Below are positions 1-64,000 of a DNA stretch of 64,000 nucleotides, piece by piece. A program made the position numbers and the translations under genes. Location of the stretch: the NCBI RefSeq assembly GCF_006345805.1, contig NC_043005.1, forward strand, positions 57,598,001 through 57,662,000, in the 5' to 3' direction. The notes under the pieces were generated by a model. The model had not been told where the DNA came from, searched no databases, and worked only from the letters and a program-made list of their open reading frames with translations. The DNA comes from Octopus sinensis (lineage: Eukaryota). Every line of letters begins with the position of its first letter. The first letter of the stretch is position 1.

Positions 1-128
1 AGGCGTAATGGCCCAGTGGTTAGGGCAGCGGACTCGTGGTTGTAGGATCGCGGTTTCGATTTCCAGACCGGGCGTTGTGAGTGTTTATTGAGCGAAAACA
101 CCTAAAGCTCCACGAGGCTCCGGCAGGG
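1..128 (+). mobile_element. tRNA-derived SINE head (family 1), truncated
   Basis: A-box-like tggcccagtgg and B-box-like gtttcgattt; near-identical copies at 42721-42830, 51281-51415 and reversed at 40770-40830. Confidence 0.85.
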
Positions 129-130
129 AC

Positions 131-364
131 AGGCGGCAAGCTGGCAGAAACGTTAGCACGCCGGCCGAAATGCTTTGTGGTATTTCGTCTGCGGTTACGT
201 TCTGAGTTCAAATTCCACCGAGGTCGACTTTGCCTTTCATCCTTTCGGGGTCGATAAATTAAGTACCAGTTACCCACTGGGGTCGATGTAATCGACTTAA
301 TCCCTTTGTCTGTCCTTGTTTGTCCCCTCTATGTTTAGCCCCCTTGTGGGCAATAAATAAATAA
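131..364 (+). mobile_element. tRNA-derived SINE (family 2, tail ...ccccttgtgggcaataaa)
   Basis: agctggcagaaacg A-box, gagttcaaattcc B-box, body gtcgactttgcctttcatcctttcggggtcgat recurring more than 10 times in the window. Confidence 0.9.
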
Positions 365-954
365 GAGGATATAGAACCAAACTCGGCTTGAGCAAATATC
401 GAATGATATAAAAGTATATAAAAAGGATATCCTTTAATACATCGCAACTCATTAGCGCTCTTAAGGAGCAATAAGAATATAGGTAAGAAAGGAGAACAAA
501 CTTCAATGGTCAGGTCCGTTTCTCAAATTAAATCATTTCGTATCAAAGGCATATTCATATACAGTATCAATTAAAGTACATATATACAAACCATGAAAGC
601 GTATAATACATGAATGTACCTGTATTAAGACTTTTACGAATCGATGACGAAATTAGACGGTAGGAATCCAAGGAGCAGTGGTATACGATGAATTAGGATG
701 GATCATTAGTGAGTATATATTCTTACGATCGTTTCGAAACTTGTGGTTTGGAATAGGCGACTTTTCCACCCATAACAATTGACCATATTTCTTTCGTTAG
801 AAGTACATTAAAAATTTAAAAGAATTCAAAATATGTAATTTCGAAACATAAAAGCGTTCTAAGACGATATTAACATTTAAAAAAAATATTTCCAAAATTA
901 CTGATGTTGAATCCAGTAATGAACCTATAATGACTACTGGAAACAGCTGTAAGC

Positions 955-1022
<68 letters not shown>

Positions 1023-1500
1023 TACATATATACTAGCATTAAAGACCCGTCGTTGCCGGGTCATAGTGCTAGCGCATGTATATATATATGTATATATATG
1101 TGTAGATAATACATGTACATCTATATATATACATCTACACATAAAATACAAAATACAAAGTTATATCTTGATATCGCTAGTGATAACAATACTCAAAATA
1201 TATAACAGACTGGAATTGTTAGCCCGTCTCTTTTAATTTCGATCAATTGGATCTTGTCCTCCCTCTTGTATAGAAGTTTGGCTACAATCCAGCCTACCTT
1301 ACTTCGGGGGGGAGGGGGGGCATTAAAAATTTATTTTCCGGGACGTCCTACGTCCCAGATATAAAGGTAAAAATAAAATATTTCCACTTTGCACGCTTCG
1401 TTGACTCGGACCTTGCTTCTATTGTGGCGATTTTACCGCCTCTGATTAGATACCTTTCATAGTCGCACCAAGACACATTTCGAAGGTGCTTTCCTCCATA

Positions 1501-3127
1501 TTATTTCTTTATTACCCACCAGGGGCTACGAAGATTGGCTTACATAACAAAACATGGGGGACATAGAACAATATGATTAAATTTATGAGCAAATGAATAT
1601 TAAAATGAAAATGATAATATGAAAGCGATGCTAACGGCCCCCTCCGCCAGCATCACTTACCTGTCCTTTTGTTTTCACTGTCACCTGAATGTTCATTCCC
1701 AATACGAAGACCATCCATATCCATTCCTACTCCGAAACTGTCCTCCATATATTCCACGAATTCATCGCTCATTCTTGTATCTTTCACCTCCCAATTCTCC
1801 CTTTCACACCTCAACACAAACTCATCTATATTCTTCTTTTCCAGCACTGCATATCTGGTCCCATCCATTTCATACCATTCATACTCCTCCATTACCCTTG
1901 TAACTTCTTTCTGTTCAGTTACAATATAAATGTTCGGCCTGGGTTCGTTTTCAAACTCTTATCTCTGTCTGTATTAATATTTTTCTTTTGTTTTCTTGTT
2001 GGAGGGGAGCGGGTGGGTTCACTGTCTGCAGGGGAAGGGTGGGATTCAGAGGGCGTGGGTGGTGTTGGGGTGGGTTGGGGCTTCGCACAGTTTTTCTTTT
2101 TCTTTCTTTTTCTCTTTTTTCTGCCTTCTTCCCACTCTTGTTGCATCTCCTCTTCTTCTGTCGTTTCTTTTTCCGTTTGGTTCTCTTTGGTTTCTTCCTC
2201 TTTTGGGGCGACGATTTCCTTTTCTTTTTCCTTTGGTGGGGGAGGGCAGTAGGCTCTTATGTGACCCCTCAGGCCACACTTGTAGCACCTGGGCGCCCTA
2301 CCCTCCACCCACACTCTCATAATAATATTTCCAGTTTTTATACTGTCCGTAATCCTTTCTATAACTTCCGCCTCCGTCTGTATGTTCATTACTAGTGTGG
2401 CACCTCTCACACCTTCATATTTCATAATGGCGTGGAGGATGTCCACTTTATCTTCATTTCCTTTGATAACCGCAGCCGTTATTAATTCGCCCTCTAGGTG
2501 TGGAGGTATTCCTTCCACCCTAATTCTGGTGGTCCTTCTATTCAAATACGAGGGGAACAAGTAAATCTTTTCTGTACTCACCACCTTGGCTGCTACATTC
2601 CTGGCTGCTTTCTCACTTTTAAATTGTACCGTTATGGTTCCATATTGTAATCCTTTTGTCATGTACACAATTTCTTCTCCTGTCTGTTTGAGAGCCTCTT
2701 CAATTGCTTCCATGTTAATCACTTCCATTTTTCTACCTCCATTCATAAATACTTTATATTTAATGGTTCTACGATGGAACCAGTCTCCGCGCCCTGCTGG
2801 AGGCAACAGCTCTACCTCTCAGTTATCCTCCTCCTTCATGAACTCCTGGAAGCCCGTCAACTTAGCCAGGTCTATCTCTTTTTCTGTTGACTTCTTCGTT
2901 ATACCTGCGTAGGTGCTTTCCATTTTTTTCACCGCCAACTCCTCCTCAGATGTCGCAGAATTTTCAGAGAAATTTCTCCCTTCCATCTCGTCCGTTTGGT
3001 AGAGGCGGCTCATAGTCGCCTCAGACCGAAAAACGGTCTTCCGAACCGAATAAGTACAACGCGCAGAACCAGTGAAACGCGAAACCGCATCAACGACGTT
3101 CAAAATTTCACAACAACAACCATTCAC
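1501..3127 (-). mobile_element. ORF1-only (HAL1-like) non-LTR retroelement of L1/Tx1 type
   Basis: GC-richer 5' UTR, ORF1 with CCHC knuckle, ~150 nt 3' UTR ending gggtaataaagaaataa; no ORF2 between ORF1 and the tail. Confidence 0.65.
1653..3013 (-). pseudogene. Retrotransposon ORF1 (gag-like zinc-knuckle protein), disrupted
   Basis: ORFs 2819-3127 and 1919-2806 are in frame across one TGA at 2819-2821; motif CYKCGLRGHIRAYC (CX2CX4HX4C); probable frameshift near 1960 into ORF 1653-1892. Confidence 0.8.
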
Positions 3128-3726
3128 TTTTTGTTCTTTTTTCTTTTTTAACCGAATTTTACAGAGCGCAAAAAAAAACGCGACCTTTTTTCTCTACATT
3201 GTATACTTTATAGACAATAGTCTTTTCTTTAATTTAATTTTTTATTATCCATCTGGACTATTCCATTTCTGCACGCTAATTTTATTTTTAATTTATTCCC
3301 ATTCATGTGAAACCACTTATTCAAGTTCAAGTCATTGATGCAATTTTATACCAATTGCTATTTTTACTTTTTTTTTATATTACGATTATATTATACTTTA
3401 GTTTGATTTTAATTATTACTTACTACATATAATTCAATTGTAAATATTATTTTTATTGTTAAAGTGAAAGTATCTGACATAAAATAGAGAAATGTTTTTG
3501 TTTCACTTTTAACACGTAATACTGAAATAGTGGAAAAGATATGATATTGCTATGGGCTCGCTCTAGGCAAGAAGTTGAACATTCTTTTTGCCCATGAAAC
3601 TACATGGACCCTAAGTAAGGCATGTGTAAAATTTGAATGAAATTGGTTCTGTAGTTCTCAAGTTTTAGGGAAACACACAGACAGACAGACAGACAGACAG
3701 ACACACATTCTCAGTTTTATATATAT

Positions 3727-3772
<46 letters not shown>

Positions 3773-3814
3773 TATTGTATGATTGAACGCCACGCATCCA
3801 TTTCCAGTAAGTTT

Positions 3815-3891
<77 letters not shown>

Positions 3892-3912
3892 ATATATATA
3901 TATATATATATA

Positions 3913-4655
3913 TCTCAGTTGGAGTGCACACATCAACAATAAGGTCGATATAGCTCGTAGAATGAGTTCCTGGATCTTAAGAACTTTCCGGTCCAGAGAA
4001 CAAGGTGTCATCATACCACTTTTCTCCTCTTTTGTACGGCCACACCTCGAATACTACTGCCCACTGTGGTCTCCCCATACAAGACAAAACATCTCGAGGA
4101 TTGAATCACCCCAGAGGGCACTCACTAAACGAATTGAAGGCATGGCTGCTCTTGATTATTGGGACCGCCTTAAAGCCTTGAAACTCTACTCTCTCCAGCG
4201 TCGCCGTGAGCGGTACATTATTTGTACGATGTGGAGAATATACCGCCAAATTTGCCCAAACGATCTGAACATTAGCTTCAAGGTTCATCTAAGACTGGGA
4301 CCACGGGCAATACGTCCCCTGCCCAATTCAAGATCACAGCATACATGTACACTGCAACATAATTTCTTTTCCTCAACAGGCCCTGCCCTATTAAACTTTA
4401 TCCCGAAAGAGATCAAAGAGGAAAAGGATTCCATCAACTTTAAACGGAGTCTGGATAGATTCCTTCAAGGAATACCAGATAAACCACCCATAATTGGATA
4501 CAACTCACCCAACAAAAACACACTACTTGAATGGACCATAAACAAAACTTGACTTAAACATGATTTAGATAATCCTATCAGGTGGTGCTATTAAGTTAGA
4601 CATGGCCTGGACCAATCTTTGGTTGAAACATGTCTAAGTTTTATCTAAGTTTTAT
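3913..4655 (+). mobile_element. 5'-truncated CR1/L2-group LINE (RT C-terminus plus 3' UTR)
   Basis: LSWSAHI...VRPHLEYYCPLWSPH...IESPQR...DYWDRLKALKLYSLQRRRER; stop at 4552; tandem tail tctaagtttta x2; flanked by (TA)n. Confidence 0.9.
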
Positions 4656-4671
4656 ATACTAATTATAGTAT

Positions 4672-5307
4672 ATAACTAATGTAGGATAAAATTTTTTTCG
4701 GAAAAAAATTTCATCAATGGCCAGCATATCAAAAAATACCTCTAAAGGTTAAATTTATAAATAATTTACAATATAAGGGCAAAAGAAAAATTCTAATGCC
4801 AAATATGCCGAAAAATACAAAATTGTCAATTAACCATTATAATTTATGCGTCTCGAAACAAACCGATAGAAATTTCTTAAAAATTCGTTATTACCGTATT
4901 GGACCAATTTCGGAGTTAATTCATAAGAATTTTCTCCTCTTCAGCGGCAAATACGCGAGATATAAGTGAAATACTTACTCATACCCATGGAAAAAGCAAA
5001 CACCAAGTCCTGAGCAGACCTAAGTACCCCAAATATATCCAAAATAGAAAATCTTCGGCACGTTTCGAGACACGTGTGATTCGAACAAGAAACTTTCACA
5101 GAGTGATAGAATCCCGAAGTGAACACAATTCAAATTTATAACTAATTATAGGATAAGATTTTTTTTTCGGGAAAAAAATTTATCAATTTTAGAAATTTCT
5201 ATCGGTTTGTTTCGAGACGCATAAATTATAATGGTTAATTGACAATTTTGTCTTTTTCGGCATATTTGGCATTAGAATTTTTCTTTTGCTCTTATATTGT
5301 AAATTAT
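4672..5307 (-). mobile_element. Non-coding Penelope-like element (partial tandem plus inverted fragment)
   Basis: Direct repeat 4672-4718 vs 5140-5187; 4761-4877 is the reverse complement of 5191-5307; related sequence at 55720-55815. Confidence 0.65.
4896..4954 (-). ncRNA. Hammerhead ribozyme motif, stem I degenerate
   Basis: Minus strand: CTGAAGA ggag..ctcc GAAA ttgg TC caatac. Confidence 0.6.
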
Positions 5308-5849
5308 ATATATATATATATATATAATAGTGAGGAATTATAAATCCGAGCAAAAGTCTGGCACACCAGACTAACAATATTACCTAGATTAGTGAAGAAC
5401 TGCGAGTAATCTTTTGGTAGGGTCCCGAGTTATAGTTCATCACAATTCGGTATTGTAAATCCGTGGATGGGCTGCAGATAACTGGTTTTTACAGAGTGAC
5501 ATATAAGAAACAATTTATAAATAATTATCATTACATATAATTCCTTTATTAAAGCATATTTGTAGTCATTATAGGCTCATTATTGATAGGTTTACTCAAT
5601 TGGTCTAATGATCAATTATGGTAAATTGAACGCTACTAAGAAAATTAACGCTACTTTTATCAGCACCATTGCTGGAAATCCAGTAATGTACCTCTAATGG
5701 CTACTGGAAACAGCTGTAAGCCAAATTTCGTCTAATAAAGGAATTATATATAGTGACCATTATTTTTAACTTGCTTATATATATATATATAAATCTCTGT
5801 GTGTGTGTATGTGTGTGTGTGTGTGTGTGTGTAAATGTATATGCATACA

Positions 5850-6010
5850 CGATGGGTTTCTTTCAGTTTCCATCTACCAATTCCACTCTAAAGGCTTTGG
5901 TCGGTCCGAGGCTATAGTAGAAGACAATTGCCTAAGGTGCCACGCGGTGGGATTGAATTTTGGTCCATGTGATTGGGAAACAAGCTACTTACCGCATAGC
6001 TACGTCTGTA
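5850..6010 (-). mobile_element. tRNA-derived SINE (family 3)
   Basis: ctttcagtttccatctaccaa...gaggctatagtagaagac; copies at 24743-24907, 33920, 38922, 63866. Confidence 0.85.
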
Positions 6011-6933
6011 TAACAGATACTAAGAAGACTGGTGGTGGTACGCATTGGCAAAACTTGTAGTAATGGGGAAAAGCGACAGAAAGTGTATAATGAAGTTGCC
6101 GGGGAAGTGGATATCATACGTTCCGGATAGACTCCTTCCTCAGGGTTAAGGTAACACGAAAAGTGGGCTTGGGGAGCAGAAGAGTTTTATATATCGTCAT
6201 ATTTGAAACTCACAGGAAATACTTTTAAGAAAAGATTCACACAACATTTTATCCCTTTATTTTGTGAGAGATGTGGTTGCAATTTTTACTTGATATTTTA
6301 ACCAAGTTGATAGTCACTCGTTAGCTCGTTAAGATGGAGGTTAAGTCTTGTGAGATATAATGTACTCTTACTGTACTCTTTAAATTTCTCGAATAACGAA
6401 GATTCCGTATTCTGAGAACCAAGTGTACCTTCGCTGAGATTTAGACGGCACTAATAAGAACAATATTAACAGAGAGGAATCAACGTAAAAGCCTTCAAAT
6501 AGTCATTGGGTTTGTTAGAAATGGCAACACAATATCCCTCAAATCACAAGTCATTGTTTTCAAAATCTGGGGATTTTGAAATCTTTCGTCCCGGGTATAA
6601 TGCTTTACGCTCTAAATCCAAACTTTGTCCTCCGGTCATCCGGGTCGACAAAATAAAGCACTGGTCAAATACTGAAGACCAGTCTGATATTCCTATAAAG
6701 CATCATATGTGGAAAATAAAATAGACGAGAGGGAAGCCGGGGAGAAAGAGAAAAAGAGAAAAGAGAAAAGAGAGAAGAGGAAAAAGAAGAAGAGGAAGAG
6801 GAGGAGGAGGAAGGAAAGGAGGAAGAGGAAGGAGGAGGAAGGAGGAGGCGGCGGCGGTGGTGGTGTTGATCTCGAATTCGATCATGCGTCAATCAAGAGC
6901 CAAGCTCATTAACAATAGCAGCGGCAAGGAATA

Positions 6934-7165
6934 TATTTCTTTATTGCCCACAAGGGGCTAAACATAGAGGGGACAAACAAAGACAGACAAAGGGATTAAG
7001 TCAACTACATCGACCCCAGTGCGCAACTGGTACTTTATTTATCGACCCCGAAAGGATGAAAGGCAAAGTCGACCTCGGCGGTGTTTGAACCCAGAACGTA
7101 ACGACAGACGAAATACTGCTGAGCATTTCGCCCGGCGTGCTAACGATTCTGCCAGCTCGCCGCCT
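6934..7165 (-). mobile_element. Full-length family 2 SINE with 18-bp target-site duplication
   Basis: TSD tagcagcggcaaggaata at 6916-6933 and 7166-7183. Confidence 0.95.
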
Positions 7166-7898
7166 TAGCAGCGGCAAGGAATAGTCGGAAATTAGACTTC
7201 ATGAAGGTTTCGCATATTTTTATTGCTCTGTATGCAGACTGAATGTAAATTAGGCATAGTAACTACCTTTCTGTTTCGGTATCCGAATTGTCCAAGTTTC
7301 TGGTTAAAACATTTGCTAATTTAGTCAGTCACACAGGGTAGTTAATTCTGGTAATTATAAGATGTAAGTTAAGGTACCAAAGTAATCATAGAGCGTAAAT
7401 TGTTGTAATTAAACAAAGAAAAACGTGGCGATGATATAATTAGTAAATCAGTATTTAAACGCTGAACTATAATTTCGGTGGATAATATTTGAAATTATGA
7501 ATTAGATATCAAAGTGTATACTATATTAAAGATATTTCCTGCAACATAATTATGTTTAATCCGACATTTCAAAATTGGTGTCGAATCAATTAGTTACAGA
7601 CAGTGCTAAATGACCCAAATGGCGCAGTTCCAACGAAAGAAGATCTATGTCACAGTTTCTTCAAGTAGGTCCCGAGAAACTTTGTTTTTTCGTGAGACAT
7701 TTCTGGGTCCCACAGAATAAAATTTCATTTTATGAAAGAAAAAAGTAAAAGAAAAAAAAAATAAAGAAATGGTATTTACTGTTTCAAAATAAAGTACGTC
7801 CATTTCTTGTCAAGCAAGGAGAAATATGTGAAAGCGACACATATGTCTAGGGAAACATTTTGACAAATCAATCACTCAGTCAATCAATTGATTAATAA

Positions 7899-8528
7899 TC
7901 CTTTCTACTAGAAGCACAAAGCCTGAGATTTGTGGGGAGGGGACTAGTCGATTACATCGATCCCCAGTGTTTCACTGGTACTTAATTATCGACCCTGAAA
8001 GGATGAAAGGCAAAGTCGACCTCAACGGAGTTTGAACTCAGAACGTAGCGGGACACGAAATACCTATTTCTTTACTACCCACAAGGGGCTAAACACCGAG
8101 AGGACAAACAAGGACAGATAAACGGATTAAGTCGATTATATCGACCCTAGTGCGTAACTGGTACTTATTTAATCGCCCCCGAAAGGATGAAAGGCAAAGT
8201 CGACCTGGGCGGAATTTGAACTCAGAACGTAGCGGCAGACGAAATACTACTACGCATTTCGCCCGGCGTGCTAACGATTCTGCCAGCTTGTCGCCTTAAT
8301 TCATTGATTAATAATGTTTTCAAATTTTAGCACAAGGCCGGCAAATTCGGGAAGTGGATAAGTCGATTACTGCGACCTCCACCTCCCACTACTCATCTGG
8401 TACGTATTTTATCGGCTCCAATAGGCAAAGTCGACCTGGGCAGAATTTGAACTCAGAAAGTAAAGATGGACGAAATGTCACTAAATATTTCCCCCGGATT
8501 GCTAACGATACTGCGAGCTCACTGCCAT
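7899..8528 (-). mobile_element. Cluster of three family 2 SINE units (dimer plus monomer)
   Basis: Three copies of aaggcaaagtcgacct; attgattaataat-like repeats border the dimer and the monomer. Confidence 0.85.
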
Positions 8529-8559
8529 AATTAGTTGATTAATAATAAAAGTAAACTGC

Positions 8560-8840
8560 AGGTAGTTAGTGCTTAGAGTATTTGGCTGACTATCGTAAAG
8601 TCGTGTTTGATTCCCGGCGGCGCGTTATGTCTTTGAACAAGACGCTTATGTGCTGTACATGTTTTTCAAAGGGCTAGCCTAATCATATTCTGTGTCACAC
8701 TGAATCTCCTGGAGAACTACGTGAAAGACACTCGTGTCTGTAAAGTGCTCAGCCATTTTCGCATTAATTTCACGAGCAGTCTGTTCTATTGACTGGATTA
8801 AGAGGAACCCCCCTCTCGTCATTACCAACGAAGTGCCAGC
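8560..8840 (+). mobile_element. SINE family 4 (tRNA head, tail tgtcacactgaatctcc...cgtcattaccaacga)
   Basis: Reverse copies of the tail at 40520-40680, 53995-54120 and 56080-56215. Confidence 0.75.
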
Positions 8841-10001
8841 TATACATATGTTTATATGTCTACACAGGTGTATATGCACTTGTTGGTGGCTAAACTTCTG
8901 GAATACTTTACATATTTTCCACTGTTCCATTAATGACTTATAACTGTTATTCCTTAATTAACTGCGTTCTTATTAGCTTTCTGGAGCCTGGCTTCCCAAG
9001 ACTGGCAAATAGAAAGTTTGTTACTTAAACGCTGTAATCAACTAGACCGTCCTCCATCTCCGCAAAAAAATTCAGGCCTTGTGTTTATAGGAGAATGGAT
9101 TAATTTTACTGGGTATATTATAAGTGTGAAAGTGCCCGGCCTAGTTATTAGAGTCTTGTGTTCATGATCATAAGGAAGTGAGTTCGATTCTTAACTCGAG
9201 TGGCACGTTGTACCTTTCAGCAAGGTTCTTCATTTCACATTACTGCTATCTTTTCAACTGAAAATGAGTACCAGCCCAGACTTGTGTCTACACTCTCTCC
9301 CTCTCACACGTCCTCGGGGTTCCGGTGACCCGCTGGGAGAAAAGCCGAGACGGTGTCTATATCAGCTCACGATTACACAGGCACCTAAAACAATTGGCGA
9401 ATGCATGGTATGTGCAACCAAGTTGCATACCATTGGGGTTTTAACTTACATGTATGAAATATATGTGTGGCCGATGTGTATGCGTGCGGGTGTGTGAGTG
9501 TATGAGTGCTTGTGTGTAAGGGTGTGTGAGTATGTGTGTTTGTGTGTGTGTATGTGTGTTTCTGGGTGGGTGTATATGTGTGTGTGTATTTGTGTGTAAG
9601 CGTGTGTGTATGTGTATTTGTATGTGTTTGTGTGTGTGTGTTCGTGGGTGTGTGAATGTGTGTGTGCTTGAGTGTAAGTGTGTGTGTGTGTGTGTGTGTG
9701 TTGTGTGTAAGTGTGTGTAAGTGTGTGTAAGTGTGTGTGTGTGCGGGTATGCTTGCTGTGTGATCTGAGGCATATATGTATATGAATGTATGCGTATATG
9801 TTTGTAAGTGAGAAAATCTGAAACTATAGGACAAGTTCAGCGGATACAAACGTTATCCTATCCAGAACATTCTCCTCCATGAACAGTCCATCCCCACCTC
9901 CACCTTCACACTTTTATTTTCTTCTCAGTTTACTAGAAGAGACTTCAGGAATCCTAACAATTTTTTTGTTTCCGAGTGGCAATTTCACAACCACAGCACC
10001 A

Positions 10002-10065
<64 letters not shown>

Positions 10066-10101
10066 TATATATGTATATGTATATATGTGTGTGTGTATGT
10101 A

Positions 10102-10174
<73 letters not shown>

Positions 10175-10310
10175 CAATAATAATAATGAGTAAAATTAAT
10201 TAATTAATTAATTAATTAATTAATAATTAATAATTTTACCAAGTAGTTCGGTATGTTAAAAGAACCATTATCGGTAAACTTAAACAAAAATTCTATAATT
10301 ATGTGTATAA

Positions 10311-10529
10311 TTATAATTAGGGTTCAACAAAATTTGCTTCACCACATACCGAAATTTAGAAATAGCAGTTAAAAACTACTATTTCTCTACTATAAGTAAA
10401 ATCTCCCAGACCGCAATATTCAACAAGTTGTTGAGTATTGTCATCTGGGAGATTTTCTTATGGTAGTTTAACTGCTATTTCTAAATTTCGGTATGTGGTG
10501 AAGCAAATTTTGCTGAACCCTAATTATGA
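10311..10529. repeat. Long imperfect palindrome (fold-back element)
   Basis: 10311-10378 is the reverse complement of 10463-10529; central hairpin aaatctcccaga..tctgggagattt. Confidence 0.85.
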
Positions 10530-10534
10530 TTATA

Positions 10535-10574
<40 letters not shown>

Positions 10575-10799
10575 AATATTATTTTATTCCCTTAGTTTTA
10601 TACGCTTATACTTTTATCGCTTTCAAACTATTTTCCATTAGAAGCAATGCATCTGTAAGGTGCGTTTTTCACTGTTTGAAGCAGCCCTGGAACTCTTGTG
10701 AAGTGGTACCTATTAACAAATCCATCGTTTTTTCTTCAGCTCTTCCACATCTGCAAAATGTTTTCCGTTAAGAACTTTTTACATTCAGTGGGAACACTT

Positions 10800-11230
10800 A
10801 GATATTCCTTTGCCTGTTTTGTTATTGAGTAAGATGCTTTCTTGTTTTCATGCTTTGAAACAAGTTTTAACATCTAGTCCTCAAAGTTTTTCTGGTAGGT
10901 GTTTAGGCCAATTGTGGCAATGATCATTGTTAATTCCAGTTGTAAAAGTCCACGGCCACCCTCTTTTCTTGGCAAGTAAAGTCATTCTATATTTTCCATA
11001 GAGTGGCGCATTCTATGCATTGTCAACAATTTTCGTATTTTTCTGTCAAAATTACGTATTTCAGTATTTGACTAGTTAATGATATTGAAACTATAAGTCA
11101 GGATCTGTATGGCTAAAGTATTGATCGCTTCGATCTTGTATCTTGCATTCACCTCTGTCTTAAGTATTGCCCTTACCCTGCGATAACATTCTCTTTTGAT
11201 CCTTTCCCGCATCGCTGAATGTTTGATTCC
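10800..11230 (-). pseudogene. R4/Dong-type non-LTR RT fragment
   Basis: Manual translation: ECYRRVRAILKTEVNARYKIEAINTLA...DRKIRKLLTMHRM...LYLPRKEGGRGL. Confidence 0.8.
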
Positions 11231-11587
11231 TAACTTGTTCACTAATTAACGAATCAATTACGTGATCAATCAATCAGAAAAACTGACAGAAAATAACAAA
11301 CAGTTTGTGTTAGCACGGAGAAGGACAGACGAGGTCAGAGCCGATGACAAACAGACTCTAACGAATCAAATAATTGTTTGAAGAAACCATTGATCAAGTA
11401 ATTGATTAATCAATTTGTTAACTTTTCCAGTAATCATAATAATAAGAAATTAAATACATTCACTACGTATGGTTATATGTATATGTGGTGTGTGCATGTA
11501 TATGTATATATATTAATAATGATTAGAAGAACGGAGATTTTTCACATCTGTAATTTTATTTAACAGCTATTTACGACATCCTTTACT

Positions 11588-11673
11588 GGACCTACACGCA
11601 TTTCACCTGCACCAACTGCACATTCTTGGATATGCAACCTAGTGTCATGGTCGGTATAGTTTCATCAGGGTCC
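11588..11673 (-). ncRNA. Hammerhead ribozyme motif
   Basis: ggacc CTGATGA ...long stem II... GAAA tgcgtg TA ggtcc; stem I ggacc/ggtcc is perfect; a decayed relative lies at 30528-30614. Confidence 0.7.
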
Positions 11674-11764
11674 TTACTCTCTGTCATTTCGAAGTTAAAC
11701 TGAAGGAATCAGTAACTGAATAAAGTGGTTTTTAGGAGGTATGGGTGCTACTATTAATAGCTGT

Positions 11765-12205
11765 ATCGACCTCCATTGTTGATGCCGTAATGTCGGTGGT
11801 GTGTAGTCCACTGTAGTCGTGCCTGACGGTAGCGGGCGGTGAGTACAGGCCCTCGAGCAGGATGACGGCCAACGCAGTTTGTTGGCAGCCAGTTGACGTC
11901 GTACCGTGTCGTCGCTGATGGGTCGCTGTCCAATGCCATGGTCTCGCGAGCTGTCACGCTGGCCGGTCTGAAGCAATCACGGAGGTGTTGCAGGTGGATG
12001 ATGCGGTCCTACCTTGACGTGGTCACCCGGGGGCGCCCTCTGCGGGCACGGTCTGCAGTGCTGTTGGTATTGTATCACTGTTGCAGGCAGTAGGTGGTGC
12101 TGACATGGACAGGACATTGTAAGCTTTTGCAACAACCAGGGCACGCTGCCTTGATAGCAATTGACCGATAGCTTGTTCTCTCTGCGCTCCTGACAGTCGA
12201 TTCAT
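11765..12205 (-). pseudogene. Tc1-family transposase N-terminal fragment
   Basis: MNRLSGAQREQAIGQL...RPRVTT...ISDDTVRRQL...RPARGPVLTARYRQARLQW, read across frameshifts. Confidence 0.8.
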
Positions 12206-12389
12206 ACTCGATGCGTCCAAATTACGAATGCCAGGAACACGGTTCAAGTTGATTTTTATACACATAGCCTCCACGAGATGCATGTGCATTTCGGTTTTCA
12301 TGACAATTGTTTGCGACTGCCACTCACGACATTCAACGCAGCTGCATTTTGGCATCTCGTTTCAGGGAAATTTAAAGGTTACCTGCAAT

Positions 12390-12972
12390 TTGATGAAAAT
12401 TTTTGATGGATGCAACCGGTCTGATCCAGTTTCTACCGGTCTGATCTGCTTTGGAATGGTTTGAACTAGTCTGAAGCAGTTTGTACGGGTTAGGTCAATC
12501 ATCATATTTTAATCAATCATCATATTTTAATCAAACATTTTCAATCATCATATTTTAATCAAGCATTTTCATCAAACATTTTCATCAAATATCTTCATCA
12601 AACATTTTCATCAAACATTTTCATCAAGCATTTTCATCAAACCAGTCCAAACCAGTTCAGACTGGACCAGACCAGTTGAAACCATTTGAAATCAGACCAA
12701 TCCAAACCAAATCAGACTAGTTCAAACAGGATCAGACCAGTTCGAGTTGTTTGATGAAAATGTTTGATGAAATACTTGATGAAGATGAGATGTTTGATGA
12801 AAATGTTTCATGATGTTTCGTAGAAATGTTTAATGTAGATGTTTGATGAAGTTGTTTGATGGAGATGTTTGATGAATGCGACCGGTCTGATCCGATTTCG
12901 ACTGGTCTGGACTAGTCTAAATGGGTTTTGACCGGTCTTATCCGTTTTCGACCGGTCTAAACTAGTTTGTTC
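12390..12972. repeat. Compound fold-back satellite (13-mer and ~10-mer arrays in both orientations)
   Basis: catcaaacatttt units at 12540-12640 vs aaaatgtttgatg at 12750-12875; accggtctg / cagaccag blocks. Confidence 0.8.
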
Positions 12973-13406
12973 CAAACAAAAGCGAAAAGAAAACGGAATA
13001 GAAAAGCAAAAATAAATAAATAAATAAATAAATAAATATATAAATATATAAATAAATAGATAAATAAACAGGGTTATGTATCATGATCTATGAAACATAC
13101 ATAACCTATGTTAACACCTGAACAGTTCTCAATTTGTTACGTTCCCAACAGAACAAAAAGTAGTTGAATAAAAAATGGTGTTTCAATTATTTTGTCCAGC
13201 TCCTGTTCACGCAGTTATGTATGTATGTATGTATGTATGTATGTATGTATGTATGTATGTATGTATGTATGTATGTATGTATACATAATCATTCATACAT
13301 TGATACCGTCACCCACGTATATAATATACATTCATATACATTTACACATAAATGCATACATATACGTACGTACATACATACATACATACATACATACATA
13401 CATACA

Positions 13407-13437
<31 letters not shown>

Positions 13438-14199
13438 GTATACATGATATATTTACGCATGTATTTTTGTGTGTACATAAGTAAAACGTGCTTATTGAAG
13501 ATATCTTTTTTTAGTGAAACTGTACTACGATGTTCTTTTTATCTCTCTATAAAGGTAAATATACATTTCGCCGGAATGTCTTTAATATCAACTTACAACT
13601 AGAGCAAACATCGATAAAATCATATTACACGAGGTTTGTTTGATTCAGGATAATCATTGTTAGTTTGTTTTGTTATTCGAGCTTCACCTGCAGTTTCTGC
13701 TATTATTGTTAGTTGTTGCTGTTAATTCAATATTGATCGAGGCCCTCTTTGGGTTAAAAGCACTTTCTAACCACGACAATCACTGTTCTTTTTTTGTATA
13801 TAGGGAGTTTTCTATCATCCCTCTCTATCCATTGTCATGGTTCTTGTATAAGGTAGGGCGTAGCTTGAGAAATACTTGTCACCTTTTCTCTTGTAAGTCA
13901 AACTACTGTACAAAGGTTTCCTTGTTGTGGCTGTGGTTATTTTTTGGTAAACAGGAATAGTATAATTGCTGTTCGTAATGGTCCATGTTGTTGTTTGTAA
14001 TGGTGGTGATGGTAGCAGTGGTGGTGATGGTAGCAGTGGTGGTAGCTGCGATATCTTCATTTATTGTTGTTGTTGTTGTTGTTGTTCTTCTTCTTCTTCT
14101 TGTTCTTCTTGTTCTTCTTGTTGTTGTTCTTCTTCTTCTTTCTTCCTTTCTTCTTTTCTACAACTTCGTCTACTACTACTACTACTACTGCTGCTGCTG

Positions 14200-14249
<50 letters not shown>

Positions 14250-14317
14250 GCTGCTGCTACTGCTACTGCTACTGCTGCTGCTGCTACTGCTGGTACTGCT
14301 ACTGTTCTTGCCGCCGC

Positions 14318-14349
<32 letters not shown>

Positions 14350-14368
14350 CTGTTGTTGTTGTTGTTGT

Positions 14369-14543
14369 AGGGGTGATTAGGTGATGGTCTCGGGCTTAGG
14401 GGCGGGAGACCCCAGACCTTGGAAAAAAAAAACTTTGGTCGTCTTATTGTAGTCGAGGGCTCCTCCTTGACGCCCGACACCACTGGGAGGTGGCCCTCGA
14501 AGTCGCTGGAAATAGAGATCTCCAGGTCCAAATTCTTGGACGG
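14369..14543 (+). mobile_element. Short structured interspersed element inside trinucleotide arrays (strand arbitrary)
   Basis: Second copy in reverse orientation at 42499-42678; both copies lie within (CTG/GTT)n. Confidence 0.8.
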
Positions 14544-15116
14544 CTGCTGCTGTTGTTGCTGTTGTTGCTGCTGTTGTTACCTCTGCTCCTGCTGTTGCTA
14601 CTAGTACTATAATTACCACCACCACCACTACTGCTGCTGCGGTCTTAAGTAACGTTGCTTTAGTTTCTGAGTTCAGCTATCACCAAAAAGGTCATCTTTA
14701 TCTTCTGAGAAATTGTGGCCCCGGCAGTGGTGGTGGGGTCGATAATAAAAAATAAATAACTATTTTATTTAATGATCAGGATTTAATCGACTATAACCTA
14801 CCCCATCAATATTTTTTTCAATATCGTGCTAATATCAAGAAATCTTAAGAAATCTTAAGAAATCATTATTATACACCCGATGTGGCATATATATTTACCT
14901 ATCATCTAAGCGTAACAAGTCATGCACTTGAGATGAGAAAAAATTAAGGGCGTTGGTGAAAGCAAACAGTGGCCATTTTGAATGGTAAATATATGTGAAA
15001 TACAGGATGGAACAAAAAGTCATGCACCAAAACATTTGACATACTATTTGCACTGCCGTTAGCAACATCACCACCACCACCACCACCACCACCACCACCA
15101 CCACCACCGCTGTTAC

Positions 15117-15170
<54 letters not shown>

Positions 15171-15419
15171 TACTACTATTGTTATTATTATTATTATTAT
15201 CTTCTTTCAATTGTTTCCATTTCTTGCTTAGTGTCCTCCTGACACTTAGGGCAAAGAAACGCACTGTATATATTGGTAGGCCCTTAAAATAAACAAACCA
15301 GATGTTCATTTACAAATTCATCTGACAGAGAAAAAGGGGAAGAAAGACAGAAAGAAGAATGAAAAAAAAAATAAATAAAAAGTAAACAAAGAAAATAAAG
15401 GGGAAAAGGGAAAGAAAAT

Positions 15420-16690
15420 TCACACTTTATTGCTTTGGTCTTTCACAACAATATCTGGTTTATTTGCTTTGATGGTTCGGTCTGTACATATTGCAAAGTC
15501 CCAAAGAATCGTTACATTTTCTCCTTCAGTTACAGCCTCAGCTTATACCATTTGTCAGCAGTTTTGATTTTATAATGCCGACACATTATCCAATGGGCAT
15601 TCGTTTGTGATATGGGCAATAGTTTCATCCACTTTATTGCAGATGCGGCACAGCGGAGACACCTTCTCATACCTAAATCCCCGCAGGTACTCTCCTTTTG
15701 TCTTTTCTTTCATGTGGTTCTGTTTGATTCTATCTGCCTCAAGTTTTCCCAGATATTTATAGCTGGATTGAGGTTGAATTGCCTTCATCATTTCACCACT
15801 TGGCAACCCTATGCCTTCTGTCCTGACAAGACTTCCTCATCTCATCACCACCGTAGCAAATTTTAAGAGTCCAAACTCGATCTTGATATCATTGGGGAAA
15901 ATCCGCTCAGACTGGACTAGGCTGTCCAGTTCTGCCTCAGCTTTTGTGAATAGCATCAGGTCGTCTATGAATGGAAAGTGGTTCAGTTTTCCCTTACCTC
16001 TTCCTAGATCATAATCCAACTTTGTTTTCTGTAGTATTTCCCTCAAGGAGGATCATTCCCAGCACGAAGATCAGTAGGGACACACTGTCTCATTGGAAGA
16101 TTCCTCTCTCGATTTTCACCTCTCCCAATATTTGATTCCCTGCTGTCGTTTCCGTTCTCCAGCATTTCATGCTATTCCTTATAAGGTTTCTCATATTTTC
16201 TGCTACTCCATATATTTCCATTGTTCTTATTATCCAGGAGTCTGGTATCATATTGTATGCTTTGCGATAGTCAACCCATGCCATGCTCAGTTTTGTATGT
16301 CTTCTCTTGCAGTTCCTGATAATTAGATTATAAATTAAGAGCTGATCCTTCGTTATCCGGCTTGTCTTTCGGCACATTTTCTATTCAATAGGTAGCAGCC
16401 CACTTTCTTCCAAGTCTCTATACAGTTCACCGGCCAATGCACCTGACATTAGTTTCCACAGCGGAAGACACGTTATTGGTCTAAAGTTGGATGCAACATT
16501 TCCCTTTTCAGGATCCTTGGTGCATAACAATGTCTTTCCGTTTGTCATCCAGTTGGATACTGCGCATTCCTGCAAGAACTTATCTAGCTGCTGAGATATC
16601 CTTTCATGAAGCCCTCTGAGCTTCTTCATCCAATAACCATGGACGCCATCCGGTCCTGGACTCTTCCAATTTGGGAATTTTCTTAACTGC
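15420..16690 (-). pseudogene. R4/Dong-type non-LTR retrotransposon (RT, CCHC and RLE fragments)
   Basis: [72 protein letters not shown]. Confidence 0.9.
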
Positions 16691-17268
16691 TTTCTTCTTC
16701 TTCTTCTTCTCTTCTTCTTCTTCTTCTTCTTCTTCTTCTTCTTCTTCTTCTTCTTCTTCTTCTTCTTCTACTCCTCCCCCTCTCCTCCTCCCTCTCCCCC
16801 TCCACTGGGGTCAATGTAATCGACTTAGCGCCTTTCCCGAACTTTCACGCCTTGTGCCTATAGTAGAAAGGATTATTATTATTATTATCATCATTACTAT
16901 TATTACTATCGTCATCATCATCATTGCTGTTGTTGTTGTTGTTCTTATTATTTTTGTTGTTATTGAACCTATGTTGCTGTCCCCATCTTCTGGGACTTCT
17001 CATTTCATTCCTATTGAATACTGTTGACTTCTATTATTATTTGAAATAACAACTAAAAAGGTTTTAGTTTCTTTTCCAGGATTTTACGTTTTATTTGTGA
17101 TACAACTGGGAGTTGCCCTCTCTATAGTTTACTATAAACAGTTTTAAAAAAGAAGTTTGTGTCGAATTTCATGTTTTCTGTATCTACTTGGGAGAGAACT
17201 AGTTATTATCTATACATAAACACACACACAAACGCATACATAAATATACACATCCATATGTAAGTCGT

Positions 17269-17305
<37 letters not shown>

Positions 17306-17409
17306 ATATATATATATTATATATATATATATATTATATATATATATATGTATGTATATATATATATACATAAATGTATACATACACTCACGTACACACA
17401 TATACGCGC

Positions 17410-17478
<69 letters not shown>

Positions 17479-18289
17479 TACAGGAAATGGACTATATGAG
17501 AAACTTTATGCACACATGCATACATACACACGCATATGTTTCTATCAAACTTTATTTATGTAGCTATATCTATTTATCTAGATGTTATATTATATTAAAC
17601 ACACACACGCGCGCGTATGTACGTACATACATACATACATTGCAGTACTTGACCTTTTCCCGAAATATTTTCGTCTTTTTTCTTAACAAAAATAACCATC
17701 GCCTTCGATGTGCTAGTGAGAAAAGAATCTTGCAAAGGTGATGACGCCTTCCGGAATGTAAATATAAAGTCTTTTGTCTTTCAGATGAAAAGGTAAACTG
17801 TATTGGTGGAAAAAATAGAGAGAATTAGTTTGAAAGAGAAAGGAAAGAAAAACTAACAATAAGATTTGAGAAAAGTTAATGTGACGAAGATAACACTAAG
17901 AACATTAGCAACAAGAGCACCGCTGACATTGACGTCATTAACAACTACAACAAAAATACAGAAATGACACGGTAATGCAAAAAATAATGACAATAATTCT
18001 TTCTTTTTGCCAACCTAAATGTGGGTTAGGAGGAACTGGATTTAGGATGGAAGAAACAATGAACGATATACGAGGTAAGATCAAAACGTATGGGGGTTCT
18101 TTACCTTTTGACCGACAGATTTAAAAAATAATTTTTGGTAACCAGACACTTTCAAACTTCGGACACTGGTAGAATGTGTCATATAAAACATCTTTTACTC
18201 TTAGCATTTTTGAGAAGAACTTATTTCACGTTAAAGTTGTCCTATTTCGGTAATTTCAACCAATCAATGACGTGTATTCAGCTGAATAA

Positions 18290-18500
18290 AGTTACTGCCG
18301 TTGTCTGTCAACATCAACTATCGGCAGTGTATTTTTTCGTTGTCACTATTATTTATGACATCGTTTGTGCGTTTGTACTGGTTTTAGCTTTAAAGTTTTA
18401 GGGTTAGGGTTAGGGTTTTAGGGTTAGGGTTGTCATAAATAACAGTGACAAACCAAATATACTCCGCCGGAAGTTCTTGTTGACAAACAACAGCACTAAT
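18290..18500. repeat. Inverted-repeat element enclosing (TTAGGG)n
   Basis: Arms ~18290-18360 and ~18431-18500; ttaggg units at 18398-18430. Confidence 0.65.
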
Positions 18501-18539
18501 TTACGTCGCACTAAAACAATAACCAATATGGTCGACCAA

Positions 18540-19120
18540 CACTGTCGACCATTGGAGACGCCCAAATTTGAATAGCCGATCTGTTTGTTTAATCACTTCT
18601 ATTTTTTCCTGTCTAATTCCTTATTAATTTGTCCCAGTGCTGCAAACGGTACATTACGTTTGGGTTTGAAAACTGGTAATGAAACATCAGGGAACAAACG
18701 TTTTACTTCTTTTTTTATATTTTTTTAATCTGCATTTGGCGTACGATCCCATTACATTTTTATAAAATTCTATTTATGGGTAAATCCCATAAGTCGAACA
18801 ATTTCATCCATTCAGTTCCAAAAAAAGGTTGCTTGTATTTTTTAATACATAAGTTTTCGCTTTCATAGTCTTACCGCGAAATGCAACGTTGCAGATAATT
18901 TAGCCTTTAAAAATTGATTTAATCCCGGAGACTCCACGTGCAATCTTCGAGGTTTTTTGTAGTGTAGGTTCCCCGATTGCTTTCTATGTGTTTTCATTAA
19001 TTAAAGTACTGCCATTACCTGAATCTAACTGTAATTTTACATTTGTATTATATATTTTTACATACACAAATTCCCTTTGAGTCTCGTTTATATTTCTTGT
19101 TGACGATAAACTATCTATAT
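18540..19120 (-). pseudogene. Ty3/Gypsy pol remnant (protease and start of RT)
   Basis: VKLQLDSG (aspartic protease motif), IGEPTLQKT, FDLWDLPIN, PVFKPKRNVPFAAL..INKELDR. Confidence 0.8.
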
Positions 19121-19407
19121 TATTCTGCATTTGTGCGTTCAAGTCGCTGGCACAATTGAAATGTTTTACATTATGAAACAATGTCATGAAGAATTATAAA
19201 TCTATGTATGAACGATATATCGATAGATAGTTTAAAGTGGAATAACTTTAGTTAGCAAATAGCTGTGAACGTTGCTCTTTTCTCTTTTCCTGGGGCCATG
19301 CTGGGCGCTGCCATTATTCATTTGTGTAAGTGTGTGTGTTATTAGTTTTAAATATCTATCGGTGTTATGAGGGTAAGTAGATATGTTAGTTAATTAGAGA
19401 GACAAAC

Positions 19408-19466
<59 letters not shown>

Positions 19467-20029
19467 AAGATAGATAGATATTACATTGAGTTCTCAAAGT
19501 TTGAAGGTATTTTGTGTGTTCGCATACAATAGCTATTTCATATACACTTATATCAGTTCCTGTTTTATATTTCTATGTATATAAGTACGTCACATGCAGT
19601 TTGTATAGTCCCGTTTATAATATAGAATGTTTGTCTCTAATTTAGTGAGTAGGCTCATGTTTTTTTTCCTATCTGCATATCATAATGGTAAAATAGTTTG
19701 TAGTTATATATTTATCTATTTTGTAAATAAGTAATAAAGATTGTAAATAATAAACATTTAATCAATATATACGAATAAGTTTTATCTTTTTAAATCACTT
19801 TTTTATTTTCTTAAATTATAAAGCACATCATAACTGTCAAACATATGAAGAGAAGGTGAATAAGCAATATCCTTTTAGTTCATTTCAATTATCTTTAAAA
19901 GTACAATTTTGATTAAATGGCAGAATTTCAAAAGAATTTTTTGTTAGTGTTTAAAATATTAACATAATATTTTCAAATATGCTAACTTATATCGTGGAAT
20001 TTCTCCGTATCCTGCTAGTAATAATAATA

Positions 20030-20510
20030 ATGGTTTAAAAGATTTGGCTGAAAGCCAAAAATTTCAGGGAAAGGGGGTTAGTAGATTATATCTACCAGAG
20101 TATTCAACTGGTGCTTATCTTGACCCCGAAAGGATGAAAGGCAAAGTCGACCTCGGCGGAATGTGAACTCAAAACGTAAAGACAGGCGACATACTATTAA
20201 GCATTTTTATTTCTTTATTGCCCACAGAGGGTTAAACATAGAGGGAACAAACAAGGACGAAGAGAATAAGTCGATTATATCGACCCCAGTGCGTAACTGG
20301 TACAATTTAATCGACCCCGAAAGGATAAAAGACATCGGCGAAATTTGAACTCAGAACGTAACGGTAGACGAAATACCTATTTCTTTACTACCCACAAGGG
20401 ACTAAACTCAGAAAGGACAAACAAGGACAGACAAACGGATTAAGTCGATTATATCGACACCAGTGCGTAACTGGTACTTATTTAATCAGCCCCGAAAGGA
20501 TGAAAGGCAA
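20030..20510 (-). mobile_element. Three nested or tandem family 2 SINE units
   Basis: Repeated ccccgaaaggat..aaagtcgac; tail junctions near 20207 and 20376. Confidence 0.85.
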
Positions 20511-20729
20511 AATTGGTAAATTGGTTCAATATCGTACTTACGATCGAGTAGTACGGAGTGCTTTCTGTGTGAACCTAATAATTCTGCTAAAGTTTATTTA
20601 GGTAACTACATCCAAGTATTTATTTGGGTAATAATATTTTACACCCGACCTGTACACGCATGTCATAACACCTTTCTTTCCTTTTCCTTCTCTGTCATCC
20701 CTTTTCCCCTTCTCTTTCGATATATGTAT

Positions 20730-21479
20730 TGAAAGTGTTTTGCGTAGGATGTGTGCAGTGCCTAGTAGTGCAATTTTCTGTATATTATATGTGTATGTAA
20801 GTCCTGGTGTTTTTGTTATGTATTTGTCTGAATATTTTTATCATGCCTAATGCACCTACTATGATAGGAATTGTTTCTGTTTTTAGATTCCACATTCTAG
20901 TTACCTCTATTTCCAGGTCTTTGTATTTTGAAAGTTTCTCCATTTCTTTTAGACACGTTGTCATCTGCTGGTATTGATACATCAATTAGAAAGCATTTTT
21001 TCTTCACGATCTCTGACAACTATATCTGGCCTGTTGGCCTTAATTTCTCTATCTGTGTATTGGCATATCCCAGAGTATGGTTGCTTTCTCGTTTTCTGTG
21101 ACTTTTTCTAGTGTGTGCCTATACCATCTTTTCTCTATTGTTATTCCATAATGTTGGCATAGCTGCTAGTGTATGTAGGTCCCAACTCTGTCGTGTCTGT
21201 GAATATATTCCTTCTTAGCCAGGACTGGGCAGCCAGAGATAATATGATTTATTGTTTCTTGTCCATCTCCACATATTCTGCAGCTACTTGTTATGTTTCT
21301 TTTCATTATATGATTTTGGTAATTTCTGGTGGGGAGGCTTTGGTCTTGTGCAGCAATTAATAATCCCTCTGTCTCTGCTTTGAGTCCTGAGCTTCTCAAC
21401 TATTGCTGGAATTTTTCTTTGTCTGTTTCTTTTGCATTTAGTTTAGTCCAGTATTTGCCGTGAAGGGGCTTTTCTTGCC

Positions 21480-21481
<2 letters not shown>
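20730..21481 (-). pseudogene. 5'-truncated R4/Dong element 3' end (CCHC and restriction-like endonuclease)
   Basis: WQEKPLHG, ETEGLLIAAQDQ, CRICGDGQETINHIISGCP, RHD, NRPDIVV, LIDVSIP, EKLSKYKDL, PIIVGALG; abuts (TTA)n at 21482-21550. Confidence 0.92.
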
Positions 21482-21546
<65 letters not shown>

Positions 21547-22662
21547 TATTATGTTTAAGGTTACAATGAAGTTGAAAACCATAACGGAACTCAAAGGTAC
21601 AAGCTATCAAATGCTCGTTTGCTTTTTAGGACGGATGTGTTAAGTCTGGAAAAGCTTTTTAGTGATTTACTTTCAAACAACAGCATAGTTTGCTGTTTTT
21701 ATATAGATATTTTCACAACTGATTTCTTTTGGTTTATTATCTGTCATTTCATTCATTCAGCAACTTAAACAGCCCGTCTCAATAAATCTTATATTTACTT
21801 TGTTCCTTCTTTTCACCATGCACACAATTCAAAGGCCTTTCCGTTTGTTTGTGAAGTTTTTTTTTCTTTACGATGTGACACGTCATATTAATAATCTACA
21901 TCTGTTTTTAATGCATATACTTCAAATTTTAAATATGACATTTTCCTACAGTGGAAGATTTCAAAAAAAAAAAAACATATTTAAAATCTCAATACCGATT
22001 TTTTGTTTTCCTTTTTAATAAAACAGAACTTTCTAATCAGTTTTTCCTCCTTTGAACATATTACTTCTTGGTCGTCAATGTATTGTTACACCGTTGAACA
22101 TAAGCATTCCCAGAAGGCATTTTAGATCTAGACAGAAGATAATGGGCTGTTTTCCTCTTTCTCTTTTACGACCTACACACGCTTCATGTATCTCACACAG
22201 CTTTAAATCTCTTTTACATTCTTGTTTTCACCGCGTTGTTTAATCTTTGCTAATCATATGTTAATGATAGAACAATTTTTTATCCGGAATCCAAATTACA
22301 GCTTTGCCACTAACATAATTTTCCTTTAATCTAAGTGATTAAATACTTCACTCTATACAAAAAATGTTATATTAATACATCTGGAATTTTGACTCCTCTC
22401 AGCTGTTATGAATTTTTAAAAATATTTCACTGTATTTTCTTTCATCTACAATTCACCATTCATTCTGATTATGCATCTCCAAACGTCACATCTTTTCCAA
22501 TGCTAACCGTTATAATTTGCGCTTTTTTCCCCAGAAAAGTACACACTTCTTCTTCTTCTTCTCTTCTTCTTCTTCTTCTTCTTCTTCTCTTCTTCTTCTT
22601 CTTCTTCTTCTTTTCTTCTTCTTCTTCTTCTTCTTCTCTCTTTCTCTCTCTCTCTCTCTCTT

Positions 22663-22702
<40 letters not shown>

Positions 22703-23124
22703 TAACAAGCTACTCCAACAGTTGATCTTTCATATATGTCACTCGTCCTCTTAGATACCTCTACACACAACATTCCTTGCAAAAAAATGTTTCATCAGTT
22801 GTTTGCTGAAAGTAGCAATTCTCTCTGTAATCTCTTTGAATGATTCTATCAAGCTTTGCTGAATAGTATCACATTTATCACAAACTCAACAACTGGAACT
22901 ACTCTTTTACTTGTTTCAGTCATTTGACTGTGGCCATGCTGGAGCACCACCTTTTTAGTCGCGCAAATCGACCCCAGGACTTATTCTTTGTAAGCCTAGT
23001 ACTTATTCTATCGATCTCTTTTGCCGAACCGCTAAGTTACGGGGACGTAAACGCACCAGCATTGGTTGTCAAGCGATGTTGGGGGGACAAACACAGACTC
23101 ACAAACATATACACATACACATAC

Positions 23125-23177
<53 letters not shown>

Positions 23178-23185
<8 letters not shown>

Positions 23186-24701
23186 TTCAAAACATTAGAG
23201 TTCGCCGGTTAAATATACTAAAACACGGAGTAAAAGCAACCATTCTGATCATTTTGGCCGCTATGGGTTTTGCAGTAAATCACTAAATCATCCATAACAT
23301 TTTTATTATCCTCTCAAATTACACCAAAATCTCAGGCAATAACAAATAATATCGTATTCATTGTTTGTGAAAATTATAAAATATAAAACAACTTTGATAA
23401 AAAATTATATCTACTTTTCTGACGAAAACAATGCCGTTCTGAACATTTTGGCTGCCACTGTATATATATATATATATTATATATATATATATATTATATA
23501 TATATATATTATATTATATAAGATTGTTAACAAGTCAAAAAGTGTTGTACACCGTATTCTTAAGGTCTACGATGATTGTGGTTCGTGTGAAGCAAGAAAG
23601 TTTACAGCGGCAGGCCAAGGAAAACGACCAAGAGAGAAGATCGTGCTATGGTTAAAGTTGGTTAAAAAGGACAGATTTAAAACTGCTGCTGCTGTTTCTC
23701 GGAAAATGAGCATTGTATTGAAGAAAACTTTATCTCGAAAAACTCTGTCTCGTCGTTTAGTTGAACATGACCTACAAGCAAGAGCACCTGCAGTGAAGCC
23801 ACTGATCAGCTCCAAGAATAAAAAGTGTTGTCTTACCTTTGCAACCGAACATGTGTTGTGGTCTCAAGAAAAATGGCAAACGGTGCATTTCAGTGATGAA
23901 TCTAAGTTTATGTTATTTGGCTCAGATGGGAAAAGTAGGTGAAAAATTATCGCCTAAATGCCTTAAGACTAGTATTAAATTCGGTGGAGGAAGTGTCATG
24001 GTTTGGGGTATGATATCTGGAGATGGTGTGGGCCCTTTGGTGCGATTACATGGAAAGGTAAATGCAGGAGTTTATAAACAACTTGTAAAAGATCATGTCT
24101 TGCCTGTGCTGAGAAATTCAACTAAGCGACCATCCATATTCATGCAGGACAATGCCCCATGTCACAAGGCTAAGGTGGTCATAAACTTCCTCAAGCTGAA
24201 AAGGTTTATGTTATGGATTGGCCTGCTCAAAGCCCAGATCTCAATCCTATTGAAAATGTATGGAATATCTAGAGAACGTTCGAAAGCCAGAAATCCTGAA
24301 ACAACTGAGCAATTACGGAATGCCCTTCAGGAAGAATGGAATAAGATCACCCAGCAAAAATTGAAAATTTAATTTCCTCATGCAGTCGAAGATGTCAGAG
24401 TGTGATTGAAGCTAAAGGGCTTCACACGAAATATTAAATAATTCCAGTATTCTCTGTCATTTTTGATTATTTTGTTATTTTTTAACCGTTCTGATCATTT
24501 TGGCTGCCATAGTTTTGCAGTAAATCACTAAATCATCCATAACTTTTGTATTATCCTCTCAATTTACAACAAAATCTCAGACAATAACAATTAATATTGT
24601 ATTTATTGTCTGTGAAAATTATAGAATATAGAACTATTTTGAATACAAACTTATACTTACTTTTCTGACGAAAACAATGCCGTCTGAACATTTTGGCCGC
24701 C

Positions 24702-24706
<5 letters not shown>
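23178..24706 (+). mobile_element. Tc1 (IR/DR-type) transposon with rearranged left end
   Basis: ~218-bp terminal repeats at 23243-23460 and 24489-24704, each with internal ctga.cattttggc.gc direct repeats; TA flanks. Confidence 0.85.
23520..24435 (+). pseudogene. Tc1 DD34E-type transposase, frameshifted
   Basis: VHFSDESKF, GGGSVMVWG, FMQDNAPCH, WPAQSPDLNPIENVW. Confidence 0.92.
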
Positions 24707-24743
<37 letters not shown>

Positions 24744-25302
24744 GACGGGCTTCTTTCAGTTTCCGTCTACCAAATCCACTCACAAGGCTTTGATCGGCCC
24801 GAGGCTATAGTAGAAGACACTTGACGAAGGCGCCACGTAGTGGGACTGAATCCGGAGCCATATGATTGGTAAGAAAGCTACTTACCACACAGCCACTCCT
24901 GCGCCTGCAATAACAAACAAACAATTAATAATTGCAATTATTCTTATAATAGCAAATGTATAATTAATAAAAATAACGATAAGAAGAAACAAATTATTAC
25001 CTTAAATACCAACACCACTGATAATCCTTATAATGCTCCAAATAACAATATTAAACATTAACTCTACTAAATCCAAAATTGATTATAAACTATCTATAAA
25101 TAAAAACCATCCTGATGAATCTAATACGATTTGGTTAATCATTCTATATGCAATACAAATTAAAAATAATATAGTTAAATCCATATTTTATTTTTTTATT
25201 TATCTAGTTTCAGCTCACAAGCTGTGGCCATGCTGGGGCACCAGGGCGATTTATAAATATTTTAACATCGATAAACCCTTTGGGGCTTTAATTCTGTTAT
25301 AA

Positions 25303-25690
25303 TTCTCTTCCTCCCAAGTATTTACACATAACTAAATTAATAATAATGATTATAACCCTTATATCTCACATTATCGTTGCCTCCATGGCTACACATTAAT
25401 AACTACTATTACATATACTTAGAAACTATTTAATAATCTTTAACCATACATATATTCTTTGATAATCATTAACATATATATCTAAATGAAAATTCATATG
25501 TGCCCATTTATTTATACCTCTTCGGAACCCTTTGGAACCATTTTTTCAACTTACATATTTTTCTCCCTCCTATAACATTTATACATAACTAAATATCATT
25601 GACTCTATAACTCACATTAATACAACGTCGTTGCCTTTACTACTTCACATCAATAACTATAATTTTACATATAATTATAAACTATTTTGC
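25303..25690. repeat. Old diverged direct duplication, period ~258 bp
   Basis: ttctc..cataactaaat..ctcacatta..tcgttgcct..aataacta appears twice. Confidence 0.65.
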
Positions 25691-26586
25691 AAGCTACTTA
25701 GTTCATATATGTGAGTGATTTTACGTATTTTTTCTTTTTCTTGTACTTATGCGAATGTATGTATATGCGCACATACCTACACAGGTGTGCAAATAAATTC
25801 GCCGAACCTTTTTTACGACATTTGTTTTACGATATTTTTTACGTTATTATTACGCTCTATCTTTTACTTTTGAAATTAAGGTTATTATATTTTATCATTT
25901 TAAAATTTTTTCTCAGTAGACTTCGTTATATATCTTATACTTTTTGCAGTTTGTCATTCATTCGTATTTGCTTACGTCCACTTTTATCTATAGTTTTTAT
26001 CCGAATATATATTTCCTTGTCACTGTTTATTTTATCATCACTATATTTTATATTCTTTTCATTATTATATTATAATTTTCTTCATTCCAGCATATTATTA
26101 ATTTATATGTATGTTCATAGGCATAAGTCACGTTTGATTTTAGTTTTGTAAATTTTTAATTATTAATTAATTAAATTATGGCGTGAACTGCAAGGTTCGG
26201 CGATTTTCATTTATTATGCACACCCGCATGCTTGTTTGTTAGTTACATTCGTAACTGATAAAATATAAAAATATAGGAATAGTTATAGAATTATAAATAG
26301 TTATGGAGAGTCCTGATGATTGGGGTTGCAGTTAATACATGTTTCTGAAAAAGACTGCGGGTCTCGGAAACGTTAAACGCACCTCATGAAACATGTGTAG
26401 AAGAGAAATTTGGAACTGAAATAGTAAGTATTAAAATAAAATTCTATGATATGGTGTGATGTATATTAGGATTTTATGAATTGCATGGGGACTTCTATCT
26501 CTAAATGACATATATTTCCTTATCGAGAATAATTCAATTTATTTGAATCCCTGAGACGCCGGATTTTTATTCCAATTAATATATAT

Positions 26587-26664
<78 letters not shown>

Positions 26665-26709
26665 CCATTTCTAAGTCTCTCTAAAGGAGACTACGGCAGC
26701 GGTACTGGA

Positions 26710-26850
26710 AATTAACAGTTATCGCGAAGCTAATATGGCAGTCCATAATTTAAGACTAAAGTTAGAGGCGATGGCCTCTTGGAGCTAATCAACTGCAGCT
26801 TTAGTCTTAAATTTATGGACTGCCATATTAGCTTGGCGATAACTGTTAAT

Positions 26851-26851
<1 letters not shown>
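26710..26851. repeat. Inverted repeat between (TA)n tracts
   Basis: 26710-26762 is the reverse complement of 26798-26851. Confidence 0.85.
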
Positions 26852-26937
<86 letters not shown>

Positions 26938-27192
26938 ATATATATATACCGTACATTCACACGTACGTATTTAACATCGTGCAAGTGCGTATGTGCGTAT
27001 CTTGTATGTGCTTGTGCGTAGTTAATGGCCAGTAATATCTCCTTTCACAATAAGAAAAGGCGTTTACCCACTAACACTACCGAAACGGAAATGAAGTTTC
27101 CGTCAGCAACTTCATTTCTCCAACACCATCGTCGTCGTCGTCGTCCTAGTCACCCACAGCTGCCATCATCATCATCGTCATCATCATCATCG

Positions 27193-27261
<69 letters not shown>

Positions 27262-27806
27262 CCATCACCATTATTATCATCATCGTCACCATCATCATCG
27301 TCAACGTCTAATGTTGTTGTTGTGTAGTTGTTGTTCTTGATATGAAGCTATTTAGGGCAGAATAGCATTTCATTTTCAAGAATATAATAGATTTATTTGT
27401 AAAAAAAAAAAAAGAAAAGCAAAACAAACTTTTAAAAAATACCATGCAAAAGCAGAAAATGAAAGCAAATGCAAAAGTTTCAGTTAAAAGACGTCGCGTG
27501 TTTGTGACTATTAAAGAAAGAGAATCTCTAGGCGGTATCAAATCGCTACGTCTTTGGATATATATACATTTTATTTCACCACAGAAAGTTTTCAATTTCT
27601 GATGGGAATACCAAACTTAACCCCAATGTTCTAAATTCCACAACTGATTTTCTAGTATCTAAAATATTCTTTTCTTTTTTTCTTCTTTTTCTAATCTCGC
27701 TTTCATATTGTACGTTGGTTTAAAAATGGATTCTTGATTATTGTTCTACTACTTCATTGCCTTCCGTAATATATTGCCACCTTTTCGTTTTGCCAGAGGT
27801 GGAACC

Positions 27807-27927
27807 TTAGTTTTCTTTCGCTTCATTTGGAAGGAACGTATTGTTTTTGTTGTCAAAATTCTGCTGCTTGGAGCTTTCGAGGTTGCTTTGGCTAGTGATA
27901 TACTGACAGGCATCACTGCTGCAGTAT
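27807..27927 (-). CDS. Candidate terminal exon of an unknown host gene
   Basis: Acceptor ttttttgcag; YCSSDACQYITSQSNLESSKQQNFDNKNNTFLPNEAKEN*; AATAAA downstream near 27395. Confidence 0.3.
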
Positions 27928-28139
27928 CTGCAAAAAATTTGTAGACAGAGAGGTGTATAAGTAGTCTTTTGACAGACGTCAGTTACCGTTTTTCTTCAGC
28001 TTCTTGCCCTCTCCCCCAAATTTCATGTCTTGTGCCTATCGTAGAAAGAATTATTACTGTAATTATTATTATCATCATCATCATCATCATCACATCATCA
28101 TCATCATCATCAATCATCATCAATCATCATCATCATCAT

Positions 28140-29130
28140 TATTGCCTCCGCCTTAGCGAAGGCAGAGGTATTGTTATCAGTCGTATTTGTATGTCAGTGG
28201 TCAAGATAACTCAAGAACTGCTGGATGGATTCGGATGAGACTTTCAGGGCCTCGTGATTGGCACAAACTGATTACATTTTGGTATCGATCCGGAACCGGA
28301 CAAAGATTCTGGATTATTTGTTATATTTACTTTACTTGAAGTATTACGATCCTACGTTGACTTTCAAGTCTTTCTCTGATTATCTTCCTTGAAAGCAAGC
28401 ACATGGTTTCCCCGTAAGCTATGGCAGCATTGCTATTTCCAAAGTTTCATTTTCGTTTCTCTATTATTAATTTTACTCGCGTCTCTATCTTAGAAACTGG
28501 TAGATAAAGAAATCAAGCTACATAAACAAACTCCTGCAAAACCGTTCAGAAATTAAAATAAAACTAACATATTCAGTAACAATAATAAATTTAATTTATC
28601 CTCTGCAATTTTTAGTTTTACCAATTTTGAATATATCGCTCCTCTTTAAAACTTCTTACCTACTTGACAATTGCATTTCTACCTCTGTCTTGAAGGAAAC
28701 TTTTTGTGCGCAACAATGTTGTTAAACCTCCGTTAACAGCATCTTTCTGTTTTCTTTCACGAACGGATTAATTTTCCACTATAGACCTGAATGGTCGTAA
28801 AGACACTATTTCAATGGATAGACTAAAAAAAAAGGCTTTCATAGAGGAAACTGTCCTTGTTCCCACTGCAGACGACACACACACAGCATTACAAACACGG
28901 TCCGCACGCCCACCTTTACATTCCATGACTACCATTGGGATTGATTAGGTACCGGACAAGAATTTTGGATTATTTTTCCGTTTTATTTTAAAACTTAATT
29001 TTTGAGAGCGGTCGGGTTCATTTTTAGTATTCTCGTTTGTGAGAGCAGTCGAGTTTATTTCAGATATTGCCTTTTTAAAAACCATCTCCGGTTAATTGTT
29101 AGCGGGGGTTTGCGCTCTCTGAGTGCTCTT
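28140..29130 (+). mobile_element. Helentron/DINE-like non-autonomous element with internal insertion
   Basis: cctccgcctt..aaggcagagg 5' inverted repeat, 3' hairpin gcgctctctgagtgc; related copy at 46195-46470. Confidence 0.65.
28690..28850 (+). pseudogene. Gypsy integrase C-terminal remnant
   Basis: FVRNNVVKPPL...TIDLNGRKDTISMDRLK. Confidence 0.6.
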
Positions 29131-29399
29131 GCCGTTGTTATCCTCTTCTCCTCCTCCCCATCCTCCTCCTCTTCCTCCTCCTCCTCCTCCTCATCATCAT
29201 CATTATGGTGGCTAAATGGAAGAATCGTCAGCACGCCGGGCGAACTGTTTAGCGGCATTTCGTCCATCCTTACATTCTGCCGAGGTCGACTTAACTTTTC
29301 ATCCTTTCAGGATCAATAAAATAAAGACTAGTTGAACACCATGGTCGATGTTATCGCCTTGCTCCTCATCACAAAAAAGCATGCAGAATGTCGAATAGT

Positions 29400-29930
29400 T
29401 GTGGACCCTTGAAACCCAAGCTGTTAGCGCACTGGGTCCTTGTTATAAATGAAGAAGACGGGCACTTTGGTACCAAACAGTGCCACCCATTCCGGTGGTT
29501 TCAATTCCAAAGATGCGGAATAGACTTTCCAGGATCTTCCTTATTTATATCTTTCACTCCATCTCTCTAGGGAATAAAGCTTCAGTTCTTTTGGTCTCTC
29601 CCAGTATCTCATCTGTTTCATCGAGCCACTCTTATTTGTGTAGTGACGCTGGATTGTCTTAAGTTCCACCACCAGTTTGACGCCCTGGGACGACTAGAGT
29701 TGGGAGCAGTAAGCCGAACGCCTGAGAACGAAAATTCTGCAAAGGAGTAGCATGGTATGCTTCTTCCTGATTCTGAACGATCTCAGAATCCATCCATGTT
29801 CTCGCCTGCACCGTGTTGCCTTCTTGGTAAAATACACATAGAATTTTGCATCATTACTCATGTAGATTCGCAGGTCGCACACCGACTCTAATTCTGGAAT
29901 TGCACTACCCTCTGGTCCTGTGTATTCCAA
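29400..29930 (-). pseudogene. Decayed CR1/L2 LINE RT C-terminus
   Basis: VCDLRIYMSND..GWILRSFR..YCSQL; similar to the 3913-4552 protein. Confidence 0.75.
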
Positions 29931-30319
29931 TTATTTTACATGTAATAAAACGCAATGTGCCCTGACGATGGAAAATCGTCTTATTCTATGATGGAATCTA
30001 TCTACAAACATTATTATGGACCTCCAAGCTTCCAGAAGCAGTTGTTGGATTTGTAATACTGTTCCTCATCCCCTTTGATTCTCTATATCATTTGTATTGT
30101 GTGCAAGTGGGACCTTTTTATATGTATACGTATATACATCTTTTGTATTTCATGTGTTTAATAAACATTATATATTGATCTGTCTAACTTGCTTATCCCT
30201 ACACACACACACACACAATACTAATATTTAACAATGGTTTCCCCCAATTGTGCACGCCCTATTTTCTATATTAATATTGTAGGCATTTTTGACGACACGG
30301 GTATGGTAGTATATACATT

Positions 30320-30354
<35 letters not shown>

Positions 30355-30373
30355 TCTATATATATATATTATT

Positions 30374-30427
<54 letters not shown>

Positions 30428-31695
30428 AGCAGTAATTATAACGATATATAATTTGGAGATTGTTCATCCTCAAAAATTTTTTTCCTTTTATGTTACAATT
30501 TCATACAGTATATTTCTATAGTTATTAGGCCCTACACGTATTTCCTTTGCACATATAATGTGTTGTTGCAAATACAACCGGGCATAATTTTCAGTACAGC
30601 TTTGTTCAGGGTCTATCCACCAGCTAGTCTCGAAGGAATTTACAGATTGAGTGACAACTCATAATTGTCACGGACGTTAAATACGAATCGATGCGGTTAA
30701 CCGTAACCTGGAACATAACCGAGATCGACCACAGTATCCACCCAGATAATATATCCCCTTAAACTCACAGTAATATGTTCGTATACATATACACACACAC
30801 ACACGGGCGCACGCACGTACGCACGCACGCGCACGTACGCACGTATGCATACACACACACACACGACTATTGGGGCCGTTAATAAAAATGTCAAAATTAC
30901 AGAAAAGTAAGAGCATTATCTTTAACACTTCCCAAATAATATGCAAATCTGATTACCCTATAATATGTACAACATGTTGTAGTCAATGGTCCAGTCGCTA
31001 TTCAACAGTATGTTATTTCCTACAATAAATATTCTCCATAATTTCACAGATTTTGTACATGTGTACGCATTCAAAACTTCTAAAATTTATGCGCATTTAC
31101 ACATGGGTACATGAAATTGTGAACATAATACAAACATGTTCTGAAGGTTTTCAACGGAGATCTGGTTTAGTTTAAGCAAAATATGTGCATTTGCAACATA
31201 TTTGACACATTCCATACAAAAGCTACAAATTTATTTTAACAGACATTATTATTCACATTCAATGCATAAATTCCCGAAGAACAATATTTCTTTGTATAGA
31301 TATGAAGCGGTAGCAACACACCTTGGCTTTCTTAAATTTCAATTTTCAAATTACTTCTGTCATTTGTTCTGCTTAAATCAAGAAATGCATGCTAAATAAG
31401 CTTAAAGTTGAATACACGATACCTCTTTGTAAGTTGAATATAAAAGGTAACAGGAATATAGTGGAACGTATGAAGTAGGATAATTAATAGTAGAGTTGAT
31501 GTATATTGAGATTCGCCAACACTACACCTGATTTTCTCCCCTCCATACACTGTTCACTTTCCAGACATTTGTACATTACTGCATATGCTTTATACGCTCT
31601 TTGACAAGTTGTGGTGCACCTGAGCTCTTTAAACAATAATTTCATTATTATTATTATTTTATTATTATATACAAACACATTCCACGTATTAAATA

Positions 31696-32220
31696 CTAGC
31701 AAGCATAGCCCGGCATAGCCCGGTATTGCCCGGGTATGTAAGAGCCCCTGGAGCAGACATGATGCTCGCTGTGAATTTTAAAAAAATTCCTGCCAATTTG
31801 TTAAAGATGTTGTCGAAAATATGTCATCTTGAATTTGAACGCGATTTCCCAAAATGGCATGATTTTATCGATTTTTTTCTGATGGTAAGGTATTGCATGG
31901 AAAACTAACGTCAGAATTAAGTTTCTTAGGGTAACATTAAGCTTCACCATGAGTTTGGTCAAAATCGATTGCATGTTGCGAAAACTACCGCAGAAAATGT
32001 GTTGCAAATAAAAAGCTTAGATTCTCGACCCCATGTCGAATTTATTAATATTTTTCAGAACTGGAGGAACTTTTCAAAATTTTCGCTGCGTTAGTTTTGA
32101 ATTATGACATTGGGCTATGTGTGTGTCAAGTTTCATCAGAATCGGTTGAAAGCCGTGGTCAGGGTGAGGGTACAACCTGACAGACACACAGACAGACAAA
32201 CTGCCGTTTATATATATAGA
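31696..32220 (-). mobile_element. Non-autonomous Helitron-like element
   Basis: Minus strand: 5' TC(TA)n, (TCTG)n, 3' cccgg hairpins then CTAG. Confidence 0.7.
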
Positions 32221-32939
32221 GATAAATTGATGACACGTCGCGTATAAGATACTAATTAGAATTAATTATGAGTAAAAGGAGAAAAATTAATTTGATCATT
32301 AGAATTTATGAGCATAAAAGCATTAGTTGAGCCTTATGAGACGAAGAAGAATGAAGCTTCGAATACAAGAAAATAAACAGAAGGACATGATCGAATAATT
32401 TAGAAAGTAGATCATATAAAGTGGGACAAATTCAACTGCTTCAAATGTTATACTCCTACAAAATGAAAATAATTGTAGAACATAAATAAATAACAGAAAG
32501 GGTCTTTCGACTATCAGATAAGCATAGTAGGTTGGCGCAAAGGAGAAATAGAAAGTTTTAACAGACCGAGCGGGAGGACAGACGAACGTAACCGGTATGG
32601 ATAACGGCTGGTCGGAAAAGGACGACAATGCCTTGGCCGAACAAAGATCAAGTGGTAGAAGGAAAGAGTTGTAGATGGCAGAGGGGTTAAAGAATAAGAG
32701 GGAGGGGCGGAAAGAGGGACTAAGGAATAAGAGAGAGGGAAAAGAAATCAGAGGGACTAAAGAATGTGAGGGGGAGAAGAGAGACAGAGAGAAGCAGAGA
32801 GGCAGAGAGAGAGAGAGAGAAAAAGGTACCAGGGAGACAAGCGAGTAAGGAAAGCAGAGAGAGGAGGGAAAAAGAAGGAATAAGCAATAAGAGAGAAGGA
32901 AAATGAAATCAGAGGAAATCAGGAGGGAAAGATAGAGAG

Positions 32940-33000
<61 letters not shown>

Positions 33001-33049
33001 AAAGCAGGGAAGGCCACCGATGTTATCCAAGGCAAAGGCAAAGGGGTCA

Positions 33050-33222
33050 ATACAGCTTGGCACCAGTGACGCCGCAACTCATTTCTACAGCTGAATAAAC
33101 TGGAGCAACGTGAAATAAAGTGTCTTTCTCAAGAACACAACGCGCAGCCCGGTCCGGGATTCGAACTCCCGACCTCACGGTCGTAAGTTCGATGCTTTAT
33201 CCACTGAGCAATCCGCCTTCAC
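33050..33222 (-). mobile_element. tRNA-derived SINE
   Basis: Reverse strand gctcagtgg A-box and gagttcgaatccc B-box; body shared with 54145-54275 and 56215-56355. Confidence 0.8.
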
Positions 33223-33229
33223 ACACACA

Positions 33230-33267
<38 letters not shown>

Positions 33268-33399
33268 ACACACACCACACACAGACATATGCATATCTAT
33301 ATATATACAAACATACATACAAAATCAATATACGCATATATACATTATACATACACACACACACACATACACACATCTCTTTAGAAACAACTGGCTAAG

Positions 33400-33890
33400 A
33401 AGGAAAGGACATCAGAATCAGCTGTGTGTTATATTGGAACCAAAAGCGGCCATTAAAATAGACCAGTAATCGTGAGAACCGATAAAGATCAAAAGAGGTG
33501 TAAGACAAGGATGTGAATTATGAACATACCCATTTAATTTTGACACCGAGTATATATGCATAGAGTCAAATGAGATCAATGAAATCACGGTTAATAGCAT
33601 TAACACAGGCGATGTAAGATGTATTGATAATACAGTATTATAAGCAAACAGAAATGGGAAATTACAAGAAACTGTTTATGTTGTGAAGGAACATTATGAT
33701 AAGAAAGGTAAAAGTATAACTATAGAACCAATACTAAACGCTGATTGAGTGAAACTCGAGCAAGCGAAAGATCTCAAGAATTTAGGACAATTAGTAAATC
33801 AGGAAAGACGCTGTGAAGAGCTGACACAAAGAATATAAAAAAAGGCTACCAAGAACATTAATAAGAATGAAAATGATCATCATTTCAAAA
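33400..33890 (+). pseudogene. RTE-like LINE RT remnant
   Basis: IKRGVRQGCEL..YPFNFDTEYI; KDLKNLGQLV. Confidence 0.65.
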
Positions 33891-34183
33891 GACATAATAC
33901 TGCTCCTATATGATCATCTGGCGCAGGCATGGTGGTGTGGTAAGTCCGCGGGTTCAGTCTCACTGCGTGGCACCTTAGGCAAGTGTCTTCTACTATAGCC
34001 TTGGGTCAACCAAAACCTTGTGAGTGGATTTGGTAGATGGAAACTGAAAGAGACCCAAATGTGTGTGTGTGTTGACAACCGGTATTGGTTTGTTTACGTC
34101 CCCATAACACAACGGTTTGGCAAAACAGACTGATAGAATAAGTACCAGGTGTATAAAAATAAATACTGGAGTCAATTCGTTCG

Positions 34184-34348
34184 ATTGTATCAGGGCATAG
34201 AAGCCACGAGAGACACTGCCTGGTATTGTAATAGGGCATAGAAGCCACGAGAGTCACTGCCTGGTATTGTAATAGGGTAGAAGCCACGAGAGTCACTGCC
34301 TGGTATTGTAATAGGGCATAGAAGCCACGAGAGTCACTGCCTGGTATT
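34184..34348. repeat. 41-bp minisatellite, 4 copies
   Basis: aagccacgagagtcactgcctggtattgtaatagggcatag at 34201, 34242, 34281, 34322. Confidence 0.95.
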
Positions 34349-34891
34349 TACTAAGATTAGTAAACTGTCAAATAATGCCAATTGCCTTCTATGGGGCAGG
34401 AATATAGGCAACGTGCATAACTGGACAGAAAAAGATAGAAACCTTTGAAATGCTCTCGTCTTTCACAGACGGGGCAGGATAAGTTGGAAGGACAGAGCGA
34501 TAAATGCTGGAGTAATACAAAAGCTGAAAGCTTAATGACACCTTTTCTTGAGAATGGAATCCACAAGCTATCATATTTTGACATACAATGCACCACGAGT
34601 CAAAGCCCAAGACCAACGTGACAGATAGTGTCCGGAGAAAGAGAGTGAAAAACCGCCAAAGTCGTTTGTGAATCGATGAAAGAAGAGCGTGGCTGATTGT
34701 ATGCATACAGCACAACACAGAAGGAACCGGAGTCTTGGCAAGCCGACCACTGGACAAAAGGAAAGTTTGGCTACATACACACACACACACTAAAAAAATA
34801 GGGAATTGAGTCGATAATAAAACCTGACTATATATGTTATATAGCTAACGGAACCGCGAAAGTAGTAAATTATCCAAAACGAGGGGTATAT

Positions 34892-34923
<32 letters not shown>

Positions 34924-34965
34924 CATACATATATATATATTATATATATATATATATTACATATA

Positions 34966-37900
34966 ACATGGAATGTTTATAAATCATATATCCGGTAAAT
35001 GGCGGGCTTTTTTACGAACTGCATGTCGGGTAATGAAAAGTATTCGGAATAAGTTTAACAATTAAGGATAATCTCTTAATAAGGGATCTTATTCCATGTG
35101 CTTGGCGGCCGGAGTGAGCAGTTGTCTGTTGTCTTCGCTACGTAAGGTTGGTAGTTTATTTAGGATGTATTCAGAATCAGTTTGCTGACGATCATTAGAC
35201 GTAAAGTTGAATGTGAAATCACGGTGATACAGAACTAAATTCATTTTTTTAAATGTCTTGTTTTGAAAAACTGCATTTGGGTATGATTAGTATAATTTTG
35301 GTAGTAATGACTTTGTCCCTCCTAGTGTGAGGCATTTATGTGTAATAATGCCCTCTATACAATATAGATATAATTAATTTGTTCAAAAGAAAAAAATTAT
35401 TTTCGAATTCTTTTCTTTTACGAGGTTTTCACGCTAGCTACCCGATAATTTCTTGTTAAGATCCCTTATTAAGAGTTATCCTTAATTGTTAAACTTATTC
35501 CGAAATACTTTTCATTACCCGACATGCAGTTCGTAAAAAAGCCCGCCATTTACCGGATAATGATTTATAAACATTCCATGTGCTTGCCGGAGTGAGCAGT
35601 TGTCTGTTTGTCTTCGCTACGTTAGGTTGGTAGTTTATTTATGATGTATTCAGAATCAGTTCTGCTGACGATCATTAGACGTAAAGTTGAATGTGAAATC
35701 ACGGTGATACAGAACTAAATTCATTTTTTTAAATGTCTTGCTTTGAAAAACTGCATTTGGGTATGATTAGTATAATTTTGGTAGTAATGACTTTGTCCCT
35801 CCTAGTGTGAGGCATTTATGGTAATAATGCCCCTTATACAATATAGATATAATTAATTTGTTCAAAAGAAAAAAATTATTTTCGAATTCTTTTCTTTTAC
35901 AGGTTTTCACGCTAGCTACCCGATAATTTCTTGTTAAGATCCCTTATTAAGAGATTATCCTTAATGTTAAACTTATTCCGAAATACTTTTCATTACCCGA
36001 CATGCAGTTCGTAAAAAAAGCCGCCATTTACCGGATATATGATTTATAAACATTCCATGTGCTTGGCCGGAGTGAGCAGTTGTCTGTTTGTCTTCGCTAC
36101 GTAAGGTTGGTAGTTTATTTATGATGTATTCAGAATCAGTTCTGCTGACGATCATTAGACGTAAAGTTGAATGTGAAATCACGGTGATACAGAAATAAAT
36201 TCATTTTTTTAAATGTCTTGCTTTGAAAAACTGCATTTGGGTATGATTAGTATAATTTTGGTAGTAATGACTTTGTCCCTCCTAGTGTGAGGCATTTATG
36301 TGTAATAATGCCCTCATACAATATAGATATAATTAATTTGTTCAAAAGAAAAAAATTATTTTCGAATTCTTTTCTTTTACGAGGTTTTCACGCTAGCTAC
36401 CCGATAATTTCTTGTTAAGATCCCTTATTAAGAGATTATCCTTAATTGTTAAACTTATTCCGAAATACTTTCATTACCCGACATGCAGTTCGTAAAAAGC
36501 CCGCCATTTACCGGATATATGATTTATAAACATTCCATGTGCTTGGCCGGAGTGAGCAGTTGTCTGTTTGTCTTCGCTACGTAAGGTTGGTAGTTATTTA
36601 TGATGTATTCAGAATCAGTTCTGCTGACGATCATTAGACGTAAAGTTGAATGTGAAATCACGGTGATACAGAACTAATTCATTTTTTTAAATGTCTTGCT
36701 TTGAAAAACTGCATTTGGGTATGATTAGTATAATTTGGTGTAGTAATGACCTTGTCCCTCCTAGTGTGAGGCATTTATGTGTAATAATGCCCTCTATACA
36801 ATATAGATATAATTAATTTGTTAAAAAGAAAAAAATTATTTTCGAATTCTTTTCTTTTACGAGGTTTTCACGCTAGCTACCCGATAATTTCTTGTAAGAT
36901 CCCTTATTAAGAGATTATCCTTAATTGTAAACTTATTCCGAAATACTTTTCATTACCGACATGCAGTTCGTAAAAAGCCCGCCATTTACGGATATATGAT
37001 TTATAAACATTCCATGTGCTTGGCCGGAGTGAGCAGTTGTCTGTTTGTCTTCGCTACGTAAGGTTGGTAGTTATTTATGATGTATTCAGAATCAGTTCTG
37101 CTGACGATCATTAGACGTAAGTGAATGTGAAATCACGGTGATACAGAACTAAATCATTTTTTAAATGTCTTGCTTTGAAAAACTGCATTTGGGTATGATT
37201 AGTAAATTTTGGTAGTAGTAGTAATGACTTTGTCCCTCCTAGTGTGAGGCATTTATGTGTAATAATGCCCTCTATACATATAGATATAATTAATTTGTTC
37301 AAAAGAAAAAAATTATTTTCGAATTCTTTTCTTTTACGAGGTTTTCACGCTAGGCACCCGATAATTTCTTGTTAAGATCCCTTATTAAGAGATTATCCTA
37401 ATTGTTAAACTTATTCCAAATACTTTTCATTACCCGACATGCAGTTCGTAAAAAAGCCCGCCATTTACCGGATATATGATTTATAAACATTCCATGTGCT
37501 TGGCCGGAGTGAGCAGTGTGTCTGTTTGTCTTCGCTACGTAAGGTGGTAGTTTATTTATGATGTATTCAGAATCAGTTCTGCTGACGATCATTAGACGTA
37601 AAGTTGAATGTGAAATCACGGGATACAGAACTAAATTCATTTTTTTAAATGTCTTGCTTTGAAAAACTGCATTTGGGTATGATTAGTATAATTTTGGTAG
37701 TAATGACTTTGTCCCTCCTAGTGTGAGGCATTTATGTGTGTAATAATGCCCTCTATACAATATAGATATAATTAATTTGTTCAAAAGAAAAAAATTATTT
37801 TCGAATTCTTTTCTTTTACGAGGTTTTCACGCTAGCTACCCGATAATTTCTTGTTAAGATCCCTTATTAAGAGATTATCCTTAATTGTTATTAAACTTAT

Positions 37901-38850
37901 TCCGAATACTTTCATTACCCGACATGCAGTTCGTAAAAAAGCCCGCCATTTACCGGATATATGATTTATAAACATTCCATGTGCTTGGCCGGAGTGAGCA
38001 GTTGTCTGTTTGTCTTCGCTACGTAAGGTTGGTAGTTTATTTATGATGTATTCAGAATCAGTTCTGCTGACGATCATTAGACGTAAAGTTGAATGTGAAA
38101 TCACGGTGATACAGAACTAAATTCATTTTTTTAAATGTCTTGCTTTGAAAAACTGCATTTGGGTATGATTAGTATAATTTTGGTAGTAATGACTTTGTCC
38201 CTCCTAGTGTGAGGCATTTATGTGTAATAATGCCCTCTATACAATATAGATATAATTAATTTGTTCAAAAGAAAAAAATTATTTTCGAATTCTTCTTTTA
38301 CGAGGTTTTCACGCTAGCTACCCGATAATTTCTTGTTAAGATCCCTTATTAAGAGATTATCCTTAATTGTTAAACTTATTCCAAATACTTTCATTACCCG
38401 ACATTGCAGTTCGTAAAAAAGCCCGCCATTTACCGGATATGTGATTTATAAACATTCCATGTGCTTGGCCGGAGTGAGCAGTTGTCTGTTTGTCTTCGCT
38501 ACGTAAGGTTGTAGTTTATTTATGATGTATTCAGAATCAGTTCTGCTGACGATCATTAGACGTAAAGTGAATGTGAAATCACGGTGATACAGAACTAAAT
38601 TCATTTTTTTAAATGTCTTGCTTTGAAAAACTGCATTTGGGTATGATTAGTAAATTTTGGTAGTAATGACTTTGTCCCTCCTAGTGTGAGGCATTTATGT
38701 GTAATAATGCCCTCTATACAATATAGATATAATTAATTTGTTCAAAAGAAAAAAATTATTTTCGAATTCTTTTCTTTTACGAGGTTTTCACGCTAGCTAC
38801 CCGATAATTTCTTGTTAAGATCCCTTATTAAGAGATTATCCTTAATTGTT

Positions 38851-38853
<3 letters not shown>
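34966..38853 (+). mobile_element. Retrozyme / PLE-like tandem array: inverted 5' fragment plus ~8 x 480-bp units
   Basis: CTGACGA cores at 35185, 35665, 36145, 36624, 37101, 37582, 38067, 38546; 34966-35091 is the reverse complement of part of the unit; (TA)n on both sides. Confidence 0.9.
35658..35716 (+). ncRNA. Type I hammerhead ribozyme (representative of the 8 array copies)
   Basis: agttctg CTGACGA t catt..aatg t GAAA tcac g gtga TA cagaact; predicted cleavage after 35709. Confidence 0.85.
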
Positions 38854-38902
<49 letters not shown>

Positions 38903-38921
38903 ATATAATATAGATCATCAG

Positions 38922-39260
38922 ACGCAGGCGTGGTGGTGTGGTAAGTTCTCGGGTTTAGTCCTACTGCGTGGCGCCTTAGGCAAGTGTTTTCTACTATAGC
39001 CTCGGGTCAACCAAAGCATTGTGAGTGGATTTGGTAGATGGAAACTGAAAGGGACCCAATCTATGTGTGTGTGTGTGTTGTGTATATATGTTGACAACCG
39101 GTGTTGGTTTGTTTACGTCCCCGTAACACATAGGTTTGGCAAAAGAGATCGATAGAATATGTTCCAGGAGTATAAAAATAAATACTGGGGTCGATTCGTT
39201 CGACTAAAATTCTTCAAGCCAGTGTCCAAGTATGGCTGTAGTTTAATGACAAACAAATAA
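38922..39260 (+). mobile_element. Family 3 composite SINE
   Basis: tRNA-like head, internal (TG)n and tail; closely related to 33920-34184. Confidence 0.85.
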
Positions 39261-41172
39261 AAAATTAAAGAATATATATATGAAGATAAACAGCGCATGA
39301 CCTTGCAGGTGAGTCTCAGTTAGCGTTTTCTTTAGATCGAGTAGCCCATCCTTCACAAAAGGTCTTTGAATAAGGGCTGTTAAAAATGCTGAATGAAACA
39401 CCCATGTTTCCAGAGGTGAATTATTCATACCTCAAAGATTTCCTCTCAACACATGGCTATGAATGCTTCTTCTCACTACTGCTCGTGATCAGAGGCGCAC
39501 ATATCGTCAGCCACTAAGCGGCGCACATATCGACAACAGGTTAAGTTCAAGCAACTGACCAGTAAATCTGTTGAGCAGCATGTTTGCAGTAGCCCATCCT
39601 TTACATTACGACAAAACATGTATACGATAACACTTCCAACCATTTAAGATCAAAATCCTTGAGAGCAATTGATTGGTATTGCGTCAGGGTATACAAGCCA
39701 CGAGAGCCACTGCCTGGTATTGTATCAGGGCATTCTCATATTGCATCAGTTATTATTATTAGATAACGGCCACAAGGTTGCAAGCTGGTAGAATGGTTAC
39801 CGCGTTGGGTAAGATGCTTAGCGGCATTTAGTCTGTCTTTACGTTCTGAGTTCAAATTCCGTCGAGGTCAACTTTATCTTTCATACTTTCGGGGTCAATA
39901 ATATAATTACCAGTTGTGTACTGGGATCGATGTAATCGACCAACCCTCTCCCCAAATGTCAGGCTTTGTGCCTATAGTGGAAAGGATTATTAAATAACAG
40001 CTATTTTTGGGAAAGATATGAACTTTACCAATCATACAACGGTTTTTTTTTTCTAAAATATGGAATTTTTTTTTTAATATTTTATCAAAGGAAGGAAAAA
40101 CAAATACCACAAATAATTTTATCCCTTTCCTCATTTCCGTCTTTACATGCTATTTTCTGCTTCAGTGGACTTTGTCGTTTTCATATATTTTCAATCTAAT
40201 GACGAAACCGAAAACCGAGGATGATTTGCTTTGTGTTCTCTTTGTATTAAGTCCCCAAAGTTATACATCCATTATATAAATTCCCTATACACTACCACAG
40301 ACAAAATAATTAACAATTGAAGAGTGCTTGGCGTTTCTCCTGATTTATTAACCATCACCACCACTACCACCACTACCACCATGATCAATTATAGCAACCA
40401 GCCATGAAGCTTCTACGTGATCACTGGACCTGCTAGAAATAGCAGTCAAAACCTCACTAATATTTATCACCACCATCTTGAGAGCAATTATATACTGGAT
40501 ACTGTACGCCTTGATGCATGGAAGCACTCCGTCGGTTACGACGATGAGGGTTCCGGTTGATCCGAATCAACGGAACAGCCTGCTCGTGAAATTAGCGTGT
40601 AAGTGGCTGAGCACTCCACACACACATGCACCCGTAACGTAGTTCTCGGGGATATTCAGCGTGACACAGAGAGTGACAAGGCCGGCCCCTTGAAATACAG
40701 GTACAACAGAAACAGGAAGTAAGAGTGAGAGAAAGTTGTGGTGAAAGAGTACAGCAGGGATCACCACCATCCCTTGCCGGAGCCTCGTGGAGCTTTTAGG
40801 TGTTTTCGCTCAATAAACACTCACAACGCCCGATCTGACTCCTTGATGCATAATGGCGTGGTCATGACAAGAATAACTTTGATTATAGTCTGCTGGAGGG
40901 AGACTGAACCGGGGGTTAAACAACAGCAATAACGACTACGATAGCAAGAACAGTAACAACAGCATCAGCAACAAAAAGGAACTAAGTAGTGAGTCTCTAT
41001 GTCAACCGTAAACTTGCTAGAAATAATAGCCAAATTTCACTTACACCGCACTAAATTCTTTGTAAGAAGGATACAGCGGATGATGTGGCCCTAGCTGGTC
41101 CTTGGGAGTCTTTATCAGGGTCCACGCTATTGCAAGCATTCCTGTAAAATTTCAGGTTTGAATGTAACTTAC

Positions 41173-41231
41173 CCCTTCTTCACACTTATCTCGGAGGCCG
41201 TGAAAATAGTCATGAGTTTTCCTCTGCTCTT
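41173..41231 (-). CDS. Candidate internal exon (59 nt, phase 0 to 2)
   Basis: cttcttcag acceptor, G|gtaagt donor, open frame KSRGKLMTIFTASEISVKK. Confidence 0.35.
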
Positions 41232-41653
41232 CTGAAGAAGTGATAAGAATTTGATTAAAAAAATGTGATGGTCACGACTAGAGTAAATTTGATCATAGGT
41301 CTACGCAGTCAGGACTGTCCGGGGCTAAACAACATCACAACTACAGCAGTAGCAACAGTAGCAACAGCAGCATCAACGTGGTGGCCATGGATTGGGTTTC
41401 ATTTTCTCTCAGCCCATTCCTAAATTTCTTTGACAGATGTCACCAAGGGAAACACCAAGTCAAATGTAACTAATTGCAAACGAGGCCAGTCGCTATTCAT
41501 GGAACATAAATAGTTATAATAGTTATTTGAAACTCAGAATTCGTGACTATTTATATGGTTTCTCATTTCTTTCTGTTATTATTATGCTTAATTTAAATTC
41601 AACTGGTTGGAGATTGAATATTTGCAAATTCTGCACTTAATTGAAAAGATTAC

Positions 41654-41777
41654 ATTTGATACTATGTAGAAACAGGCCAGAAACGTGAGCCAATGAGAAA
41701 CTCCTCGCCCGGGTGTAAAACCTTCACCCTCATTCAAATTTGAAATCGCTCGGCGAACAAATTTCTCTAAAGGCCCG
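41654..41777 (-). CDS. Candidate internal exon (124 nt, phase 2 to 0)
   Basis: Strong acceptor ttttgttttgttttccgctcccag, donor gtaatc; GPLEKFVRRAISNLNEGEGFTPGRGVSHWLTFLACFYIVSN. Confidence 0.4.
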
Positions 41778-42498
41778 CTGGGAGCGGAAAACAAAACAAA
41801 ACAAATCAAAAAGCCTGAAGACCAAAATTGTAATTTAATAAGAATTATTTTCAATGCTCCAACTAAGATATATGATGCATTATAACTGTGGTTAATTAAA
41901 ACATTTCACTATTTTAATTAATGTATAATTGCTTGCAAATCTATGAATTTAAGAAATTTAAAGAGCCGTATTTTTCTCAGTGTATTTGTTCCTCAGCAGG
42001 TGGTTGTGTACTTGAAGTTCGACATAGGAACTAAAATGGTATAATCCCCCCACCCCTTGTTGGTTAGAATTTCTAGAATTGGCAGTCAAATTTCACACAA
42101 ATTACACACCTTACAACCATCTCAAGAAAAGCGAAAGTAGAGAAAAGAACGGAAGAGCAGTAGTGCCAGATGCACATTCTGCAAATAAGGCAAATTGGTC
42201 TCAATAGGAAATACCTCTTAACTAGGGCTGGTATGGGACTAGAAAGCAATAAACAATAAACAACAACAGCAGCAGCATCAGCGGCTACAGCAACAACCAC
42301 GACAGTAGCAAGAACAATAGCAACAACTACAACGTCATCATCCTCATCATCACCATCATCATCATCACCATCATCATCATCGTTCATCATCATCGTCATC
42401 GTCGTCGTCGTCGTCGCCGTCGTCATCGTCATCATCATCATCATCAAGAGCAGCAACCACAGCAGTAACAGCAGCAACCACAGCAGCAACAGCAGCAG

Positions 42499-42678
42499 CC
42501 GTCCAAGAATTTGGACCTGGAGATCTCTATTTCCAGCGACTTCGAGGGCCACCTCCCAGTGGTGTCGAGCGTCAAGGAAGAGCCCTCGACTACAACAAGA
42601 CGACCAATGTTTTTTTTTTTTACTCCAAGGTCTGTGGTCTCCCGCCCCTAAGCCCTAGACCATCACCTAATCACCCTT
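42499..42678 (-). mobile_element. Second copy of the structured element in a trinucleotide array
   Basis: Reverse complement of 14369-14543. Confidence 0.8.
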
Positions 42679-42720
42679 ACCCGTCTTGTTGCTTAACAAC
42701 AACCACAACAGCAGCAGCAT

Positions 42721-43070
42721 AGGGCAGCGGACTCGCGGTCGGAGGATAGCGGTTTCGATTCCCAGATCGGGTGTTGTGTGTGTTTATTGAGCGAAAACAC
42801 CTAAAGCTCCACGAGGCTCCGGCAGGGGGTGGTGGCGACCTCTGTTGTACGCTTTCGCCCCAACTTTCTCTCATTCTTTCTTCCTGTTTCTTGTCCCCGA
42901 CTTCCTACGCAGCCGCTGAGCCTGGATGCGCATTCATCCATCCGTCGATGCTCTCGGTGTCGGGGGTTAACCTGCTTTCTCTTCTGCGGGTCTTACGAAT
43001 AGCAAAGGACCACGTTTCAGACTACTCCCACTACAGACAATCCTGAGGCACGATCTTGCGAGCTGTGGGA
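42721..43070 (+). mobile_element. Family 1 SINE with alternative tail
   Basis: Head shared with 1-128 and 51281; 3' portion differs from the 51281 copy. Confidence 0.75.
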
Positions 43071-43968
43071 TGAAGACCACTTCTCTTAACAAACATGCAG
43101 CAACAGCAATAACGACAACAACAACAACGGCAACAATGATAACAAGCTGTAACTGTATCAAAACATTATCAGCAGTAACATTACTTATAACAGACTAATA
43201 CACTAATTTTTAAAAAATGTGGAACATCACGTTAAAATTTGCAAATAAAGAGCAAATTTATTGGTCTTAGATTCTGGCACAAGGTCAACAACATCGACCC
43301 TAGTGTTCAACTGGTACTTATTTTATCGACCACCGAAAGGATGAAAGATGAAGTCGACCGCGGCGGAATTTGACCTCAGGTCGTAAAGACGGACGAAATA
43401 CTTCTAAGAAATTTTCCCTGGCGTGCTTAACGATTCTGCCAGTTCGCCGCCTTGAAGAGCTAGATAATTTACTCTAGAACAATTACTGGAAGAGACAACA
43501 TGAGGAATAGACACGGAAAGATGCAATGTATGTTGAACTCTGAATACCGTGTCTTTCTGGAAGGAGATGGCAACAAGTGAGGAAGATCATTGTTTGAGAA
43601 GAAATGTCCAATAGACGTAAATATGCGTAAACTTTAACTAAACTGATGATGATGATGATGATGAGGAGGAGGAGAGGAGGAGAACGACGACGACGAGGTG
43701 ACATTGTTGTTATGGTTCGTATTATTGTAGCATAGTCTGTCATCTCTGATTAATCAGACATAGAATGACTGGGGCTCAAATGGCAATTTTTCTGCCTTTG
43801 TATAAAGCATTCGACTTACAATATCAACTGTGTCCTTCGTTTTAATAACACAGCAAAGTGTGATATGAAGAAGATTCAACTGCTATTTCTAATAGATGCC
43901 ACATCTACCCTAGAGGGTTATTTACATTATTTACATTATTTATATTTGTACTCACCTTGTTTGTTGTT

Positions 43969-44014
43969 AATACAACGTTTCGGCTGATATACTCTCCAGC
44001 CTTCTTCAGGTGTC
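43969..44014 (-). ncRNA. Minimal type I hammerhead ribozyme (inverted arm)
   Basis: gacac CTGAAGA a ggctg..cagcc GAAA cg TT gtatt. Confidence 0.75.
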
Positions 44015-44098
44015 TTGGGGGAAATGTCGAACCTGGGTTCTCATTCCTGAGGTATTTTTCGATGTTATTATTATTATTATCATTTAGTTAGTTAGTTA

Positions 44099-44157
<59 letters not shown>

Positions 44158-44320
44158 CATTATTATTGTTCAGATCACTGCTTGGAATCGAACTCGGAAT
44201 GTTGGGGTTAGTAGCCCCAAGATTCCGAGTTCGATTCCAAGCAGTGACCTGAACAACAACAATAATAATAATATCGAAAAATACCTTACTAATGAGAACC
44301 CAGGTTCGAAATTTCCCCAA

Positions 44321-44366
44321 GACACCTGATGAAGGTTGGAGGGTATATCAGCCGAAACGTTGTGTT
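44321..44366 (+). ncRNA. Minimal type I hammerhead ribozyme
   Basis: gacac CTGATGA a ggttg..cagcc GAAA cg TT gtgtt. Confidence 0.8.
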
Positions 44367-44699
44367 AACAACAAAGATGAGGTTAAATATCCGTCGAATG
44401 TAAATAATGTAAATAATATAAATAATGTACATAATTCCTCATCTCTTAAATATAGAACTGTACCCTAGAAGGTTCCTGATATCAGGTTATATGAAGCTAT
44501 GAATAGCGTATATATGACGTGCAGCAACCATCAAGCTGTCGTCGCTAAGGTTAGGGTCAGGATTGGGATTAGGGTTAGAGTTAGGGTTGGGGTTAGCATG
44601 CGCTGAGGCTGCGACATTTTCAGTAATTCCTTGATAGTGAAGAGATGTAGTCGCTTTATGTTAGAAGCTTTTTCTTTTTTTTCCACAGCTCGTCTCTTT

Positions 44700-45605
44700 G
44701 ACAGAAGTGCAGCCCTGCACCAAGCATAGACCGAGACAAGCCACTAGCCATCTGGACTGTTGTCAAGCGCTCACAATATTCTACCAGTCGAGTAATACGG
44801 TATATGGAATTTCCTTGATGTTTTATAGAGAATTACTGGCGGGCAAAAACAATTACATTCTCGGGTAAACTCTAAGCGTCGATGAAAATCAACAGGCTGG
44901 TCTCTTCTGGTGAACAGAAATCCCCGGCATGACTGTGCTACCAGGTTGGGATGGGGGGCATAAACCGATTTAAGAAAAACTCTGTAGGTACGGAAATACT
45001 GCCTACCAGAAATGTCTGATATGTTCACAGAATGACGAAATCATCCTCAATGTCCTCGTCCAATTCTCGAGAATTGCTGACTTGTGGAGTTATGTTGGAC
45101 ATTTGCCGTTACGTGTGGTGCGGATCCAGTTATCAACTGAACCTATTGAGATCGTCCCACCACATTTCTTTCACCAGGAAGGACAGGCAGGCTTTATCTG
45201 TCTTGTGGGTTTGGCGAAAGCGATTGAATGGCCGATTACATTGAAAGGATTGAGGACAGACACGTTTCACTGTAACCAAGCCCTCATTAGCTTTTTCAAG
45301 TCACACTCGAAAAGGAAAGTGACGGTGGAGCAGTTGCGTGCCATTAAATTTGTTGGAGAGTGCATCAGAATGTGAGCAATGTACGAGCAAACGGGCCTGC
45401 TGTGAGCATGCGCCTGAAGATTGAATAACCGAGAGACGGCGCTAGCAGTAGTGATGAGAATGTCGTTTTTTTTTTAGAATTATTCGTTATTTGAAATTTT
45501 CTTTTTTGCTTATTCCTGATATTTGCCTGTTTACACAATTCTTATGTAATCCAACATTTTATTGTCATCGCTGTTCTCGTCAAACCTTAGAGGTTAATAA
45601 AGAAA
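44700..45605 (+). pseudogene. Tx1/L1-type ORF2 C-terminal remnant plus 3' UTR
   Basis: CLICSQNDEIILNVLVQFSRIADLWSYV (decayed CCHC region), ..LISFFKSHSKRKVTVE; ends ccttagaggttaataaagaaa. Confidence 0.55.
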
Positions 45606-45650
45606 GCTACTACTAGTACTACTACTACTACTACTACTACTACAACAACA

Positions 45651-45711
<61 letters not shown>

Positions 45712-45827
45712 GTGTTTTCTTCAATTGTAATATTAAACACGTTAAAGAAAAAAGTATTATGTTACACGCTCCTGGATACACGCATTCATGCACGTATGAG
45801 TACATACATATATACATACGTACGTGT

Positions 45828-45860
<33 letters not shown>

Positions 45861-46838
45861 ATATATATATTATATATATATATATAGTATGTATATATAT
45901 ATATATATATATTGTATGTATGTATGTATACATATATAATATATAATCTTTTTGTGGAAACGTATGCATGTTTACATACATATATATGTCAGCCTGAAGC
46001 TCCTTTATCTATATTCTAAGCTCATATTTATGTCAATAATCATTATAACACTTTGCAATGTCCAAGTAACAATGAAGAAAAGCTATGATTTGTTAGCTAA
46101 GAAACAAAGGAACGAACACAAACTTTACGCATAACAGCTGTACGTGATACCACAAAAAATATGCAAGAATGTCCTAAAGTCTAACACCTACTTATTACCT
46201 CCGCCTTAGCGAAGGCTGAGATATTGTTTTCAGTCGTAGTTGTTTGTCTGTGGACAAGATATCTCAAGAACCACTGGATGGATTTGGATGAATCTTTCAC
46301 AGATGTTTGGCCTCGTGACTCGGGATCGATCCGGTACTGGACAAGGATTCTGGAGTATTTTTACAGTTTTTTTCTTAATTTTTGAGAGCGGTCGGGTTTA
46401 TTTTTTTGTATTCTCCTTTGTGAGAACAGTCGAGTTTGTTTCGGGTATTCTCATTTTAAAAATCATCTACACACAAGAAAAAATGTCAGAAAGGCAGGTC
46501 AGTTATTCCTCTCCAATTTTTTGTAAATTCTTAAATATATCTCCTTCTGTGAATATATATACTACCAAACAAACATGATTTTTATTGAAATCAAAATTCT
46601 TTTTGGCGTCTCGTTCTGATTACTTTCTGAAATACTTTCTTGTAAACTGATTTTAACATTTTCTTATTCTTATCAAAGAATGTATATCTGTATTTTAATG
46701 CTTTTTTTTGATAACCACTACTTAACACAACAAAGCTCATAAAAAGCTTTACATTTTACTTTTGACAATCTTTTTCTAAAAAAAGTGAAACCGGTCAAGT
46801 GAATAAACATCTTTAAAATTGCTTTTTCAAACCTTCTT

Positions 46839-46890
<52 letters not shown>

Positions 46891-47045
46891 TATAATTAAG
46901 GGTATCTAAGAGATGCCAAATGCTAGATATAGCAGTCAAAACTTGACTCTAAAACCACATTCAATGTTCATACAGCACCAGAGAGAAGACAAAAACACAA
47001 AAAAAACTAGCAAAAAATTACTGGATAATTCCAGATCCTGGATTT

Positions 47046-47272
47046 CTCCGAGTTTCGAATGTCGGGGCGGAAATCTGCTCTGGCATCTCGTCAGTTATTA
47101 AGACAATCCAAAAATGCTATGAAAATGACCGTTAAACAAAGGGAATCAAAAAATGCTATAGTAATTTCCCTTTGTTTAACGGTAATTTTCATAGCGTTTT
47201 TTGATTGTTTTAATAATTGAAGAGATGCCGGAGTAGATTTCCACCCCGACATCCGAAACTCGGAGTTTTATT
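47046..47272 (+). ncRNA. Inverted pair of hammerhead motifs in a PLE-like fold-back
   Basis: Plus 47212-47272: aataa TTGAAGA gatg..catc c GAAA ctc g gag TT ttatt; the minus copy 47046-47099 has an intact CTGACGA. Confidence 0.75.
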
Positions 47273-47301
47273 ATGGCAACCAAATAATTGTCACATATTA
47301 C

Positions 47302-47347
<46 letters not shown>

Positions 47348-47590
47348 ACTGTCCCATTATTGGCAGGACCAACCAAAAATGTACTTCATCTGAAAAACGA
47401 TAAATATTACTTTATACACACAAGACTTAATTGTGAGCTAATATAAGTTTCAAGCTCATATAGTACCGTAATAGCACAAGCTTGTATAGCGTGCAGTGCA
47501 GTCTGCTGCACGCTAGGCTAGTTCATCCGATTACATACAATCCGAACATGAAACTTAAAGTAGCTGACGTTTAAGTCCCATGCTTATTAT

Positions 47591-47674
<84 letters not shown>

Positions 47675-47727
47675 ACAACATGGACCAAATCTTTGAAGAA
47701 AAAAATATGTATTCAAATAAGTAAAAC

Positions 47728-47762
47728 ATATCATGAATAGCGATAGCGAAACCGGTCGATAT
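47728..47762 (+). ncRNA. Decayed minimal hammerhead
   Basis: atatc ATGAATA gc gata gc GAAA ccgg TC gatat; core mutated. Confidence 0.5.
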
Positions 47763-47812
47763 ATTAAAAATTATATTAAAACTATGTAAGTGTGCGTATT
47801 TTCCTTTTTTAA

Positions 47813-47844
<32 letters not shown>

Positions 47845-48809
47845 GCATACGCGCTCGGGTTTGTGCATGTGTATAAACCTCACTTTATATTTATGTATGT
47901 CTTATGCCTCTTGTCTATTACTTGTTTTAGTCCTTGGACAGCGGCTATGCCGAAGCACCGTCTTTATGGTCCTAGTCGATCAAATCCACCCTCTGCCTAA
48001 TGTATATGAGTTTATATATTAAGAGTGAGAGAGAGTGAGTGAGAGAGTGAGAGAGAGTGAAAGAAAGAGAAATAAGTAGGTACGTGTTTGAAATGGAGAA
48101 AGTGGAATGTAGTAAAATATTAATGTTAAACCAAGAGAAAGTGTTGGAGAGAGCTCAGTGGAAATCAAAACTATGCCGACTTGAATGCCAGCTTTGCGTA
48201 ATTACTTTAATACCATCTGATATTACTGTAGTCTACGAAACATCTGAAAATACTTCCACGTTTACTAGTTAGGGTAAGAGACGGAGAATGAGAGTGAGTG
48301 ACAGAGAGAAAGAGAGAGAGAGAGAGAGAGACAGTGAGAGAAAGTGTGAGTGAATGAGTGAGAGAGAGAGAGAGAGAGAGACTGAGAGAGAGGAGAGATT
48401 TCATTATTGATGTATCTTTATAGTTCGCAGTAGATATTTAAGTAAAATATATAAGCTTACTCGCTAAAACGACATTTGTTAACGATTATCATTCTCCCTC
48501 ACAAATACTGTGAGTGCGTGTTCGTGTGTATATACAAACACAAATGTATGCGTATATATATATGTGTATATATATATATATTTCCCAATCTTGTCTGTAG
48601 TAGATTTGTGGCTATTCGGTGGTACAGAAGTATTTTTTGACTTCTATCATTAGCGATATAGGTACTCAGTAGTACCCTTGTATATATATGTACATATCTA
48701 ATATTGTATGGTATATTTTATTAATTTGCCTGTACGGCTGATAATTGGCTCCCCCACTTGTGATGGTATTCTAATAATACCATCCCTATATTATTTATAT
48801 ATATATTTG

Positions 48810-48850
<41 letters not shown>

Positions 48851-48871
48851 CTATATATATATATATATATA

Positions 48872-48907
<36 letters not shown>

Positions 48908-48939
48908 TATATAATATATATATATATATACTATATATC

Positions 48940-48996
<57 letters not shown>

Positions 48997-49004
48997 CATA
49001 TATA

Positions 49005-49062
<58 letters not shown>

Positions 49063-49264
49063 TAGATATCATACATATGTTTATATTTATTAATCATATT
49101 AGTGGGTACACGAAGCACCGGCTTGCTATAAGGTGGAAATAAAAACGCACAACTTAATCCCTATTCTCACTGAAAATATAAGCAACGGATCAACAGAAAT
49201 CGGGCAAACGAACAGAATTTAACATATTATCTCAGGTAAAAAGCCGTACAATGAGGTAACATAC

Positions 49265-49327
49265 ATTTGGATCATGATTTCGAATTCTGGTTAAAGCCTC
49301 AATTCTCCTCAATTGGTCGTGCCGTGC
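49265..49327 (-). CDS. Candidate internal exon (63 nt, phase 0 to 0)
   Basis: tttttcattttag acceptor, gtatgt donor; ARHDQLRRIEALTRIRNHDPN. Confidence 0.4.
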
Positions 49328-49464
49328 CTAAAATGAAAAATTTTCTATCGTATCTCATTGTAATCCGTTACGTCTTGAATAGTCTCGCACCAGATTTAAA
49401 ATAGTAATAACATCTTTATGAGTATTCATTTGAATATTCACTCATTAAAAAAATATATATATAT

Positions 49465-50105
49465 ACAGTAAAGACTGTTTGCCAGAATAGTTGCTCGGCT
49501 GGACCGCCCTGCTGAATTTCCGTTCGAAATATATATATAATTTTCAAAGTGACACACAAACACTGATCTAATAAATAGAAACATTATTATTTCTAAATCT
49601 TTCTAAGTGATATATTCGGTAAAAGCTACTTTACGCTGATAAAGAGCAATAATCCAGAAACGGGTTCACAGATGTTTTGTGCTTGGTGGGTATGCTGAGC
49701 TCCCCTCTTCGAAAATATAAGAGCACAGAGATTGCGTCGTATAGTCAGCTGGAAACGGCGTTTCCTGGGACTAAACGACAGTAACATTCGTCCCATCCAG
49801 GGTTGCCACATTATGTTGGCAAATAGTCTTTTCTTTAAAGTATTGTTACTGAATATCTCCCTTTGAGAGATTTAGAAATAACGTTTCCATTTATTAGATC
49901 AGTAACTGCGACACTTAGAAAATTATATACTTTCGAACGGGAATTCAGCAGCGTCGTCTAGCCGAGCAGTCACGCATCCATTTCCAAGTATATATATATA
50001 GAGAGAGAGAGAAAGAGAGAGATACATTATTATTTCTAAATCTCTCAAAACGAGATATTCAGTAAAGACTGTTTACCAACATAATGTGACAGTCCTGGAT
50101 GGAAC
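49465..50105. repeat. Diverged inverted repeats (PLE-like fold-back)
   Basis: ~49490-49622 vs ~49846-49968 inverted; 50025-50105 inverted to 49790-49880. Confidence 0.65.
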
Positions 50106-50416
50106 TAATTTAAAGGTGACACGCTTGGTCGCGTCAACAAATGGATGAGGGTTCGAATCACACGCGGATAGGAAAGCCGTCTTTTTTCTGTCGAGGACTT
50201 ATACGCCCCTTTATTAGACTATTTTCCTTAGTCATTGCACGGTGATCGTCATAAGCTTTAAGCTTATAAAAAAAAACATTGTTATTATTTACAGGATTGT
50301 AAATCACAGCGCCGTAATAACAAATTATTCGCTCCAATATATATACATATATATATCTTTCGTCACTAGATCATATATCCTAAAAAGAAGCACATTTTAT
50401 AAGTTTGACCAGTAAC

Positions 50417-50770
50417 ATATATACAGGAGGTTACTCATATGACCGGTCATATTTACAGGAGGTTTCTCATATGACCGGTCATATTTACAGGAAGTTACTC
50501 ATATGACCGGTCATATTTACAGGAAGTTACTCATATGACCGGTCATATTTACAGGAGGTTACTCATATGACCGGTCATATTTACAGGAGGTTACTCATAT
50601 GACCGGTCATATTTACAGGAGGTTACTCATATGACCGGTCATATTTACAGGAAGTTACTCATATGACCGGTCATATTTACAGGAAGTTACTCATATGACC
50701 GGTCATATTTACAGGAAGTTACTCATATGACCGGTCATATTTACAGGAAGTTACTCATATGACCGGTCAT
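50417..50770. repeat. 32-bp minisatellite, 11 copies, containing a 16-bp palindrome
   Basis: atatttacagga(a/g)gttactcatatgaccggtc; gaccggtc every 32 bp from 50441 to 50761. Confidence 0.97.
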
Positions 50771-50836
50771 GGTTTTACACCCATAAAACGTTTAGCCTTA
50801 AAGTCGTCTCGCCAGACTCTAATGACTACGGGCATT

Positions 50837-50898
50837 AGAGTCTGACGAGGTGTCTCTAATGCTAAGTGATTTATAGATGCGAAACTATTGGTTACTCT
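50837..50898 (+). ncRNA. Type I hammerhead ribozyme
   Basis: agagt CTGACGA g gtgtct..agatgc GAAA cta t tgg TT actct. Confidence 0.8.
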
Positions 50899-51280
50899 AT
50901 GACCGGACATACAATTAACTTCCTATAATATATATTTATACATACATTCTTACACACACACGCACATATATATATATACAAATCTGCGTGTATGTGTTTA
51001 AGTGGTAAAATATGAGCGTTCCCGAGTAAAGCAATATATATATATAATATATATACTCATGCATACATGCATACATACACACACACACACATACAGACAT
51101 ATATATATATGTATTCCACCTGCCTTCGTTTTGTTTATTTCAATAAAGCTTCCTGTTATATATATATATTATACTATATATATATATATATATAATATAA
51201 TACTATATATATATATATATAATATATATAATATATCTATATATATATATATATATATATATATAGATATCTATATATAT

Positions 51281-51592
51281 GTGGAGGCGCAATGACCCAG
51301 TGGTTAGGGCAGCGGACTCGCGGTCGTAGGATCGCGGTTTCGATTCCCAGACCGAGCGTTGTGAGTGTTTATTGAGCGAAAACACCTAAAGCTCCACGAG
51401 GCTCCGGCAGGGGGTGGTGGTGATCCCTGCCGTACTCTTTCGCCACAACTTTCTCTCGCTCTTTCTTCTGTTGGCCTGCTCGCTTAGCCGGCGGGGTGGC
51501 GTCATTTGAAGGCTAAAACAATGCGAAGCGCATTGTGACCAGCGATGTGTAGCAACATCTGATAGCCTAGTCGGTCACGGTGATCACGGTGA
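51281..51592 (+). mobile_element. Full-length family 1 SINE in (TA)n
   Basis: tRNA-like head; tail tcacggtga x2. Confidence 0.85.
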
Positions 51593-51975
51593 TATATATA
51601 TATATATATATATATACAAAGATGAACTTATTGATGACAGGGGCTACCTGGTGTTCAATTATTAAATACATGAAAAAATACACATTAAGAACAGGATATC
51701 ACCAACGAGTGAAAAATACGTAAACACACAACGAGAGATAAATAAATACCAAAAGAAGTCTAACCCTTCCTCAGTTGTCGACTGTGATATCACTCCCTGT
51801 TTCCTGCTTTTAACAAGACAGGAAAACTTCATAAGACAGCAACGTCCAGAAATTTTAGAAATACAAAATTTGTGGAGGGTTAGGGCTTCGAACGAACAAA
51901 CGACAGCAGAGTGGACATACGGAAGAAAACAATGAACGAAAACGGACATTAAAGGCCGTTAAGCCAAGGCGAATT

Positions 51976-52075
51976 NNNNNNNNNNNNNNNNNNNNNNNNN
52001 NNNNNNNNNNNNNNNNNNNNNNNNNNNNNNNNNNNNNNNNNNNNNNNNNNNNNNNNNNNNNNNNNNNNNNNNNNN
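51976..52075. other. Assembly gap (100 N)
   Basis: Run of N. Confidence 1.
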
Positions 52076-52173
52076 CATATATATAGATGTGTAATATATA
52101 TATATATATAGTATATATATATATATATACCATATATATATATATATATAATATATATCTCTATATATATATA

Positions 52174-52205
<32 letters not shown>

Positions 52206-52349
52206 GTATATATATATATATATAGATATATATATATATATATAATATATATATATATTATATATATATATATAGATATATATATATAATATATATAATA
52301 TATATATATAACGCTATCTCAATCTCCGGTTTCTGCAATGCGTTTATAT

Positions 52350-53302
52350 TATATATTTGGTGTTCACTTGCTTTAGCATTATTTTATATTAATTGTATTT
52401 CGGTCAGAGTTCTTTTGTCACACTTCTGTGACCTCATCAGTGGTCCTTTACTTTCTTCTTTCTTTATTGTGTCCTTCCTCATCAACGATCAGCCATTTTG
52501 TATTCCTGTTGTATGTGTCTTTCTTTGTGCAGGCGCACATCCCTGCGTGTGTCTTTATTTGCTCATGCGTATAACCCTATCTGTGTCTATGTTTAGTAAG
52601 TGTGTGTGTGGGGGAATATATATGGTACCTGCATTATCAGTATCCTCTGTTTATTCACGTTCGTTTAATTTACTTTTATGTATTTTATTCATTTGCATTA
52701 TCTACTTACCTTTCTTTCTTTTTTTGTATTAATTTAATTTAATTTTGCTTATGTATGTAATTATTTAATTCCATTTATTTATCTGTGTATTGTACTAGTT
52801 TCATATTATTATTAGTTTACGGGGATCTTATTCTGTCATAGGTTGAGGTGCGTCGGGTGTGTGTGCTAGTGTTCCATTCTAGTTTTCTATTTAGGCTAGG
52901 ATTATCTTCTATTAAGTGTGTAGCTTCCGTAATTTGTCTAAGCGTTGTGTCTGTTCTATATGTGGACAAGATTTTTAACTTCTATGTTGTTGACTGAGCC
53001 CCGTGTTCCCGCTCGGCTTGCTGGTATAGAACTAAGTTCCCTCTAATGCCCATTTACCCGCTCTCCGCGCTGTCTCCCCCCATTTACTAAACATAGACAT
53101 ACACACAGGAATATACGCATGAGCAAATAAAGACACATACAACAGGAATACAAAATGGCAGATCGTTAGTAAAGAAAAAGAGATAGTAAAGAAATAAGAA
53201 AGTAAAGGAGCACTGATGAGGTCACAGAATTGTGACGAAAGAACTCTGGTCGAAATACAATTAATATAAAATAAAGCTTAAGCAAGTGAACACCAAATAT
53301 AT
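52350..53302 (-). mobile_element. Penelope-like element 3' end with inverted pseudo-LTRs
   Basis: Arms ~52350-52600 and ~53082-53302; HHR in each arm (52402-52445 minus, 53208-53251 plus; consensus gacca CTGATGA g gtcac..gtgac GAAA gaac TC tggtc). Confidence 0.85.
52868..52995 (-). pseudogene. GIY-YIG endonuclease C-terminal remnant (PLE)
   Basis: ILSTYRTDTTLRQITEATHLIEDNPSLNRKLEW fits the R..xEA..I....P.LN motif. Confidence 0.7.
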
Positions 53303-53391
53303 AGTGCGTGTGCTTTCATTGGCTAAACTGGCAACATGACCGTCCCAAATACATCAATATATGTTTCAACATCAAGAATCTTATAAAACGA

Positions 53392-53459
<68 letters not shown>

Positions 53460-53552
53460 GATATTATTTGTGGAATAAGCTGTATTAATACAAAAAGGCA
53501 ATTTAACTTAACGTGGTTGCTTTGTTAGAACGCCGAGTACTGCGTTATTTAC

Positions 53553-53679
53553 CTTTAAAAGACCTCTCATATAGACGCATGGTGCATGAAAACACTTTTG
53601 ATAAAGAATTTTCTGGGGTTTGCCAAGCAAATTTTTTTTTCTTCGTTCTTCTCCTTTGCTTCGAAAACCCCTGAAAATT
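53553..53679 (-). CDS. Candidate internal exon (127 nt, phase 2 to 0)
   Basis: ctttttatacag acceptor, AAG|gtaaat donor; IFRGFRSKGEERRKKNLLGKPQKILYQKCFHAPCVYMRGLLK. Confidence 0.35.
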
Positions 53680-53853
53680 CTGTATAAAAAGGCCAAGAAA
53701 TCTAAATTTGAAGCATTTTTTGATAAATCCGATAATGGAAGAAAGCACTAAAAAATGTAAATAAGGGGTAAATAAAAAAAAAATGCTTATTATCATCCAA
53801 AATTCTGACTACCTTATTCTAAATATGCAATATCTGTACATCACTTTAAAAAA

Positions 53854-53965
<112 letters not shown>

Positions 53966-54290
53966 TGCACATATATCATATATATATATAAAAGGAGCAT
54001 TCCGTCGGTTACGACGACGACGGTCCCAGCTGATACGATCAACGGAATAGCGTGCAAGTGGTTAAGCATTACATAGACACGTGTACCCTTAACGCACTTC
54101 TCAGGGAGATTCACCGTGACAAAGCTGACCCTTTGAATTACAGGTAGAACTCATTTTTGCCAGCTGAGTGGACTGGAGCAACGTGAAATAAAATGTCTTA
54201 CTGAAGGACAACGCGTCGCCGGGAATTGAACTCACGACCTCATGGCCGTAAGCCGAATATCCCAAGCACTAAGTGGATATATACATACTT

Positions 54291-54346
<56 letters not shown>

Positions 54347-54347
<1 letters not shown>

Positions 54348-54790
54348 ATTTCAAAATAAGGTGATTAGAATCAAAATTAGCAAGAAGGATATCCAGAGGC
54401 AATGCAGTACGAACGTTTCACGTAACTCCATTTAATTGAATAATGCAACCATTACATCAATTTAAATGCAGAGCAATCCTAAATCATACTGCGTTACCTC
54501 TGGATATCCTTGTTGCGTATTTTGATTCTAATCACCTTATTTTGAAATTGTACGGATAATACCTATTTCTTTACTGCCCACAAGGGGCTACACACAGAGG
54601 GGACAAACAAGGACAGACAAACGGATTAAGTCGATTATATCGACACCAGTGCATAACTGGTACTTATTTAATCGACCCCGAAAGGATGAAAGGCAAAGTC
54701 GACCTCGGCGGAATTTGAACTCAGAATGCAGCGGCGGTGGCTCAAATTAAGTACCATATTCACCTGAATCTAAATTTTGCTGATCTTATA
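54347..54790. mobile_element. Fold-back element in (TA)n, interrupted by a family 2 SINE (54562-54735)
   Basis: 54347-54409 is the reverse complement of 54486-54549; uninterrupted relative at 56970-57140. Confidence 0.75.
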
Positions 54791-55126
54791 TATATATATA
54801 ATATATATATATATTATATATATATATAATATATATATTAGGGAATTATTTCCGAGTCCTCAGGGAAGAGAAGTTCAATTTAGTGGTACCAAAATGAATT
54901 ACTCACTGTCTTCATACATATATATATATAGATAGGTTTAAGAGACAGAATCACCCCCAAGCAACTCAATCATCATTGAACGACATTATCCACGATAGGT
55001 ACATATAAGACTAATTATTAAAATTAATACCTTCAATTCTTATTCCAAATTCTATACTTTACATTATATATACTACGCGCGTTTCATGACAACTAGTCCT
55101 ATATGTACCTAGATAAACAGCCACAA

Positions 55127-55190
<64 letters not shown>

Positions 55191-55297
55191 CGGGGCGCAG
55201 GCACATAACCACGCATACACACACATACCTCCTTCTCTTGCACTCTCCTGTCTTTGAAAAAATTTTTATTCACCTATTCCCTTCCAGTCATTCCAAT

Positions 55298-55469
55298 ATG
55301 TGACTCCGTGTGTATCATTGGCGATTTTCTTTCTCCGTCTTCCCTTCCTTGGAACTTTCCCGTTTCCATGTTTCTGACGAAGAGCTCCGCTCGAAACGTT
55401 AAATCCTCCTACTTTCTTTCCTTTCCTGAGCGTCCAATAACACTATACTTGTTCCACGTCCTCGCGTTG

Positions 55470-55471
<2 letters not shown>
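55298..55471 (+). mobile_element. PLE 3'-end fragment with minimal hammerhead (55370-55404)
   Basis: gttt CTGACGA a gagc tcc gctc GAAA cg TT aaat; second copy reversed at 63371-63580. Confidence 0.8.
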
Positions 55472-55512
<41 letters not shown>

Positions 55513-55515
<3 letters not shown>

Positions 55516-55820
55516 AGTAAGGGCTAAAGAAAATTATTTCAAAGCCAATATGCTGATAACAGACTATCAAATCGTCAATTTCCACATATAATCTACTCGC
55601 CCGACTTCAGTTCTTCGATTTTTTTTTGCTGTAGCGCTAGATTATATGTGAAATTGACGATTTAATAGTCTGTTATCAGCATATTGGCTTTGAAATAATT
55701 TTCTTTAGCCCTTACTTATAAGTTGTTTATAATTTTAACCGTAAAGGTATTTTAATATGCTGCCACATTTCTTGATGGAATTTTTTTCTGTAGACAAAAA
55801 AAGCTTCATCCTATATTATA
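55513..55820. repeat. Near-perfect inverted repeat element related to 4672-5307
   Basis: 55513-55595 is the reverse complement of 55638-55719; 3' part resembles the reverse of 4683-4790. Confidence 0.8.
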
Positions 55821-55825
55821 GTATA

Positions 55826-55867
<42 letters not shown>

Positions 55868-55915
55868 ATAGATAGATAGCTACATCATACATACATAACA
55901 TATACATATATGTAT

Positions 55916-55947
<32 letters not shown>

Positions 55948-55949
55948 AT

Positions 55950-56016
<67 letters not shown>

Positions 56017-56703
56017 GTATATATATATGTGTGCACGTATGTATATATGTATATAATACGTACATATGCATATACATACTGGCACTCGATCGTTTACGAC
56101 AAGTGTTCCAGTTGATTCGATCAACGGAACAGCCTGCTCGTGGAATTAACATGCAAGTGACTGAGCACTCCACAGAGCCGAGGACCCTTAACGTAGTTCT
56201 CAGGGAAATTCAGCGTACTCATTTTTGCCAGCTAAGTGGACTACAGCAACGTGAAAATGAAGTGTTACTCAACGACGCAACGCGCCGCAGAGAATCGAAC
56301 TCACGACCTCACAATCGTGAGCCGAATATCCTAACCACTCAGCTACGAACCTTCACATACATATACATAGATACGTAAATACGCACGTACCTAAGATACA
56401 CTTCATATCTATTACTACTGAAGCAACGGGGGATACATATCAATACAGTTGGGGGAAAAACTATGGATGTACTTGGCTTCTTGGGGAGAAAACGCAAGTC
56501 CTTAATTCATACACTAGGAATGATCACAACAGCTGGGTGCATGAAAATTTGCAACTCTTTCTTAAGATTTAAAGGAATATAAGCAAAACAAAATGCTTTC
56601 CTTTACAAGCTTGCTACAAAGCAGATGGCCAGTCAAAATTTACTCTAAATTAGATAATGACATGCATGCATACATACATACATACATACATACATACGTG
56701 TGA

Positions 56704-56735
<32 letters not shown>

Positions 56736-57162
56736 TGATAATGCTGATAAAACTGAAATACAATCCAATTCCATAACTGATGTTATTCCGTGTAAAAGAT
56801 TTAATGAAGAGCTCCTCGGATTATAAAGTTCTAAAAACTATTTAATACATATCCAGAGTATTACTACACAAACGCATGCGCACGCCACACACAAACACCC
56901 TCCCCATACACACCCACTCATACACATCAACAAACGTATGTGTGTACGGATAATATATATATATATATAACATAAAAATAAGCAACAAGGATATCCAAAA
57001 GCATTACCTTTGGATATCCTTGTTGCTTATTTTGATTATAATCACCCCATTTTGAATTATATGGATAATACCATACCAAATTCTGGTGCCTTTAACTTAA
57101 GTACCATATGTAACTGAATCTAAATTTTTACTGAACTTATATATATATATATATATATATAT

Positions 57163-57724
57163 GGTTGTCCGGAAAGTTCGTGTCGATTTTTAAAGGAAAG
57201 AAAAAGGTCAATTGATACTTGCCATTACATTTTTAATCAACCAATTATGAACCATTTTGTTGTACAATGCGTCTCCATCTTTCCTTTAACTTGAAAATAC
57301 CCTCTTCCCAGAATCCAGATGGTTTCATGGCAAAGAATTCATCAACGTATCTTTTTACTTCATCCAAGGAATTGACATTTTTACCCTTAAGACTATTCTG
57401 CAGAGACCTGAATAAGTGGAAATCCGAAGGGGCAATATCTAGTGAATATGGAAGGTTTGGTAACACATCCCAGCCGAGCTGCAGCAATTTTTGTCTGGTT
57501 CCCAAAGCATCAAGTGCCGAAAACGAACTTTCTTATCTTCCATTTTAAAGGGTTACAGAATTAACACAGGTTCTAGGAACATAAAGCTTCTTCCACGAAA
57601 AGATAGCTTAAACTGTGCTCTAAATGAAGGTGTAGTCAAATCCTATTTTATGGACTCAACCATGTTCTAAAATAAGTCGAAAGGTAAGCTACTATATGTC
57701 GGCACGAACTTTCCGGACAACCCA

Positions 57725-57725
<1 letters not shown>
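57163..57725 (-). mobile_element. Internally deleted mariner with TIRs
   Basis: TIR ggttgtccggaaagttcgtg / cacgaactttccggacaacc; N-terminus MEDKKVRFRHLML joined to C-terminus WDVLPNLPYSLDIAPSDFHLFRSLQ. Confidence 0.92.
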
Positions 57726-57756
<31 letters not shown>

Positions 57757-58199
57757 CTGTTTTTGCAACTCAACTACCCCAGCTAACAAGCCTTCCATGT
57801 TTTACGATTTTCGTAAGTTTGCACAAAAAGATTTTTGTTTGTTTTTTTTTGTCGAGTTATCTAATTTTCTACGTTAATTTTTTTTTCTCTCTGCGTAAAT
57901 TTGTTTTTCCTCGTCGCCGCTGTTGTAAAGTGGGTTCTTTCCAATGGTGTGATGTGTGACTGCCGTTGTATTGTAGTTGCTGTTTTACGATAGTAGCCAC
58001 AATAGTTGTTAGTCATTGGATACCGTTGTATCTTTTTGTACTGGAATAATAATATACCAACTCCTGTCTTAGAATCGCTGATAGTTCCACAAGACACCGA
58101 CTAGAACTGTCAAATCTCTATCCTCTCTTGATGACCGGCTACTGGTCTGTTTATAACGGCTAGCTTCTACCACTTTTTACCGGTAGGAGTATACAGTTT

Positions 58200-58450
58200 C
58201 ACTATACGACAGTGAATATGGAGTGGATTTCTTCTACAGACCAGTCAAGTATCTCAAGTGTTGGAATCAGTACAGTTACTGCAAATGCATTGTGGGATAT
58301 TGACTTGTTGTAAGAGGAGAGATCAGACTGCTATATTGTTCTTAGTCTGGTATAATATTCTTGGACCACTCTATCTTTATTCACAGTATCTTGGTTTGAT
58401 ATATTTTCATCAATGCCAAAGTACTTGTGGCATTCTTTGTGTGGAACGGG
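58200..58450 (-). pseudogene. R4/Dong-type RT fragment
   Basis: EYYTRLRTI*QSDLSSYNKSISHNAFAVTVL..LDWSVEEI. Confidence 0.65.
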
Positions 58451-59029
58451 AGAGATAATGAGGACATTGATGCCCAGCTTTTGTGTCTGGGGACTGATTT
58501 TCTTTGTTTAACAATTAAATAAAATAACATGTGTATATATGTATATGTGTGTATGTATGTATGTTGTATGTATGTATGTATGTATGTATGTATGTATGTA
58601 TGTATGTGTGTATGTTTGTATGCATGTATGTATGTATACATGCATGTATGTGTGTATCCGGTTTATTACCAAAACATCCTAGACAGTTAAATTATCTAGC
58701 TCGCTATTAAACAAGATTTTTAATGCAACCATGTTTATATAATATGATTCTTCAAGATTGTTCAAGATAAATGTCTGGAAAAGGAAACCTGATCTCCACA
58801 CTCCGCCATGCTACACCATTCCACACCTAACCACACACAAACTGCTTCACTAATCCCTACTTTAAACTAGCAATTCCGCAAAACCCAATCTTATATTATA
58901 TTTCAATATATCTGCACTTACTTTTGCTTTATTCCCGCTTTATCTCCAGTCGGCTTAATAATTATTTTATTTAATGGTACTTCCTGAATCATATAGGTTT
59001 ATTGCACAAAAGTAGAGAACAGAACTTAC

Positions 59030-59173
59030 CCAGGTTTCTCACGCCACAGAACTTTGGCACCAAATAATAGCAACGAAGTTGCAACGATTCCTTGCTTCAC
59101 CAGAACAAAGTGCCAGCATTGCACATTTTTGTAATTGACTTTATAAACATGCCGACTCTGCTGGTATTGTTTA

Positions 59174-59174
<1 letters not shown>
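59030..59174 (-). CDS. Candidate internal exon (145 nt, phase 1 to 2)
   Basis: G|gtaagt donor, weak acceptor; KQYQQSRHVYKVNYKNVQCWHFVLVKQGIVATSLLLFGAKVLWREKP. Confidence 0.3.
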
Positions 59175-59217
<43 letters not shown>

Positions 59218-59480
59218 AGATATATATATATATAATATATATATATATATATTGTGTTGTGTGTGTGTGTGTGTGGTGTGTGTGTGTGTGTGTATGTATA
59301 TGTATAGTGTATGTATATGTATGTATGCATATATGCTGAATGCATGCAGATATGTGGTGTATGGTGTGGTGTGATGTGCGTGGTTGGTGTTTATGTTGGC
59401 GTGTGATTTGGGTGGGGGGATCAGGATTCCGTTATTCTATGATAGCCCTTTGCGAGTGAATTTGGTTGACGGAAACTGTG

Positions 59481-59714
59481 GGGCGACGAGCTGGAGGAAA
59501 CGTTAGTACTCCGGGCGAAATGCTTAGCGGTATTTCGTCTGCCGTTACGTTCTGAGTTCAAATTCCGCCGAGATCGACTTTGCCTTACATCCTTTCGGGG
59601 TCGATAAATTAAGTACCAGTTACGCACTGGGGTCGATGTAATCGAGTTAATCCGTTTGTCTGTCCTTGTTTGTCCCCTCTGTGTGTAGCCCCTTGTGGGT
59701 AGTGAAGAAATAGG
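59481..59714 (+). mobile_element. Full-length family 2 SINE
   Basis: Complete head and tail ending gaagaaatagg; ggaaact(g/t)tgg flanks at 59471-59481 and 59713-59723. Confidence 0.9.
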
Positions 59715-59741
59715 AAACTTTGGAAACCCGTTATATATATA

Positions 59742-60630
59742 TATGAGGAGGTACCCAAAGGAAACCGGAATTTTGCAATGTTATTTTATTCACTTAGTCT
59801 GTCTAACATATTTACACTTTTATCACCTTCAAAGTATTCTCCATTTAAAGCAATGCATCGGTCTAGGCGCGATTTCCACTATTCGAAGCAGTGCTGGAAC
59901 TCTTTACGAAGTTATGCCTTTTAACGCCTATGTCATTTTTCTTCTTCATCTCTTTCACATCTGCAAATTCTGTAGCACCAGCTTTCATCCTCGGTGATGA
60001 CCTTCGAAAAAAAAGTCCGGATCAACTTCCAGCTGTTCTTTCAGTTCACAACATGCATTCAGTCGTGACTGCTTTTGATTTTCCGTGATTAAGCGAGGAA
60101 CAAATTTTGCTGCAACTATTTTTATTTGCAGTTCCTCGTTCAAAATTCGTTGACTGGAGCTCCAAAATACACCAGACATATCAACAAGTTCGTCAAATAT
60201 TCGGCGACAGGCCCCAAGATCAGTTCATGAATTTTAATGATGTTTTCCTTCGTAAGGGAGGTCGACGGTCTCCCTGAATGCGGTTTGTCTTCTAGTGACA
60301 AATGACCTTTCTTAAAGCACGAATATCATTATTAAACTTGTGTTTTGCTCATAGCTGTTTGAAGCATGACAACTGTTTCGGCCGCCGTTTTCCCCAGCAG
60401 AAAACAGAATTTCACGGAAGCGCGCTGTCCCTTTGTTTCAGCCATCGCAAAAATCGACGAACAGGAGAAAAGCACTGCAAGACAAAGACGCATCACGTGG
60501 TTGTACTACCACAGCGAATGACGCCGGTCGACAGACTGATGCCTGAGGCTAGAATCAAGTAACTATTTGCGTCGGAAAGCCCGAACTACAACGGGCTTGT
60601 CCCACAGTGAACTTTTGAGTACCCTCTCGT
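59742..60630 (-). mobile_element. Decayed mariner transposon
   Basis: QRILNEELQIKIVAAKFVPRLITENQK..DPDFF; TIR-like gaggaggtacccaaagg / cttttgagtaccctctc. Confidence 0.85.
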
Positions 60631-60926
60631 GTGTGTGTGTGTGTGTGTGTTTGCGTGTGTGCGTGTGTGCGTGTGCGTGTGTGTGTATTTGTATTTATCG
60701 CCTCACACCACTTCACGATCAGCGTTGGTTTGTTTACGCATTCATATACACTTAGTGGTTCAGTAAAAGACATCGATAGAGTAAGTACCAGATTTTAATA
60801 CATGAACGTAGGGTAGGGGGTCGATTTGTCCGACTAACCACTTCAAGGCAGTACCCGAGCATAGTAGCAGCCCATTGACTCAAACAGATGAAAGACAAAA
60901 GATAACACGCACACACACAGACACAG

Positions 60927-61031
<105 letters not shown>

Positions 61032-61309
61032 CATGGATAATTTCTTTACCAACGGCATGAAACATGAGCTATCAACTCCACCCATCTAACAAGTTTCCGT
61101 TAGAATGCTGTCCGAAGGCAGAGAACAAGCAACTTTCGGTAAATAAGGAATTAAATATTTAATCTTGTGCAGTAAATTCTGCAGCATTTCGTTCACTGCA
61201 ATTCTATTTGTTAAATTACTGTGCAAACACATGCAAACCGCACTACTTTACACACACAGACACACATGAGTGCGCGCGCACAAATTTTTGCATATGTAAT
61301 ACTTTCTAC

Positions 61310-61690
61310 TTTATTCTTTAGGCACAAGGTCTGATATTTTGTGACGGAGGGGGGGGTAGTCGTTTACATCAACTTCAGTGTTTGACTGGTGGTTGATTTA
61401 TCGATCCCGAGAGGATGAAAGGCAAAGTCAACCACGTGGGAATTTTGGACGAAATTCCTATTACTTTACTACCCACAAGGGGCTAAACACAGAGGAGACA
61501 AACAAGAACAGACAAACGGATTAAGTCGATTATATCTACCCCAGTGCGTAACTGGTACTTAATTTATCGACCCCTAAAGGATGAAAGGCAAAGTCGACCT
61601 CGGCGGAATTTGAACTCAGAACGAAACGGCAGACGAAATACGGCTAAGCATTTTGCTCGGCGTGCTAGCGAATCTGTCAGCTCACCGCTT
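61310..61690 (-). mobile_element. Dimeric family 2 SINE
   Basis: Junction gacgaaattcc|tattactttactaccc at ~61458. Confidence 0.85.
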
Positions 61691-61722
61691 TATTTTCATA
61701 TACTACACACTACATACACATA

Positions 61723-61942
61723 TTTAGGGGGTACTGAAAAGTCGCTGGCTTTGTGTAAAAGAAAATACAGGAGGATCAGTTAATTATGATTTTATTCAAC
61801 ATATTCCCCTCTTGGATTCACACACATGTTGCAATGGTCCTTCAGGTTTTCTAAGCCCTGTAGAAGAACTCGGAAGGTTGGGCCTCCAACCAAGCCTAAC
61901 GCGATACTCTTAAAGCCAAGAACATTTCAGCACACCCTCGTA
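61723..61942. mobile_element. Mariner-derived MITE
   Basis: TIRs agggggtactgaaaagtcgctggcttt / aaagccaagaacatttcagcacaccct. Confidence 0.75.
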
Positions 61943-62186
61943 TATGATGGAACAGGGAACTGACAGTGTAGCAAGCGTATATGCTCGAAATGCATAAAAT
62001 GTGTGTATGTATGTGTGTATCCATTGACACACAGGCATAAATCGAAATGTATGTAGACGGAATGCATGTAAATGGAAACGGAAATAAAATACGATACATG
62101 GTATATGTCAGTGCTTTATGCGAATGCATACACGCACACAGATGTACTCAGTAAATTCATGCAGATATATATATATATAAATAACT

Positions 62187-63280
62187 ATAAGAGAGTGGTC
62201 ACTATATGGCTCACTCTAGCACCAGTTAATCCAATAGGTTTCAACCACAAAAATACATGTTTCCCTTGAAAGTCAGTACGATTGTTAGCTCACACGGACA
62301 GGGCAAATAAAAAATAACAAAAATACAGATTATTTTGGGACAATTGTTTCGCTATTAATGAATTAAATGTAATTTTACTTACAAAAAAATCCACTTGTAG
62401 CTCCTCAGCCAAAACTATCTGGATGAAATCCACTCAATCACACGCCAGATTTTATCATAACGATAAATACGCGTGTGGTTCAATTGATTACATCCGACGT
62501 TATAACGTGTGAGCTAACAATCGTACTGACTTTCATGGGAAACATGTATTTTTGTGGTTGAAACCTTTTGGATTAACTGGTGCTAGAGTGAGCCATATAG
62601 TGACCACTCTCTTATATTTATTTTGTAAAAATATTATAATATATTATAAAATATTATAATAATCCAGGTTTCTCGGAGCACTAGGCCACTTGGTGTAGAA
62701 TAGATATACTATTAAATTAGTATCTAATTCTCTCACCCTTATTAATTAATTATAATTATGCTGCATTTATTTCTAAATGCTGTATTTGTTTTCCGTGAAA
62801 GTTTGGCGCGCTGTTAGTTGGGGCATTTGAATTATAACGTCGGATGTAATCAATTGAACCACACGCGTATTTATCGTTATGGTAAAATCTGGCGTGTGAT
62901 TGAGTGGATTTCATCCAGATAGTTTTGGCTGAGGAGTTACAAGTGGATTTTTTTGTAAGTAAAATTACATTTAATTCATTAATAGCGAAACAATTGTCCC
63001 AAAATAATCTGTATTTTTGTTATTTTTTATTTGCCCTGTCCGTGTGAGCTAACAATCGTACTGACTTTCATGGGAAACATGTATTTTTGTGGTTGAAACC
63101 TATTGGATTAACTGGTGCTAGAGTGAGCCATATAGTGACCACTCTCTTATATTTATTTTGTAAAAATATTATAATATATTATAAAATATTATAATAATCC
63201 AGGTTTCTCGGAGCACTAGGCCACTTGGTGTAGAATAGATATACTATTAAATTAGTATATAATTCTCTCACCCTTATTAA

Positions 63281-63289
<9 letters not shown>
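62187..63289 (+). mobile_element. Young non-coding PLE/retrozyme: inverted fragment plus ~1.5 x 535-bp unit
   Basis: 62187-62505 is the reverse complement of 62832-63150; direct repeat 62506-62754 vs 63041-63289; (TA)n flanks. Confidence 0.9.
62923..63004 (+). ncRNA. Type I hammerhead ribozyme (antisense copy at 62333-62414)
   Basis: ttttgg CTGAGGA g(t/c)ta..tagc GAAA caattg TC ccaaaa; palindromic stem III; GUC cleavage site. Confidence 0.85.
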
Positions 63290-63370
<81 letters not shown>

Positions 63371-63373
<3 letters not shown>

Positions 63374-63580
63374 TAAACCAAACAAGAAAACACAAAGAGA
63401 AAACACAACAACGCGAGGACGTGGAACAAATATAGTATTATTGGACGCTCAGGAAGGAAGGGAAGAAGGAGGGTTTAACGTTTCGAGCGGAGCTCTTCGT
63501 CAGGAACATAGGAAAAGGAAAGATCCAGAGAAGGGAAGACGGAGGAAAAAAATCGCTAACGGTACACACGCGGTCACATT
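63371..63580 (-). mobile_element. PLE 3'-end fragment with minimal hammerhead (63473-63507)
   Basis: gttc CTGACGA a gagc tcc gctc GAAA cg TT aaac. Confidence 0.8.
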
Positions 63581-63618
<38 letters not shown>

Positions 63619-63801
63619 TGTATGTAGTATGTACGTATGCATATATATATGTATGTTTGTATTTATGTATGGTTATTCAATCTGATCTTGGTAACCAAGT
63701 AACCAAGTACAATCCGTACGAGGCCGGGACGTCGGAGACTAAACCAGCAGCTCCACCATGCTTGCCTAGTTAGGAGGCTGGACTTTCCAGGATGAAAAAT
63801 A

Positions 63802-63839
<38 letters not shown>

Positions 63840-64000
63840 ACACACAAACATACACACATATAGTGCAGGCGTGGCTGTGTGGTAAGAAGCTTGCTTCCCA
63901 ACTACATGGTTCCGGGTTCAGTCCCACTATATTGCACCTTGGACAAGAATACGTATGAATTCCCTATAAAAGAACTTTCTGTTTTTCTCACCCATTCCCT

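Follow-up and report, generated by a model that had tools for sequence, protein, structure and literature searches.

The analysis of the window (the whole stretch of octopus DNA considered here, 64,000 nucleotides long) suggests that the tandem array it harbors is, with moderate probability, one insertion of a young non-LTR retrozyme, written by the machinery of Penelope-like elements (PLEs) from a single RNA unit, probably a circle. The family to which the array belongs is a real, young retrozyme of a known class. The papers cited below, in their available text, already contain the retrozyme class itself, the hypotheses of PLE mobilization and of a circular template, and the one-ended tail; what is new here is the two-site bipolar layout of the insertions, together with the strict pairing of their two ends. 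The literature searched, which excludes most subscription papers and Repbase, contained no counts of end pairing or of locus-uniform variants, and no cephalopod retrozyme (octopus may, however, appear in the PMC7229834 supplement, which lies outside this literature); ribozyme, hammerhead and retrozyme are all unmentioned in the available text of PMC13282606.

The Array and Its Hammerhead Motifs

TRF returned, for the window, a period of 480 with 7.8 copies (35091-38857, 96% matches), in agreement with the sequence-only reading of eight near-identical units of about 480 bp, each with a type I hammerhead core. Indeed, eight CUGACGA cores are present on the forward strand, within the motifs at 35177-35236 (unit 1, core 35185, one stem I base missing), 35658-35716 (unit 2, core 35665), 36138-36196 (unit 3, core 36145, one stem I mismatch), 36617-36675 (unit 4, core 36624), 37094-37150 (unit 5, core 37101, a 2-nt loop deletion), 37575-37632 (unit 6, core 37582, one stem III base missing), 38060-38118 (unit 7, core 38067, palindromic stem III at 38100-38110) and 38539-38596 (unit 8, core 38546, a 1-nt loop deletion). 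The predicted cut falls after 38111 in unit 7 and after 35709 in unit 2, the latter being the very coordinate proposed before. The succession CUGACGA...GAAA...AUA was recognized in all eight units, and every described stem is intact in five of them, the single-base defects being those of units 1, 3 and 6. No ORF of at least 170 aa was found in the array, nor an ORF combining RT and GIY-YIG as in an autonomous PLE; the array is made up of tandem non-coding units, with a type I hammerhead motif in each and without LTR, as retrozymes are. The differences between units are mainly indels confined to one unit, as expected of long-read error, which is how they had been interpreted from the letters; the unit count at this locus is that of the assembly (7.8 x 480 bp).

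The U-U mismatch noticed earlier at the base of stem II turned out to be a property of the whole 480-bp family: among the family segments, U stands at one position in 220 of 221 and at the other in 222 of 223, and the single departure is a gap both times. The paired base expected there in a hammerhead (10.1-11.1) is therefore lacking throughout the family, and because of this the predicted ribozyme activity may be low. A search of the window sequence against Rfam, the check that had been recommended for the motif, gave no hammerhead match, either at the gathering score or at E<=10.

A sister family, 70-77% identical to the 480-bp unit, served as a covariation test of the hammerhead. The alignment comprised 23 of the 28 distinct sister motifs plus unit 7, five near-duplicate or damaged copies being omitted. 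In these 24 sequences the core (CUGAnGA, GAAA, UH) is invariant, the base of stem II is G-C in 18 and unpaired in 6, 94.6% of the cells are paired, and compensatory changes occur at eight pairs. The covariation score was reached by none of 500 shuffles, a test inflated by the kinship among the sequences, and pairing drops to 26-38% in slid controls. Judging from this alignment, the predicted hammerhead fold covaries with the sister family.

As regards stability, stem III alone remains unfolded (0.0), while as a two-copy duplex it reaches -11.9 kcal/mol. The hammerhead fold (-7.2 kcal/mol) is not the minimum-energy one (-12.9 kcal/mol), the RNAalifold consensus is not the hammerhead, and the 480-nt unit folded as a circular monomer has z = -3.8 against 40 shuffles. 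A double-hammerhead pattern, in which stem III is stable only between two copies, is described in the available text of PMC4209133. The octopus unit shares this weak stem III with newt satellite 2 (the accessible parts of PMC4209133 and PMC7229834), from which it differs in that its stem III is longer (4-5 bp) and its stem II begins with U-U.

The Repeat Family in the Genome

The dispersed copies anticipated for the unit do exist. A whole-genome search retrieved at least 283 matches (40 of 807 candidates scored), and the 150 listed are 95-100% identical to it. Exact patterns, whose counts are lower bounds, gave at least 213 junctions of one insertion end (site A, see below), at least 268 of the other (site B) and at least 515 hammerhead 30-mers, with 0 in the controls. 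The divergence within the family is only 1-2%; it is thus a young, dispersed repeat family with hundreds of insertions. The median span of 40 junction pairs is 644 bp, so that the eight-unit array of the window lies in the long tail of mostly short insertions. Sequencing runs containing the unit carry four organism labels and none is recorded as RNA; all 30 bins and the joint between units are covered by three runs whose RNA nature is a guess, and their contigs carry no information on strand, ends or circularity and would look alike for circles, multimers or DNA.

The family resembles the metazoan non-LTR retrozymes of coral, mussel and axolotl (PMC7229834) and of vertebrates (bioRxiv 10.64898/2026.07.22.740005), as far as the available text of these sources describes them. 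In both, the tandem units are non-coding and low in GC, with a single type I hammerhead in each; stem III is short and palindromic, favoring dimers; and a dependence on PLEs is proposed. However, the octopus unit (480 nt) is longer than the 150-450 bp range given in PMC7229834, and metazoan retrozymes are described as head-to-tail arrays, whereas the octopus copies are mostly head-to-head, with two strictly paired fixed ends and (TA)n. Moreover, circles have been demonstrated for metazoan retrozymes, while we infer them for the octopus family.

The sister family (L070-L099) is older, with a unit of about 490 nt and 2241 candidates; the base of its stem II is G-C, its A/B ends match those of the 480-bp family, and it would suit cleavage assays better than the latter. 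A third, roughly 520-bp repeat (L040:216-1090; 1919 candidates in the genome) carries a hammerhead-like core on the minus strand and ends in a hairpin followed by CUCUUAUA, as site B does.

Two Fixed Ends and a Head-to-Head Layout

Forty loci were examined, that is, the window and 39 others chosen as the best matches to the full unit, a sample that favors long arrays. In 31 of them the insertion is bipolar (head-to-head), with a 3' end of the element meeting (TA)n on each outer side and an inner junction that varies, mostly with an overlap of a few bases. Numbering the unit from q1 (37974, in unit 7 of the window), insertions end at site A (q~403-406) or at site B (q~276-283), about 125 nt apart; along the unit the predicted cut site comes first, with B 143 nt and A 268 nt further on. 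The combination A+B was found in 29 of the 31 bipolar loci, AA and BB in none, and A with another position in two, namely the window (q9) and L053 (q253). The nine unipolar loci end at A (eight) or B (one), and two of them, L064 and L065 (contig C29), are near-identical insertions with identical flanks 256 kb apart, which are not independent loci because they represent a segmental duplication or an uncollapsed haplotype.

The same rule emerged from exact junction lists (75 A and 100 B ends, from contigs C1 to part of C5), where all 40 divergent junction pairs are A+B (p about 1e-12); about 7 of these pairs coincide with fetched loci, and the 35 A and 60 B ends without an exactly matching partner were left unclassified in the pair count. 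In addition, loose ends in (TA) recur at these two positions in an independent DNA-like run (37 and 11 contigs), and several sister-family loci have A+B ends at the homologous sites. The A+B pairing of paired insertions is therefore strict.

The window locus is an exception to the A+B rule. As previously described, (TA)n microsatellites, detected as TRF runs, lie on both sides of the array (34887-34965 and 38855-38912); a target-site duplication is illegible inside them. The main arm (35091-38857, plus strand) consists of 7.8 head-to-tail units and ends at site A, whose junction to (TA)n (38850-38857, plus strand) is the right end of the insertion and has one C fewer than the usual junction; every unit covering the relevant sites has the haplotype 38t/77a/328c. 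Site B, although a family-wide insertion end, is unused as an end here; in unit 7 it corresponds to 38249-38254 (q276-281, plus strand) and is followed by the 125-nt "tail" between B and A (38255-38379, plus strand), with a strong hairpin at about 38324-38362. On the left, a 126-bp inverted piece (34966-35091, minus strand; q364-480 plus q1-9) is indeed present, as first noticed; rather than a mere 5' fragment, it is a short second arm, of atypical form, belonging to a two-ended insertion. The q9 position of its outer 3' end departs from the norm, and the resulting left junction occurs only once in the genome and adjoins the start of the main arm with a 9-nt overlap. This arm may derive from twin priming, or it may be a B arm whose outer part was lost. 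Mutually similar SINE-like sequences are located just beyond both (TA)n flanks (33921-34190 and 38925-39240).

The Probable Link with Penelope-like Elements

The 480-bp family exhibits the layout of PLE-mobilized sequences, that is, two 3' ends bounding a tail, an inverted truncated arm and a microsatellite target. According to the available text of PMC11167929, a PLE protein of Anolis cuts and extends both strands of AT-rich DNA in vitro, and synthesis on the RNA starts, downstream of the hammerhead, at two internal sites that delimit the tail seen in genomes and are alike on both strands. With PLEs, including Poseidon of Anolis in vitro (the accessible parts of PMC11167929, PMC8557442 and PMC3846280), the octopus family shares a hammerhead followed by two internal start sites, the one-ended tail, the inverted 5'-truncated arm (inverted pLTR) and the AT-rich target. 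It differs from them in having no ORF, a tail of about 125 nt versus 30-40, and arms of up to 10 whole units; moreover, the pairing of one long with one short end is strict by our counts, whereas the available text of the PLE papers calls the tail optional or often one-ended. We are highly confident that this two-site bipolar architecture ties the octopus retrozyme to the PLE machinery, a link that the two fixed start sites make stronger than had been argued from the sequence alone.

Coding elements with an RT core, a DKT motif and, at the C-terminal end, a GIY-YIG-type domain are abundant and young in this genome. They appear to match the motif description of the Hydra clade (the available text of PMC8557442), sharing with it the DKT motif, the C-terminal GIY-YIG-type domain, the (TA)n targets and the two-end layout; both this match and the PLE label are based on motifs. 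A coding PLE with the ends of the unit, as the sequence-only reading would have it, did not emerge: none of the sampled copies (of thousands of candidate copies) of about six coding families has DNA similarity to the unit. Two kinds of candidate partner were rejected: the PLE fragment found at a distance of 1 kb from an array of the sister family (L100) is a separate insertion, and the 3' ends of the sampled coding families gave only weak AT-rich matches or neighboring independent insertions (L162, L187, L222).

In the autonomous family P1, one long and one short end were found in all five evaluable bipolar copies, with a tail of 152 nt; three apparent "short/short" loci were discarded, two of them being long/short and one being cut by the locus edge. 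Tails in the other coding families measure roughly 85-180 nt, and the long ends of P1, P2 and P4 can finish in ACTTAT, like site A. These approximately six young autonomous families of Hydra type (L101-L164, L185-L224) have long tails and asparagine-rich linkers. Pfam gave no match on two octopus PLE ORFs and a sub-threshold RVT_1 on one of four homologues, a PDB search returned nothing, and some homologues carry wrong GATA or Myb names in public annotation. The homologues that bear names mark the host of these PLE proteins as an octopus.

The Template of the Insertions

The distribution of variants within and between loci points to one monomer template per insertion. Locus-fixed substitutions number 64, versus a shuffled mean of 4.6 (maximum 11 in 100 shuffles), and all 39 testable ones are present in both arms. 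Sixteen haplotypes were recognized in the 40 loci, several of which are private to one long array, and the 12 differences between arms each come from a single unit, as errors would. Such locus-uniform variants fit the previous suggestion that the array was copied in one event from one unit. A further 28 variants are common to only part of a locus, many of them beside indels. At one site of one locus (L059), c and t alternate over seven units (c | t c t c t c), as would be expected from a dimer circle; in L035, what looked like a period-3 insertion was dismissed as noise. Neither an indel excess nor a significant enrichment of inner junctions (7/71, p=0.17) was found at the cut site, so that the arms, which span up to about 10 cut sites without extra variation, read cleanly through it. 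Since the joints are clean, a ligated circle is favored over end-to-end jumping, and the variant patterns favor, with moderate confidence, a single circular template.

It is also conceivable, though we consider it unlikely, that the same two-site priming by a PLE used an uncleaved linear multimeric transcript, the ribozyme being slow or incidental; the uniform long arrays would then derive from source arrays that were themselves uniform and from tandem growth following insertion. In agreement with this idea, stem II begins with U-U, the ribozyme is dispensable for insertion in vitro by the Anolis PLE (available text of PMC11167929), and the contigs of the guessed RNA runs, which cross the unit joint, fit multimers equally well. 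The same applies to variants shared by blocks of units in L061 (6 of 10 adjacent units) and L068 (5 of 7), which fit a later expansion or a template switch. However, private variants are fixed over both inverted arms of long arrays (15/15 in L031, 9/9 in L032, 8/8 in L039 and 6/6 in L066); since the family is only slightly diverged, a linear multimer would need repeated single-unit bottlenecks and an independent expansion of both arms. The maintenance of the hammerhead core and stems across about 25% divergence also argues against an incidental ribozyme.

A single priming event, with the inverted arm generated by fold-back or self-priming and its end trimmed by the endonuclease, as discussed in the accessible parts of PMC3846280 and PMC8557442, would explain the identical haplotypes of the two arms, and the end of the inverted arm of the window (q9), which abuts the start of the main arm (q1), recalls twin priming or fold-back. 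This model appears very unlikely: the arms show no consistent nesting, their lengths are uncorrelated (rho -0.16, p=0.39) and either may be the longer one (B in 17 and A in 12 of 29 loci), which disfavors it, and the inner junctions join distant unit positions without palindromes. Lastly, we consider it most improbable that the array is a common satellite propagated by events at the DNA level, or that misassembly inflated it, as the read-error-like indels of single units and a unit number known from the assembly are outweighed by the fixed ends, the strict A+B pairing, the (TA)n targeting, the locus-specific substitutions and the presence of the unit joint and of both end junctions in the independent DNA-like run.

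A Possible Mechanism

According to the reading that we prefer, insertion from a single, probably circular, RNA unit, tandem transcripts would self-cleave as double hammerheads into 480-nt monomers, which would be ligated, and the enzyme would roll round the circle up to about 10 times; we regard these steps as reasonably likely. It is very probable that a PLE protein of Hydra type would cut (TA)n and start its two cDNAs at different sites, one at A and one at B, and these would join head-to-head at short microhomologies. At the window locus the second arm would be aberrant, being short and ending at q9. Several observations weigh against this reading, namely the U-U at the foot of stem II, the minimum-energy fold, the consensus fold and the Rfam result, none of which favors the hammerhead, the dispensable ribozyme and the strand-independent start sites of the Anolis system, the partly shared variants, the lack of a coding PLE similar to the unit among the sampled copies, and the departure of the window locus from the A+B rule. 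More tentatively, and with somewhat more doubt than conviction, we speculate that an asymmetric PLE dimer might act on one covalently closed 480-nt RNA, its two RTs priming at A and B, rolling with strand displacement and meeting head-to-head.

Both the PLE mobilization of animal retrozymes and a circular template have so far been hypotheses drawn from co-occurrence and pLTR similarity. If the asymmetric dimer were correct, these insertions would provide genomic proof that the circles of animal retrozymes are the template of retrotransposition, as well as a general one-long-one-short rule for PLE integration. They also bear on a remaining question, the origin of tailed, inverted PLE insertions. 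Moreover, these young insertions run into the hundreds and are naturally barcoded, and their two start sites are mapped; they yield exact predictions for the in vitro PLE system, concerning which strand starts where and on which RNA form, with the 480-nt unit as a minimal substrate.

Other Elements in the Window

A short element whose hammerhead-like motif is minimal (CUGACGA..GAAAC) occurs twice, at 55374 (plus strand) and 63503 (minus strand); each copy ends in (TA)n, and the two likely represent another PLE-dependent family. A small head-to-head inverted element (46840-47343) lies between two (TA)n runs, and its minus strand carries a hammerhead-like core at 47094. Fragments at 1919-2818 (minus strand), 3641-4552 (plus strand) and 23343-24372 (plus strand) resemble what we take to be, respectively, a gag-like ORF with a zinc knuckle, the C-terminus of a LINE RT and a Tc1-like transposase. 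Finally, an 11-copy tandem repeat of 32 bp (50416-50910) is followed by a hammerhead-like core at 50842, and the sequence after the GAAA of this core resembles the 32-bp unit.
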